Below are positions 1 through 64,000 of a stretch of DNA of 64,000 bases, piece by piece. Positions within the stretch are counted from its first letter, which is position 1. Every line of letters begins with the position of its first letter. The position numbers and the translations under genes were made by a program. This DNA comes from Vulcanimicrobiota bacterium. Lineage in GTDB: Bacteria > Vulcanimicrobiota > Vulcanimicrobiia > Vulcanimicrobiales > Vulcanimicrobiaceae. The notes beneath the pieces were generated by a model. The model had not been told where the DNA came from and did not search any database. It saw only the letters and a list, made by a program, of their open reading frames with translations. The DNA lies in contig CAWCIZ010000005.1 of the NCBI GenBank assembly GCA_963795855.1, positions 29,434-93,433 of the forward strand, in the 5' to 3' direction.

Positions 1-1
1 T

Positions 2-523
2 CTCGCGACGGAGCTTCTAGCGGCGCGCGAGACCTTCGCCGGCTACGCGGAAGATCTGCCGCAGCCCGGTTCGAGCGTCTGCTGGGCCGGACAATACGCT
101 CGCAAACACGTGCCGTGGGCCGACTTCGACAACGTCACGGCGCAGGAGAATCTTCCGCTCGCCGCGCTGCCGTCGCGCTACGATCGCCTGCCGACCGTGT
201 CGTTCATCATACCGAACGTGCTCGACGACATGCACAGCGCGAGCATCGCACGCGGCGACGCTTGGCTGAAGGCTCGCGTCGGTCCGCTCGCGGCATGGGC
301 CATGAGTCACAATACCCTGCTGGTCGTGACGTGGGACGAGAGCGACGATGCGATCGACAATCACATTCCGACCCTCTTCGTCGGTCCGATGGTGCGCGCG
401 GGGCGTTACGACGAACCGGTTACGCATTACCGAGTACTGCGTACCATTGAAGATTTTTATCGGCTTCCCCATGCAGGCCGTTCGGCGGACGTGCCGCCGA
501 TTTCCGGCATCTGGCTGCGGTGA
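2..523 (+). CDS. Acid phosphatase / phosphoesterase family protein (5' truncated by window)
   Basis: Frame open from nt 2; motifs YARKHVPW, FIIPN..DDMH, VVTWDE, H-Y..LRTIE typical of the phosphoesterase family. Confidence 0.8.
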   Translation, partial: LATELLAARETFAGYAEDLPQPGSSVCWAGQYARKHVPWADFDNVTAQENLPLAALPSRYDRLPTVSFIIPNVLDDMHSASIARGDAWLKARVGPLAAWAMSHNTLLVVTWDESDDAIDNHIPTLFVGPMVRAGRYDEPVTHYRVLRTIEDFYRLPHAGRSADVPPISGIWLR

Positions 524-601
524 CACGAAAGTGCCATGGAGCGTGCTGGTTTTTGCTTGCAAGTTATGTCAAAATAAGCGAAAGCTAAAAACCCGGAGGG
601 C

Positions 602-3448
602 ATGAACTTGTTCCGAAGGTTCCCAATAGCCCGCATTCTCGCGGTGGCGCTCGCTGTGCTATTCATAGTGCAGTTCGCCGCCCCGGCGGGCGCACAAACG
701 GCTTCCAGCACGGCAGGCAGCATAACCGGTACGGTACGCGATGAGACAAACGCGCCCGTTACCGATGCCGCGGTCCTCCTGCAAGGGCCGAACCGCTATG
801 AAACCACTTCAGACGCAAACGGCGCATTCGCATTCAAAACCGTATCGCCGGGCGTCTACTCCATATCCGTCTCGAAAGCCGGATACACGAAGGCATCGCA
901 AAACGACGTCGCGGTGCTCGCGGGCCAAACTCAGGCGCTGACCGTACAGATGGAGCACCTGACGTTTTCCTCGCTGCGCACGATCGCCAGCGTTCGAGTG
1001 CAGGGAAGCACCGCCATCAACACCTCACCGGCTTCGATAAACACCGTTTCGCCGCAAGAGTTCGTCAACGAAGGGCAAGTCCAAGTCACTCGCGTTCTCA
1101 GCGAAGTGCCTGGGCTGCAAATCTCGTTCCCGTCGAACTCGTCGAACGGCGCCTCGCCCGGTTCGATCACCATACCGAACATCCGCGACGCAACCTCGTA
1201 TGAAACCGCGTCGCTGATCGACGGCCATCCCATCTCCGTCGGTCAATACGGCGACAACGTCACGACGTTTTTGAACAGTTTCATGTTCGGAGACATTCAA
1301 GTCATAAAAGGGCCGGGCGCCGAGTCTCCCGTCGTGAACAACGCAATCGGCGGAACGGTAAACTTCCGCACGAAAGAGCCGACGCTCAAGCCGGCGGCGC
1401 AGCTGCTGTTCGGCTTCGACAACCACGGCGGATCGCTGAGCAACTTCAGCTATTCCAACACGGTCGGTAAACTCGGCTTCGTCGTCGATCTGGCCAGCGA
1501 CAACACGCCATCAGCACTGAACGGGAGAACGGTGTACTTCGATCCGTCCGGCGGCCTCTACGGCAACGGCAGCCTCGACGGCGGCACCGGTTACGGCAGC
1601 ATCGGCAACACTGCCAGCTCCGCGCCGTCGACGTTCGGCTTGGTCGCGTGCTGCTACACGCTGCTCGGCAACTTCGATCAGACGGCGCAGCTCTGCAAGC
1701 TTCGCTATAAATTCTCCTCAGCAACGTCTCTGACGGTCAGCTACCTGGATTCGCAAACGACTGCAGACCAGAACGGCAATACGTCGGACTTCTACCTCGG
1801 GCAATTCGCACCGGGAGCCGGCTACACGGGCTCCCTGCAGCCGGGTCCCATTCAGGTAGCGAACGTTTATCCGGGCGCGTACAACGGCGAACACAACATC
1901 GAGCCGATCTTCCAAGCCGAAGGGCTGACGAGCATCGGCAACGACACGTTGCTCGCCCGCTACTATAACGCCTCGATTCTGCGATACCAGTTCCAAGGGC
2001 TCGCTAATGCGCCGGATTACAACGTCACGACGCTTTACGGAACCTCGACCGATGCAAACGGCGGCCTCGCCGCCACGTTCAACGGTGCTACCGCGAATGT
2101 CGGTTTCAACGACTTGTACACGGAGCCCGAACTCGACAAGCTGCAGGGCGGTTCGATCGAGTATCAGCATCCGTTCGGCAATTCCGTTCTGACGTTTTCC
2201 GCCGACCGGACACTGTCCAAGAGCACCGACTACTCGGTGTTCCCGGGCCCCTACTACTCATTCGGACTGCCGCCCGGAACGCAGCAGACGCTTTCAACTT
2301 ATCTGCTGCGCGACCAATGGAACGTCAACAGCCGCCTCAACGTCACGCTCAGCAACTATCTCAACACGTACCGCTTGACGTATCCGATTGGCTGCATGGA
2401 CGCCGCAACTACCGGCTGCAACACCCAAGCCGAGGCGCAATACGGTCAGGGCGTCTTCTTCCAAACCTCGAACATTACGCATGACGATCCGCGTCTCGCG
2501 TTCGTCTACCGGCCGAGCCCGTCGTCTTCGGTCCGCTTCGCGGCCGGCAGCGCGATTGCGCCGCCGTTCCTCGGACTGTTGGTGCAAGTCGCATCGGTGC
2601 CCAAGTACGACAAGACGAGCGGCGCCGCGCTTGAATCGCAAAGCAACGGGAACCTCAAGCCCGAGACGGCATTCGGCTACGATCTCGGAGGCGATTACCG
2701 CCTTCGCGACAACGTTACCACGGTTTCCGGCGACGTATATTTGACGAATCTGTTCAACCGGTTCTTCGGTCAAACGATCAACACCGGGCGAACCTGCGAC
2801 ACCGTCACGTGCGATCCGAACGGCGCGCCGTTCATTCCGCCGGGAACGCCGGTTCTGAACCAGACGAACACCAACATCAGCAACGCGCGCTTCGAAGGCG
2901 TTGAACTGACGATCAAACGCGCTCCGCCAGTGGGGTTCGGGTACGTTCTCCAAGGCGCGCTCGAGAAAGGCTATTACTACAATCTCCCGCCGTACTTCTA
3001 TTGTTCCGTACCGGGGCCGGGATGTACGCCGGACCAGAACTTGAACGTGATTTCCGGACAGAATACGAACGGTATCCCGGTCGGGTTCTACAACATCTCC
3101 TACAACGGCAACATGCGCATTCCGTACTCGCAAGGAAACGCCCAGCTCTCGTACACGTTCAACAACGGCGCGTACGCGATGATCGGCGAGACGTACTTCG
3201 GGCACAATAACTCGCTCAACGAGCCGGCGTTCGGAATCGGATATGCGAGCCTGCGTTATCCCGTGACGGATAAAATGGCACTGCAAGTTTCCGGAAACAA
3301 CATCTTCAACGCCTACCCCGGAATCTTGCCGATTTACGGCGGCGGCGTTCCGATCGACCTCGCCGGAGGCGCCGGCGTCGGTGCGACCACCGGCAACGTG
3401 CTCGGGCCTGCAACCTACAGTCTGACGCTCATAACGAACCTGCCGTAG
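602..3448 (+). CDS. TonB-dependent receptor with N-terminal carboxypeptidase-regulatory-like domain
   Basis: Signal peptide, GSITGTVRD domain, plug-like VIKGPG...GGTVNF, NLKPE and GNNIFN barrel motifs; SD GGAGG upstream. Confidence 0.85.
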   Translation: MNLFRRFPIARILAVALAVLFIVQFAAPAGAQTASSTAGSITGTVRDETNAPVTDAAVLLQGPNRYETTSDANGAFAFKTVSPGVYSISVSKAGYTKASQNDVAVLAGQTQALTVQMEHLTFSSLRTIASVRVQGSTAINTSPASINTVSPQEFVNEGQVQVTRVLSEVPGLQISFPSNSSNGASPGSITIPNIRDATSYETASLIDGHPISVGQYGDNVTTFLNSFMFGDIQVIKGPGAESPVVNNAIGGTVNFRTKEPTLKPAAQLLFGFDNHGGSLSNFSYSNTVGKLGFVVDLASDNTPSALNGRTVYFDPSGGLYGNGSLDGGTGYGSIGNTASSAPSTFGLVACCYTLLGNFDQTAQLCKLRYKFSSATSLTVSYLDSQTTADQNGNTSDFYLGQFAPGAGYTGSLQPGPIQVANVYPGAYNGEHNIEPIFQAEGLTSIGNDTLLARYYNASILRYQFQGLANAPDYNVTTLYGTSTDANGGLAATFNGATANVGFNDLYTEPELDKLQGGSIEYQHPFGNSVLTFSADRTLSKSTDYSVFPGPYYSFGLPPGTQQTLSTYLLRDQWNVNSRLNVTLSNYLNTYRLTYPIGCMDAATTGCNTQAEAQYGQGVFFQTSNITHDDPRLAFVYRPSPSSSVRFAAGSAIAPPFLGLLVQVASVPKYDKTSGAALESQSNGNLKPETAFGYDLGGDYRLRDNVTTVSGDVYLTNLFNRFFGQTINTGRTCDTVTCDPNGAPFIPPGTPVLNQTNTNISNARFEGVELTIKRAPPVGFGYVLQGALEKGYYYNLPPYFYCSVPGPGCTPDQNLNVISGQNTNGIPVGFYNISYNGNMRIPYSQGNAQLSYTFNNGAYAMIGETYFGHNNSLNEPAFGIGYASLRYPVTDKMALQVSGNNIFNAYPGILPIYGGGVPIDLAGGAGVGATTGNVLGPATYSLTLITNLP

Positions 3449-3464
3449 AAAGGCAGCGGTAAAC

Positions 3465-3504
3465 GAGAAGGGACGCGAGAAAACTCGCGTCCCTTCTCAC
3501 TTTT
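3465..3504. terminator. Intrinsic terminator between convergent genes
   Basis: Perfect 15-bp stem GAGAAGGGACGCGAG-AAAA-CTCGCGTCCCTTCTC followed by ACTTTT. Confidence 0.8.
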
Positions 3505-3516
3505 GCCGGGAAGCGT

Positions 3517-4425
3517 TTACGGCTTGTACGTGAAGCCTTGCACGAAATCACCCGACGGCGATCCCCATACCGCCCAGAAACGTCCGGTGCGCGCGTCGAT
3601 GCCGACCGTGTGAACGCCGCGGCTGATCTTCTGCATGCCGATTTGCTTCGGGGCGCCGCTCTTCGGAATCGAGTACAGCCACACGCCGCCGCCGCCCGCG
3701 CATGCGAGTCGCCGGCGCTGTTGATCGAGCGTGCACTGGTCGATGCGCGGGAATGAAGCCGTCCCCATGCGCTTGCCGCCGAGAGTGTACGTGCTGACCT
3801 TGTATCCACCGCCGACGATCAGCGTGTCGTTCGCGTAGTCGAGCTGAAGCGGGTGGTTGTTCTTGATCTCCGGCGTGGCGATCGTGCGAACGACCTTCAT
3901 GCTCTTCGGATCGATGACTGCGATTTCGCTATTCGTTGCGATGTTTTGGTAGACGACGTGGGTTTTCGGATCGATCACGATGTACTCGGGTTTGTGCCCG
4001 GGAAGCGCGATCGTAGCAATTTGTTTGAATGTGCGCGAATCGATGACGAAGATGCGAGTGCCGTCGTCCTCGTCGCCGTAAATGCGATGCAGCTGCGGGT
4101 CGTAGGCGATCGCGTCGACCGGCCCAGCCACGCTTACGCGGTGTACTTCTTTGAGTGAAACGGGGTCGACCTCCGAGAGCGCCTTATCGTCTCCATCGCC
4201 CGTATAGACGTGGCCGGTCGCGGCGTTCACCGCGACGCCCGCCATGGGACCGACGTGCACTTGCCCGAGCACCTTCCCGGTGTCGGCATTCACGATCAGC
4301 AGCGATTGATTGCCGCCGTGCGCCGCGTAGACTCGGCGTCGCTGCGCATCAACGGTGACGTAATCGAAACCGTGCCGTCCGGTTGTTGAGACAGGCTGCG
4401 GCGGGACAAAGGGGAGAATCGGCAT
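3517..4425 (-). CDS. YncE/YVTN-type beta-propeller protein
   Basis: GFDY..VD..RRRVY motif and repeated blades; ATG at 4425 preceded by AAGGAG. Confidence 0.75.
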   Translation of the reverse strand: MPILPFVPPQPVSTTGRHGFDYVTVDAQRRRVYAAHGGNQSLLIVNADTGKVLGQVHVGPMAGVAVNAATGHVYTGDGDDKALSEVDPVSLKEVHRVSVAGPVDAIAYDPQLHRIYGDEDDGTRIFVIDSRTFKQIATIALPGHKPEYIVIDPKTHVVYQNIATNSEIAVIDPKSMKVVRTIATPEIKNNHPLQLDYANDTLIVGGGYKVSTYTLGGKRMGTASFPRIDQCTLDQQRRRLACAGGGGVWLYSIPKSGAPKQIGMQKISRGVHTVGIDARTGRFWAVWGSPSGDFVQGFTYKP

Positions 4426-4495
4426 GAAGAAGCTCCTTGTCGTGTAGCAATTCCTGTTGCGAGGCCAATTCAATCACGGAAACCTGAACGCCGCG

Positions 4496-5678
4496 TTAAC
4501 GCCGGCTTGCGAGATCCGAACTGAAGCGCAACGTTTGCGGCTTAGGCGGAATTTCGGTATACGCCATCGGCCGGTCCCACCAGTCGTGGCTGCGCCAGCG
4601 CAGTTGTTCCGGCGTGGGAGATGACGGAAGCTTCGTTTCCACGGCTTCAGCGTACGCGCCCAGATAGCGGTCGATCATGCGTTCCGCGGTGAATTCCGCC
4701 TCCACGCGCTCCCGGCATTTTCGGCGGTCGATACCGGCCAGCGCCGGCACTTTCGAGACTGCGTCGTCCACACTGTCGCAAAGAAAGCCGGTCTCTCCGT
4801 CGACGACGATCTCCGGAATCGACCCCATGTTCGCGCCGAGGACCGGCGTGCCGCAGGCCATCGCTTCAACCATCGTCAGTCCAAAGCGTTCCGGCCGCGT
4901 CGTCATGTGCACGAGCGCCAGCGCGTTGGCCAGAAGTTCGTTGCGCTGCCGGCGGCGTGCTTCGCCCAGAAAAAGGATCTGCTCGCCGTCGATGTGCGGC
5001 TGCACCTGCGTGCGAAAATACTCGTCGTCCTGCGGAATTGCCGCAATTTTCAGGCTGTTTGCCGCTGCGCTTGGCGATCTCGATTGCCAGATGCGTTCCC
5101 TTTTCGGGATGAAAGCGGCCGAGAAAGACCAGATACTCTCCGGGCTTGTCGTTGAACGTGAATTCGTTCGGATCGATGCCGTTGTAGGTGGTAGCCAGAT
5201 ATGACAATCCGGGATCGCGGTCCGAGTTGCTGATCGAGACGTAAAAGCTGCGCCACGCACAGGCGTAATACGCCGCCAGAATCTGCGGCGTCGAAAACCC
5301 GTGCACGGTCGTCAGCATCGGCGGCGTCTTCGTACCGAGCGCATAGGTCATCGGTTTCCAATCGAAATTGTTGTGAATCAGATCGAAACGGCCCGCGTTT
5401 TCCATGAGGCGGCCGATGTGCAGCGCCGAGTAGACGTCGGCGTTGAGCGCGGGATCCTCGGCGCATCCCACGGGAACGACCGATTCCACGCGACCGTCGA
5501 ATTGCGAATTTCCCGTCGCGAAGAGTGTGACGTCGAGCCCGCGCCGGCGCATGCCTTCGGAAATGTTGAACGCGATTTGCTCCCACGGGCCGTATCCCGG
5601 CGGCGGCGTGGGCCACGTGATAGGCGCGAGTACGGCCACGCGCAAGCCGTTCAAAGCAGAGGATCGCGAAGCGTTCAC
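4496..5678 (-). CDS. Glycosyltransferase family 4 (frameshift ~5055)
   Basis: PP.GYGPWE N-terminus, GRFHPEKG, ERFGLTMVEAMACGTPV; split across two ORFs. Confidence 0.85.
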
Positions 5679-5687
5679 GAGGCGGAC

Positions 5688-6647
5688 TTACCCAACATTC
5701 GTGCTTTCGCCGGCGTATCGCGCGAGCAACTCACGCGCGTGCCGACCCAGTGCCTGCAGCAATTCCGGCGGTTCGAGCGCGCGCACCGCCGCGCCCCATC
5801 CGGCGATTTGATAAACTGCGACGCCGAACGAGGGAAAGCGCATGCGAATCGTTTTGCCGTGCTCGTCTTCCGAGAGCACGGCGCTGTCGTGAGACGACAT
5901 TACCCATTCCAGTGAATCGTTCGGTACGTACAGCGTCGCTTCGTGCCACTCCGTCGGCCGCTGCAGCGCGGCGTTCGAATCGCGCCAGTGCGCTTCCAAG
6001 TCGAAGTGCTCGTCGCGCGTGAAGCGCGCCGCCGACTCATCGGCGTGCGCGATCCGTTCCGCGCGGAACGTGCGATACTCGCCGTCCGTTTGCCGCGCAA
6101 TCAAATACCAAACGCCGGCTTTTGAAACCAATCCGTACGGATCGATCGTGCGCTGCGTGATCGATCCCGTGCGATCCCGGTAGTGAATCGAGAGCTGACG
6201 GTCTTCCCAAACCGCCCGTCGCAGCACGGATAGCAGTGCGGCGGGTTGCTCCAGCCGGTACCAGCGGTTGTGATCCAAGAGGATACGTTGCCGAGCCTGC
6301 TGCGCGGCGCGCCGCTGCAGATCGGGCAGTGCGCCCGCGAGTTTGTCCAGCGCGCGCCGGTGCCCGGTAACGCCCAGTTCCGCCAGCGGATCGGCGGCGG
6401 CGAGAAAGAGCGCGTGCAGTTCCTCGGTGCTGAACTGCGTTATGGCCTTGCGGTAGCCTTCGGCGAGCGCGATGCCGCCCGCGCTGCCGCGCTCCGCGTA
6501 AACGGGCACGCCGGAGAGCGAGAGCGCTTCCACATCGCGGTAGATCGTTCGAGCCGAGACTTCGAGCGCCAAGGAAAGGTCGCGCGCGCTGCGCGGACTG
6601 CGGGACTGCAGCAAGAGGAGAAGCGAAACCAGGCGGTCCGACTTCAT
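5688..6647 (-). CDS. HTH-WYL (YafY/PafB-like) transcriptional regulator
   Basis: N-terminal HTH VSARTIYRDVEAL, PYGLV..GVWYL, RTFRAERI. Confidence 0.92.
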   Translation of the reverse strand: MKSDRLVSLLLLLQSRSPRSARDLSLALEVSARTIYRDVEALSLSGVPVYAERGSAGGIALAEGYRKAITQFSTEELHALFLAAADPLAELGVTGHRRALDKLAGALPDLQRRAAQQARQRILLDHNRWYRLEQPAALLSVLRRAVWEDRQLSIHYRDRTGSITQRTIDPYGLVSKAGVWYLIARQTDGEYRTFRAERIAHADESAARFTRDEHFDLEAHWRDSNAALQRPTEWHEATLYVPNDSLEWVMSSHDSAVLSEDEHGKTIRMRFPSFGVAVYQIAGWGAAVRALEPPELLQALGRHARELLARYAGESTNVG

Positions 6648-6650
6648 ATC

Positions 6651-6665
6651 TGACAGTGTGTGTCA
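6651..6665. promoter_or_regulatory. Palindromic operator TGACA-N5-TGTCA, probable WYL regulator site
   Basis: TGACAGTGTGTGTCA in the 43-bp divergent intergenic region. Confidence 0.65.
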
Positions 6666-6690
6666 TATATGATCGCTTATCCTGTGAGGC

Positions 6691-7086
6691 ATGACGAGAA
6701 CAACAAAGGTTCAGGCTCCTCGCGGCATCGACGCCGTGTACTACATGGTCGAGGACGTGGCGCGGGCTCGCACGTTTTACGAAGGCGCATTGGGGTTCCA
6801 GCCGTCCTTCGTCAGCGACGCCGGCGAGTGGACGGGAGTGGAATACGAACTGCCGACGGGCCAGACGTTCGGGCTCGGCAAGAACGCGCAGGCGCCGTGG
6901 CGGCCGTCCGGCGGCGTGATGATCGCCGTGGAGGACGTTGCGGACGCTACGCGCCGCGTCGCCGACGGCGGCGGAAAAGTGCTTGCCGGACCGATGGACG
7001 GTCCGGTGTGCTCGATGACCTGGTGCGAGGACACCGAGGGCAATACGTTCAGTTTGCATCACCGTAAAGATGGGAGCGTTGGATAA
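6691..7086 (+). CDS. VOC/glyoxalase family protein
   Basis: RARTFYE..LG, AVEDV, DTEGNTFSLH motifs. Confidence 0.88.
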   Translation: MTRTTKVQAPRGIDAVYYMVEDVARARTFYEGALGFQPSFVSDAGEWTGVEYELPTGQTFGLGKNAQAPWRPSGGVMIAVEDVADATRRVADGGGKVLAGPMDGPVCSMTWCEDTEGNTFSLHHRKDGSVG

Positions 7087-7469
7087 TGACCACTACAACC
7101 GGCGCGGCGTTGGTCACCGGAATGGACGCCGTCTATTACATGACTCAGGACTATGGGCGCGCGCGAAAATTCTACGAAAGCGCGCTGGATCTCAAAGCGA
7201 CGTGGGAGATATCGGGCGAAGGCGGGGGATCGTTCGTCGAGTACGAGTTGCCCGATGGAACGACGTTCGGGCTCGGCCATATGCCCGATTCGCCATGGCA
7301 CGAATCCGGCGGGATCATGTTCGCCGTTCCGGACGTAAAAGCGGCGTTGGAGCGTGTGAAAGGCGCCGGCGCGCAGGTGCAATTCGACTACATGGAATTG
7401 CCGGTCTGCGACATGGCGTGGGCGCGCGACACCGAGGGCAATTCGTTCTGCTTGCACCGGCGCAGATAA
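7086..7469 (+). CDS. VOC/glyoxalase family protein (tandem paralog)
   Basis: Same motifs (DAVYYM, VEYELP.G.TFGLG, DTEGN); TAATG coupling. Confidence 0.88.
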   Translation: MTTTTGAALVTGMDAVYYMTQDYGRARKFYESALDLKATWEISGEGGGSFVEYELPDGTTFGLGHMPDSPWHESGGIMFAVPDVKAALERVKGAGAQVQFDYMELPVCDMAWARDTEGNSFCLHRRR

Positions 7470-7482
7470 GCGGCGGCGACCG

Positions 7483-8631
7483 CTAAACCCAGGCGCCGTC
7501 CTTTAGAACCGCAGCCGGACGTGCGAGCGCATTGAGATCGCGATCCACGTCCTGCTCGAGCAGCAACAGGTCCGCCGGCTCGCCCGCTTGCAGCACGCCG
7601 CGCTGCAGGCCGACGAACTCCGCGGCTGTTTGCGTCGCAGCGTGAAGCGCCTGCAGCGGCGACATGCCGAGCAGCCGGTGCATCAGCGCCACTTCGTATG
7701 CGTAGTTTTCGTGGTAATTGAACGGCGTGCCGGCGTCCGATCCGCCTGCGATCTTTACGCCGCCTTCGAAAGCGCGCCGAATGTTCTGCAGCATGTGCTC
7801 GTTGATTTCGCGCGCTTTGCGCACGACGAAGTCCGGCTGCCCGCCGGTTTCCGCGTGTTCCAATATGCACGTCGGCGCGGCGAGCGTGGGAACGAGATAC
7901 GCGTCGCGTTCTTTGAAGAGCGCGATGGCTTCATCGTCGAGCATGTGTCCGTGTTCGATAGAATCCACTCCGCTTCGCAGCGCGTTTTTGATGCCGTCGG
8001 TACCGATCGCGTGCGCCGCCACGCGCATTCCGTGACGATGCGCCTCCTCGCAAGCGGCGGTGATTTCTTCCACCGTCAACTGCGCGAGGCCCGGCACCGC
8101 GCCTTTGGTCAGCACGCCGCCGGTCGCGATGAGTTTGATGCAGTCCGCGCCGGCCATGCGCTGTTCGCGCACGCCTTTGCGCGCATCCCAAGGGCTGTCG
8201 ATCGCGCGCCCGAGCGGCCATCCGTGACCGCCGGTCATGCACAGCACTCTGCCGGCCGCGCGCACGCGCGGCCCCGGAACCCGTCCTCGATCGACGGCGT
8301 CGCGCACTTCAATGGCGATGCCGTCGGAGGCGCCCACGTCCCGCACCGTCGTCACGCCCGCGCGTAGCGTTTTACGCGCGTTCTCGACTGCATGCAGCGT
8401 GCGTTGAATCGAAGTGTATTCGCGTATCAGACCCATCGGATCGGGCTGGCCGCTCATCTCCAAGTGCACGTGCGAATTGACGAGTCCCGGCGCGATGCAG
8501 GCGGCCTCGCGGTCGAAGCGGCCTTCGGCGTCGCGCACTTCGCGAACCGTCCCGCCTTCGACGACGATGTCCACGTTGCGCCGCGGCGCGTTCAAAGTGC
8601 CGTCGTAAAAAACGCCCGCGCGCAGAATCAT
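7483..8631 (-). CDS. Metal-dependent amidohydrolase (prolidase-like)
   Basis: PGLVNSHVH, GVTTVRD, IKLIATGGV, AAHA, SIEHG, GSDAG. Confidence 0.88.
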   Translation of the reverse strand: MILRAGVFYDGTLNAPRRNVDIVVEGGTVREVRDAEGRFDREAACIAPGLVNSHVHLEMSGQPDPMGLIREYTSIQRTLHAVENARKTLRAGVTTVRDVGASDGIAIEVRDAVDRGRVPGPRVRAAGRVLCMTGGHGWPLGRAIDSPWDARKGVREQRMAGADCIKLIATGGVLTKGAVPGLAQLTVEEITAACEEAHRHGMRVAAHAIGTDGIKNALRSGVDSIEHGHMLDDEAIALFKERDAYLVPTLAAPTCILEHAETGGQPDFVVRKAREINEHMLQNIRRAFEGGVKIAGGSDAGTPFNYHENYAYEVALMHRLLGMSPLQALHAATQTAAEFVGLQRGVLQAGEPADLLLLEQDVDRDLNALARPAAVLKDGAWV

Positions 8632-9539
8632 GCGCGGACCTCCGCTCGTTCCATCGCTTGAAACGCTTTGCTCGTCAGGTCGTGGCCCAGCACGCCGGCG
8701 ATGAAGCGCGATGCAGCGCGGACTTTGACGAGGTCCACGCCCGTTTCGACGTTCATGCCGTGCAGCATGTACAGCAAATCTTCCGTTCCCAAATTTCCCG
8801 TCGCGCCCGGCGCGTAGGGGCAGCCGCCGAGTCCGCCGCTGCTCGAATCGAAAATCGCAATGCCGTGCTGCAGCGCCGCGTAGACGTTTGCGAGCGCCGT
8901 GCCGCGCGTATCGTGAAAGTGAAACGCAATCTTCTCGCGCGGAATCTCGCGCGTGAGTGCCGGAACCAGTGCGTCGACCTGGGATGGAACGCCGACGCCT
9001 ATCGTGTCGCCTATGGACAGCTCGTCGCAGCCCATGTCCAACAGTTTCCGGCTTACCTCTACCACCGCTGCGACGGACACTTCGTCGCCGAAGGGCGAGC
9101 CGAACGCGGTCGAGACGTATCCGCGAACCCACATCGCGTTTTCTTTCGCGTTACGCGCCACGTCACGAAACGTTTCGATCGACTCGTCGATGGTCATGTT
9201 GATGTTGCGTTTGGTGAAGGCTTCCGATGCGGCGGTGAAGACCGCGATGGCATCCGCGCCTGCGGCTTTTGCGCGCTCGAGCCCTTTGAGGTTCGGGGTA
9301 AGCACGGGGTATCGCACGCCGCGGCGTTTGCGTATCCGCGTGAAGACTTCGGATGCGTCGGCCAATTGCGGAATTGCTTTGGGGCTGACGAAGGACGTCG
9401 CCTCGATCAGCGGCAATCCGGATTCGGAAAGCAGATCGATGAACCGGATTTTGTCTTCGGTCGAAATAACGGCATGCTCGTTCTGCAGGCCGTCGCGGGC
9501 GCCCATCTCGCAAATGGTGACGAACTTCGGCAGACTCAT
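8628..9539 (-). CDS. liuE: Hydroxymethylglutaryl-CoA lyase
   Basis: RDGLQNE, HFHDTRG, GLGGCPYAPGATGN. Confidence 0.93.
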   Translation of the reverse strand: MSLPKFVTICEMGARDGLQNEHAVISTEDKIRFIDLLSESGLPLIEATSFVSPKAIPQLADASEVFTRIRKRRGVRYPVLTPNLKGLERAKAAGADAIAVFTAASEAFTKRNINMTIDESIETFRDVARNAKENAMWVRGYVSTAFGSPFGDEVSVAAVVEVSRKLLDMGCDELSIGDTIGVGVPSQVDALVPALTREIPREKIAFHFHDTRGTALANVYAALQHGIAIFDSSSGGLGGCPYAPGATGNLGTEDLLYMLHGMNVETGVDLVKVRAASRFIAGVLGHDLTSKAFQAMERAEVRA

Positions 9540-10330
9540 GCCGAGGCTCGTTCGCTGCGCGGGTGTGAGTCCGCTCCCAAGAACCGGGTCACCGCGCGCA
9601 GCGTGAGCGGCCAAACGCGGTCGTTCGCCAAAAAAGCCTTGCTGAGCATGATGAGCGGATCGAAGTGCCCGATGATGTTCATGTGGTTGCAATGCGGCCC
9701 GACGATGAAATGCGCGGGAATGCGGCTTCCGAGCGTCGCGGAATCGCCCCAAACCAAACCGTCGTTGTCGCCGCCGCGCGCGGGTATCAGGCCGGCGATC
9801 GAGAGCAGCTTTGCGCCCGCCGGGCCAATCCAAGGCTCGCGGTCGAGCACCCAATCGTGCCATCCGCGCCGCGTGAGTTCCCAATGGCCGGGCGTGTCGT
9901 TCAGCCACGCGATGAATTTCGAGTAGATGTCCATGTCGCCGAATGCCTTGTCCGGCGTGCGCAGCATGGCGTGGAATTGCGGAAGCGCGAACGTTTGCAC
10001 GCCCCAATTCGGCGTGGCGATCATGATCGTGTGGCTGATCTCGCTCGCGCGGTATTCGTAGCGGCGCAAAAACCCGCGCACCACGAGGCCGCCCAGCGAA
10101 TATCCGACGAGCGCGATCGGGAACTCGCGTTCCGACTTGCGCAAGTCGGTGATGAATTCGGCGAAGCGGTCGATGCGCTCCATCAGCGTGTCGTTGCATT
10201 CGCCGTAACTGATCGATTCGATGCCGTACGCGTCCAAACCGGGGACGTCGGGAGTTCCGCGGCGCAGCAGATCGAAGTGCTCGGGTGGTTCGTTGTATCC
10301 CGGCACCATGACGACGGTGCGCGGAATCAT
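9536..10330 (-). CDS. Alpha/beta hydrolase (lipase/esterase-like)
   Basis: GYSLGG nucleophile elbow, ATPNWG, NDGLV, terminal His; ATG at 10330. Confidence 0.75.
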   Translation of the reverse strand: MIPRTVVMVPGYNEPPEHFDLLRRGTPDVPGLDAYGIESISYGECNDTLMERIDRFAEFITDLRKSEREFPIALVGYSLGGLVVRGFLRRYEYRASEISHTIMIATPNWGVQTFALPQFHAMLRTPDKAFGDMDIYSKFIAWLNDTPGHWELTRRGWHDWVLDREPWIGPAGAKLLSIAGLIPARGGDNDGLVWGDSATLGSRIPAHFIVGPHCNHMNIIGHFDPLIMLSKAFLANDRVWPLTLRAVTRFLGADSHPRSERASA

Positions 10331-12184
10331 TGCAAGTCGATGAGTAGCGTGTCGCTGGGAACGATGTCGCCTTCGCGAACGTGAACGGCGCCGACGGTAC
10401 CGTCGCCCGGCGCCTCGATGCGATGCTCCATTTTCATCGCTTCCAAGATTACGAGCAAATCGCGCGTCGCGACGGAATCGCCGCCTTGCACGGCAATTTT
10501 GACGATCTTGCCGGGCATCGGCGCGACGATGCGTCCGTTGCCGGAGCCCGCACCATGATGCGCGGCCGCATCGGCGGTAGGGGCATCGCTGAAGCGAACC
10601 TGCGCAGCCGATGCGAACCGATCGTTCAGCCGAATTTCGCCGGTGTAATCTCCGGTGAGCTGCCAAACGTTCGGATCCGCCGTAGCGGCCGCTTCGATTG
10701 CGACGTCGCGTTCTCCGACCCGCAGGCGCAGCGGAATTCCCACGCTCGCCAAACGCCACGGCGCGTGTGCATTGCGAAGTGCGGCAGATGCAGCGCGCGC
10801 GAGTGCGTCGGGCGAGACGTCGCGCCGGCGCAGCAAAGATCGACTCATCGAGCCGCTCTTCCAGAAAGCGCGTGGTCGTGTCGCCGGCGCGATACGCGTC
10901 GTCACGCGCGATCCACAGCAGCAGCGGCACGTTCGCACGAACGCCGCCGATCTCGAACTGTTCGAGCGCCTGCGTAAGCCGCGCGATCGCAACGTCGCGG
11001 TTCTCGCCCCACACCACGAGGTTGGCGAGCATCGGATCGTAATACACCGAGACTTCGCTTCCCGCGTGCACGCCGGCGTCGAGCCGAATGCCGGGCCCCT
11101 CCGGCGGATTCCACACGTCGATCGTGCCGGTCGAGGGAAGCATGTGGTTCGCGGGATCTTCGGCGTAGATGCGCGTCTCGATCGCCCAGCCGCGCGGCTG
11201 CACGCCGCTCTGCTCGATTGCGAGCGCTTCGCCGTTTGCGATGCGAAGCTGCCAGTGTACGAGATCGATGCCGTACGCGAGTTCCGTCACCGGATGCTCG
11301 ACCTGCAGGCGCGTGTTCATTTCGAGAAAGTAATACCGCCCGTCTTCGTCGAGCATGAACTCGCACGTCCCCGCGTTGACGTAGTCGACGGATTTGGCCG
11401 CACGCACTGCGGCCGCGCCCATCTCCGCGCGCAGCTGCGGCGAAAGTGCGACGGAGGGCGCTTCTTCGACGATTTTCTGGTGACGGCGCTGGATCGAGCA
11501 CTCACGCTCGCCCAGGTGAATGACGTTTCCGTGCGTATCGCCGAGAATTTGAAACTCGATGTGGCGCGGGCGGCGCAAATACCGTTCGAGCAGTATGGCG
11601 TCGTTCCCGAACGCCGCAAGCGCTTCGCGCTTTGCCGCTTCCAACGCTTCATCGAACTGCTCGATGCGATCGACGACGCGCATACCGCGGCCTCCGCCGC
11701 CGGCGCTCGCTTTGATCAGCAGCGGAAATCCAATGCTCGCGGCTTCTTCGCGCAGCCGCGCCGGCGACTGGTCGTCGCCGTCGTACCCGGGAACGACCGG
11801 AACGTCGTATTCGCGCACGCGGCGTTTCGCTTCGATTTTGCTGCCCATCGCCGCCATCGATTCCGGAGTCGGACCGACGAACGTGAGGCCGGCCTCGCGT
11901 GCCGCGAGCGCGAACTCCGCGCGCTCCGAAAGAAAGCCGTATCCGGGGTGCACGGCGTCCGCGCGCAGGCTTTTCGCCGCTGCGATGACGGCCGCAATAT
12001 TCAAGTACGACTCTGAAGGCGGTGGGGCGCCGATGCATGCCGTTTCGTCCATGAAGCGCAGGTGATATGCGCCGGCGTCGGCTTCGGAATAGATCCCGAC
12101 GGGCGTTATGCCGAGTTCGCGCGCGCCGCGCGCAACCCGCACCGCAATTTCACCGCGGTTGGCGACGAGCAGGCGCCGTATCAC
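10327..12184 (-). CDS. liuD: Methylcrotonyl-CoA carboxylase alpha subunit (biotin carboxylase + BCCP; frameshift ~10830)
   Basis: LLVANRGEIAVR, GGGGRGMR, ERECSIQRRHQK, EAMKM biotinylation motif in the shifted frame. Confidence 0.88.
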
Positions 12185-12964
12185 GCGATCCAGCTCGCTT
12201 TGCGCCGCTCGAGAAATGCGCGTAAGCCTTCCTGTCCTTCCGGTGACGCGCGCCGCTGCGCGATCGCCTCGGCCGTGACGTCGCGCGACTCCTCGTACGA
12301 CGCCGCCTGCACGCGCGGTACGAGCGCTTTCGCGGCCGCAACCGCTTCGGGCCCTGCGCGCCGCGATCTCGTTCGTGATGCGCTCGATGCAGACGTCCAG
12401 CGTATCGGCCACCACGACTTCGTGCGCTAGTCCGATGTGGAGCGCGCGTTTCGCGTCAAACCGTTCCCCCGTAAGAAACAGAGCGCGCGCATTCGACACG
12501 CCGATCTTCGCAAGGACGAACGGAGAGATGACCGCCGGAATGATGCCGAGTTTGACCTCCGTGAATCCGAAAATGGCATCGGCGCTCGCCACGACGACGT
12601 CGCAGACTGCCGCCAAACCCGCCCCGCCGCCCAACGCCGCGCCGTGAACTTTTCCGATGACCGGTTTTGGGCAGCGGTCGATCGTTCGAAACATATCGGA
12701 CATCGCTTTTGCGTCCGCCACATTTTCGGCGTAGGTGAGATCGAGCGACGATTGCATCCATGCGATGTCGGCGCCGCCGCAAAATACCTTCCCTTCGCCC
12801 GAAAGCACGATCGCGCGCGCGTTTTTGTCGCGCCCGGCCTCTTCGAATGCCTCGGTGAGGGCGCGGATGAGTTCCGCGTTGAAGGCATTGCGGACGTCGG
12901 GGCGGTTCAAGCGAATCTCGGCGACGGGGCCGGCGCGGTGACGTTGGACTACAGGGTTGGCCAT
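12181..12964 (-). CDS. liuC: Methylglutaconyl-CoA hydratase (enoyl-CoA hydratase; frameshift ~12360)
   Basis: LNRPDVRNAF, FCGGADIAWM, GAALGGGAGL, EVKLGIIPA; C-terminal EGQEGLRAFLE in the shifted frame. Confidence 0.85.
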
Positions 12965-13020
12965 GGCGTGCCGGGGTTCTCGCTTTAATCTATTCGGGCC
13001 TCGCAGGCGTTACGAGAAGG

Positions 13021-13839
13021 ATGAGAGAGCAGCAGCAAACGGTCTACCGGCACTCGGTCGCCACGCGGCTGACCCATTGGCTGTTTTTTCTTGCGTTTCT
13101 CGCGCTCGTCAGCAGCGGCTTGCAGATCTTCAATGCCGCGCCGTTCCTGGACGCTTCCGATAAGACCGAGCCCGCCCACCGCGTGCTTTCCATCGACGCG
13201 CCGCGAAACGGGGTGGGTGCCACGACGATTTTCGGGCGCACCTTCAATACGACGGGCTGGCTGGGGTGGACGGACGACGGGATGGGCCGCAACACCACGC
13301 GCGCGTTCCCCGGATGGCTGACGATACCCGCGTATCAAGATCTCGCGGACGGCCGCCGGTGGCATTTGTTCTTCGCGTGGATCATGATCGTGAGCGGAAT
13401 CGCATACATGGCGTGGGGTTTTACGCGCGGCGATCTTGCGAAGATCGTTTTGACGCCGAGCGATATATCGAAGTTGGTCCCGATGCAGCTCGATTATTTG
13501 CGCCTTCGCAAAGAGCCGCCGCCGCACGGGAAATACAATCCGCTGCAAAAGCTCGCATACACGCTGGTGCTGTTCGTTTTTGCTCCGCTCATCGTGCTGA
13601 GCGGGCTCGCGCTCTCTCCGGGGTTCGACGCCTGGTTTCCGTTTGTTACGCAGGCATTCGGCGGCAGGCAATTCGCTCGACTGTGGCATTTCGTGCTCAT
13701 GATCGCGCTCGTCGGCTTTTTCGTCACGCATCTGCTGCTGGTGCTCACGACCGGCGTGTTGAACCATCTGCGTTCGATGATTACCGGCTGGTACCGGTTG
13801 CAAGAGACAAATCGCTCCGCCGTGACGGAGTTGAAATGA
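13021..13839 (+). CDS. Cytochrome b/b6 domain membrane protein
   Basis: TRLTHW, SGLQIFNA, RRWHLFFAW, KYNPLQK, ARLWHF: heme-ligand His residues in TM helices. Confidence 0.85.
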   Translation: MREQQQTVYRHSVATRLTHWLFFLAFLALVSSGLQIFNAAPFLDASDKTEPAHRVLSIDAPRNGVGATTIFGRTFNTTGWLGWTDDGMGRNTTRAFPGWLTIPAYQDLADGRRWHLFFAWIMIVSGIAYMAWGFTRGDLAKIVLTPSDISKLVPMQLDYLRLRKEPPPHGKYNPLQKLAYTLVLFVFAPLIVLSGLALSPGFDAWFPFVTQAFGGRQFARLWHFVLMIALVGFFVTHLLLVLTTGVLNHLRSMITGWYRLQETNRSAVTELK

Positions 13840-14577
13840 AGCGGAAACTCTTTCTCGCGACCGGATTATCGGCCGCGCTGTCCGCGTGCTCGCAGATCGG
13901 CACGAAACTCAACGACAACCCCGGCTTCCACGGCGTTTTGGAGAAAGCCGAAAACGTCAACGAGCGGCTGATCGGCACGCGCGGACGCGCGCGGCTGTAT
14001 AGCGCTCGAGACATCTCGGCCGACTTTCCGGTCAACTCGCTGGACACGCCCGGGGACGCGCGCTACATGCGTTTGATGGGCGATCGGTTTGCATCTTACC
14101 GCCTAACGATTGACGGTTCCGTCGATCGTCCGCAGCAGTTCACGTTGCCGCAATTGCAGCACCTCATGAACGGTTTCGCAGATCACCCGTCACGACTGCG
14201 TCGAAGGCTGGAGCGCGGTCGCGCAGTGGCAAGGCGTGCGACTGGCGGATGTTCTTTCGCTCGCGCGGCCGCGCGCAGATGCGCGATTCGTCGTCTTTCG
14301 CACGTTTGACGTCGATGCGGACGGAACGCCGTACTACGAGAGCCTCGATCTGGATCAGGCCGCTCATCCGCAAACGCTGCTTGCCCTGCGCCAAAACGGC
14401 AAACCGATCGCGCCTGATCGCGGCGCGCCCGTCCGCCTGACGGTTCCCACGCAACTCGGCTATAAGAGTGCGAAATGGGTGCATCGAATAGAGGTCGTGG
14501 CGTCGCTTCGGCCTTTGTACGGCGGCAAAGGCGGCTACTGGGAAGATCAGGGGTACGAATGGTATGCGGGAATCTGA
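13836..14577 (+). CDS. Molybdopterin-dependent oxidoreductase (MsrP/sulfite oxidase family; frameshift ~14172)
   Basis: ITRHDCVEGWS, HPQTLLA, GAPVRL..P.QLGYKSAKW, GGYWEDQGY. Confidence 0.85.
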
Positions 14578-15279
14578 CAATCGCGTTCTTATTGCGCTCG
14601 TTCTCGCAGGTGCGCTCGTGACGGTTTCGGCAAGCGCCGCACCGGCGCCGCGCTATGACGTCGCGCCGCCCGGACACGTCGTTCAAGATACCGTTGCTTA
14701 TCTCACCGGCGAGGGGATGCAGTCCGCGTGGCACGTGGTCGCGAGCCGCCAACTCGTCGGCAGGCAGATGGGCCAGACGCCGGTCTATCAATGGTATCTG
14801 TCGTTTTACGCGCCGAATGCAACCGGCCTGAAACTCGCATACCGGTTGCCGAACGCGCAGGGCGAGCTCCTTTCCCGGGTGATGAAAGCGCCGGGCGAGC
14901 AGATGTATTTTCCGCAGCAGGATCTGCGCATCGTCGGAACCGGCGAATTCGAAAAAACCGGCGTTCAAGACGTCGTCGTTTGGGATCATCAAACCGGCGC
15001 GGATTGCGGTACGGCGGACGTCACGGTTTTCGGCGCCGGCGCAACCGGCCGAGTCGAGCAGCGCGTCCACGTCGAGAACGGCTGCAGCTGGACGCGACGA
15101 TCGTCAAACACGGGCCGCTATCCGGGGTGCGTTTGACGGGACCGTATTATGGTCGGAACGCGCCGCTCTGCTGTCCGACCAAACCCCGCGCGAGCGCGAT
15201 GCTCACTTATCGCGGCGGCACGTGGAAGGTTTCACCGGCGTATTACGTGATCAGTTCGTCGCTCGCCGCTCATCGCTGA
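14564..15279 (+). CDS. Secreted hypothetical protein with PLCCPT motif (frameshift ~15090)
   Basis: Signal peptide; C-terminal part continues in the 14728..15279 frame. Confidence 0.55.
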
Positions 15280-16141
15280 CGCGCGAGAGCGCGATCCACA
15301 CGCCGGCAATCACCAAAGCGGCGCCGAGAAACTCGCGCGGGCCGAAGTGCTCGCCGCCGAATGCCACGCCCACGGCGACTGCTATCACGGGAATGATGAG
15401 CGACGACATGCCGACGATCCACGCCGCGATGCGCTGAAGCAGCCAAAGATTCAGAAAGAACGCAGCGCCGCTCCCGGCTATCGCCAAATACAGGAGCGCG
15501 CCCCAAGAGGGCAGCGAAAACGCGCGGTGCAGATCGGCACGCTCCGTGCTGAAGCCCGCGACGGCGACTGCGATTCCCGCGATCAGCATCGCAGGCGGAA
15601 GCGTCACGAGTGGATCGTTGTCAGCATGCCGCTTCGCGTAGACGTTCGCGAAGGCGGACGAGAACGCCGCACCGATCGCAGCCAGCGCGTACCACACGGA
15701 ACCGTGCACGTTCGCTTCAAGTGAAATCAGCGCTACTCCGCCGAACGCCAGCAGCGCGCCAAGCCACGTGAGCGGCGTGGTGCGTTCGCCGATCAGATAG
15801 TGCCCCATGCCGAACATGAAAAACGGCAGGACGCCGAACAGCACGGCGGTCAGTCCCGAACTGACGTGCGTTTCAGCGGTGTACGTCAAAATATAATTCA
15901 AACCGAACAAGAAGGCTCCGAGCACCGCAACGAGCTTCCACGGCACGTCGCGCAGCGGCACGATCTTGCCGGCGACGATCGCGACGGCGTACATCGCACA
16001 GCCGGCGATGATGAAGCGGAGGCCGGCGCCGCTGACCGGCGGGAGGTATTGAAGGCTGATTTTTATGCCGAGCCAGGTCGTGCCCCAAATCGAACACATG
16101 AGCGCGTACGCGGCAAGGATGCTCAGCCGGTTCGTTCCCAT
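15251..16141 (-). CDS. EamA/DMT family transporter
   Basis: IWGTTWLGIK, about 10 hydrophobic segments, YLAIAGS. Confidence 0.88.
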   Translation of the reverse strand: MGTNRLSILAAYALMCSIWGTTWLGIKISLQYLPPVSGAGLRFIIAGCAMYAVAIVAGKIVPLRDVPWKLVAVLGAFLFGLNYILTYTAETHVSSGLTAVLFGVLPFFMFGMGHYLIGERTTPLTWLGALLAFGGVALISLEANVHGSVWYALAAIGAAFSSAFANVYAKRHADNDPLVTLPPAMLIAGIAVAVAGFSTERADLHRAFSLPSWGALLYLAIAGSGAAFFLNLWLLQRIAAWIVGMSSLIIPVIAVAVGVAFGGEHFGPREFLGAALVIAGVWIALSRVSDERRATN

Positions 16142-16695
16142 TCCTTCACCCGGTCGATCAGCTGCGTGCTGGTGGGCATATGGCTCATACCGCGCGGATA
16201 CGCAGTCGGGTGCTCGCGTTGGTAACGTTCCGAAAGCGCAGCCATGTACTCGAAATTCTCCCACAGCGCCGGCTGACCGATTTTTTCGCGCGCGTACGAT
16301 GTGATCGGCAGCAGCGCTTCCCAGTTCCGCAACACGACGAACGACCAGAAGTCGCAGGCAATGCGTTTATCGATGATCCCCGTTTTGACGAACAGCCCCA
16401 TGCTTTCGAAAAAATTGGCAACCGTTGCGATGGCTTCGTATTCGCCGCTGAACGGAATCTGCGCCGCTTTCCGGCACTCGGCCGGATCGGTCAAACGATT
16501 CGGCAGTTCGTAGGAGACGAAACGCTGCGCCGCGCGAAACTCCGCAGACTCGAGCGTTTCGCGGCATTCAGTGAGCGCGACGATTTGGTTGCTGCCCCGC
16601 ATGTGGCGAAGTTGAACGAGCGCCGCCATGGCGGACGCCGCGATAACGACGAACGTCCCGGCCGTTGCAATTGCCGTAACCCACTCGGCGTTCAT
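16123..16695 (-). CDS. Hypothetical membrane-anchored protein (DUF4760-like), paralog 2
   Basis: N-terminal TM, VANFFESMG, WENFEY. Confidence 0.6.
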   Translation of the reverse strand: MNAEWVTAIATAGTFVVIAASAMAALVQLRHMRGSNQIVALTECRETLESAEFRAAQRFVSYELPNRLTDPAECRKAAQIPFSGEYEAIATVANFFESMGLFVKTGIIDKRIACDFWSFVVLRNWEALLPITSYAREKIGQPALWENFEYMAALSERYQREHPTAYPRGMSHMPTSTQLIDRVKEWERTG

Positions 16696-17228
16696 CGGGC
16701 CGGCTCGTCGAGCGGCATGCGCGCCATGCCCGCAGGATACGACGTCGGGTAACGGTTCATGAACTGCTGCGAAACGACCGCAAGGTATTCGAAGTTCTCC
16801 CAAACGCCGGGATCGAGCTTTCTGCGAATTCGCATGATCGGGAGCATAGCGTCCCAGGAGGAAACGACGACGCCGCACCAGAGATCGCAGGCGATGCGGC
16901 GATCGATGATGTTGAATCGGACGAACGCGCCCATCGACTCGAAGAAGTTCGCCACGTTGCCCGCCGGCCGCAATTCCTGTGGAAAAAACGTCAGTTCCAG
17001 TTTGCGAACCATTTCGGGATCCTTCAGGAGTTCGGGGACTTTGAGCGTCAAAAATTCGCGCGCGTCTTGGAACTCGTCGGATTCAAGCATTTCACGGCAC
17101 TCGGTGAGTGCCACGATTTGATTGCTGCCGCGCGTATGCCGCAGTTGCAGCAGCGCGGCGATTGCGGATGCCGCGATGACGACGAACGTTCCTGCCGTTG
17201 CGACTGCCGTGACCCACTCCGCGCCCAT
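16692..17228 (-). CDS. Hypothetical membrane-anchored protein (DUF4760-like), paralog 1
   Basis: Clear paralog of the neighbour; SD AAGGAGG. Confidence 0.65.
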   Translation of the reverse strand: MGAEWVTAVATAGTFVVIAASAIAALLQLRHTRGSNQIVALTECREMLESDEFQDAREFLTLKVPELLKDPEMVRKLELTFFPQELRPAGNVANFFESMGAFVRFNIIDRRIACDLWCGVVVSSWDAMLPIMRIRRKLDPGVWENFEYLAVVSQQFMNRYPTSYPAGMARMPLDEPAR

Positions 17229-17237
17229 GCGTCCTCC

Positions 17238-18821
17238 TTACATGCGGAAAACTCCGTACTCCGTGGGCGCGATCGGCGCGTGCGCCGCGGCGTCGAGTCC
17301 CATCGCGATGACCTTGCGCGTATCCAAAGGATCGATGATGCCGTCGTCCCACAGACGCGCCGTTGAGTAGTACGGGCTGCCCTCGCGTTCGTATTTTTCG
17401 AGGATGGGGCGCTCGAACTCTGCCTTTTGTTCGGGCGTCATCTCGCCTTTCACCGTCGAGAGTACGCTGGCCGCCTGCGCTCCGCCCATGACCGAAATGC
17501 GTGCGTTCGGCCACATCCACAGCTGCCTGGGCGAATAAGCGCGCCCGCACATTCCGTAGTTTCCGGCTCCGAAACTGCCGCCGATCACGACCGTGAACTT
17601 GGGGACTTCCGCGCAAGCGACCGCCGTGACGAGCTTGGCGCCGTCCTTGGCGATGCCGCCGTTTTCGTATTGTTTGCCGACCATGAAACCGGTGATGTTT
17701 TGCAGGAAGAGCAGCGGCGTGCCGCGCTGCACGCACAGCTCGATGAAATGCGCGCCCTTTAGTGCGCTTTCGCTGAAGAGAATGCCGTTGTTCGCCAAAA
17801 TGCCGATGGGATGCCCTTCGATGCGCGCGAATCCGGTCACGAGCGTCGTTCCGTAGCGTGCTTTGAATTCGTGAAATTCGGAGGCGTCCACCAAACGGGC
17901 GATGACCTCGCGCACGTCGTAGCCGATGCGGCTGTCGGCCGGGATGACGCCGTAGAGTTCGCGCGGATCGTATTTCGGCGCGAGCGGCTCACATGTGTCC
18001 CACTGCAGGGGAGGCTCGCGGTGCAGATTGCGCACGATCTCGCGCACGATGCCGAGCGCGTGTTCGTCGTCGTTTGCGAAGTGATCGGCGACGCCGGAAA
18101 TTCGGGTGTGCACGTCGGCTCCGCCGAGCTCCTCGGCCGTAACTTCTTCGCCGGTCGCCGCTTTCACGAGCGGCGGACCACCCAAAAAAATCGTGCCGTT
18201 TCCCTTGACGATCACCGTTTCGTCCGACATGGCGGGGACGTACGCGCCGCCCGCGGTGCACGAACCCATGACCGAAGCGATCTGCGGAATCTTTTTGCCC
18301 GACATGCGCGCCTGATTGAAGAAGATGCGTCCGAAATGTTCGCGATCGGGAAACACGTCGGCCTGAAGCGGCAAAAAGGCGCCGCCGGAATCGACCAGAT
18401 AGATGCAAGGCAGATGATTTTGCTCGGCGATTTCTTGCGCGCGCAAATGTTTCTTCACGGTCATCGGGTAGTACGTGCCGCCTTTGACCGTGGCATCGTT
18501 GGCGACGATGACGCAGTGCTGCCCTTCGACGATGCCGATGCCGGTTACCATGCCTGCCGCCGGCGCGTCGCCTTTGTACATGTCGTGCGCGGCGAGCGCC
18601 GAAATCTCCAGAAAATCCGAACCCGGATCGACGAGCCGATCTACGCGCTCCCGCGCGGTGAGCTTGCCGCGCTTGCGGTGCCGGGCAACCGCGTCCGGGC
18701 CGCCGCCGGCCCGAGTCTTGGTGAGGTGCTCGCGCAACTCGCCTACCAGTGCCGACATGCGTTCGAAATTTTGCGCATAGGCGTCGCTGCGCCGTTCGAG
18801 GCGCGTCTGCAGTACACTCAC
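17238..18821 (-). CDS. liuB: Methylcrotonyl-CoA carboxylase beta (carboxyltransferase) subunit
   Basis: [44 protein letters not shown]. Confidence 0.93.
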
Positions 18822-18887
18822 ACAGCGCGCGTTTCTTCCAATGCGTGTTTAACCCCGTCTGGAGAGCGGCTTTGGTAGACTGGTTGC

Positions 18888-20363
18888 ATGGCAACCGATG
18901 TTGCGGGTATCGCTCGGCCCGCGGGTGCTCTCGACGTCCCGGCCGCGCTCGAGCCGTATTCGGGTCCCTGGAACGCGCGTCTGGCGGCGCATCTGCTGCG
19001 GCGAGCGGGATTCGGCGGAACTTCCCAAGAGGTGGCGCGCCTCGCATCCATGCCGATGCACGCCGCGGTCGACTCGTTGGTGAATTTCGCTCCGACGAGT
19101 GCGCTGCCCGCGCCGCCGGATCTCTACGATCCGCGCGAGGCCCTGCGCGGAAACGCGATGCGGACGCTCGGCGCGCTGATGGGCGACTCTACGCAACGCC
19201 GCGAACTCGCGAAAGAGATCCGCAAGAACGAACGGCAATCGGTTATTGCACTGCAGCGCTGGTGGCTGAACCGTATGCTCGCCACGCCCGCGCCGCTGCA
19301 GGAAAAGATGGCGCTGTACTTTCACGGGCATTTCACAACCGCCACGATTCAGAAGGGCGTCACGCCGCAGATGACGTTCGACCAGAATCAGTTGTTCCGC
19401 GACAACGCGCTCGGAAATCTGCGCGAGCTCACCTGGAGCGTCTCGACCAATCCGGCGATGATGATCTACCTGGACAACGCGCGCAGCGACGCGCAGCACC
19501 CGAACGAGAACTACGCGCGCGAATTGATGGAACTCTTCACGCTGGGCGTCGATCATTACACGGAAAACGACGTGCGTGAATCCGCGCGCGCGTGGACCGG
19601 GTGGATCGTTCCGCGCCGGACCGGGAAAGCGCTGTTCGTTCCGGGCCGCCACGATGCCGGCGTAAAAACGTTCCTCGGCAAAACCGGAAATTTCACGGGC
19701 CGCGACATCGTCGATATCATTTATCAGCAGCCGGCGTGCACGTTGTTCTGGGCAAACAACCTGCTGAACTTCTTCGTCTACAACAACCCCGAACCCCAAC
19801 TCGCGAATGCGGTTGCCGCGCTGATTCGCAAGAACGATTACAATCTTCGCCCCGTGATGTCGACGCTGCTCCGAAGCAACGTCTTTTATTCCGGACGCGC
19901 GTATCGCGCTCTCGTCAAGAGCCCGGTCGAGTTCGTCATCGGAACGTACAAGGCGTTCGATGTAGCGGAACTCGACGAAAGCGCGCAGCGTGCCCTGGTT
20001 CAAATGGGACAGATTCTCTTTTATCCGCCGAACGTTGCCGGCTGGCCGGGCGGTGCGAACTGGCTGACCAGTCAAACGGTAATCGCGCGCGAAAATTTCG
20101 TCGCCGGGCTGATGAACTCACCCATGATGAACGGCGAGCAGTGGCTGCAGCAGATTCCACTCAAGGCGAGCGCCGCCGCGTCGCAGCTCGTAAGCACCGT
20201 TCTCTACGGGGACGCATCGCCAAGCGCGGTCGCGCAGCTCGCCGAGTATCTGAACGGCAGCGGCACGTCGGCGCTCGGGATGCTTTCCGGCGAAAACTAT
20301 CAAGAACGGGTGCGGGGCGCGGCCTATCTCACCATGGCGATGCCCGCGTACCAGTTGAACTAA
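18888..20363 (+). CDS. DUF1800 domain protein
   Basis: AAHLLRRAGFG, NENYARELMELFTLG, PPNVAGW. Confidence 0.9.
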   Translation: MATDVAGIARPAGALDVPAALEPYSGPWNARLAAHLLRRAGFGGTSQEVARLASMPMHAAVDSLVNFAPTSALPAPPDLYDPREALRGNAMRTLGALMGDSTQRRELAKEIRKNERQSVIALQRWWLNRMLATPAPLQEKMALYFHGHFTTATIQKGVTPQMTFDQNQLFRDNALGNLRELTWSVSTNPAMMIYLDNARSDAQHPNENYARELMELFTLGVDHYTENDVRESARAWTGWIVPRRTGKALFVPGRHDAGVKTFLGKTGNFTGRDIVDIIYQQPACTLFWANNLLNFFVYNNPEPQLANAVAALIRKNDYNLRPVMSTLLRSNVFYSGRAYRALVKSPVEFVIGTYKAFDVAELDESAQRALVQMGQILFYPPNVAGWPGGANWLTSQTVIARENFVAGLMNSPMMNGEQWLQQIPLKASAAASQLVSTVLYGDASPSAVAQLAEYLNGSGTSALGMLSGENYQERVRGAAYLTMAMPAYQLN

Positions 20364-20419
20364 GTGGGAGGCTTTATGTTGCGACCGGAGCGGCTTTCAA
20401 ACAAACTTCTGTCGGCAGT

Positions 20420-20505
20420 ATGTGTATGCGCGCCGTCATTTGGGGGCCCCATGCTTTGCATGGGGGGCGCGCAGGTTAGACCGGAGCGCCTTTCAATATG
20501 AAACG
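20420..20505 (+). repeat. Structured intergenic repeat element, copy A
   Basis: Aligns with the reverse complement of 26935..27016; nested stems TGCGCGCC/GGCGCGCA and CCCCATGC/GCATGGGG. Confidence 0.8.
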
Positions 20506-21718
20506 AAGCCAATTTCTCACCGGCGCCCTCAGCGGACTCGCCGTGATCGCGAATACCAACCACGTTTTCGCGCAAGCACTTAGCCAAACGCCGTTGCCGG
20601 GATTGCCCGGCGCGCAGAACCGTTGCTTGCTCATAGTGAATCTGCAAGGCGGAAACGACGGACTGAATTGTGTCGTGCCGCACGGCGACGCGCGCTACTA
20701 CCAGATGCGGCCGTCGATTGCGGTCCCGAGCAGCGACGTACTCGCGATCGACGCGCAGACGGGTTTCAATCCCCAGATGCGTTCGCTCAAGAGCCTTTAC
20801 GATCGCGGTCTGGTCGCGGTCGTTCAAAGCGTCGGGTACCCGAATCCCGATCACTCGCATTTTCGTTCGACGGAGATCTGGCAGACCGCCGTTCCGGACA
20901 AATACGAACACACGGGTTGGCTGGGACGGTATTTGGACGAAGCGAATTTGCCGAAAGAGAACCTTTTCAACGGCGTCGCGCTCGCCCAAGTGCTGCCGGA
21001 AGTGCTCGTGGCGGGTCACGTCGACGTGCCCGCAATCGCGCAGATACGCGGGTACGGATTGCTGGGCGATCGCAATCGCGACGAGCGCGCCGCGTACGGC
21101 CGTGTCGTCAACGACACGCGTCTGCCGTTCACCTCACCGTATTTGGCGCACGTGATGGAGATCGAAGATCACGCGCAAAAAGGTTCGGAGGAGCTGCCCA
21201 AACTGATCGCGGGATACAAGCCGGCGGGAAGCTATCCGGCGACGCCGCTGGGGCGCAGTCTCTCGCTCGCGGCACAGATCGTCGGGAGCAAAACGGCCAC
21301 GCGCGTCATCTACGTTCAGCACGGATCCTTCGACACGCACGTAAGCCAAAAGGGCACGCAGGACCTTTTGCTCGGCGAGTTCTCGGACGCGATTAAGGCG
21401 TTTTACGACGATCTCGCCGCGCACGGCAACGATAAACGCGTGCTGACGATGACGTTTTCGGAATTCGGGCGGCGCATCCAAGAAAATGCCAGCCGTGGAA
21501 CCGACCATGGCGAAGGTTCGCCGCTGTTCCTCATCGGCGGCGGCGTGAAGGGCGGCTTGTACGGAACCTCCGCCGACCTATCGGACACGAACATGGGCAA
21601 CGTGCGCTTTCAGACCGACTTCCGCAGCGTGTACGCGACAGTACTCGAACGATGGCTCGGCCAGCCTTCACGTACGGTCCTCCGCGGCGCGTTCCCTCAA
21701 ATCGCCGTGTTGGCCTGA
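20498..21718 (+). CDS. DUF1501 domain protein
   Basis: GGNDGLN, GYPNPDHSHFRS, FDTH, SEFGRR, GTDHG, DFRSVYA. Confidence 0.9.
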   Translation: MKRSQFLTGALSGLAVIANTNHVFAQALSQTPLPGLPGAQNRCLLIVNLQGGNDGLNCVVPHGDARYYQMRPSIAVPSSDVLAIDAQTGFNPQMRSLKSLYDRGLVAVVQSVGYPNPDHSHFRSTEIWQTAVPDKYEHTGWLGRYLDEANLPKENLFNGVALAQVLPEVLVAGHVDVPAIAQIRGYGLLGDRNRDERAAYGRVVNDTRLPFTSPYLAHVMEIEDHAQKGSEELPKLIAGYKPAGSYPATPLGRSLSLAAQIVGSKTATRVIYVQHGSFDTHVSQKGTQDLLLGEFSDAIKAFYDDLAAHGNDKRVLTMTFSEFGRRIQENASRGTDHGEGSPLFLIGGGVKGGLYGTSADLSDTNMGNVRFQTDFRSVYATVLERWLGQPSRTVLRGAFPQIAVLA

Positions 21719-21841
21719 TCGCGCGCAGGGCGGCCCTACCGATGTGACAAATGTCCGAGGCCAGCGCATGGGCATGTTCCTGACATAGGCCTCATGGACT
21801 ACGCGCGACGGGATGTGGTGACGTATGGGAGTGGCGCGAGC

Positions 21842-22243
21842 ATGAAGCTCCTGGAGCCCGAGGGGTCGTTCGACGCTCCAAGCACAGAGGCGGGTCTTCC
21901 GCCGCGGGGCACGCCGAAGAATTATCTGATGGCTTGGCTGCTGGTTATGCTGAAGGAGCACAACCTGCACGGCTACGAGATCATGAAGGAACTCAGGCTG
22001 CAGTTCGGCGTGATGTCGGAGCCCGGCAGCGTATACCGAGCGTTGCGCCAGCTGGAGCGCGACGGCTACATTTCATCTTGGTGGGATCCGAAAGAACAGG
22101 GTCCGGCGCGCCGCGTTTACACCTTGACCGGCGAAGGAGGCCGCGCGCTCGTGTTGTGGAGCGTCGCGCTCGAGCAATACCGCTCGCATCTGGACGCGTT
22201 TTTCACGCTGTACAGCGGCCAGTGGCACGCCGTCGGGGAGTAA
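21842..22243 (+). CDS. PadR family regulator (PhaQ-like)
   Basis: HGYEIM, GSVYRALRQLE, GPARRVY; start at 21794 or 21842. Confidence 0.8.
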   Translation: MKLLEPEGSFDAPSTEAGLPPRGTPKNYLMAWLLVMLKEHNLHGYEIMKELRLQFGVMSEPGSVYRALRQLERDGYISSWWDPKEQGPARRVYTLTGEGGRALVLWSVALEQYRSHLDAFFTLYSGQWHAVGE

Positions 22244-23042
22244 CGCCGTTCGCGAAATTCTCTTTCTAGGCACCGGCGGCGCGCGGTTCGTCGTCGCGCG
22301 CCAGATTCGCGCGTCCGGCGGCATGTGGATGCGCTTCGGGTCCACGCAACTGCACGTCGACCCGGGGCCGGGTGCCCTCGTGCGCGCCCTCGCGCAAGTT
22401 CCGCCGTGCAATCCGCGCGAGCTTGACGGGATCGTCCTCTCGCACAAGCATCTGGATCATGCGAATGACGTCAACGTCATGATTGAAGCGATGACGTCCG
22501 GCGGATTCCGGCGCCGCGGCGTGCTGCTGGCACCGCACGATGCACTCGAAGGGGAGCATGTCGTTCTGCCCTACGCGCAGCGTTTCGTCGAACGGATCGA
22601 GGTCTCGAAGGAACGCAGCGGGCCATACCGCATCGGCGAAGTCGAAATCCGCACCTCGATCAAGCACGTGCATGCGGTGGAAACGTATGGCATGCATTTC
22701 CGGCACGGCGAGCGCACCGTTTCGTATCTGCCTTGCGGACGGTACTTCGAAGACCTCGCTGAAGACTACGCCGCGCATGCGCCCGACGTGCTCGTCATCA
22801 ACGTTCTGCGCTACCGCGACACCATGGACGTCGATCACATGACGTTCGACGAAGCAAAAACCGTGATAAGCGCGGTTCGTCCGCGCGTTGCCGTCATGCA
22901 GCATTTCGGAACGAAGATGCTCGAACAGAATCCGCCTCGACTCGCGCGCGAACTCGAAGACGAGCTGGGGCTGAGAGTGATTGCGGCGTACGACAATATG
23001 CGTCTGGACGTCGATACGGAAATAGGCGCTCTTGCCGGTTGA
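22222..23042 (+). CDS. MBL-fold metallo-hydrolase (start uncertain, probable frameshift ~22255)
   Basis: ILFLGTGGARF upstream of the track ATG, VDPGPG, SHKHLDH. Confidence 0.78.
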
Positions 23043-23457
23043 GATCGTGCGCGTTCAGTCCGACGCCGTGCTCGAATTCGTGCGGCGGACCGAGCGTGAA
23101 GCGCTGAAAACGTTTTACGATTTCAGCGTCATCTGGCACGAGCAGACGCATCACCTCGCCGCCATGGACGATGGTACGATTGTGGGCGTTTCGGAAATTC
23201 GAATTGCCGCTTCGCTCGCGAACGTGCAGCGCATCGTCGTGTTGCCGGATCGGCGCCGCGCCGGCATTGGGCGCGCGCTGCTCGAAGGCGCGGCCGAAGT
23301 CGCAAACTACTACAACTGCCACAAGATGACCGCGCTCGTCCCGCATCGCAGCGGTGCCCAAACGTTTTTCGAACGCTGCGATTATCGCGAAGAAGCGGTG
23401 CTGCCGCAGCACACCTTCAAACTAGATATGGCGGCGATGCGGAAGTTTCTTCTGTAA
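23032..23457 (+). CDS. GNAT acetyltransferase
   Basis: V.PDRRRAGIGRALL motif A. Confidence 0.8.
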   Translation: MPVEIVRVQSDAVLEFVRRTEREALKTFYDFSVIWHEQTHHLAAMDDGTIVGVSEIRIAASLANVQRIVVLPDRRRAGIGRALLEGAAEVANYYNCHKMTALVPHRSGAQTFFERCDYREEAVLPQHTFKLDMAAMRKFLL

Positions 23458-24429
23458 GGGCCGGCGGAGAATCCGGCCGACAGGCTCCCACGCGCGTTGC
23501 AGCTTTCCGCGCGCTCGCAGTGCGCCGTCGTAGAGATAGACGCTGCCGCGTGCGGAATTCGCCGTAACCAGCGGTCCGCCGCCTCCCACCACCGCCTGCG
23601 CGTCGGTCTGAGAACCGGCCAGCGACGCACCGCTGGAAAAGCCTGCGAAGACGTGCCCCATCGCGCTGTGCGCGTCGATGCTCGCGCCTCCGCCCGCGAC
23701 GCCGATCGCGACGTTACCGTTCTCGGATTCGAACCGCGCGATTCCCGGCACGAACGTTCCGTTGTCGTAAGCGATGCTGCCGTTGATGCTGCTTGCCTCG
23801 ATCTCGCGCACGTTGCAGTTTTCGAACACGATATTTCCGGCGCCGGTACGCGCGCGGATACTGTTGAACGCGGAGTTCGCAACGAAAATTTTACCGCGCG
23901 CGACCTCCGCATACGCATCGCCGCTGACATTCCGTAAGACGAGAGCGCCGGCGTGCACCAGCGCCACCAGCGTTCCGCTGCGGTAGCCGTTCATGGCGAT
24001 GCTGCCTCGGCCCACAACGACCCAAACGAGCGCCGTCGAACTCGGAATCGTCAACGTAACGTCCGCGCCTTGATCGCCGCCGAATATTACGACGCCGTCA
24101 TGCGGCGTCGCGGCAATGGCTCCGAGCGGAAAACTTTCCGGCGGCAGAACCGCGGGCCCGTTCGGCGTTTGTATCGGCGTGGAAAAAATCGTGACTTCGG
24201 GCGGAAGCGCGTTTGCGACCACATCGGGATCGACGCGGCGTGCGTGAATCTGCCTGGTCGATGCAATCTGGACCTGCGGCCGGTTCCACGTGTGAATAGT
24301 TACGGAACCCGAACGCATCTGCATGCGGATCACCGGCGACCCCGAAACGGAAATAACCTGCTGGGCGCGCGCGTACGCGGGCCAGCTCGCCAGCGCCGCC
24401 AGAAGCAGAACGGAAAGGAAACGGGTCAC
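23422..24429 (-). CDS. Secreted beta-strand repeat (DUF4097-like) protein
   Basis: Signal peptide; repeated S..GSI/GNI beta repeats. Confidence 0.6.
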   Translation of the reverse strand: MTRFLSVLLLAALASWPAYARAQQVISVSGSPVIRMQMRSGSVTIHTWNRPQVQIASTRQIHARRVDPDVVANALPPEVTIFSTPIQTPNGPAVLPPESFPLGAIAATPHDGVVIFGGDQGADVTLTIPSSTALVWVVVGRGSIAMNGYRSGTLVALVHAGALVLRNVSGDAYAEVARGKIFVANSAFNSIRARTGAGNIVFENCNVREIEASSINGSIAYDNGTFVPGIARFESENGNVAIGVAGGGASIDAHSAMGHVFAGFSSGASLAGSQTDAQAVVGGGGPLVTANSARGSVYLYDGALRARGKLQRAWEPVGRILRRPLQKKLPHRRHI

Positions 24430-24470
24430 ACGACCATTGTACGAAGCGCCCTTGCTGCGAGGATGAAAAT

Positions 24471-25874
24471 TCAATGAATACGCGGCAAACGCACGCGCAT
24501 CAGCGTGCCGCCGCCCTCCGGGCGTTCGGCATCCACGCGTCCGCCGTGCACGCGCGCGATCGAACGCACGATGGCAAGGCCCAGTCCCGTCCCGGGGACT
24601 TCACGCGTTCGCGATTTATCCGTGCGGTAGAATCGATCGAAGATCAGCGGCAGCTCGCCGGGATCGATGCCCGGACCGGTGTCCTGTACTTCTGCGAGGG
24701 CTTCCCCGTTCGACGCGCGCACGCGAACCGTGACGCCGCCGCGTTCGGTAAATTTGATCGCATTGTCGATGAGGTTGGTGATCATCTGCCGGACCAGCGC
24801 CGCATCGCCGTCGACGATCGGCGACTCGCCGTCCGCTTCCAGGCGCAAATCCAACCCTTTGTCGCCCGCACGCTGAGACGTCGCGTTCACCGCATCGCGC
24901 GCAACCGCCGCCAATGAAAACGGCTCTTTGGGAATCGCTTCACCGGAATCGGCTTTCGCGAGCGTGAGCATGCCGTTGACCATGTCGGCGAGCGACGCGC
25001 TTTCCGCGATGATGGTCTGCAAACTTTCCTTGCGCACGGTTTCGTCGCGATCGCCCCAACGCGCCAGCATCTGCGCGTTTGCGTTGATCGACGTCAACGG
25101 CGTTTTGAGTTCGTGGGACGCATCGGAAATGAACTGACGTTCGCGCGCGAACGCTTCTTCCAAACGGGCGAGCAGATCGTCGAACGTTTCTGCGAGCCGG
25201 CCCACTTCGTCTCGCCGCCCCTTCCAACGCAGACGGCGGTGCAGTCCTTCCGACCCCATCCCGCGCATCGCTGCGGCGAGTTCGTTGATTGGCGTCGTAA
25301 TCTGTGAGGCTAGCACGAATGAAACGAAAGTTACGGCGACGATCGCGATCAGCAAAATGACGGCGATGGACCACTCCGTCTGCCGGAACGCACGATAGAG
25401 CTGATCGAGCGGCTCGCCGACCTGTACGACCAGCGCGTGGTTCGCGCTGATCAGTACTTGCGCGGCGACGAGAAACGGGCGTCCGTCTACCGCGACCTCA
25501 CGCATCGTCGCAGGCGTCGCCGGCGTTACGCCAGGATTGCCGAACGTCGGTATCGCGCCCATGTTGAAACTTTTCGCAACGGGATAGCCGCGCACGTCGT
25601 CGACTTCGACGAACGTGCTCGTCGACGACCACCGCTCCAGATTGTCCGGATTCTCGAGCAGCAGCAGCGAATCGCCGCCCTCGGTGAACAGAAACGAATT
25701 GGGCGAGGGAGCCGCCGCGGTGCGAATGTCGGCGAGCGTCGATGCGACGTGATCGCGCGCCTGCGTTCGCAGAATGGACTCGAACCGCATCGTGATCGCG
25801 ACCCCGAGCGCAACCGCCACGACGACGAGCAGCAGCGCATACCAGACGGTAATGCGCCACCGTAACGAACTCAT
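24471..25874 (-). CDS. Sensor histidine kinase (HAMP-HisKA-HATPase)
   Basis: Two TM helices, DASHELKTPL, NLIDNAIKF, GTGLGL. Confidence 0.93.
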   Translation of the reverse strand: MSSLRWRITVWYALLLVVVAVALGVAITMRFESILRTQARDHVASTLADIRTAAAPSPNSFLFTEGGDSLLLLENPDNLERWSSTSTFVEVDDVRGYPVAKSFNMGAIPTFGNPGVTPATPATMREVAVDGRPFLVAAQVLISANHALVVQVGEPLDQLYRAFRQTEWSIAVILLIAIVAVTFVSFVLASQITTPINELAAAMRGMGSEGLHRRLRWKGRRDEVGRLAETFDDLLARLEEAFARERQFISDASHELKTPLTSINANAQMLARWGDRDETVRKESLQTIIAESASLADMVNGMLTLAKADSGEAIPKEPFSLAAVARDAVNATSQRAGDKGLDLRLEADGESPIVDGDAALVRQMITNLIDNAIKFTERGGVTVRVRASNGEALAEVQDTGPGIDPGELPLIFDRFYRTDKSRTREVPGTGLGLAIVRSIARVHGGRVDAERPEGGGTLMRVRLPRIH

Positions 25875-25877
25875 CGG

Positions 25878-26558
25878 CTAATCTTTGATCGTATAACCGA
25901 CGCCGCGCACGGTGGTGATCAGTTTCTCGTCAAAGCCTTCATCGATCTTGCCGCGCAGATACCGGATGTAGACGTCGATCAAATTCGAGTCGCCGAGGAA
26001 ATCGCTGCCCCAAACGCCGTTGAAAAGCTCGTCGCGGGTATGCACCTTGTTCCGGTGCAGCAGCAGATACTCCAGCAGCGCGTATTCTTTTGCCGTCAGC
26101 GCGATTTCTTTGCCGTCGCGGCGCACTTCATGGCGGTCGCGATCCATGATCAGGTCCCGATAGACGATCACGTTTTCCGCCGGCTGTTTGTCGCGCAGCC
26201 GCGCGCGCACGCGAGCCAGCAGTTCTTCGGTCGAAAAGGGCTTTGTGAGATAGTCGTCCGCACCGATGTCCAAACCGGCGACGCGTTCGGGCACGCGATC
26301 TTTCGCGGTCAGCATGATGATCGGCACGCGGCTCTTCGCGCGCACGCGTTTGCAGACTTCCATGCCGTCCATACGCGGAAGCATGAGGTCGAGGAGAATG
26401 AGGTCGGGCTCCTTGAGCGCCAGTTCCAAACCGGCAAGGCCGTCGCGCGCTACGGCGACGCGGTACCCTTCATGTTCGAGTTCCAACTGCAGCACGCGGC
26501 TGATCGCCGCATCGTCTTCAATGACGAGAATGTTGTGCGCGCGCGCCGTCTTCTCCAT
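25878..26558 (-). CDS. OmpR-family response regulator
   Basis: IEDD, LLDLMLP, GADDYLTKPF, TVRGVGY. Confidence 0.95.
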   Translation of the reverse strand: MEKTARAHNILVIEDDAAISRVLQLELEHEGYRVAVARDGLAGLELALKEPDLILLDLMLPRMDGMEVCKRVRAKSRVPIIMLTAKDRVPERVAGLDIGADDYLTKPFSTEELLARVRARLRDKQPAENVIVYRDLIMDRDRHEVRRDGKEIALTAKEYALLEYLLLHRNKVHTRDELFNGVWGSDFLGDSNLIDVYIRYLRGKIDEGFDEKLITTVRGVGYTIKD

Positions 26559-26567
26559 ACGGTAGAG

Positions 26568-26942
26568 TTATCGGCGCGTCGCTCGCTGATACCCCGCCGC
26601 TCCGGTTAAATTCAACTGAGAAATCCAAAACGTCGCGCCGCCGCCGAGCGCGATCCAGAACAGGGTGCCAGGCTGCGAGAAGAACGCCAGAGCCTGATTA
26701 CCGATGGACTCCGCCGAAGCGACTTCATGCGCTCCGCTGCCGCGCAGGACGAAGATCAGCAGCCATACCATCGCGGCGCAAAGGGCGCCGTACAGCCACA
26801 CTTCCCACGGCGGCACCGACGCGGCCACGGGCACGCGGTAAATGGTCGAGGCCAGAATCGACTGGCGCAGATCCGCCGGCGGCTCCTCGAGGTCGAGCGC
26901 GAAGAGCGCGCGTTCCAGATCTTGATCGTCGTAGCGTTTCAT
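26568..26942 (-). CDS. Small membrane protein, putative anti-sigma factor
   Basis: Directly downstream of the ECF sigma; EEPPADL motif and two TM segments. Confidence 0.6.
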   Translation of the reverse strand: MKRYDDQDLERALFALDLEEPPADLRQSILASTIYRVPVAASVPPWEVWLYGALCAAMVWLLIFVLRGSGAHEVASAESIGNQALAFFSQPGTLFWIALGGGATFWISQLNLTGAAGYQRATRR

Positions 26943-27016
26943 ATTTTAAGGCGCTCCGTCCTAGACTGCGCGCCCCCCGCCTTGCGGGGCCCCCGCGATA
27001 TGGCGCGCATAAACAT
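26935..27016 (-). repeat. Structured intergenic repeat element, copy B
   Basis: Homologous to 20420..20505; inner stem CCCCGC-AAG-GCGGGG. Confidence 0.8.
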
Positions 27017-27033
27017 TCCGGTCGTATGAACTT

Positions 27034-27624
27034 TCATCCCTGTACCCCCGCGGTGTCTTGGTTCAAGATGCGCCGGAGCTGTTCTTTGGCGCGGAACAAA
27101 TGCGTCTTTACCGTACCCATCGGCACGCCCAGTACGTTTGCGATTTCGTCGTACTGCTGCCCTTGCAGATGATACAGCGTGATGACGGTGCGGTACTTTT
27201 CGGGAAGTGCGGCGATGGCTTGCCGCAGGCGCTCGGCTTCGTCGTGCGCGATCGCCGTGTTCTCGGGCCCGGCGGAGGGGTCGGCGCGTTCGGGCAGCTC
27301 CTCGTTCGAGAAGCGCTTGCGGCGGGACAGCCGGTCGCAGCAGGCGTGGTAGGTGATTGCGAAGAGCCACGTCGAGAATTTCGCGCCAGGCTTGAAGGTG
27401 CGAAGGCTGCGATAGGCTTTGAAAAACGCTTCTTGCGCCACGTCGCGCGCTTCTTCCACGTCTCGGAGCGTGCGGTACGCCAAATGGTAAACCGCGCGAT
27501 CGTACCGCTCTACCAGGGTTGCGAATGCGTCGGAACGCCCCGCGAGCGTCTGGGCCACGAGTGCTTGGTCCTCAATCAATGACGGCGGGTCGATGAAAGG
27601 CGCCTCCGGCAGTACCGCAACCAC
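27034..27624 (-). CDS. ECF RNA polymerase sigma factor (SigW-like)
   Basis: DVAQEAF, FSTWLFAI, YDEIA..LGVPMGTVKTHLFRA; start GTG 27624 or ATG 27633. Confidence 0.9.
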   Translation of the reverse strand: MVAVLPEAPFIDPPSLIEDQALVAQTLAGRSDAFATLVERYDRAVYHLAYRTLRDVEEARDVAQEAFFKAYRSLRTFKPGAKFSTWLFAITYHACCDRLSRRKRFSNEELPERADPSAGPENTAIAHDEAERLRQAIAALPEKYRTVITLYHLQGQQYDEIANVLGVPMGTVKTHLFRAKEQLRRILNQDTAGVQG

Positions 27625-27632
27625 GTCCAACA

Positions 27633-27659
27633 TACGGACAAAGGCTGCGTAGTGTTTCG
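27633..27659 (-). promoter_or_regulatory. SigW-type ECF promoter for the sigma operon (CGAAAC-N17-CGTA)
   Basis: Minus strand reads CGAAAC actacgcagcctttgtc CGTA. Confidence 0.6.
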
Positions 27660-27687
27660 AACCGTCCGCCGCCTGGCCCCGCGGCCA

Positions 27688-27713
27688 TGAAACACTGAAG
27701 GCGCCGTGCCGTA
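27688..27713 (+). promoter_or_regulatory. SigW-type ECF promoter (TGAAAC-N16-CGTA)
   Basis: Exact match to the Bacillus SigW consensus, 8 nt before ATG 27722. Confidence 0.7.
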
Positions 27714-27721
27714 TATGGGGC

Positions 27722-28579
27722 ATGCGTTACTCTCGCACCGGCGTAGTGGCCGTGCTGCTCGCAGCCGAGGTCTTCATTGGGGCAGCGATCGTCTGGGCGC
27801 TGGTCGGCCGTAACGGGTGGTCGGTCGGGGCCGCGGGCTTCCGCCCGGTTTCGCAGAGCGCCAAGACGTACACGCCCATCGACGCGGGAAGCGCGCCGCA
27901 CGTCGTCATAGACGATCCGGACTCGCGCGTCGTGATTACGACTTCGACCGACGGCCGGGTACACGTGACCGACGACACTCACACCTTCGGTTGGGTTTGG
28001 AGTGCTCCGCCCGCACCGCTTACGGTCGACCGGACCAACGAGGGCGTCAGCATTCGCCGAGCCGATCAGCGCGAGCGAATTGCGTTCCTCGGGATTGATT
28101 TCCAGCGTACCGAAGTTGCTCTGCCGTCCGGCGCACTTCTGGAGATCCAGCGTTGCGGCGGAGCCGACGTCAGCGGCGTTTCGGGCACGGTGAACGTCCA
28201 CTCGGTCGACGGTTCGATCGCGCTCACGGGCGTGCATGCAAGTCAAATCAAGATCGCTTCCGACGACGGCAGCCTGCACTTGAACGACGTTCGCGTGCCG
28301 TCGATTGACGCGGTGACGAGCGACGGATCGATCCGTGCGAATCAGCTTCACGTCGACGGCGGGCGGCTGCAGACCAGCGATGGTTCGATTCGCGTCGCAT
28401 TGGCCGACGTGAACCTGCGCGTTTCCGCGCATACCGGCGACGGCAGCATTCGCATCGACGGACGCCGCCTCGACGAAGATTCAAACTCCACGGAGTATCA
28501 GGTCGGCACGGGCGGCAGCTCGCTCGTCGTTTCGACGCAAGACGGAAGCATCCACATCAGCACGAACGGAGCCCTTTAG
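27722..28579 (+). CDS. DUF4097 beta-strand repeat protein
   Basis: N-terminal TM; repeated T/S.DGSI motifs. Confidence 0.8.
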   Translation: MRYSRTGVVAVLLAAEVFIGAAIVWALVGRNGWSVGAAGFRPVSQSAKTYTPIDAGSAPHVVIDDPDSRVVITTSTDGRVHVTDDTHTFGWVWSAPPAPLTVDRTNEGVSIRRADQRERIAFLGIDFQRTEVALPSGALLEIQRCGGADVSGVSGTVNVHSVDGSIALTGVHASQIKIASDDGSLHLNDVRVPSIDAVTSDGSIRANQLHVDGGRLQTSDGSIRVALADVNLRVSAHTGDGSIRIDGRRLDEDSNSTEYQVGTGGSSLVVSTQDGSIHISTNGAL

Positions 28580-28580
28580 C

Positions 28581-29192
28581 ATGTCCAACAACTCAGACGA
28601 TTTCGTCGCAACCATCGCGATTCTCGTCATCTTCGGCCTGCCGCTCGCCTACGCGATGGCGAACCGCTGGTACGCACATCAGGAGCGCTTGGAAATGCTC
28701 CGCCGCGGCATGGCGCCGCCGCCCGATCCGAAGTGGTCGAAGGCGATGGGCAAGGCCGCCTGGTGCGACCCCATGTACGGCATGCCGCCGGGCGGCGCGC
28801 AAAATTTCGACCCGTACGGCGTAATGTACGCGGCGAACCGATCGCTTCGCAAAGGCATCACGCTCGCGATGATCGGCTTCGCGCTGCTCGTCGGGCTCTC
28901 GTTCATCGACCTTGGCCGCCCGGGCCCGTGGCTGCTCGGCGGGCTGATTCCGCTCTTCGTGGGCATCGCGCAAATCATCATCGCAGTGCTCTCCGGCGCT
29001 CGCATCGGCGCGATCAATCTGGGCGGCCAGTGGCCCGGACCGCCCGGCATGCCGCCACCCTCGCAGCAGCCGCAAACGCCGGGTCAGCAGACCTTCAGCG
29101 GCCCCGGCGTGACGCCGGGCGGCTACGCCGGTTGGCGCCCGGGTCCGACGACGGGCCTTGAGAAGCCGCCGACTCCCCCGGACGTGCGCTAG
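28581..29192 (+). CDS. Membrane protein (DUF6249-like) with Pro-rich tail
   Basis: HQERLEM..RG, LRKGI.L..IG, GLIPLFVGIA. Confidence 0.6.
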   Translation: MSNNSDDFVATIAILVIFGLPLAYAMANRWYAHQERLEMLRRGMAPPPDPKWSKAMGKAAWCDPMYGMPPGGAQNFDPYGVMYAANRSLRKGITLAMIGFALLVGLSFIDLGRPGPWLLGGLIPLFVGIAQIIIAVLSGARIGAINLGGQWPGPPGMPPPSQQPQTPGQQTFSGPGVTPGGYAGWRPGPTTGLEKPPTPPDVR

Positions 29193-29208
29193 AGAGGTTC
29201 GTGGAATT

Positions 29209-29236
29209 TAAAAGGCCCGCCGGAGCGGGCCTTTTA
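29209..29236. terminator. Bidirectional intrinsic terminator
   Basis: TAAAAGGCCCGC-CGGA-GCGGGCCTTTTA. Confidence 0.88.
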
Positions 29237-29266
29237 CTTGCTGCACTTATCCCTTTATCGGAGGGT

Positions 29267-29407
29267 TCACTTGCAACTGACCAGGGCAATCGCCCATCCA
29301 GCCGCAGTTCTTGTGCGGACGAGATAACCGTCCGAAGTCCGGTCGTATACCTGATAGCCCGCTCTGAGCGCGTCGGCTAACGATTTGAAGACCATCAGAC
29401 CTGCCAT
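29267..29407 (-). CDS. 46-aa small protein MAGLMVFKSLADALRAGYQVYDRTSDGYLVRTRTAAGWAIALVSCK (not in ORF track)
   Basis: Strong SD AAAGGAGG, ATG, own terminator, AT-rich upstream region. Confidence 0.7.
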   Translation of the reverse strand: MAGLMVFKSLADALRAGYQVYDRTSDGYLVRTRTAAGWAIALVSCK

Positions 29408-29554
29408 TTTTTCGTGGACCCTCCTTTCCGATATTTGTCGTTGTATACCCTATAACGGCTAATGGTGTTGAGAAGTTCAGTCAAAGGTCGCAGCTTTTAT
29501 TAAAAATTTCGTTACGGAAGTATGTCCCGGTAGTTGCGAGAATGCCAAATCGCG

Positions 29555-30361
29555 ATGCCGGCAGTGCACGATGTCGTCGTATCGGATACAACGCAGCTCG
29601 CGCCCGGCGTGTTCCTCCTTGGTTTTCACGCGCCGGCGCTCGTGGATGTGACGCGGCCCGGTCAGTTCTTGATGGCGATTCCGCCGGGCGGAGAAAGATG
29701 CGCGACCGCCCTTGGCATCTATGAAGCGCAAGGCGAGCGCGCCAGCATACTCTTTTTCGTTTGCGGACCGAGAACGCGGGAGCTCGCGGAGTTGCGCGCG
29801 GGCGATCATTTTGGTGTTTCCGCTCCTCTCGGTAATGGTTTCACGTTTGACGGTGCCACGGACGTGGCAATCGTCGCAGGCGGCGTGGGCATTGCGTCCG
29901 TGTTGCTTCCGGCCCAAGCCTTGGTCCGATTGGGGAAAAACGTCCGCCTTTTCTACGGCGCCCGGAGGCGGGATCTGCTCGTGGAAAAAGACCGCTTCGC
30001 GCGTGAAGGATGTGACGTGGTTTGCGCCACCGATGACGGCAGCTTCGGCCACCACGGTTTCGTTACCGAAGCACTCCTTGCGGCGCAGCGCAAACCCGAT
30101 TTGATTCTCGCTTGCGGACCTTCGCCGATGCTTCGGGCGACCGCATTCGTCGCTGAAGAGCTCGGCGTCCCGGCGCAGCTCTCGCTCGAAGAAACCTTTG
30201 CGTGCGGCGTGGGAGGATGCTGGGGCTGCGTCGTTCCGATCGATCGCGCCAGCGCGCAAGCACCGAGCTTTCCCGGCGCGGATGCCGGCGGCAGCGATAC
30301 GGTGTACGCGCGAATTTGTCGCGAGGGACCGGTTTTCTGGGCGCACGAGCTGCGATGGTAG
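29555..30361 (+). CDS. pyrK: Dihydroorotate dehydrogenase electron transfer subunit
   Basis: PGQF, PLGNGF, AGGVGIA, CGPSPML, CGVGGCWGC...C 2Fe-2S motif. Confidence 0.9.
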   Translation: MPAVHDVVVSDTTQLAPGVFLLGFHAPALVDVTRPGQFLMAIPPGGERCATALGIYEAQGERASILFFVCGPRTRELAELRAGDHFGVSAPLGNGFTFDGATDVAIVAGGVGIASVLLPAQALVRLGKNVRLFYGARRRDLLVEKDRFAREGCDVVCATDDGSFGHHGFVTEALLAAQRKPDLILACGPSPMLRATAFVAEELGVPAQLSLEETFACGVGGCWGCVVPIDRASAQAPSFPGADAGGSDTVYARICREGPVFWAHELRW

Positions 30362-31305
30362 ATCTCGGCGTTCGTATTGGTTCGCTCGAATTACCCGTTC
30401 CGACGCTCATGGCCAGCGGTTGTTACGGATCGGGCGAGGAATTTGCGCCGTTTCTGGATCTTTCGCAGATCGGCGGCGTGGTGCTCAAAAGCGTCACGCG
30501 TTTGCCTCGGTTGGGCAATCCGACTCCGCGACTCGTTCAAACGCCCGCGGGACTGCTCAACGCGATCGGGCTGCAGAATCCCGGAATCGATTGGTATCTC
30601 GAACACGACGTCGCGAAGTTTTCGAATCGCCCTTGCAAGATCGTCGGAAGCGTGGCAGGTTTTTCGGTCGACGACTATGCGTTCGTCGCCGAGCGGCTCG
30701 CCGCGCGCAGCGAGATTCACGCGCTCGAAGTGAATATTTCGTGTCCGAACGTCGCGCATGAAGGCGAAACGTTTGCATGCGATCCGCTGCTGACGTCTCG
30801 CGTCGTTAGAGCTGTGCGAAATACAACGGATAAAACCCTCATCGTAAAACTTTCGCCAAACGTCACCGACATCGCGTCGATCGCGCGCGAAGCGCAGGGT
30901 GCAGGCGCGGACGCGCTAGCCGTCGTCAACACCGTGCGCGGCATGGCGATCGACGTGGCCACATGGAAACCGCGGCTCGGCAATGTGACGGGCGGTCTCT
31001 CCGGGCCGGCCATCCGGCCGATTGCCGTGCTCGCGGTGTACGAAGTAGCGCGCGCGGTGACGATTCCCATCGTCGGGCAGGGCGGCATCGAAACCACTGC
31101 CGACGCGCTCGAATTTTTCCTTGCCGGGGCAAGCGCGATCTGCATCGGTACTGCGAACTTCACCGATCCGCGGATTCCCGTGCGCATCGTCGAAGAGTTG
31201 CGCGCATACCTAGCGCAGCGCGGGGCCGGGTCGATTCGCGAAATCGTCGGTAAAGCCAACGTCGGCGTCGCGAATCCGTTTCAGTACGAAGGAGATGAGG
31301 GCTGA
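30355..31305 (+). CDS. pyrD: Dihydroorotate dehydrogenase catalytic subunit (type 1B)
   Basis: NAIGLQNPG, EVNISCPN, VKLSPN, GGLSGPAI. Confidence 0.93.
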   Translation: MVDLGVRIGSLELPVPTLMASGCYGSGEEFAPFLDLSQIGGVVLKSVTRLPRLGNPTPRLVQTPAGLLNAIGLQNPGIDWYLEHDVAKFSNRPCKIVGSVAGFSVDDYAFVAERLAARSEIHALEVNISCPNVAHEGETFACDPLLTSRVVRAVRNTTDKTLIVKLSPNVTDIASIAREAQGAGADALAVVNTVRGMAIDVATWKPRLGNVTGGLSGPAIRPIAVLAVYEVARAVTIPIVGQGGIETTADALEFFLAGASAICIGTANFTDPRIPVRIVEELRAYLAQRGAGSIREIVGKANVGVANPFQYEGDEG

Positions 31306-32039
31306 TGTCTTCGCTGGTCGTTGCGCTCGACGTGCCCGATGCGGATGAGGCGGAGCGGCTCATCGACGCGCTGTACGAACTGGACCCGATCTTCAAAGTC
31401 GGCATGGAACCGCTCTACGGATACGGCGAGCGCATCTTTTCATACATGCAAGCGCGCGACGTGCGTCACTTCATCGACGCGAAACTTCACGACATACCCC
31501 GAACGGTCGCCGCGGCGGTCAAACAGCTGGTTCGCCACGGCACGCATATCGTCAACGTGCACGCGCTCGGCGGCGCGGAAATGATGCGTGCCGCCGTCCA
31601 GGCATCGAACGAGCGCGCCGACGAACTCGGCGCCGCCCGTCCGCACGTATTCGCCGTAACGGTGCTCACAAGCATGAGTGAAAGCGATCTTCTCGATGTC
31701 GGACTCGGCGGAGATCCGCTCGAAAACGCGATGCGGCTTGCACGTTTGGCCAAAGATTCCGGTTGCTCCGGCGTCGTGTGCAGCGCGCACGAGACGCGCG
31801 AATTGAAAGGCGCGCTGGGGCACGATTTTCTCACCCTCACTCCAGGCATTCGGCCCGCGGGCAGCGCGCACGGCGATCAAAAGCGCGTGACGACGCCCGC
31901 GGATGCGGTTCGCGCGGGCGCCGATTATCTCGTCGTCGGACGCCCGATTACCGGAGCACGCGATCCGTTTGCCGCGGCGAAAGCGATTCTGGACGAGATG
32001 CGATCCGTTGCCGTCACGGCATCGAAGGGGCAAGCATGA
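31305..32039 (+). CDS. pyrF: Orotidine-5'-phosphate decarboxylase
   Basis: VALD, DAKLHDIPRT, TPGIR, VVGRPI. Confidence 0.93.
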   Translation: MSSLVVALDVPDADEAERLIDALYELDPIFKVGMEPLYGYGERIFSYMQARDVRHFIDAKLHDIPRTVAAAVKQLVRHGTHIVNVHALGGAEMMRAAVQASNERADELGAARPHVFAVTVLTSMSESDLLDVGLGGDPLENAMRLARLAKDSGCSGVVCSAHETRELKGALGHDFLTLTPGIRPAGSAHGDQKRVTTPADAVRAGADYLVVGRPITGARDPFAAAKAILDEMRSVAVTASKGQA

Positions 32040-32615
32040 ACCTGGAGCAAGAACTCAAGGATCGAGGCGCGCTGCTCGACGGACACTTCCGCCTCAGTTC
32101 CGGACGTCACAGCGATCGCTTCATTCAGAAATTTCGCATTCTCGAAGATCCCGCGATGGTCGAACCGATTGCGCGCGAAATTGCGGACGCATTCCGCGAC
32201 CAGCACCCCACGATTGTCGTCAGCGCCGCCGTAGGCGGCATCATCCTCGGCTATGAAGTCGCGCGAGCGCTCGGCACCAAAGCGGTGTTCGTCGAGAAAG
32301 TGGACGGCGTTGCATCGCTGCGCCGCAATTTCCGTATCGAAGCGGCGGATCGCGTGGTGGTCGTTGAAGACGTCGTAACGACGGGCGGTTCGGTGAAAGA
32401 AGTGCTCGACGTCGTCGGCAAAACCGGGGCGCGCGTGCTTGGGGTCGGCGTCATCGTCCGGCGCGGCCACGCCGACTTCGGCGTGCGTACCCATGCGCTG
32501 CTCGACATGCCGATCGTATCCTACGATCCCGCGGAATGTCCGCAGTGCGCGGCTTCCGAACCGATCACCGACCCCGGTTCGCGGCGCGCCTCCGCCGCTC
32601 ACGCGCGCGAGCTGA
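32036..32615 (+). CDS. pyrE: Orotate phosphoribosyltransferase (stop probably lost to an indel)
   Basis: GHFRLSSGRHS, VVEDVVTTGGS, C-terminal CPQC...PGSR. Confidence 0.88.
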
Positions 32616-33707
32616 TGAGCCGGCCGGCGGTTCGCAAGCTCGCGCCGTACGTGCCGGGCAAAACGATCGAGGAAGTGCGGCGCGATTTGGGCCTGCACCG
32701 GATCATCAAACTCGCGTCAAATGAAAATCCGCTCGGCAGTTCGCCGAAAGCCATGGCCGCGCTGCGTTTTATCGACCGGCTGCATCTGTATCTCGAGGAC
32801 ACGTATCCGGAACTGAAGGAGAAGATCGCGGCGCCGTATGCTCTGCACGCCGAGAACGTCGTGTTGGGCCACGGGAGCAACGAACTGGTGAACATCGTGT
32901 GCGAAACGCTGCTCGAAAGCGGCGACGAAGCGATTATCGCGGCGCCCACGTTTTCGCTTTACAAATTGGCGACGGCATTGACGGGCGCGGCGGCGATCGA
33001 AGTGCCGTTGCGCGAGGGCGAGCACGATTTGAACGCCATGCTCGAGGCGATCACGCCTCGCACGAAGTCTGATGTTCGTGTGCGATCCCAACAATCCGAC
33101 CGGCACGGCGATTGCCCGCGAAGCGTGGCGCGGGTTCGTGGCCGCGATTCCGCCGCACGTGACGCTGCTCGTCGACCAAGCCTATCGCGAATACATGGGC
33201 GCGGAGACGCTCGACGCCATCGATCTCGTGCGCGAGCGCCCGAACACGATCGTGTTGCGCACGATGTCGAAGATCTACGGCCTAGCGTCGCTGCGATTCG
33301 GGTACGGTTTCGCCGACGCCGAAACGATCGGCTGGCTCGACCGCGTGCGGCTGCCGTTCAACATCTCGCGGCCCGCCGCGCTGGGAGCCGCTGGGGCTCT
33401 CGACGACGAAGAATTCGTCGCGATGAGCATAGCGGCAAATACTGCGGGCAAGGCTTTCGTCTACAAGCACTTCGAACGCTTGGGGTTACACGCGTATCCG
33501 ACCAACGCGAACTTTTATGCCGTCGCAGTGCCCGCTGCCGCACATACGGCCTACATGGACTTGCTGCACCGGGGAATCATCGTGCGGTCGGGCGATGCGC
33601 TCGGCATGCCGGGCCGCTTACGCATCACGATCGGTGCGCCGGAAGAAAACGCCGCGCTAATCGAAGCGTTCCAGGAATTGCTGCCGCAATGGCGAGCGGC
33701 GGCATAG
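32615..33707 (+). CDS. hisC: Histidinol-phosphate aminotransferase (frameshift ~33070)
   Basis: YVPGK, KLASNENPLG, PNNPTG, RTMSKIYGLASLRFGY. Confidence 0.88.
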
Positions 33708-34165
33708 AACTCCTCATACGCGAAGGCCGCGCGGACGACCGGCCTTTCGTGACCGAGCTCGGCAAGAGTACGATGACCGATTCGGTCGCGCCGTTCCGTC
33801 ACGTCAATCACTCCTTGCTAGAAGCGAGCTACGAGGGCTTGCTGGACTTCGTGTTCGGGCAATCGCACGTGCTCATTCTCGCGGAAAGCGGTGGCCGGCG
33901 CGCGGGTTTCGTCCTCATGCTGGATGCGATGCCCGATGAAGTGACGCGGATGCCGCAGGGCTTCGTGGCGTACATGGCCGTGGAACCTTCGATGCGCGGA
34001 CGAGGTATAGGGAGTCGATTGCTGGCTGCCGCCGAAGAAGAATCTCGCCGGCGAGGATTGCCGTATATGGGATTGATGGTCACCGAGCACAACGCCGCCG
34101 CCCGGGCGCTCTACGAACGCGCCGGGTATCTCACGGAGCGGCGCCTGCTATGCAAACCGCTTTAG
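33689..34165 (+). CDS. GNAT acetyltransferase
   Basis: AVEPSMRGRGIGSRLL, N.AARALYERAG. Confidence 0.85.
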   Translation: MASGGIELLIREGRADDRPFVTELGKSTMTDSVAPFRHVNHSLLEASYEGLLDFVFGQSHVLILAESGGRRAGFVLMLDAMPDEVTRMPQGFVAYMAVEPSMRGRGIGSRLLAAAEEESRRRGLPYMGLMVTEHNAAARALYERAGYLTERRLLCKPL

Positions 34166-35310
34166 ATTTCGGCAGCCGCCGCCGCGTCTGGATGACGGTC
34201 GCGGTGGTCGTCCTCGCGCTGCTCGCCTTGTGGTTCGCAACGCGCATCCCAAAGACGATGGCCGTCTTCGTCATCGCGGCGTTCATCGCGTCCGCGGTTC
34301 ATCCGATCGTGGACTGGTTCGAAAGACGGCGCGTGCCGCGCATCTGGTCCATCGCGATCGTCTATACCGTCTTGATCGTCCTGACGATCGTGCTGCTGGT
34401 GATCATCGTTCCGATGACGATCGACCAGGTGCAAATCTTGGTGCAGAACGCCCCGGGATATCTCAACACGGCGCAAACCTCGCTGCAAGGCATGCAGTCC
34501 GCGCTGCGCTCGCATTTCCCTGCAGCGAACATTCCGCCGAAACTGCTCAACGTGCAGCAACTCGGCGCGCAGCGCATCACCGAGTTGCTCACCGTCACCG
34601 TCACTTCGCTCGGTGCATTCGCGATCAATATCGCGACGGGACTGTTCATCGCATTCTCGGCGCTCATTCTCTCGTTTTTCTTCCTGCTCAACCCGCAGCG
34701 GCTCGCCGACGGCTTTGCCGGGCTCTTTCCGCCCAGTAAACGCGCAACCGCGCGCAAACTTTCGGCCGAGGCCGTGGGCGTTTTCGGCGGTTACATCGCC
34801 GGTCAGGTGATCGTCAGCGGCATAACGGGTGCGCTGATCGCTGCGATTACCGCTTTGCTTGGCTTCAAGTTCGCGCTGCTCATTGGAATCGTGAGCGCGA
34901 TTGGCTACTCGATCCCGATTATCGGCATGCTGGGTGCGCAGGTCGTCGCGCTCGCATTAGCGGCGCCGCAAGGTGCCTTCGTCGTGATCTTCGTGCAGGT
35001 CGTCATGTTCGCGGTGGCGCGCGTCAGCGATAACGTGCTCGTGCCGAAAATCATGGGCGGAACGGTCGGCGTTTCGCCGATTACCGTTATGTTCGCCGTG
35101 TTCGCCGGCGGCGAACTCTTCGGGTTGGCGGGACTCATTCTGGGAATCCCCGCGGCCGCTATCGCGAAGCTCGTGTGGAAATACTTTCTCGGTCCGTGGC
35201 TGCACGGTCAGATCGATGCGGTCGACGAAGCGCATTCCGAACCGCTGACGATAATGCAAAACCCGATCGTCGAATCGATCGTAGTCAGCGAACCGGCGCC
35301 GGCCCCATGA
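34150..35310 (+). CDS. AI-2E (PerM) family transporter
   Basis: Multiple TM helices, GYIAGQ, NVLVPKIMG, G.LFGLAGLILGIP. Confidence 0.88.
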   Translation: MQTALDFGSRRRVWMTVAVVVLALLALWFATRIPKTMAVFVIAAFIASAVHPIVDWFERRRVPRIWSIAIVYTVLIVLTIVLLVIIVPMTIDQVQILVQNAPGYLNTAQTSLQGMQSALRSHFPAANIPPKLLNVQQLGAQRITELLTVTVTSLGAFAINIATGLFIAFSALILSFFFLLNPQRLADGFAGLFPPSKRATARKLSAEAVGVFGGYIAGQVIVSGITGALIAAITALLGFKFALLIGIVSAIGYSIPIIGMLGAQVVALALAAPQGAFVVIFVQVVMFAVARVSDNVLVPKIMGGTVGVSPITVMFAVFAGGELFGLAGLILGIPAAAIAKLVWKYFLGPWLHGQIDAVDEAHSEPLTIMQNPIVESIVVSEPAPAP

Positions 35311-37154
35311 CGGCGGTAACGACGTTGCCGGCACCGTTGTGTTCCACGCGCAGATCTTGCGCCATCGACCGCACGATGAAAAGTCCGCGCCCGCTTTCGG
35401 CGAGCAAATCTGCGGCGTTGCCGTTTCCACCGGCATAAGCAAAGGGCTCACCGCGGTCGCTCACGCGCAGCAGCAAACACGAGTCTTCCGGCTCGAGCGA
35501 GACTTCGGCAATGCCCGGGCTGTGCCGCGCGACGTTGCCGATGAGCTCGCCCAGGACCAGTTCGATGGAAGCGAGCTGCGTTTCGTCGCGGATCGCGTCG
35601 CCTAAATGCCAAAGGATGGCGCGTTTGGCGCGATGCGCGGAGGTTGCGTCGCGAGCGTCGAGCGTCCAACTGCGCTGGACGCGTTCGGCCGCGGCGACGC
35701 CCAAACTCGTAATGCCGATGAAGAGCAGCGCGGCATCGTCGTCCGCGCGCCGGCCGCGAAACACGCGCTGCTGAATCGCTTCCGCGATATTTTGAGCCGC
35801 GCTGGTGAATTCTTCAGCCGCGGCGGCGCGAAGCTCCTCGATGCCCTGCGCGTAATCGCGCGTGATCTCTACGAGGCCGTCCGTGTACAGCAGCAGCGCC
35901 CAGCCTTCGTGTAGTTGCGCGCGGTACGTGCGATAAGCGCTGTTCGAGTCGGCGCCGAGCACGAGATCGGAACCGCGAAGCAGATCCGCTTCGCCGTCCG
36001 GGCGAATGACGATCGGCTTGGGATGGCCGGCGATCGCGTAGCGCAGCGTCCCGTCGTCCACGTCGAGTATTGCGACCAGAGCCGTCACGATCGTCTCCGG
36101 TTCGTCGGCGGTGATCACGCGATTCAACTGCTCCATGATTCGACCTGGATCGTCTTGCATGCGAGCAGCCGCGCGAACCGCAAGGCGTGCAGCGGCCATG
36201 ACTGCCGCGGCGCGAAGGCCGTGACCCGCAACGTCGCCGATGCTGATGCAAATATGGCGGTCGGAAATCGTGAACGCGTCGTACCAGTCGCCGCCGACTT
36301 CCGTTTCTTGGGCGGCAGGCACGTACGCCGTATCGATCCGGATTCCGTCGAAGGCTGGGAGCCGCTGCGGCAAAAGCATGCTTTGCAGCCGTGAGTTCAG
36401 ACGTTGCTGGCGCGATATCTCTTGCATCATCGCTTGATAGACGACGTCGAGATCGGCGAACTCGTCATCGCCGAGAAGCGGAGTTGCCGGCTCTCCATGC
36501 GCGAGCCGCCGCGCGTTTTCAGCCAAATAACCCAAGCGCCGAGCGATGGCCATGCCGAAGCGGCCCGAGACCAGCAGCGTGAGCGCGATGCCGAGGATGC
36601 ACGCCGCGATAAGCGCGAGTTCGTAGCGCCTACTGCGATCGCGCAGTGCGGTCAAACCCGACAGTTCGTTTTGGCGCGCGCCGCTCACCAGGGCAGCGTA
36701 TGCCGAAACGATATTCGCGGAAAGTACTCGCATCGTCGGACCGTTCGCGAGTGCTTGCGCGCCGGTGACGTTTCCGGCTCGCCGCAGCGCGGCGTACTGC
36801 TCGAGGAAGTCCATACCGGCGTTCAGGTCCGCTTGCAGCGTTCGCACGCGTTGGGGCATGCCGCCGTCCTGCGCCACCAGTCTGTTCGAGCGCAGTAAGT
36901 TCGCGCTTCAGACGCAGGCGTATTTGCGGAAGGGAGCCCCCCGGTACGCGCGCTACCACGGCGCTGCGGTTCGCCTCGTCCAGCACGTTTTGCGTCCGGT
37001 CAAGGCGACCCAGTACCAGTTGCGCGTGCTGTTCGAGGCTGGCGCCGACTTGCGTCTCGTGCTCGATCAGCAGACCGAACGCGAGTAGGACGATGAGGAA
37101 TGCCAGCGGCAGCGCACCGACCAAATACGCCTGCGTCCGGATCCTGACATGCAT
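35285..37154 (-). CDS. Membrane SpoIIE/PP2C phosphatase with C-terminal HATPase (anti-sigma-like) domain (frameshift ~36880)
   Basis: VGGDWYD, GDVAGHG, YTDGL, DDAA, ELIGNVARH, ESGRGL. Confidence 0.85.
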
Positions 37155-37167
37155 CGCATGGAGTGTT

Positions 37168-39252
37168 TTACGTTCCTTTGTCGGCTCCCGCGTATTCGAT
37201 CAGTTTTATGACGAAGCGCGGCGCGGTCTGCAGCGCGTTCGCATCGCCATAGACGACATACAGCTCGTTGTGCGCGAAACGCACGTGGTAGGCGAAGGAC
37301 AGATTCCACGCATTTACGGCTGGATTCGGTCCGGCGTTTTCCAGCACGGGCGAGGCGCCCATGATGCGCCGCACGCCGACGCCGATCGACGAATTCGCGC
37401 CGTTCTCATACGTGTACGTCGCCTTTTCGAGCCATGACGTGTAGACCGTTCCGCCGTCGAGCCATTGACGATTGTCGTCAGCTTCGAGAGAAAGGTAGCC
37501 TCGCGGCCCGGCTTTGAGCGTCGTGCTGCGCGCCCACGAATCCAATTTCCCGGGCCCGAAGCGCCCGGTGTACCAGGAAACCGTCGTCACGGTCGGCGTG
37601 TGGTAGTGGAACGAGAGATCGATGTCGTTCTGCGTGATCGGCGTAAATAGCCCATCGTTCAAACGCAGAAATGACGAACCGGTCTGCGCGCGAATGTGCC
37701 ACTGCTTCAAGAAATCGGCGCCGACCGCGAAATACTGGTCGCTTTGGTTCAAGCCCGCGCTCGCGCCGTGATAGCGATCGAGATTCGCCGCGACGATGAA
37801 GCGCGGAATGAATGCCGTCGATTTGTAATACCACGTGTATCCGCCGTTGACGTCATACCCGGCGATGCCGGGATGCTGCGTGAAGCCGTCGACGGGATTG
37901 TATTGCGCACCGATTTGTCGCGTCGCGAAATACAAGCCGCCGTTCGGCGCGTACCACCCGAGGCCGGCTTCTTTCCGAGTCGCCTGCGAGGAATCCGTTA
38001 CCAGCGTGCCGCTTTCATTTCCGTAGCCGAGGTATTCGAACAATCCTTTCAAACTATCGTGAGAAAGATTGTAGTAGTTGACGTCGTCCAGCAGACCCGG
38101 CAAACTCACGCCGACGCGCTGCGCGCTGAACGACGTCTTGGTGTCGGCGGAGTGCAGAGCCACGGTTTCGGCGTTGTCCCGGCGTCCATCGACGCCGGCG
38201 GCATCGAAAGCGGCGAAACTCGCAGGGCCTTGTTTCCCCTCGATCGCATACGCGTCGCGCGGGGTCGGTATCGCCGGCGTGTAGAGTTCTTGCCCCATGC
38301 AGCCGACGCACGTGCCGATGTTGTAGAAGTTCTGGAGTTGCGTGAAAAATGGCCGAACCTCTTGGTAAAAGCGCTGGTACGCCGTCGGCTGGATCGTCTG
38401 CTGATCGAGTTCCACGTTCGAGTAATCGGGATGCAGCGCGGCGACGAACGACGTGCCGGTCGTGATCGGCAAAGAAATGTCGGCGCCGATGCGCGACGTC
38501 GAACCGCCGATGCTGCGCGATGCCAGTTCGCCGAGTTCGTATAAGCCGATCCGAGGTTTCGGACGAAGCGCCGGCTGCGCCGGCACGCCCGCCAAAAAAC
38601 CGCTGTACACCGACATCGCCTCCATCCCGCTGCCTTGCACGGGCGCATGCTGCCACACGTCGTCGTCTTGCGTAGCGGCGATGTAGCGAGCGAATTGCAA
38701 TCCCCACGCACCGCCGCTTGCACCCTTCATCGCCGTCAGCGGGATGCGCATGGTAACGGTATATCCTCCGGGGTGAATGCTTCCGGCGGACTGCCACGCG
38801 GGCGCGTACGCGGTGTTCTCGCTGGACGTTGCCAGGTGCGTGCCGTTGGGATTCGCTTGAAACTCGTACGCGAAGCCGTTCGACCCGTTCGGCCAAAAGT
38901 ACACGGCCACGTAGTCGTTGTCGGTGAGGCTCGTGTCGTTGGTGTGCTGTCCGGCTTCGATCCGCTGCCGCTGCTGCGCGTCGAACGCAACGTAAAGAAA
39001 ATGCCCGTCGGTCATGATGTATGCCGTTGTGCTTTGCGTCGCCGGCTGCGCGTCTCGCAGATTCCAGCCAAGATCGACCTTCGCGGCGGTGCTCTTCCAG
39101 ACGGGGTCGCGCAGCGTTCCGTCAATCGCCGGCGGAGCCGTTACGGCCGGCAACGCCACACGCGTGCCGACGTACGTCGTGCTCGACGCCGCAGCCGGCA
39201 CGGCGACGGTTGAAGTTTGCGCGAGCAGCACAGCGGCCAGCAACGCGAGCAT
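37168..39252 (-). CDS. CBM9/DOMON-like domain plus DUF5916-type outer-membrane protein
   Basis: Signal peptide, PPAIDG.L.DPVW, HPDYSNVE.D, EVRPFF. Confidence 0.65.
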   Translation of the reverse strand: MLALLAAVLLAQTSTVAVPAAASSTTYVGTRVALPAVTAPPAIDGTLRDPVWKSTAAKVDLGWNLRDAQPATQSTTAYIMTDGHFLYVAFDAQQRQRIEAGQHTNDTSLTDNDYVAVYFWPNGSNGFAYEFQANPNGTHLATSSENTAYAPAWQSAGSIHPGGYTVTMRIPLTAMKGASGGAWGLQFARYIAATQDDDVWQHAPVQGSGMEAMSVYSGFLAGVPAQPALRPKPRIGLYELGELASRSIGGSTSRIGADISLPITTGTSFVAALHPDYSNVELDQQTIQPTAYQRFYQEVRPFFTQLQNFYNIGTCVGCMGQELYTPAIPTPRDAYAIEGKQGPASFAAFDAAGVDGRRDNAETVALHSADTKTSFSAQRVGVSLPGLLDDVNYYNLSHDSLKGLFEYLGYGNESGTLVTDSSQATRKEAGLGWYAPNGGLYFATRQIGAQYNPVDGFTQHPGIAGYDVNGGYTWYYKSTAFIPRFIVAANLDRYHGASAGLNQSDQYFAVGADFLKQWHIRAQTGSSFLRLNDGLFTPITQNDIDLSFHYHTPTVTTVSWYTGRFGPGKLDSWARSTTLKAGPRGYLSLEADDNRQWLDGGTVYTSWLEKATYTYENGANSSIGVGVRRIMGASPVLENAGPNPAVNAWNLSFAYHVRFAHNELYVVYGDANALQTAPRFVIKLIEYAGADKGT

Positions 39253-39340
39253 CAGAATCCCCCTTGGAAGCGGAGTCTACTAATTCGTTAATAGTAACGG
39301 ATGCGCGGCGATTTGTAAACTAAATTCATAGTTTCCGGCG

Positions 39341-41029
39341 TTACATGGAGTCCGGCGCGCTTACACCGATCAGGTCCAAGACGCGTGCCAGAACGGTCTT
39401 CGTCGCGAGGCAAAGTGCGAGGCGGGCTAACCGCTCCTCGCGGCTCGCCGCCAGAATGCGACACTCGTGATAGAACTGGTGAAAGTCCGACGCGATGTCT
39501 CTGGCATAGCGTGTCAGGCGATGAGGGGCGAGCTGTTCGGCGACATTGCGCGCGACGGCGGGCAACTCGGCCAACCGCCGTACCAGCGCGAGTTCGGCCG
39601 GATGCACAAGCGCCGCCGGCCACGGATTCGCGCGCGCCTCTTCGATATCGGCCGGTTCGGCATTGTTGAAAACGGACGAGATGCGCGCGTGTCCGTACTG
39701 CACGTAGTACACCGGGTTTTCGTTGCTCTGCTCTTTGGCGAGTTCGAGGTCGAACGTCAGCGGCGACTCCGGCGAGAGCATGACGAAGAAGAAGCGGGCC
39801 GCGTCGACGCCGACTTCGTCGATGATGTCGTCGAGCGTGACGATTTGCCCGGCGCGTTTGCTCATGCTCACTTGCGCGTTGCCGCGCATCAGCGTGATCT
39901 GCTGCGCGATCAGCACGTCCAGCGAGTCGCGATCGAAACCGAGCGCCTCGGCCAAACCCTTCAGCCGTCCGATGTATCCGTGGTGATCCGGTCCGAGAAC
40001 GTCGATGACGCGGTCGGCGCGGCGCAACTTCTCGTAGTGATACGCGACGTCGTTCGCGAAGTACGTGGGACGCCCGTCGCTGCGAACCAGAACGCGATCT
40101 TTATCGTCGCCGAATTCCGTCGCGCGGAAGAACACGGCGCCGTCCTGTTCGAACGTGTGACCGGCGCTTTGCAACCGCTCGAGACCGGCTTTGATGCGTC
40201 CCGTGTCGTGCAGCTCTTTTTCGCTCTGCCAGAGATCGTAATGCACGCCGAAACGCGCCACCGTGCGCATCTGCTCCGCCACGAGCGTGTCGCGTCCGAA
40301 CTTCGAGAAATGCGGCAGCCATTCGGATTCGTCCGCATGAACCCACCGCTCGCCCTCGCGATCTGCGATGTGCTGCGCGATCGGCTCCAAATACCGGCCC
40401 GGATAGCCTTCTTCGGGGAACGCGAACTGCGGATCGTAGATTTGCCGGTAGCGTGCGTAGAGCGAACGCCCGAGCGTATCGAGTTGACCGCCCGCGTCGT
40501 TGATGATCCACTCGATGAAGACGTCGTACCCGCAATACCGCATCGTGTTGGCGAGTGTCGCGCCGATGCTGCACGTGCGTCCTTGCACGACCACGAGCGG
40601 TCCGGTTGGATTCGCGCTGCCGAACTCCAGCGAAATCCGCTGCGTTTGTTTGGGGCCTTGCCCGAACGCCCAACCGTCGCGCAGAATCCGCGCTACGACT
40701 GCTTGCCACACCGCCGGCGTCAGCCGCAAATTGATGAACCCGGCAGTCGGCGTAATATCGCTGAACAGGTCGCGCAACCGCGGTTCGCGTTCGGCAACGG
40801 CAGACGCGAGCGCGGTTGCGATATCTTGCGGAGAACGTTTGGCAGCGCGCGTCAGCGCAAACGCGGCATTGGTCGAAAAATCACCGAACTCGGGACGGCG
40901 CGGCGCCTCGAACGCTACCTCGGCGCTCGGAGCTTCGGCGTAGAGCGCCGCGATGGCGTCCTTGAGCGCTGCAGCAAAAGTCGCAAGCGCTTCTTCGGGC
41001 AACACCGGCTCAGTGGTGGTAGGGCTCAT
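39341..41029 (-). CDS. argS: Arginine--tRNA ligase
   Basis: FGDFSTN, GFINL, SANPTGPL, GPDHHGY, MSKRAG, NPVYYVQYGHAR, C-terminal PDSM. Confidence 0.95.
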   Translation of the reverse strand: MSPTTTEPVLPEEALATFAAALKDAIAALYAEAPSAEVAFEAPRRPEFGDFSTNAAFALTRAAKRSPQDIATALASAVAEREPRLRDLFSDITPTAGFINLRLTPAVWQAVVARILRDGWAFGQGPKQTQRISLEFGSANPTGPLVVVQGRTCSIGATLANTMRYCGYDVFIEWIINDAGGQLDTLGRSLYARYRQIYDPQFAFPEEGYPGRYLEPIAQHIADREGERWVHADESEWLPHFSKFGRDTLVAEQMRTVARFGVHYDLWQSEKELHDTGRIKAGLERLQSAGHTFEQDGAVFFRATEFGDDKDRVLVRSDGRPTYFANDVAYHYEKLRRADRVIDVLGPDHHGYIGRLKGLAEALGFDRDSLDVLIAQQITLMRGNAQVSMSKRAGQIVTLDDIIDEVGVDAARFFFVMLSPESPLTFDLELAKEQSNENPVYYVQYGHARISSVFNNAEPADIEEARANPWPAALVHPAELALVRRLAELPAVARNVAEQLAPHRLTRYARDIASDFHQFYHECRILAASREERLARLALCLATKTVLARVLDLIGVSAPDSM

Positions 41030-41471
41030 TTCGCGCAATCTTCGCCGCCCGGTAGAGCTGTTCCAGCACGATCATCCGCGCCCACTCGTGCAGCAGCGTG
41101 AGCGATGAAAGTGACCAGACGAACTGCGCGCGATCGCGCAGGGAGGCGTCGGCTCCGTAGGTCCCGCCGATCACGAGCGTCATACGCCGCGTTCCCGCGT
41201 TCGCGACGCCGGTCAGCTCGCGGCTCAGCTGCTCGCTGGAAAGTTCCGCACCGGTGCGCTCGAGAAGCCAGACGACGTCGTCGTCATGCAGCTGTCGCAC
41301 GATACGTTCCGCTTCCTCGCGAACCGCATGCGCCGGCCGCGTGCCGTCGGAAGCCTTGACCTCGAGCACCTCGACGGGGTAATAGGGCGCCAGGCGTTTC
41401 GCAAATTCGGCGCACGCCTGCACGGCATAGCGAGCCTTCAATTTGCCGACGGCGACGATGCGGATCTGCAC
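41010..41471 (-). CDS. rlmH: 23S rRNA pseudouridine-1915 N3-methyltransferase
   Basis: IVAVGKLK, IGGTYG, LEQLYRA..I...PYHH. Confidence 0.92.
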   Translation of the reverse strand: MQIRIVAVGKLKARYAVQACAEFAKRLAPYYPVEVLEVKASDGTRPAHAVREEAERIVRQLHDDDVVWLLERTGAELSSEQLSRELTGVANAGTRRMTLVIGGTYGADASLRDRAQFVWSLSSLTLLHEWARMIVLEQLYRAAKIARNEPYHH

Positions 41472-41518
41472 GCCGCTGGTTTCGCAACGCGCCGGCGCGT
41501 ATCCGTGTCTTTGAGGAC

Positions 41519-42109
41519 GTGGCGCAGCAAATTGGGCTTTTCGGCGCGATCCCGCAGATCTTCGTCGAGGACGCCAGCAGCATCGTATACTATCCCGCGC
41601 TCTTGAACGCGACTGAAAGCGCGGGGCTCTTCGAACGTCTGCAAAGCAGTCTCGAGTGGTCGCAGGAAACGATGTGGATGTACGACCACACCGTTCCCGT
41701 TCCGCGCCTCATTGCGCGTTTCGCACCGGATGAGCCGCTCCCCGACGAGTTAGCGGGACTCAAGGCTCGAACGGAAGATCTGCTGCAGACGCGTTTCAAC
41801 GCGGTTTCGGTGCAATACTATCGCGACGGCAGCGATAGCGTCGCATGGCATAGCGACCACACCGAGGATCTGATCGAGCGTCCATACGTGGCGCTGGTGA
41901 GTTTGGGCGCGGTACGCGAAATGCGCATCCGCGAAAGGCAGCTCTCGAAGGACCTGCGCCGCCGAACGTTTTCCGTCGATTTGGAACCGGGAAGTTTGCT
42001 CGTCATGGGCGGACTCGCGCAGGAGCAGTGGGAGCATCACATCCCCAAAGTGTCGCGCGCCGTCGCGCCGCGCATCAGCATCGCGCTCCGTCAGCGCCGT
42101 TTGCAGTAA
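41519..42109 (+). CDS. AlkB-family 2OG-Fe(II) dioxygenase
   Basis: VPRL, YYRDGSDSVAWHSD, H.IPK, RISIALR. Confidence 0.88.
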   Translation: MAQQIGLFGAIPQIFVEDASSIVYYPALLNATESAGLFERLQSSLEWSQETMWMYDHTVPVPRLIARFAPDEPLPDELAGLKARTEDLLQTRFNAVSVQYYRDGSDSVAWHSDHTEDLIERPYVALVSLGAVREMRIRERQLSKDLRRRTFSVDLEPGSLLVMGGLAQEQWEHHIPKVSRAVAPRISIALRQRRLQ

Positions 42110-42960
42110 CGCTGTCCCGGCTGCACCTCGATGGCACCGTTCAGTTCGAGCAGTGCGAGCGCGGCGAGCACGTGTGCGGGTGCTTCACCTGTTTCGCGCA
42201 GCAACTCCTCGAGCGAACGTTCACCCTCGGCGAGCAGGTTCGCGATCCGGCGCTGTAACGGGTCGCGTTCGCGCGATGCGGCGCGAGAGGCGCGCGCCGG
42301 CGCCGGCGCCGCAATGCCGAGATCGTCGGCCACGTCCTGCGCGCTGCGCGCGAGGATCGCTCCGTCGCGGATCAGCGCATGGCACCCGGCGACATGCGCG
42401 CGATCCACGTCACCGGGTACGGCAAAAACCGAAATGCGTCCCGCGGCCCAGCTCGCGGTGTTTAGCGCGCCGCTGCGCGCGGGCGCTTCCACGACCACGA
42501 CCGCGTCGGCGAGCGCTGCCACGACGCCGTTTCGCTGCAAGAACTGCGGCGGATAAGCGGGGTGATCCGGCGGAAATGGCGAGATGACCGCTCCCCCACC
42601 CGCCAGCATCCGCGTTGCCAGCGTGCGATTGCGTCGCGGAAAGAAGCACCGGTGACCGCCGCCGAGCACGCCAATCGTCGGTGCTCCCGCGGCCAGCGCG
42701 CCCTCGTGCGCTGCGGCGTCGATTCCCAAAGCCAAACCCGAAACGATGCAGCACCCGAGCGCGCCGAGCTCCTCGGCGAAACGCCGCGCGAGCGCTCTGC
42801 CGTACGCGGTGGCGGCGCGTGTTCCCACAATCGCGACGGTCGGCCGCCGCAAACCCTCGAGGCTGCCGGAGCACCACAGTTCCTCGACGACGCGAGGAAC
42901 CTCGCGACCCTCCCGAAACGCGGCCAGTTCGTCGAAGGACTTCCGTGCGGGCGTCTCCAT
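42091..42960 (-). CDS. dprA: DNA-processing protein DprA
   Basis: VAIVGTR, VSGLALGIDAAAH, F.QRN, VEA..RSGAL.T, C-terminal winged helix. Confidence 0.92.
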   Translation of the reverse strand: METPARKSFDELAAFREGREVPRVVEELWCSGSLEGLRRPTVAIVGTRAATAYGRALARRFAEELGALGCCIVSGLALGIDAAAHEGALAAGAPTIGVLGGGHRCFFPRRNRTLATRMLAGGGAVISPFPPDHPAYPPQFLQRNGVVAALADAVVVVEAPARSGALNTASWAAGRISVFAVPGDVDRAHVAGCHALIRDGAILARSAQDVADDLGIAAPAPARASRAASRERDPLQRRIANLLAEGERSLEELLRETGEAPAHVLAALALLELNGAIEVQPGQRYCKRR

Positions 42961-43126
42961 CGCGCATGCGTTCACGTCCTGGCGCTTGGCAGCAAGGGGC
43001 GGCCTAGCGGCGTAAGGGAGTTCTCGAGGGCCGCGAGCACGAGGAAACCGTCGGGCGCCTCGGAATAAGCGGGCCAAACCGCCCCGCCCGTGTGGGAACC
43101 CGCGCCGGCATTTGGAGGAGTCAATC

Positions 43127-43276
43127 GTGGCAGCAGAAGCCTACTGTGTGAAGTGCAAGACCAAGCGTCAAATCAAAGACGCGGTGCAAATCACGATGAA
43201 GAACGGTCGCCCGGCAACCGAGGGGAAATGCCCCGAATGCGGGACCAAGATGTTCAAAATCGGAGCGGCGACCTAG
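43127..43276 (+). CDS. 49-aa zinc-ribbon protein (DUF5679-like; not in ORF track)
   Basis: SD GGAGG, GTG start; AYCVKCK...MKNGRPA..GKCPECGTKMFKI. Confidence 0.85.
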   Translation: MAAEAYCVKCKTKRQIKDAVQITMKNGRPATEGKCPECGTKMFKIGAAT

Positions 43277-43297
43277 CGGTCGCCGCCGCCATTTTTT
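43265..43297 (+). terminator. Probable intrinsic terminator
   Basis: GCGGCGACC-TAGC-GGTCGCCGC followed shortly by T6. Confidence 0.55.
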
Positions 43298-43332
43298 GCA
43301 CCCGTACGCATAGTGGCTTATAATAGTCTGAC

Positions 43333-43348
43333 CCACAATATGTGGGCC
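43333..43348. promoter_or_regulatory. NrdR box upstream of nrdR
   Basis: CCACAATATGTGG resembles consensus acaCwAtATaTwGtg; TATAAT -10 element just upstream. Confidence 0.65.
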
Positions 43349-43395
43349 ACCCAGGCTCGCCGCCATGGCTGCTGCCGTTACAAGGGGTCAAAAAG

Positions 43396-43881
43396 CTGCT
43401 CTGTCCTACCTGCCGTAAGAGCGAGACGCGCGTGGTCGATTCGCGCGATGACGAGAATGTCGTCCGCCGCCGGCGTGAGTGCCTCGATCTCCGCTGCAAG
43501 CACCGCTTCACCACGTACGAACGCATGGAAGCGCCGCGTCTGTTCGTTGTGAAAAAAGACGGGCGCCGCGAACAGTTCAGCCGTGAAAAGATTCTTGCCG
43601 GGCTGCGCCGCGCGTGCGAGAAGCGCCCGGTTTCGGAAAGCCAGATGGAGTCCGTCGCGGCGGATCTCGAACGCGACCTGTTCGCGCGCGGCGAGAGCGA
43701 AGTGCCCTCGACGACGATCGGCGAGAAGTTGATGGAAGCGCTTCGGGGTCTGGACAAGGTCGCGTACATCCGGTTTGCGAGCGTGTACCGTCAATTTCGC
43801 GACGTCGAAAGCTTTCAGGCCGAATTGGCGACGCTGCTCAACCCGAAGGGCGCGAGCGCGCTCGGCTCGCAAAACATTTAG
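43396..43881 (+). CDS. nrdR: Transcriptional repressor NrdR
   Basis: CPTC, VVDSR, RRRREC..C..RFTTYE, ATP-cone, [10 protein letters not shown]. Confidence 0.95.
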
Positions 43882-43892
43882 CGCGAGGCCTC

Positions 43893-44351
43893 ATGACATC
43901 TACGTTCGTTTCCGTACGAATCCAGCGTCTGCCCGAGGGTGAGGGTCTGCCCCTTCCTTCGTACATGAGCGCGCACGCCGCCGGCGCCGATCTCTGTGCG
44001 GCGGTGAAAAGCGACACGGTGATCGAACCTGGAGCGCGCGCGTTGATTCCCACCGGCTTTGCGATCGCATTGCCCGACGGCTACGAGGCCCAGGTGCGGC
44101 CGCGCAGCGGCCTTGCGCTCAAGCACGGCGTCACCTGTCTGAACGCTCCAGGCACGATCGACGCCGATTATCGCGGCGCGGTCAACGTCATTCTGGCGAA
44201 CCACGGAGACGAGCCGTTTACGGTGCGCCGCGGCGACCGCATCGCGCAAATCATCGTTGCCCCCGTGTCGCGCGCCACGTTTGCGCAGGTCGAGGAATTA
44301 CCCGGCACGGTGCGCGCGGGCAACGGCTTCGGAAGTACGGGTCTTGCGTGA
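43893..44351 (+). CDS. dut: dUTP diphosphatase
   Basis: [32 protein letters not shown]. Confidence 0.95.
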
Positions 44352-45325
44352 AAGTCTACATCGTCGGCGCCGGCGCGGTGGGTACGTACCTCGGCGATTT
44401 ACTGCAAACGATAAACGTCGAGGTCGTTTACGCGCCGCGCGACATCGAGCAAGTGACGCAGGCGGACGCCGACGTCGCAATCGTCGCAGTCAAAGCGTAC
44501 GACACCGACAGCGCGATCGTTACGCTGCGAAAAGCGATACCATATCCGGAGAAGTGCGTCTTCGTCAGCCCGCAGAACGGCGTCGGCAACGAAGAGAAGC
44601 TCGCGGCAGCGTTCGGGAAAGAAAACGTCGTCGCCGCGGCTTTGACCACACCGATCGACCGGGCGCGCGAGAACGGTCACGGCAAAGCGACCAAGGACGG
44701 CGGCCTAGCGCTCTCGCCGATGGGAGCGAATGCTTATAATTGGCTCGTTGCCACGTTCGGCAGCACCGGCACGAAGGTGCAAGTGGTCGACGATTGGCGT
44801 GCGCTGAAATGGTCGAAACTGGTGCTGAACATCGTTGCAAACGCGAGCTGCGCGATTTTGAACGTGCTGCCCAACCGCCTGGTGCATTTCGAAGAGATCT
44901 TCACGCTGGAGATTCGGGCGATCCGCGAAGTGCGTGCCGTCATGCAAGCCATGGACGTCACGCCGATCGATCTGCCTCGATACCCGGTTCGCGCGCTGCA
45001 AGGCATTGCGACGCTGCCCAGCCCAATTGCAAAGCGGCTGCTCGCGGGGCGCGTCGCCGGCGCGCGCGGCACCAAGCCGCCGTCGCTGCTGCTCGACTTG
45101 CGCGCCGGGAAAGCGCAAACGGAAGTCGATTTCCTGAACGGAGCCGTCGCGTGCGCAGGCCGCGAACATGGCGTGGTGACGCCCGTGAACGCGGTGTACT
45201 CGCGCGTGCTCGAGGACATCGCGCACATGCCGCAATTGTGGGCGAAATACCGCGAGCGTCCTGATACGCTGGCGTCGGAAGTGGAAGCGGAAGTCAAGCG
45301 CGTAAAAGCGCTGGCCAAGAGTTAG
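44348..45325 (+). CDS. panE: 2-dehydropantoate 2-reductase
   Basis: [38 protein letters not shown]. Confidence 0.85.
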
Positions 45326-45332
45326 GAGCGCC

Positions 45333-46194
45333 GTGCGTCATCCCGACGTCAACGAAACCATTGAGGGCTGGTGGATTCTCCACCGCATGTTCGCGTTCGA
45401 TCGCCGCCGCTGGGACGCCGTGCCTCAGGAACGCCGGCAGCGCATCGCGCAGGAAGCGGTCGAGGCGCTGACACCGCTCGGCAACGGCGATGAGAGCGAC
45501 GTCGGTGTCGCGCGCCTGCTCGGTCATAAGGCCGACGTGATGCTCACGCATTACGCGCGCGCCTTCGACGGACTCTCGCACGCGCAAAGCGTGCTCGATC
45601 GCTGCGAACTCGCCGACTATCTCGAACCGCGGGACTCGTACGTCTCGGTGCTCGAACTGGGCCTGTACGATGCAACCGCGAAGATTCACGCGGCGTTGAA
45701 CGAGCGCGCACTCAAGCCGTTTTCGCCGGAGTGGAACGCCGCGTTCGACGACTTGCTGCACGAACAAGCTGCGCAGCCGCGCAACGCCGGCCGCCTGTGG
45801 GCGCGCATTCCGCAACGCCGATACGTATGCTTCTATCCGATGGACAAGAAGCGCGAGGGTTCGGACAATTGGTACACTCTGCCGTTCGAGCAACGCGCGA
45901 AGCCTGATGCTCGATCACGGAAAGATCGGGCGGTCTTTTCACGGCCTGGTCACGCAAGTGATTTCCGGTTCCGTTGGCTACGACGATTACGAGTGGGGCG
46001 TCGATCTGTATGCCGACGATCCGCTCGTTTTCAAGAAACTCATTTACGAGATGCGTTTCGACGAAGCCAGCGCGCGATATGCGGCTTTCGGGCCGTTTTT
46101 TACCGGCATGCAATTCTCGGTGGAAGATCTCGATGCGTTTCTGGACGGGAAGGCAGCGCCCGCGCTGCGAGCGCGTGAAACGGTGAACGCCTGA
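45333..46194 (+). CDS. hemQ: Coproheme decarboxylase / chlorite dismutase family (frameshift ~45903)
   Basis: [51 protein letters not shown]. Confidence 0.85.
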
Positions 46195-46833
46195 TGGCTC
46201 ACGTCGACTTGATTTACTATCTCGACGTGCTCTCGTCGTGGTGTTCCATCGCCGATCGCGCCGTCGAGGAGGTCGAGGCAAAATATGGAGAGCGCGTTCG
46301 AATAGATTGGCGAATTGCGCAGCTCTTCGACTATGGACCGCTCCCGTACACGCGTTCGGATCTCTCGTGGTACTACGCCCGTACGGAAAAGATTACGGGC
46401 GTGCGATTGAACGAGGCGTGGCACGACTCGCCCGAAACGACCACCAAGTACGCGAACCAAGCGATTGAAGCGGCGCGCGCGCTCGGCGCCGGGGATTCCC
46501 GCGTTCGTCGCGCTTTGTCCCGTACGGCGCTGGTCGACGGCAAACCGCTCGGGCGGCGCGATGCAGCGCTCGCCGAAGCGGCCCGCGTGAGCGGCTTTTC
46601 AGCCGAGCGTATCGACGCGCTGATGGACTCACCGCAAGTAACGCAGCGCATCGCACGCACGACGCAAGAGTTCAAAGACCTCGCGCTGCCGCAGCTCGCC
46701 GTCGTTCGTGATGCGCAACACCAGCGGCGATCTCGCCGTCTTTTCCGGGCTTTATACCTTCGAGTCGCTCGACGGAGCGATCTCCGAGATGCTGCACGCA
46801 TCGGCCGTTACCGAAGAATTCGGCACACTCTAA
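46194..46833 (+). CDS. DsbA/FrnE-like thioredoxin-fold protein (frameshift ~46698)
   Basis: YYLDVLSSWC motif; C-terminus continues PSFVMRN...EFGTL to TAA 46833. Confidence 0.7.
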
Positions 46834-46841
46834 AGCGATCG

Positions 46842-48786
46842 TCAGTAGTTCGTTGCGAAGCTCGCCAACCCGAACGCCCAGAAGAACCAGATACCGTACA
46901 GCGCCGCAAGCGCGACGATGACCTCGCCCGTTCGGACGAACCACCCGCCCGGCCCGTGCGCCAGGCGCAGAATCGTTTCCGCAATCATCGCGACGCCGCC
47001 GAGAATCGCGATCAGCCCGATTGCGTAGAGCACGATCATCACGGTGATGAACGAAGAGGCAAGCAGCGCGTTAGCGCTCGAAAGCGCCGTCGTCCACCCG
47101 GCTAACGCAACCAGAAACGCTATCGCTCCGATGCGCGCCGCCAAGTGGACCCATTTATCGGACGGGCTGAGTTCCAGACTCAAGCCGAGGCGGCGCCGTG
47201 CGATCCAGCCGCCGAGGCGAATCAGCAGCGAGACGCACAGGATTAGGATGAAAATCAAAAGCATCGGCTTGATCGCGCCCAGCGCCCGCAGCCCGTTCAC
47301 GCGTTGGTAGATGAAGACGGGAATGAAATCGTCGCTCGTCCACGAGACGACGTTTCCGTTCGCATCGGTCGTAAACTTCAGATGCGCCTGTCCGTTGATT
47401 TGCCGGTAATAGAGCGGCCCCACTTCCCGCCAGCGCACCGGATTATCGGCGGGGCCGGTGAGCGCGCTGACTTCGAGAGTTCCGTCGGGCCGAGCCGCGA
47501 CACTCGTCTGCGCCAGGGCATAGATGAATCGCAGGGCGCGTTCTTCTCTTCGGCTGGATTGATACCAACCTGCCGCGCGCGAGGCGTCACGCTTCGGATT
47601 CGCGACCGTTTTTTCGGCAGGCGGCGTGTACGGGAAATACCGGTCCAGAAACGCGCGAAAGATCTCGGTGCGCACCTTTTCGACCGCACCCGCTTTCCCC
47701 GCGGCGTTGAACGACATGAAGATGCCCAAACGCGCCTTCGGCATCAAGTGGAGATCGCTGTGAAACACGTTCGTGTCGCCGCCGTGGCCGACGATTTCCT
47801 GTCCGTTGCGGTTCTCTTGGTAAAAACCCAAGTCGAAGCCGTTCATGCCGGGCGCGGGCGCGAGTTGAAGCGTGAACATCCGGCGGATCGTCGCGGGGCT
47901 CAGAATCGTGCCGCCGTCGTACCGCCCTCCGTCCAGATACGCCAGCATGAAATGCGCCATGTCCGCTACCGTCGCCGAGGCGGCGCCGGCCGGTGCGGCC
48001 TCGATGAATTCGAATGGTGTAGGCTTATCGCTCGAAGCGGTTTGGTATCCTTTCGCCATGTGATTGGCGAGATTCGGCGGCAGCGGCTGCAAGAACGAGG
48101 AATGGTTCATACGCAGCGGCTTGAGGATGTGATTGGCGATGTACTGCGCAAACGGTTCGCCCGATCTGCGTTGAACGATGTAGCCCGCGAGCGCGGCTCC
48201 ATAGTTGGAGTAGGCAATCACTTTTCCGGGCGGAAAGATTTCACCCGGCATGCGCGCGACGAGATAGGCGCGCAGCGGATAAAGCTGGCTTTTCTTGTCG
48301 ACCAGCAAGTCGCGCGCCGTCTCCTCGAAACCGCCGCTGTGCGTCATGAGATTCCGCAGCGTGATCGGTTTTCCGAACTTCTCCGGAATCTTGAAATCGA
48401 GATACGCGTTGATGTCCGTATCGAGGTTCAGACTTCCCTTGCTGCACCAACTGCATGACTGCGGTCCAGGTGAAGAGTTTGGATACGGAACCGGGGCGGA
48501 AGAGCGTCTGGTCGGGAATGACGGGCGAATGTTTCGCAAGGTCGGCATACCCGTACCCTTTCGTCAGCAGGACGCGTCCGTCACGAACGACGACGATGCC
48601 GGCGCCCGGAATGTCGGCGCGCCGGATGGCATACGGAATGAGGCCGTCAAAGAATGCCTGCAAATCGGCCGCCGACAATGCCGGCTGTGTTGCCGGCGGC
48701 GCGGCTTGCGCTGTGGCTGCCGCAGTCTGGAAAGGCGAACCCGACAGACTCAGGGCGATCGAAATCGCCAATACGAAGCGAATCAT
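46842..48786 (-). CDS. Membrane-anchored serine hydrolase (beta-lactamase/PBP family; frameshift ~48435)
   Basis: Signal peptide, SVSK, YSN, HGG, C-terminal TM helices. Confidence 0.85.
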
Positions 48787-48953
48787 TGTGAGACGCACGT
48801 CCCCTTTGACGAAGGTTTTTTGCATCCGTTAGCGCCTATGGCGGGCGATCCTTTCAAAAAATCGTCTTCTCCGGCAAAATTTCGCTGCGGCCGAAAACGC
48901 AGGCATCGTAATGAAGGGCGATAAAATTCAGGCGTTGAAAGCGAAATATCGTT

Positions 48954-49962
48954 ATGAACCCTACTTCCGCGTCGACGACCGTACGAACCCGTTTGGAGCG
49001 CTGGCCCTACAAGTATCCGTTCCGCATCACCGGCTATGACTGGACCGAGGCGGAGGTCGTTACGGTCGAAATCGAACGCGGCGGCGTCGTGGGGCGCGGT
49101 GAATGCGCGGGCGTGTATTACAAGGACGATCCGCCGGCGCACTGCCTCTCGGAGATCGAGCGGGTCGCGGATGCGGTGGCTCGCGGTGCCGGCCGCGCCG
49201 ACTTGCTCGAACTTCTCCCGGCGGGCGGCGCGCGTAACGCGCTCGACTGCGCTCTGTGGGAGCTGGAGGCAAAAATCGAACGCCGCCCCGTTTGGGACTT
49301 GGCCGGATTGGCGCAGCCGCATGCCGTTCTAACGACATACACGATCGGCTCCGACGCTGCCGACGTCATGGCGCGCAGGGCGCGCGAGTTTTCCGATGCG
49401 CGCGCGCTCAAGTTGAAGTTGACCGGCACGCCGGCGGATTCCGACTGCGTGAACGCCGTGCGCGAAGCGCGTCCCGACGTCTGGCTGGCGGTCGACGCGA
49501 ATCAAGGTTTTACGCGAGCGTCCCTCGAGGATCTCTTGCCGGTGCTGCAGCAGGCACGCGTCGAACTCGTCGAGCAGCCGTTCCCGAATTGGACGGGAGG
49601 CCGACATGGACGGCTTGGAATCGCCGATCCCCGTTGCAGCCGATGAAAGCGCGCAAACCGCGGACGATTTGCCGAATATCGTGAACCGGGCAAATATCGT
49701 GAACATCAAACTCGATAAATGCGGCGGGCTTACCGCGGCGTTCGCGATGGCCTCGCGAGCCCGCGAGTTGGGCCTCGGCGTAATGGTCGGAAACATGGGC
49801 GGAACGTCGCTCGCCATGGCGCCGGCATTCCTTTTAGGACAGATCTGCGACGTGACGGATCTCGACGGTCCGCTGCTTCTGCGCGACGATCGCCGGCCGG
49901 CCGTGCAGTATTCCGACGGCCGCATCTGGTGCGGACCGGAGGTTTGGGGTTATGGAGGCTAA
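48954..49962 (+). CDS. Dipeptide epimerase / N-acyl-D-amino-acid racemase (enolase superfamily; frameshift ~49588)
   Basis: GARNALDCALW, KLKL, DANQG, EQP, ADES, NIKLDKCGG, DLDGP. Confidence 0.88.
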
Positions 49963-51092
49963 CGGTTTGCGATCGCTTCTACTTACGGCAACGTTCTTTT
50001 TCGCGGCTTGCATCGCTGCGGCCGCGGCTCCGCTCAGTCCCGCGCAAGTTCGGCAGATCGACGCAATCGCAACGAAAGCGCTTGCCGCGCAGCACCTTTC
50101 CGGCATCGAAGTCGGCGTGGGGCGCAACGGCACCGTCCTCTACGCTCGCGGATACGGGCTGCGCGATCGCGCGCGTTCGCTGCCCGTCACCGCGCAAACG
50201 GTTTTTCCGGTCGGGTCGATAACCAAGCAGTTCACCGCAACCGCAGTCATGCTGCTCGTTCAGCGCGGAAAGATCGATCTCGACTCCCATGTTTCGCGGT
50301 ATCTTCCAAAGGCGCCTCACGGCGGCGGATATTACGGTTCGCGAACTGCTCGATCAGACGAGCGGATTGCCCGACTATCTCGAAAACAAGCCGCTGCTTG
50401 CCGCCATCATGTCCGGAACGGACGGTCCGCACGGCGTCCAAAGTTTGGTGGCGCTGGTGAACGGCAAACCGCTGCATTTCAAACCCGGCACGAAGTACGA
50501 GTACAGCAACACCAACTACGCACTCGCGGGTTTGCTCGTCGCGCGTGCGAGCGGTGTGCCGTATCCAACGTTTCTCCAGCGCGAGATCTTCAGGCCTCAA
50601 GGTTTGAATTCGACGTACTACCTCTCGATGTCCGTGCCGCCGGGCCCGAATGCCGCGCGCGGATACAACTACGCAAAAGGCCGCTTCACGGTGATTCCGC
50701 GCTTCTCGATGGATTGGGGAAACGCGGCCGGCGCCATTGCGTCCGACGCGCACGATTTGATCCGTTGGGATCGGGCGTATTTCAGCGGCGCGATCATTCC
50801 ACTCGCAGCCGTGCGCATCGCGACCACGCCGCCGGCTCACGTCACGATGCTCAAGTCGAAGGATCGAATGAACGATCTGGGCATCGGCTACGCATTCGGC
50901 TGGGTGCAAGCGCGAGCCGAAGGCCGGCAACTGATCTGGCATAACGGCGGATTGCCCGGCGCGCGAGCGATGAATGCGGTATTCCCGGCCGACGGCCTTG
51001 AAGTGATCGTTCTTACCAACGCGACCGACGCCGCCCCCGAGGAAACGGCCCTCAAAATTGCGCGCGTGATTTACGACGGCTCGACGCGTTGA
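49952..51092 (+). CDS. Secreted serine hydrolase (beta-lactamase family; frameshift ~50328)
   Basis: Signal peptide, SITK, YSN, HNG. Confidence 0.85.
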
Positions 51093-51099
51093 TCGTGCG

Positions 51100-52575
51100 G
51101 TGAGGATATTCACTGCCGCCATAGTCACCGAAACCAACACGTTTTCGCCGATACCGACCGGGCTGCAAGCCTTCGAGCTGGGCGGCATCCAGCACGGAAG
51201 CCTGGCGCCCATCGAAAGCACGAATGAGTCGGCAACGACGGTGCGGTGGCGGCAACTCGGCGAGAACGACGGCCACTCGGTCGTCGAAAGCGTTGCTGCC
51301 GTCGCGGAGCCCGGAGGCGTGACCGTGCGCGCGGTTTACGAGGCGCTTCGCGACGAACTCGTACGCGATTTGCGCAGCGCGCTTCCGGTCGACATCGTCC
51401 TGCTCTACCTCCACGGCGCGATGGTCGCGCAGGGGTATGACGATTGCGAGGGCGACATTCTCTCGCGCGTGCGTGAAGCCGCCGGCCCCGCCGCCGTCAT
51501 CGGCGCGGAGCTGGATCTGCATTCGCACCTCACGCCGGCGATGCTCCAAAACGCGACGCTGATCGTAGCCTACGACGAGTATCCGCACACGGATATCGTC
51601 GCGCGTGGCGAAGATTTGTACCGCCTCTGCGCCGCCTCCGCTAGAAAAGAAATCCGGCCGGTGATGAGCGCCTACGATTGCCGCATGACGGGACTGTTTC
51701 CGACGACCGAGCAGCCGATGCGCGGATTCGTCGACCGCCTCAAGGCTGAGCGCAAAGGGCGCGTCGTCTCGACGAGTTTGATTCATGGTTTTCCTTGGGG
51801 CGACGTCGAGGACGGCGGCGCAAAATCTTTGGCGATTACGGATGGCGACGAAGCTCTTGCAAATGAAACGGCAGCGGCGCTCGGGTCGGCGTTTTGGTCG
51901 TTACGGGAAGACGTGCAGATTCGCGCCGTCGATATCGACGAGGCGATCGACGCGATTCTCGACTGCCCGAAAACGCCGATCGTGCTGGCCGACGTCGCGG
52001 ACAATGCCGGTGGAGGCGCTCCCGGCGATAGCACGTTCATCCTGCGGCAATTACTCGAGCGGAACGTGGCCGACGTCGTGAGCGGCGTCTATTACGATCC
52101 CGTCGCGGTACAGTTGTGCTTTGAAGCGGGAGAGGGCGCGACGCTCGATCTGCGTTGCGGCGGAAAACTCGGCCCCGCTTCGGGGCCGCCGTTGGACTTG
52201 CGCGTCCGGGTTCGCAAATTGCGCGAAGAGCACTGGCAAGACTCGATGGACGACTCGGCTCCGGTAGCGTTGGGCCGCGCCGCATGGGTGGATGCGGGCA
52301 ACGTGCACTTGGTCTTGGCTTCGATTCGAAGTCAGGTCTTCGCGCCGAACGCCTTTACCGGTCTGGGCATCCCTCTGGAACGAGCGCGCGCCGTCGTCGT
52401 GAAGTCGTCGCATCATTTCTGGGCGAAGTTCGCCCCCATTGCCGGTTCCGTGCTGCACGTCGATTCACCGGGCGCGCTGCAACTGGACTTTGCGAACCTC
52501 CGCTATACGAAACGTAATCCCAACTACTGGCCGCGTGTTGCGAACCCGTTTGCAGCGACGGCCGCCGTTCGTTGA
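51100..52575 (+). CDS. M81 metallopeptidase (MlrC family)
   Basis: ETNTFSP, LHGAM, DLH, YPHTD, DNAGGG, VVKSS.HF. Confidence 0.9.
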   Translation: MRIFTAAIVTETNTFSPIPTGLQAFELGGIQHGSLAPIESTNESATTVRWRQLGENDGHSVVESVAAVAEPGGVTVRAVYEALRDELVRDLRSALPVDIVLLYLHGAMVAQGYDDCEGDILSRVREAAGPAAVIGAELDLHSHLTPAMLQNATLIVAYDEYPHTDIVARGEDLYRLCAASARKEIRPVMSAYDCRMTGLFPTTEQPMRGFVDRLKAERKGRVVSTSLIHGFPWGDVEDGGAKSLAITDGDEALANETAAALGSAFWSLREDVQIRAVDIDEAIDAILDCPKTPIVLADVADNAGGGAPGDSTFILRQLLERNVADVVSGVYYDPVAVQLCFEAGEGATLDLRCGGKLGPASGPPLDLRVRVRKLREEHWQDSMDDSAPVALGRAAWVDAGNVHLVLASIRSQVFAPNAFTGLGIPLERARAVVVKSSHHFWAKFAPIAGSVLHVDSPGALQLDFANLRYTKRNPNYWPRVANPFAATAAVR

Positions 52576-52580
52576 CGCCG

Positions 52581-53408
52581 ATGGCCGCGCACGTCGTGAT
52601 GGCATCTCCGGAATTCTATGAGGTGCGTGACGTAAAAAACGAATTCATGCGCGAGAGCGTCGGAACGGTAGATCGCGCCCTCGCATTCGAGCAGTGGGAA
52701 GCGCTGCGGCGTACGTTTGAACGTTGCGGCGTACGCACGCAGATCATGGCTGCGTTGCCTCCGTGCGAAGACATGGTGTTTACGGCGAACGCAAACTTTA
52801 ACGGACGCCGGAAGAGCGGCGAGCGCGTTTGCGTCCCGGGCCGCATGGCCTTTGCTTCTCGCCGGCCCGAAGCCGCCGCGCATCGTGCGTGGTTTGCCGC
52901 ACACGGTTATACGATCGTCGAACTGCCCGGCGAGGTCGAGCGGTTCGAAGGCGGCGGCGACGCGGTCTGGCATCCCGGGCGCGCTGCGATTTGGGCGGGC
53001 GCGGGGCAGCGCACCGACATGCGCGCACATCGAGCGCTCGAGAGCATCTTCGAGGTTCCCGTGATGACGCTGGAACTCTCAGACCCGCGCTTCTACCACT
53101 TGGACACCTGCTTTTGCGCGCTCAGCGAGCGTGCCGTACTCGTTTATCGGAATGCGTTCAGCGCCGACGGCTTCGCGCTGATTCTTCGAGAGTTCGCGGA
53201 CGTCATCGAAGTCGAGGAGCGTGAGGCGACGCAGTATTTTGCGTGCAATGCGGCGGCGTTTCACCAGAACACCGTGGTGATTCAGGCGGGCGCGGATCGA
53301 ACGATCCAGCAGCTGCAACGGCGCGGCTTCACTGTTCATGAGGTCGAAACGGGCGAATTCTTGAAGTCGGGCGGAAGCGTGTTCTGCATGAAGGCCGAGC
53401 TGTATTGA
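52581..53408 (+). CDS. Amidinotransferase / DDAH family protein
   Basis: DMVFTAN, FEGGGD, FYHLDTC, KSGGSVFC. Confidence 0.88.
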   Translation: MAAHVVMASPEFYEVRDVKNEFMRESVGTVDRALAFEQWEALRRTFERCGVRTQIMAALPPCEDMVFTANANFNGRRKSGERVCVPGRMAFASRRPEAAAHRAWFAAHGYTIVELPGEVERFEGGGDAVWHPGRAAIWAGAGQRTDMRAHRALESIFEVPVMTLELSDPRFYHLDTCFCALSERAVLVYRNAFSADGFALILREFADVIEVEEREATQYFACNAAAFHQNTVVIQAGADRTIQQLQRRGFTVHEVETGEFLKSGGSVFCMKAELY

Positions 53409-55021
53409 CGCCGGCGAAGCGGCCGTTTTTCATCCTTGCGTTTGGTGCCGCAGTGGCGTTTGCGCCGGGCTGTTCTCGCGAAACGAAGCCTGCCGTACAT
53501 GACGTTCTCACCATCGGGCAACCGCAGGAGCCGGCTTCCTTGAATCCGTTGCTGCTCGAAGGCGCGATGTCGGAACTGGTTGGCCCGACCGTGTTTTCGG
53601 CGCTGCTGACTGCCGATGCTCGCGGCGTTTTGGCGCCCGACTTGGCGACGCAGGTTCCGTCGCTGCGCAACGGCGGAATCTCACGCGACGGACTGACGAT
53701 TACCTATAGGCTGCGCGGCGGACTCAAGTGGCAGGACGGAGCCGCGCTCACCGCCGCAGACGTCGTCTTCACGTATCGGCAGATCGTGAATCCGTTCAAC
53801 GACGTTCCGTCGCGTTCGGGCTACGATGCAGTGCGCGACGTACGCGCGATCGACGCGCGGACGGTCCGTGTGCGCATGAAGCGGCGATACTCTCCGATTC
53901 TGGCAAATTTTTTCGGCCCGGATCAAAACTATCAAGTGCTTCCGCAGCACCTGCTCGCCGGATATCGCGATCTCAATCACGTCCCGTTCAACAGTAAGCC
54001 GGTTGGGTCCGGTCCGTATGCGGTCGCTGTATGGAAGCGCGGCGACGAACTGGGTTTGCAAGCCAACGCGCGATATTTTCGCGGCAAACCCGGCGTCCCG
54101 CGTCTGCGGCTGCGCTTCATTCCCGATACCGGAACGTTGCTGCAGCAATTGCGCACCGGTGAAGTTCAGGTCGTATTCGATGCGGACGCGGCGTATCTCG
54201 AGCAGTATCGCTCCTTGCGCGGTATGTCGGTGACGCGGACGCCGCTGAACGGAACGGGCGCCCTGCTGTTCAATACGGCGGATTCGCTGATGCACGACGT
54301 GCGGGTTCGGAGGGCAATCGTCGAAGCGCTCGATATACCGCGACTGGTTCGCGACGCGACGCGCGGCGCCGAAAGTACGGCCGAAGCCGGGCGCGGATTT
54401 TTCAGCTGGGCGTACGATCCATCGGTGAAAATTCCGGCGTACGACGCCGGTGATGCCAATCGTTTGCTGGACGCCGCGGGATGGCTGCGCGGCCGGGACG
54501 GCATGCGTTCTCGCGCAGGAACGCCGCTTACCGCCCTTATGGTGATTCAAAGCGGCGATGCGGAGTCCGAACAAGTCGGCCTGGATTTTCAGCAATCGCT
54601 GCGCGGGCTCGGCATCGGCGTAACGCTGCACAAATACACGCCGATCCAATTAGCAGCGCCAGCCGAAAGCGGGGGCCCGCTCTTCGGCGGGCGCTTTCAA
54701 ATCGCGTTCGTCAAAATTTTGACGGGCGTGGACCCGGGGAACCTGGCGTTTTTCGGCTGCGATCAAATCGCGCCGCGCGGATTCAACCTGTCCCGCTTCT
54801 GTGATGCGCAAATCCAGCGCGCCTATGAAGCCGACGCGCAAACGTACGATCCTCGCGAACGCATGCGTGACATTGCACTCGTGCAGCGCCGCTTGGCGGA
54901 GACGCTGCCGTTCGTGCCGCTCTGGCGGCGGCATGCCATCGCCGTGTATCCGTCTTGGCTGCGCGGCGTGCGGCCATCGCCCGTGTCTGCGTATTGGAAT
55001 GTGTCCGATTGGCGAGTATAA
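53405..55021 (+). CDS. Peptide ABC transporter substrate-binding lipoprotein (family 5)
   Basis: Lipobox-like PGC, SLNP, PDLA...P, KWQDG..LTA.DV.FT, PVGSGPY. Confidence 0.88.
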   Translation: MTPAKRPFFILAFGAAVAFAPGCSRETKPAVHDVLTIGQPQEPASLNPLLLEGAMSELVGPTVFSALLTADARGVLAPDLATQVPSLRNGGISRDGLTITYRLRGGLKWQDGAALTAADVVFTYRQIVNPFNDVPSRSGYDAVRDVRAIDARTVRVRMKRRYSPILANFFGPDQNYQVLPQHLLAGYRDLNHVPFNSKPVGSGPYAVAVWKRGDELGLQANARYFRGKPGVPRLRLRFIPDTGTLLQQLRTGEVQVVFDADAAYLEQYRSLRGMSVTRTPLNGTGALLFNTADSLMHDVRVRRAIVEALDIPRLVRDATRGAESTAEAGRGFFSWAYDPSVKIPAYDAGDANRLLDAAGWLRGRDGMRSRAGTPLTALMVIQSGDAESEQVGLDFQQSLRGLGIGVTLHKYTPIQLAAPAESGGPLFGGRFQIAFVKILTGVDPGNLAFFGCDQIAPRGFNLSRFCDAQIQRAYEADAQTYDPRERMRDIALVQRRLAETLPFVPLWRRHAIAVYPSWLRGVRPSPVSAYWNVSDWRV

Positions 55022-55037
55022 GCGCTCGGGAGGATTT

Positions 55038-56726
55038 ATGATTGCCGCACTGCTGCGAGTCGCCGGTCTAGGGTGCATCGTTTCGCTGCTGAGCCCGGCG
55101 CTTGCGAGCGCAGCATCGCACGCGCTTGATGCGCCGCAGCGCAAGCGCGTCGACGCCGTCTTCGCACAATACGACGCCCCGAACGTGCCGGGGTGCGCGC
55201 TCGGAGTATTTCGCGACGGAGCCATCGCGTACGCTCGCGGCTACGGCATGGCCGATCTGGAACGAAATGTTCGCATCACACCCGGCTCGGTGTTCGACGT
55301 CGGCTCGGTCAGCAAACAATTTGCGGCCGCTGCCATCGCACTGCTGGTCGAGGACCGAAAGGTTTCGTTCGAAGACGACGTTCGAAAGTACGTTCCCGAA
55401 CTGCCGCGATATGGAGCGCCGATCACGATCGACGAACTGATGTGGCACACGAGCGGGCTTCGTGACTACACGGATTTGCTGGATCTGGCCGGCTACGGGT
55501 TGGAGCAAGCGACGACCGACGCGCAGGCGCTTTCGCTCATCACGCGGCAAAAGCATCTGGAATTTCCCAGCGGCTCGCAGTTCGAATATTCCAATACGAA
55601 TTACTTTTTGCTTTCGGTCATCGTCAAGCGGGTCACCGGGCAAACGTTGGCGCAATTCGCGCGGCGCCGCATCTTCGCTCCGCTCGGGATGACTCACACG
55701 CTGTACCGGACCGATTACGCGATGCTGATTCCGAATCGAGCGATGGGCTACGCTCCCTCCGGCGGCGGCCGCTTCAAAAACAGCATGTCGAACTGGGAGC
55801 AGACCGGCGACGGCGCGGTACAGATTTCGATAGACGACGCGGCCAAGTGGGATGAAAACTTCTACACGGGCCGCGTGGGAGGCCAAGCGATGCTTCGTGA
55901 TTTGCAAACGCCGGGTCACCTGACGAACCGAACGAAACTCGACTACGCGCGCGGGCTGTTCGTCGGATCGTATCGCGGCCTGCGTCTCATCTCACATGGC
56001 GGCGCCTGGATCGGCTACCGCGCCGAATTCGATCGCTATCCAACGGTCCACACCTCGGTCGTCGTGTTGTGCAACTCGGACGCGGCTACTCCCGCATCGC
56101 TGGCGCAGCACGTCGCCGACATCGTGCTGCAGCGGTCCTTGGCTCGCGTGCCCATTGCTGCCGTAGCGCGCCCGTCTGCGCAAGCGCCGCTCCCTGTGCG
56201 CGATTTCGCCGGCGCATATTTTGACGAAACAGGCGGCGATGTGTTTCACGTGACGCCGAGCGCGCACGGTATCGCACTGGACAACGGAGGCGCGAGCTAC
56301 CCGCTTACGCCGGCCGGCAGAGCGTCGTTCCGGCTCGGCGGCACGGCGATCGATTTTACGCTCGGAAAAAACGGGTCCGCGACGTCGATGCGCATCGGCT
56401 CGGGAGCCGAGCGCGTTTACGCGCAAAAATTCGTGCCGGCCTCGCCGACTGCCGCCGAGTTGGCGGGCGCGTCCGCCAACTACTATAGTCCCGAACTCGA
56501 CGTCACGTGGACGCTGCGCGCGGTCGGGCGCACCCTTCGACTGGAACCGAGCCGCTATTTAACCCGCGACGCCGCGGGCGTGCTGCATCCGCAACTTCGC
56601 GATACCTTCACTTCGGACGGCGGCTTCTTGATACGCCTTACGCGCGATGCAGCCGGCGCTATCGACGGGTTCACGCTGAGTTCCGGCCGGGGACTTCGTT
56701 CGCTCCTCTTCACGCGCGCACAATGA
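55038..56726 (+). CDS. Secreted serine hydrolase (MlrB-like)
   Basis: Signal peptide, SVSK, HTSGLRD, YSN, HGG; C-terminal beta domains. Confidence 0.85.
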   Translation: MIAALLRVAGLGCIVSLLSPALASAASHALDAPQRKRVDAVFAQYDAPNVPGCALGVFRDGAIAYARGYGMADLERNVRITPGSVFDVGSVSKQFAAAAIALLVEDRKVSFEDDVRKYVPELPRYGAPITIDELMWHTSGLRDYTDLLDLAGYGLEQATTDAQALSLITRQKHLEFPSGSQFEYSNTNYFLLSVIVKRVTGQTLAQFARRRIFAPLGMTHTLYRTDYAMLIPNRAMGYAPSGGGRFKNSMSNWEQTGDGAVQISIDDAAKWDENFYTGRVGGQAMLRDLQTPGHLTNRTKLDYARGLFVGSYRGLRLISHGGAWIGYRAEFDRYPTVHTSVVVLCNSDAATPASLAQHVADIVLQRSLARVPIAAVARPSAQAPLPVRDFAGAYFDETGGDVFHVTPSAHGIALDNGGASYPLTPAGRASFRLGGTAIDFTLGKNGSATSMRIGSGAERVYAQKFVPASPTAAELAGASANYYSPELDVTWTLRAVGRTLRLEPSRYLTRDAAGVLHPQLRDTFTSDGGFLIRLTRDAAGAIDGFTLSSGRGLRSLLFTRAQ

Positions 56727-56830
56727 GCGCTCGCGACGAAATATCGACCGTTCCTCTAAAATTTTGGGCTGCCGAGAGGAACGGCCCTACTCGGCGTGAA
56801 GGACTCACGCAAGTTAGGAGATTGCTGCCA

Positions 56831-59800
56831 ATGAACGCTCGTTTTGGTGGTCCCCTTCGGACGGCCGTACTCGCCGGCCTCGGGCTCTTGTTCTCGATCG
56901 CCGTCACCGCGCCGCCGGCGGTATATGCGGCGGATGCCAGTACGGTTTCCGGTACGGTCGTGACGACCGACGGCGCTCCGGTCGCCGCCGCCACCGTGAC
57001 GCTCAGCGGACCCGCGCGCGAACAAACGGCAACCGACGCAAAGGGGACGTTCCACTTCGGAAATGTAACGCCCGGCGTCTACTCCGTCACCGTAACGAAG
57101 GCGGGGTTTGACGCGTATCGCACGGATGACGTCGCAGCGCTCGCCGGAAATACCGAAGTCGTGAATGTGACGCTCGCGCAGCTGACGTTTTCATCGCTGC
57201 GAACGATCGCGAGCGTTTCGACGCGCGCGCCCGGAGTGGCGCCGATCAATAAATCCACTGCATCGATCAGCTCGATTTCGGGACAAGTCTTTGCCGATCA
57301 AGGACAGCAGCAGGTCATCAAAGTGCTCAACGAAACGCCGGGAATCATCACCTCGCCCTACAACCCGGGAAACGGAAATCCGAGCAACGGCGCTTCGCCT
57401 GCTTCAGCTCAAACTCCGCAAATACGCGGTGCGTTGCCTTACGAAACGGAATCGCTCATCGACGGACATCCCGTTTCCGTCGGCTCCGCCGGTTCGTATT
57501 CGCCCAATCTCCTCAACCCGTGGCTGCTCCAGGACGTCGAACTGGTCAAAGGACCGGGTTCGATGCCGGAGGAGATCAACTATGCGATCAACGGCACGGT
57601 GAACTATCGAACGCTGCAACCGACCCCGCAGAATAAAGACGCCGTAATGCTCGGATACGATAACTGGGGCGGCGTCTCGACGGGGTTCAAAGCAACGGGT
57701 TCGACGGCGAACCACAAATTCGGCTATGCCGTGGGTTACGTCACCGACGGCGCACCGGGACCGCTCAAGAACTTCACGTATGACGCTACGCAGCTTCCGC
57801 TCGACAGCGGGCCGCCCGGCGGCCCCTATTACATCAACGGACAGCAGGTGGCCATGGTCGGTGGGCCCGTCGGTTTAGCGCCTGCACCGCCGCAGTTCGC
57901 TCCGTACGCCGGCATGGGATTGAACTTTGCGGATCCGGTCGTCGGATGCTGCTTCAAGAGCGACACCGGGTATCACGCGACGTCCGAACTTGCGAAAGCC
58001 GTCGTAAATTTCACCAACAACACGTCGCTGACTCTCTCCTATCTCGGCGGGCAGAGCGTCAATGGAAACGGAGATCCGAATTTCTATTCGGCGGCACTGG
58101 TCGGGAACACCGGGCTGCCTGCGGCGTTCTTTGCACCGTGCGGCACCGCGAGCGCGCCGCTCACTTGCAGTCCGTATGCAACGACTACCACTTATAACTG
58201 CGCCGGCGGAGGCGGTGCTCCGGCGTGCAATACGGCGGTGCCCTTCGACATTACGTCCGTTAACGGCGCGGGCTATACGTGGACGCAGCAGAACCTGTTC
58301 CAAGGCGAGTTTCGCACGACGCTCGGAAGCACGGGAACCGTGCTCGCGCGCTACTACACCGGGTCGCTGAATCAGTACGCCCTGCTGGGATCGTCGGGTT
58401 CCCAGTTGACGTACTCGATGAACACCTGGGGTACGATCCCGCTCTGTCCGACCGGCACGACGTTGGATAAGACGACGTTCATGTGCGATAGCTCGGGCGG
58501 CCCCGTCGCGCCAGTGAACACGACGTTTACGGGCCAGCAAGCCACGTTCACGACTGCGAATTTCCCGAACACATTTACGACGAACGACGCGATGAACGGC
58601 GAGACGCTGGAAGTGCAGGAACTCCTTGGCGAAAATACGTTGACGCTCGCGTACGACCACTCCGAGCAGGCATCCGCGTCGACGGCCGACGAGCCATCAG
58701 TCGGCATTATCGTGAACAGTCCGGTCAAAGGATCCAAGCAGACATTCCAAACGTTCTCGCTACGCGACAACGTCATGCTCACCCCGAAGGTCGAGTTGAA
58801 CGTCGGCGACTACCTCATCAACTATCTCAGCCACTATTCCATCGACGGCGGCAAAACGTGGAACGACGCCTCGCACGCGTACAACGAGCCGCGCGCGGCG
58901 GTCAACTGGCATCCCAACAATGACACGGCGTTTCGCTTCTCGACCGGCGGATCGGTAGCGCCGCCGTACATCAGTCTCGTCTCCTCGGGCGGTACGCAGT
59001 GGAGCGCAGTGATCGGCGGCGTACCGGCGGCCGGGTGGCTACAAAATGCAAATAACGGCGCGATCAATGCCGAGACCGCCTGGGGCTACGACCTCGGTTT
59101 CGATCACCGTCTCGAGCAGTCGACGTCGATCTCGCTCGACCTCTACCTGACGCAATTGCAGAATCTGTTTCTGGACCAGACGCAGCTCGGTGATTCCGGC
59201 GACGTTCGGTCCGGCTCCCGACAATTGCCCAAACCTGCCGTGCTTGGTCTCGAAAACCGCGAACCTCGGCCACGCGCGTTATGAAGGCGTCGAGATTGCG
59301 CTGAATCACACGCCGCTATTCGGCCTGGGCTGGAGAGTGCAGGGCTCGCTGCAGCGCGCCTACACGTACGATCTGCCGCCGTATTTCTACTGCGCCGGTT
59401 CGGTCGATCCGGTCAGCGGTAAACCGATTCCCCCGGGACCCGGCTGCCTCTACAACACGAACCTCGCCGTACTTCCCAACGTAAATTTTGGCGGCCAGCC
59501 CACCGCACTTGCGGGAGGTCCGAACGGCATCGGCAGTGCGCGAGTGCCGTATGCGCTCGGTTACGGCGAACTCAACTGGACCGGACACGCAGGCCAATAT
59601 TACAACCTCGGATTAACGTACTTCGGCGAGAACAACAGCTTCAACGTGCCGCCGTTCGCAGTGGTGTCGGCCAACGCTCGCTGGAACATCGGTCACGGCA
59701 CGAGCCTGCAACTGTCGGGCGATAACCTTACCAACGCATACGCGAATCCGTACGTCGGTTTCTTCAACGGCAGTCCGCTGCCGCTCGTCAACGGCGCGAT

Positions 59801-59942
59801 GCAGACCAATCCGTTGACCGGGACGTATCAACCGGCCTATGCGGCCGCTACGCCGCTCGGCAACTACGGTCCGGCCAGCTTCCGTATCCAATTTATCAAG
59901 GAGTTCGGAAGCGGAAGCAACGACGTGCAACAGCAGCATTGA
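56831..59942 (+). CDS. TonB-dependent receptor (frameshift ~59189)
   Basis: Paralog of 602..3448 (LTFSSLRTIASV, SNGASP, YET.SLIDGHP.SVG, VKGPG). Confidence 0.85.
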
Positions 59943-61552
59943 CCAGCGTTCGTGCGCGGCTCGACCGCGTATTCGCTGAACTCGAAGGCCGGCAGGGCCC
60001 GGGGGTAGTCGTCGGCATCGCTCAGCGCGGCATGCCGGATTACCGCCGGGCCTTCGGCCTATCGAGCGTCGAGCAGGACTGCCGGAACCGCGAGAATACG
60101 CGTATGCGCATCGGTTCGTCGACCAAGCAGTTCACGTGCTTCGGCGTTCTGCTGCTTGCCGAGGACGGATTGCTTTCGATCGACGACAACGTGCGAACGC
60201 ACCTGCCCGAGTTGCCCGAATATGGCGCCTCGATCACGCTGCGGCATCTCATGTCGAACACGAGCGGCTTGCGTTGTTACCTGGATCTCATCGGCATCTT
60301 AGCAAGCATGGACCGCGCCGTTCCGGCGCCGCTTCCGCTGCATCTGCAAATGAAGCAGCAGACCGTAAATTTCACCGCCGGCGAACGGCTCGTTTACTGC
60401 AACGGCGGCTATTTGCTGCTTTCGGCGATCATCGAGCGCTTGTCGAGCATGACCCTCGCCGGATTTTTTTCGAAACGAATCTTTGACCCGCTCGGCATGC
60501 CGCATACGACGTTCGAGCCGTCCGATACGAAGCTGCTCGAGAACGTTGCGACGCTGCATCAGCGCTATCCCGACGGATCGTATCATCGCGGAACGATCGG
60601 CGTTCCGCTCACCGGTGACGGCGCAATTCTTTCCACGGTCGAGGACATGCTCCGCTGGCTGACCCATATGGACTCGCCGATTATCGGCAGCGCACAAACC
60701 TGGAAAACGATGCTTTCGGCAGGCTCCGATACGGAGCACGGATACGGTTTCGGCCTCATGCACGAACGCTACCGTGGAATAGATACGATTCATCACGGCG
60801 GAACGGTTTTCGGCGGCCGGTGTCAAGCGCTCAAGGTGCCCGAGCACGGCATCAACATCGTCATGATGAGCAACGCATCCGACATTTTTCCAGGCGATTT
60901 CACCTCGAAAGCACTTGACGTGCTGCTCGAAGATCGGATGAGCGCGCCGCTTAGCGCTGCGACCGCCGAAAACGCGCAGCGCTTCGCGGGAACGTACTAC
61001 GGCGCAAAAAGCGGCGAAGTCGTTCACGTACTCGTCAAAGACCAGCGCGCGTTCGTCGACGGCGAGTCCGGCGAAGCGCCGCTCTACGATACACCCGGCG
61101 GCGGTCTTCGCACGAATGCCGCTTCGCTCGGAATCGAGATTCGCGATGCCGGGGACGGCGCGGCCGCGCACGCTACCGCAATCGAACTGCTCGCCGGCGG
61201 GTACCGCTCGACGCTGCAGCGCTTGGAACCGCGGCCCGATGACGCGGATCTCGACGCCTGGTGCGGCAGCTATGAAAACGCGGATTGCGAGGCGACGGCC
61301 ATTATTTCACACGAGCCCACTCCCAGCATGAGTATTTCCTCGCCGTACGGCGCCGCGCGCTACACGCTGGAACACGTCGGCGGCGACGTATGGTATGCGC
61401 GTTTGGACAATTCGTGGTTCCCGCTCAAGATCGTCATCGAGTTTGCTAAGGACGCATCGGGCGGCGGAACGCTCTCGATCACGAGTGGACGTACGAAACG
61501 ATTGGCTTTTCACGCCGCCCGCGTATCCAGCCGTTCCAAACTGCGATACTGA
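59939..61552 (+). CDS. Cytoplasmic D-aminopeptidase-like serine hydrolase
   Basis: SSTK, YCN variant of YxN, HGG; no signal peptide. Confidence 0.8.
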   Translation: MTSVRARLDRVFAELEGRQGPGVVVGIAQRGMPDYRRAFGLSSVEQDCRNRENTRMRIGSSTKQFTCFGVLLLAEDGLLSIDDNVRTHLPELPEYGASITLRHLMSNTSGLRCYLDLIGILASMDRAVPAPLPLHLQMKQQTVNFTAGERLVYCNGGYLLLSAIIERLSSMTLAGFFSKRIFDPLGMPHTTFEPSDTKLLENVATLHQRYPDGSYHRGTIGVPLTGDGAILSTVEDMLRWLTHMDSPIIGSAQTWKTMLSAGSDTEHGYGFGLMHERYRGIDTIHHGGTVFGGRCQALKVPEHGINIVMMSNASDIFPGDFTSKALDVLLEDRMSAPLSAATAENAQRFAGTYYGAKSGEVVHVLVKDQRAFVDGESGEAPLYDTPGGGLRTNAASLGIEIRDAGDGAAAHATAIELLAGGYRSTLQRLEPRPDDADLDAWCGSYENADCEATAIISHEPTPSMSISSPYGAARYTLEHVGGDVWYARLDNSWFPLKIVIEFAKDASGGGTLSITSGRTKRLAFHAARVSSRSKLRY

Positions 61553-62190
61553 ATCGCTTCCGCAACGTGAGTGGGCGCGATTGCCTCACTATTTGCGAGA
61601 TCTGCAATCGTGCGCGCTGCACGGGCGATGCGATCGAGTGCGCGGGCCGAAAACTGCCGTCGCGCGCTTGCGTGCGCCAGCAACTCCATCGCTTTCGTGT
61701 CAAGACCGCAATACGTGCGCATCGCGCTGCTCGGGATTTCGGCATTACACGCAATGGGCGTGCCGGCGAATCGTTCGCGCTGGCGTTGCCGTGCGGCGAT
61801 AACGCGTTCGCGAATCGAGGAGGATCGTTCCGCTCGTTCGGCGCGTACCATGTCGTCGAAGGGCACGCGTGCGATCTCGATCTGCAAGTCGATGCGATCG
61901 AGCAGCGGCCCGGAAAGCTTCGCGACGTATTTTGCGACGGCAGCGTCGTCGCATCGGCAGTCCGTGCTGCGCGTGCCGCGGTAGCCGCACGGGCACGGAT
62001 TCATCGAGGCCACGAGCATGAAGCGTGCGGGATACGTAAACGTTCCTGCGGCGCGCGCGATCGTCACGGCGCCTTCCTCGAGCGGCTGGCGCATCACCTC
62101 GATCGCGGAGCGCGTGAACTCCGGCAGTTCGTCTAAAAACAACACACCATGATGAGCGAGGCTTATCTCGCCGGGTTTGACGAAAGTTCC
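61510..62190 (-). pseudogene. comM: 3' half of ComM/YifB Mg-chelatase-like ATPase, interrupted by an insertion
   Basis: PGEISLAHHGVLFLDE, NPCPCG, SGPLLDRID, ARTIADL present; Walker A and N-terminal half absent. Confidence 0.88.
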
Positions 62191-62662
62191 GCTGTTGCTT
62201 ACAACTGCCGATGAGAAAACTGCGGCTCGCAGTATCGGCACTTTACAACTAGGCGTGAGAAATCCACACAACTTACACTGAGAAAAAAATCGTCCTTGAT
62301 CGGCGCCGTAGGAGCGCACTCACGCGTTTTCGTCGGACGCCGTTATTCAGCGGCGGTTATCCCCTCGTCAAGACCTGATGCCTTAGACAGCATCGGGATG
62401 ATGCATCGCCTTTCACCAGAGGTTCACGGCTTGCGCCACTTGTCGCGACCACCCACGGATGTGTCGCGTACGCGCTCAACATGGATAGCAGCGCCAAGGA
62501 TGCATTTCGCGCGCTCTCTCGATCGCTGCAGATTGAGTAGGCTCTACCGCGCTAGCGCGCCGCGCGCCGCCCTTGCGGACCTCGTATTCGCCGTCCGGAC
62601 GGCGCTCGATATATATATCTGCTTGTTTTTCACCCTTGATCTCCTAGGCGCCAGATGCCGCC

Positions 62663-62700
62663 AAACAGGTGTTCTACCCTGGGAATCGAACACCTGTTCC
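62663..62700. promoter_or_regulatory. Two LexA/SOS-type boxes (AAAC-AGGT-GTTC; CGAAC-ACCT-GTTCC) forming an inverted repeat
   Basis: Match to the GAAC-N4-GTTC LexA consensus. Confidence 0.55.
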
Positions 62701-62761
62701 CATGCGCGACCCGACGGCTGCGCTAGAGCCGAACCGAATTCTGATTCAAAGGACCGTCATC

Positions 62762-62926
62762 ATGGCCCAAACTTACAAGCCCGGGGAAACCGTTCCGAAG
62801 ACCGGAACGGTCGAATGCACGCAGTTCAACGGCACGCGCGATAGCGTGAAAGAAGGCACGAAATTCGCGCCTTGCGACCACTGGCGAGATCATCACGGCA
62901 AAGACTGCACCTGGCAGTACGTGTGA
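62762..62926 (+). CDS. YjzC-like small protein (54 aa)
   Basis: YKPGE.VP.TG..EC...G..FAPC...W pattern; SD AAGGA. Confidence 0.7.
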   Translation: MAQTYKPGETVPKTGTVECTQFNGTRDSVKEGTKFAPCDHWRDHHGKDCTWQYV

Positions 62927-62932
62927 TAGGTA

Positions 62933-62954
62933 AGGGGACCAACATCGGTCCCCT
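62933..62954 (+). terminator. Hairpin after the YjzC-like gene
   Basis: AGGGGACC-AACATC-GGTCCCCT followed by CTTCATTTT. Confidence 0.55.
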
Positions 62955-63170
62955 CTTCATTTTGCGCCGGCCGTCGCCGGAGCAAGTGTTCCGAGCTTTT
63001 CGCCACCGACAACCCGTTGATCGCGGCAGGGTGCCATGACGTATGGCACAGTGTAAGTGCTACGATTGCACAGAGGGTGCGTGCTCGATCCATCGGCGTA
63101 TCGCACTGCGCTGGATTTGTCATGTTCCTCATGAACCGCGGCAACCGGACTAATTATCTCGGAGAACATA

Positions 63171-63422
63171 ATGGAAGACAAAGACAAAACGGTCACTATA
63201 ATCGTAAATGGCATTTCACACCCATGGTCGGAAAAGAAGATAACCTACGCGCAGGTCGTCACTCTTGATGTGCCGGACTATCCGCAGCACCCCGAAATCA
63301 CGTACTCAGTGAAGTACTCGTTTGAAAACGGCCATGGACCAGAGCGCGTTCTTGCGACCGGCGCATCTGTGGAAGTCAAGGACCGTATGATTTTCACCGT
63401 TGCTGAAACGGGCCAATCCTAG
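63171..63422 (+). CDS. Ubiquitin-like (multi-ubiquitin domain) protein
   Basis: VTIIVNG...ITYAQVV.L...YSVKY...L..G.SV.VKD.MIF.V..TGQS beta-grasp pattern; SD GGAG. Confidence 0.8.
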   Translation: MEDKDKTVTIIVNGISHPWSEKKITYAQVVTLDVPDYPQHPEITYSVKYSFENGHGPERVLATGASVEVKDRMIFTVAETGQS

Positions 63423-64000
63423 TTGCTCAACAAGCTCGTATCGGCAAACGACGACGTACGCCGGTTAGTCGCGAAGGGCTACGCCGTCGCTTTTGACAGC
63501 AACTATCTAATTATCCGCGATGTGCCGTATCTCGACAGCGCTAAGGCTCTCCAAATCGGGGTACTCGTTTCAAACATCGTATTTGTGGATCACATCCACA
63601 TTAAGCAAAAAGATCATCAGATATTGTTTGCCGGTTCTGTCCCGTACAATATTGATGGAAATCCCATCCCAAATCTCGCTGGCGGTCCAACTACACTCGC
63701 GCTAAGTTCAAACAGCGCCGACGTAGTAGTGCAGCGCTCATTTTCGAATAAGCCGCGCAGCGGCGCATTTCAAGATTTTTTCGAAAAGATCGAGAACTAT
63801 GTCGCGATCATCTCTGGCCCAGCGATGGGCTGGTACGATGTCAACCCCTATACGTTTCGGAGCGTATTGGAAGAGGGACAAAATAGCGTATTCAAGTTCA
63901 ATGACACACTGACAAGCCTGGCAGAGATCACTGATCTCTCCGCCAAGTTTGCCGACGATGTCGTCGCCGTCATAGGTCTCGGCGGCACCGGTTCGTATGT
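63423..64000 (+). CDS. E1/ThiF-family adenylyltransferase with DUF6791-like N-terminal domain (3' truncated; not in ORF track)
   Basis: Frame open from TTG 63423 to the window end: LVSANDDVRRLVAKGY...RDVPY...DHQ..F.G...FSNKP...VAVIGLGGTGSY (ThiF nucleotide-binding motif). Confidence 0.8.
   Translation, partial: MLNKLVSANDDVRRLVAKGYAVAFDSNYLIIRDVPYLDSAKALQIGVLVSNIVFVDHIHIKQKDHQILFAGSVPYNIDGNPIPNLAGGPTTLALSSNSADVVVQRSFSNKPRSGAFQDFFEKIENYVAIISGPAMGWYDVNPYTFRSVLEEGQNSVFKFNDTLTSLAEITDLSAKFADDVVAVIGLGGTGSY

Follow-up and report, generated by a model that had tools for sequence, protein, structure and literature searches.

What kind of operon lies at the end of the analysed stretch of DNA, a window of 64,000 nucleotides from a Vulcanimicrobiota genome, and how could it attach a ubiquitin-like protein (Ubl) to its targets with an E2-like domain that is free of cysteine? 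An earlier note made from the sequence of the window had read the genes at 63171–64000 as a bacterial Ubl/E2/E1 conjugation operon on a comM-integrated island, and had taken it for a less-characterised variant with an antiviral function by analogy to Bil. Following these genes across the end of the window, which is also the end of contig C5, we find that together with the remainder on contig C4 they likely represent a complete Type II Bub operon (bubA, bubBD, bubE) that is split by the contig break and would tag its targets via Tyr and Ser esters.

Results and Discussion

Identity of the operon

The first gene, bubA, encodes a protein of 83 aa with the C-terminus ETGQS that matches Multi_ubiq (PF14452, E 7e-16, Pfam). 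E. coli BubA (9CD2) is its best match by fold as well as by sequence: it is the top fold match of the BubA model (pLDDT 83; E 2e-5, TM 0.77), bearing out the suspected beta-grasp, and a profile of the BubA clade aligns to it with E 1.8e-17, ungapped through its terminal Ser222. No stand-alone E2 gene separates bubA from the following frame, which is opened by an in-frame TTG and runs with 192 Cys-free codons past the window end (last residues GLGGTGSY). Its N-terminal part matches DUF6791 (PF20590, E 3e-42, Pfam), in line with the Cys-less E2-like domain proposed in the earlier note. The head of C4 extends this frame to a BubBD product of 391 aa, a fusion of a DUF6791 E2 with a ThiF-type E1, and also carries bubE, which codes for a DUF6527 protein of 133 aa (PF20137, E 4e-22), the neighbour that had been expected downstream. 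Across the last kilobase of the window the G+C content falls from ~60–65% to 51%. All coordinates are given in Table 1.

Table 1: Features of the bub locus; positions are those of the window unless contig C4 is named.
Feature	Position	Strand	Remarks
comM/yifB, 3' half	61510..62192	-	Mg_chelatase and TIGR00368 matches
Tn7-like element end	62193..62285	+	TGT terminus; three 18-bp repeats ending TGAGAAA (62201, 62245, 62268)
Two SOS-box-like sites	62661-62676, 62686-62701	.	13.2 and 13.0 bits
54-aa ORF, three Cys	62762..62926	+	no Pfam, PADLOC or NCBIfam match
Terminator-like hairpin	62933-62954		3' of the 54-aa ORF
bubA, single beta-grasp Ubl	63171..63422	+	Ser83 codon 63417-63419; PF14452, model, profile match to 9CD2
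bubBD, residues 1-192	63423..64000	+	DUF6791 E2-like domain and start of ThiF-type E1
bubBD, sites in the window	63615, 63744, 63750, 63918, 63975-63992		His65, Ser108, Lys110, Leu166, GLGGTG motif
Contig end	63998..64000	+	3 nt identical to C4:1-3
bubBD, residues 193-391	C4:2-601		outside the window; Arg220 and Tyr341 included
bubE	C4:605-1006		outside the window; Cys34/36/38/73, Ser65, His76; amphipathic-looking C-terminal tail
comM, 5' half	C4:57286-56424		outside the window

Type II Bub operons have been defined by BubA (Ubl), BubBD (E2–E1 fusion) and BubE (DUF6527) (bioRxiv 10.1101/2024.11.21.623953). We assign the operon to Type II because its domain set and gene order fit this definition: given the join of C5 and C4 discussed below, it comprises a Ubl, an E2–E1 fusion and a DUF6527 protein and is devoid of JAB. 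It is therefore no less-characterised variant but an ordinary member of a published family that has been described structurally and biochemically, one more beside 544 catalogued operons. The profile searches suggested in the earlier note succeeded for Multi_ubiq, DUF6791 and DUF6527, while the C4 half scored below the Pfam cut-off for ThiF and JAB gave no match. PADLOC 2.0 matched neither bubA, bubBD and bubE nor the 54-aa ORF upstream of them, which is uninformative because this release is older than the Bub family. Neither the DUF6791 profile nor the E1 half retrieved a significant sequence match from the PDB. For the DUF6791 model (pLDDT 88) the top Foldseek matches were the E2/UEV proteins Atg10, TSG101 (UEV domain) and Atg3, none of them significant (best E 0.03, TM 0.30–0.36), and a diverged UBC fold is assigned only tentatively from these weak matches together with the literature.

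Catalytic residues and proposed mechanism

The E2 domain contains no Cys but Ser108 and His65, both invariant among 129 distinct full-length BubBD homologues (129/129), as well as Lys110 (126/129). Ser108 is the serine of the FSNKP motif that had been suggested as the nucleophile. In the E1 domain we find Arg220 for adenylation (129/129) and Tyr341 in the crossover loop (127/129), and the sole Cys, at position 273, is distant from the Tyr motif. BubE has the set of four Cys for a zinc site and the residues of a Ser–His dyad, with Cys34, Cys38, Cys73, Ser65 and His76 conserved in 121/121 and Cys36 in 120/121 homologues. The clade of the window copy is over-represented among the homologues counted here, and these are phylogenetically related to one another. 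S106, R219, Y342 and K108 of E. coli BubBD fall into the motifs of Ser108, Arg220, Tyr341 and Lys110, as counted by eye in Table S2, and His65 was assigned as the E2 His from its invariance, with no His being numbered in the text of that paper.

E. coli BubBD forms ATP-dependent BubA conjugates that require S106, R219 and Y342 but not K108, Citrobacter BubE is a Ser–His protease that is most active with zinc and strips the conjugates, and ATP-dependent oxyester conjugation has been demonstrated with the proteins of both organisms (bioRxiv 10.1101/2024.11.21.623953). Being homologous to the E. coli system examined in these tests, the operon likely works via Tyr and Ser ester intermediates and not via cysteine thioesters. 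What the analysis shows is which genes are present and how they are arranged, the fold of the Ubl and the catalytic residues; from there we infer the following course. In a dimer of BubBD, the free C-terminus of BubA, namely Ser83 of the probably unprocessed protein, would first be adenylated by the ThiF-type E1 domain. Tyr341 would take over BubA as an oxyester and pass it to Ser108 of the E2 domain, a step in which His65 and perhaps also Lys110 may assist, and BubA would then be moved onto a lysine of the target. BubE, as a predicted zinc-binding Ser65–His76 protease, would remove the BubA tag again.

Peculiarities of this copy

The start of bubBD is unusual, as its TTG follows directly after the TAG of bubA in the same frame, the usual overlap of 26 nt between the two genes (139 of 144 loci) is lost, and no clear Shine–Dalgarno sequence was seen in front of it. 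Moreover, residue 166 is Leu where 119/129 homologues carry an Arg that, going by MoeB/ThiF enzymes, we assume to contact ATP, residue 344 is Thr where 113/129 carry Asn, and BubA departs from the consensus at 6 of 34 well-conserved columns, which is more than in most homologues and in the upper part of the range. These features would be expected from a silent or decaying Type II Bub copy with intact genes, in which BubBD is poorly translated or only weakly active. We nevertheless consider decay unlikely, as bubA, bubBD and bubE are free of stops and frameshifts, all catalytic residues named above are kept, the departure counts of BubBD and BubE lie inside the range of the homologues, and Leu166 and Thr344 recur in 5/129 and 2/129 other homologues, respectively. 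The overlap is also missing at four further loci (L125, L131, L142 and L164), which all end in KVKHTGQS and look like one clade apart from the window copy. Leu166 as a mark of a sequencing error or a pseudogene was rejected as weak on account of the five homologues sharing it.

The serine terminus of BubA

Searches of genomes, metagenomes and viral contigs, taken together with the window itself, provided 154 loci, with viral contigs contributing 3 relatives. An adjacent Ubl–BubBD pair is present in 144 of them (136 distinct junctions); the other ten stand outside this set, those listed being mostly located at contig edges or broken, with L033 ending in Ser. The last residue of BubA is Ser in 144/144 pairs, a count that comes from related loci leaning to the window's own clade and does not represent independent events. 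At position -3 we found G in 115, D in 12, N in 8, S in 5, C in 2, I in 1 and T in 1 of the 144 pairs.

In the 139 overlapping loci the 3' end of bubA also codes for the start of bubBD, so the conservation of Ser could stem from the bubBD frame. We argue against this because all five non-overlapping loci, the window's included, still end in TGQS, and because the first base of the Ser codon is T in 139/139 overlapped loci, although a C there would leave the BubBD residue unchanged (control codons: C 169, T 100). The third base varies (TCA 103, TCG 30, TCT 6), which is silent in bubA and changes the BubBD residue.

The earlier note had assumed a Bil-like antiviral system in which the residues QS need to be trimmed, so that the Ubl is shortened by two residues to Gly81 before conjugation. 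The frequent Gly at position -3, the protease BubE and the processing to Gly that Type I BubA does require are all compatible with such a step, but 29 of the 144 pairs have a different residue there, and the tested E. coli protein likewise lacks this Gly, ending in TDKS. E. coli BubA was furthermore conjugated in an ATP-dependent manner with BubBD alone, no protease being added (bioRxiv 10.1101/2024.11.21.623953), the operon has no JAB gene and PADLOC recognises none of its three genes. Trimming in a Bil-like system thus appears quite improbable, and from the sequence comparison the Ser terminus of BubA is very probably the activated end.

A tag ending in Ser would depart from the rule that ubiquitin-like tags end in Gly, and it tells which remnant to seek by mass spectrometry when hunting for Bub targets. 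The terminus is visible in Table S2 of bioRxiv 10.1101/2024.11.21.623953; the phrase 'C-terminal serine' has no occurrence in either of the two preprints and term searches in them show no discussion of it, although the journal versions (NSMB, Structure) may cover it.

The comM element and the contig join

As proposed in the earlier note, the operon resides on an island integrated into comM, the two halves of which, located on C5 and C4, are contiguous in all six relatives examined. The element end beside the 3' half has its mirror image at C4:56423 (TGT/ACA termini, 18-bp repeats at both ends), a duplicated CCGC flanks the element, and the operon lies ~1 kb inside one end of its ~58 kb. Genes for TnsA, TnsB, TniB and two TniQ proteins are found at C4:4578-10310. 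The targeting of comM by Tn7-like elements is already known (Faure et al., PMC10293859), and as far as the accessible part of that article describes them, Tn6022 and similar elements share TnsA, TnsB, TnsC/TniB and TniQ as well as the insertion immediately 5' of the Walker B region of comM. The present element differs from this type in its tandem pair of TniQ genes, in a tns cluster that lies ~6 kb inside the element end without adjoining it, and in an exact flank duplication of 4 bp and not 5.

The cargo includes RosmerTA (RmrT/RmrA), a TIR protein, AbiEi/AbiEii, a type IIG restriction-modification fragment and a weak Brig1-like match. An IS3-like transposase ORF, identified by eye at C4 18807-19649, interrupts or follows an MmeI-type restriction-modification fragment in the island. 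Directly 3' of bubE there are a DUF2188 gene and a gene with a RelA/SpoT domain (C4 1063-2403); near other Bub loci DUF2188 occurs at 4/45 and the RelA/SpoT gene at 0/45. Elsewhere in the window a beta-lactamase-like and a TonB-receptor-like gene (by eye; 49952-51092 and 56507-59942) are each spread over two frames, which hints at indel errors in the assembly or at genuine frameshifts.

The join of C5 and C4 was made from an overlap of 3 nt and from homology, without reads across the junction. The halves might in principle come from different loci, the window gene then being a truncated fragment: the same 3 nt also form the head of contig C6, and the one small-share DNA sequencing run that is listed, beside which no RNA data are given, covers comM as well as a short segment around 62530-62680 but not the operon. 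The head of C6, however, encodes an unrelated protein, while the NCBIfam profile PRK06153 is matched by positions 1–196 on the window side and 197–393 on the C4 side, abutting exactly at 196/197. DUF6791 and DUF6527 each occur only once in the genome, and both comM halves and both transposon ends likewise pair C5 with C4. We therefore regard an origin from different loci as very improbable and treat the operon as one unit.

DUF6791 matches are present in 11 of 401 genomes of the phylum but in 0/6 of the listed genomes of the same genus, and a class-level search centred on G403 found the centre genome alone (1/400). Among 45 homologous loci the Ubl is present in 45 and BubE in 42. Aligned copies from the same phylum are only 25–37% identical to the window copy, whereas copies from unrelated phyla reach ~70%, and this closer relationship to the unrelated phyla points to a horizontal gain of the operon. 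Cofactor enzymes of the ThiF/MoeB type use a carrier that ends in Gly-Gly and have CxxC zinc motifs. A sulfur-carrier pair of ThiS/ThiF or MoaD/MoeB type, which the ThiF fold with its GxGxxG motif and the beta-grasp partner might suggest, can practically be dismissed in view of a BubA without C-terminal Gly-Gly, the absence of CxxC from both BubBD halves with their sole Cys at 273, a C4 half that scores below the Pfam cut-off for ThiF, the fused DUF6791, the DUF6527 neighbour, the location on a mobile element and the patchy distribution in the phylum.

Upstream region and possible function

Two SOS-box-like sites are located ~480 nt before bubA, with the small ORF and the terminator-like hairpin in between. 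Scored with a matrix derived from 7 sites of the host, they rank 90 and 104 in the genome, and in a comparison made post hoc such a pair within 50 nt was found in 0.065% of 20,000 random 1-kb windows. The host has LexA, and boxes of the type GAAC-N4-GTTC, which we take to be the SOS box of Firmicutes and Actinobacteria, are present upstream of lexA, a radical-SAM gene, an ImuA-like gene, a ribonucleotide reductase and a helicase, the genes being identified by eye (genome G000; C3:796060-796321, C1:220875, C2:317983, C6:100051, C1:570570, C3:1008135). For recA no such box was found within 260 nt upstream. A strong box (~18 bits) just before bubA is present in 2/8 Bub loci of the same phylum (L055 and L056), and 0/44 loci of other groups in the genome collection reach at least 13 bits, so we rejected the idea that SOS boxes generally belong to Bub operons. 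Nor do they go with the 54-aa ORF (0/7 homologue loci examined). This ORF, the start of which presumably resembles a YjzC-like family, is no regular Bub partner (0/45 Bub loci), and its homologues, up to 85% identical, occur in 7/300 other genomes of the phylum in unrelated, often mobile-looking contexts. We hypothesise from these sites that LexA might directly control the operon; if true, this would agree with the known induction of the three dedicated Bub regulators by DNA damage.

Judged from its context alone, the operon is most likely a defence or stress module that is induced by DNA damage or infection, because of the defence cargo on the Tn7-like element and the SOS-box-like sites upstream. 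The antiviral analogy to Bil drawn in the earlier note is not supported, since Bil uses separate Cys-based E1 and E2 enzymes and a JAB protease and no Bub operon has so far been found to protect E. coli from phage (bioRxiv 10.1101/2024.11.21.623953), as restated in 2026 in the accessible part of PMC13373217. An antiphage action of the operon is still an option toward which we lean slightly. A more far-reaching idea, to which we give little credence, is that activation at a C-terminal Ser in place of Gly is a family-wide rule of Type II Bub, kept within the dual-coded 26-nt overlap, and that in the present copy the two genes have become uncoupled, with just an in-frame TAG left between them, and have passed under the control of the host LexA; occasional read-through could then give a BubA–BubBD polyprotein that would have to be cleaved by BubE behind Ser83, similar to the precursor of Type I.

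Comparison with known systems

Bil (Type I/II BilABCD) has in common with the operon a bacterial Ubl with E1 and E2 activities and the defence context, but its separate E1 and E2, its catalytic-Cys domain, its JAB protease and its demonstrated antiphage conjugation have no counterpart here. Type I Bub, as in Citrobacter (BubAB, BubCD, BubE), shares the Tyr/Ser oxyester chemistry and the BubE protease. It typically has a Ubl–E2 fusion that is cut by a JAB domain to the bare Gly and a JAB–E1 fusion, both of which are absent here, as a stop codon ends the Ubl and DUF6791, not JAB, precedes the E1.

The closest described system is the Type II Bub operon of E. coli ZDHYS365, formerly 6E.2 / DUF6527 (Ye, Gong, Chambers, Corbett; bioRxiv 10.1101/2024.11.21.623953, NSMB 2026), which has the same gene set and order with the fused E2–E1, the same Ser/Lys/His site in the E2, the adenylation Arg, the crossover Tyr, the Cys4 and Ser–His residues of DUF6527, a Ubl ending in Ser and a location on a mobile element. 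BubA consists of one beta-grasp domain in our operon and of three in E. coli ZDHYS365, single-domain proteins making up 40% of the Bub Ubls. From the Type II homologues in general the present copy is set apart by the abutting bubA and bubBD genes and by Leu at the position that is usually Arg. No CapW, CapH/P or CapK/S gene was found among the ORFs between the element end and bubA, the SOS-box-like sites being present instead, and the operon has entered comM with a Tn7-like element, whereas that of E. coli ZDHYS365 is inserted at a tRNA gene.
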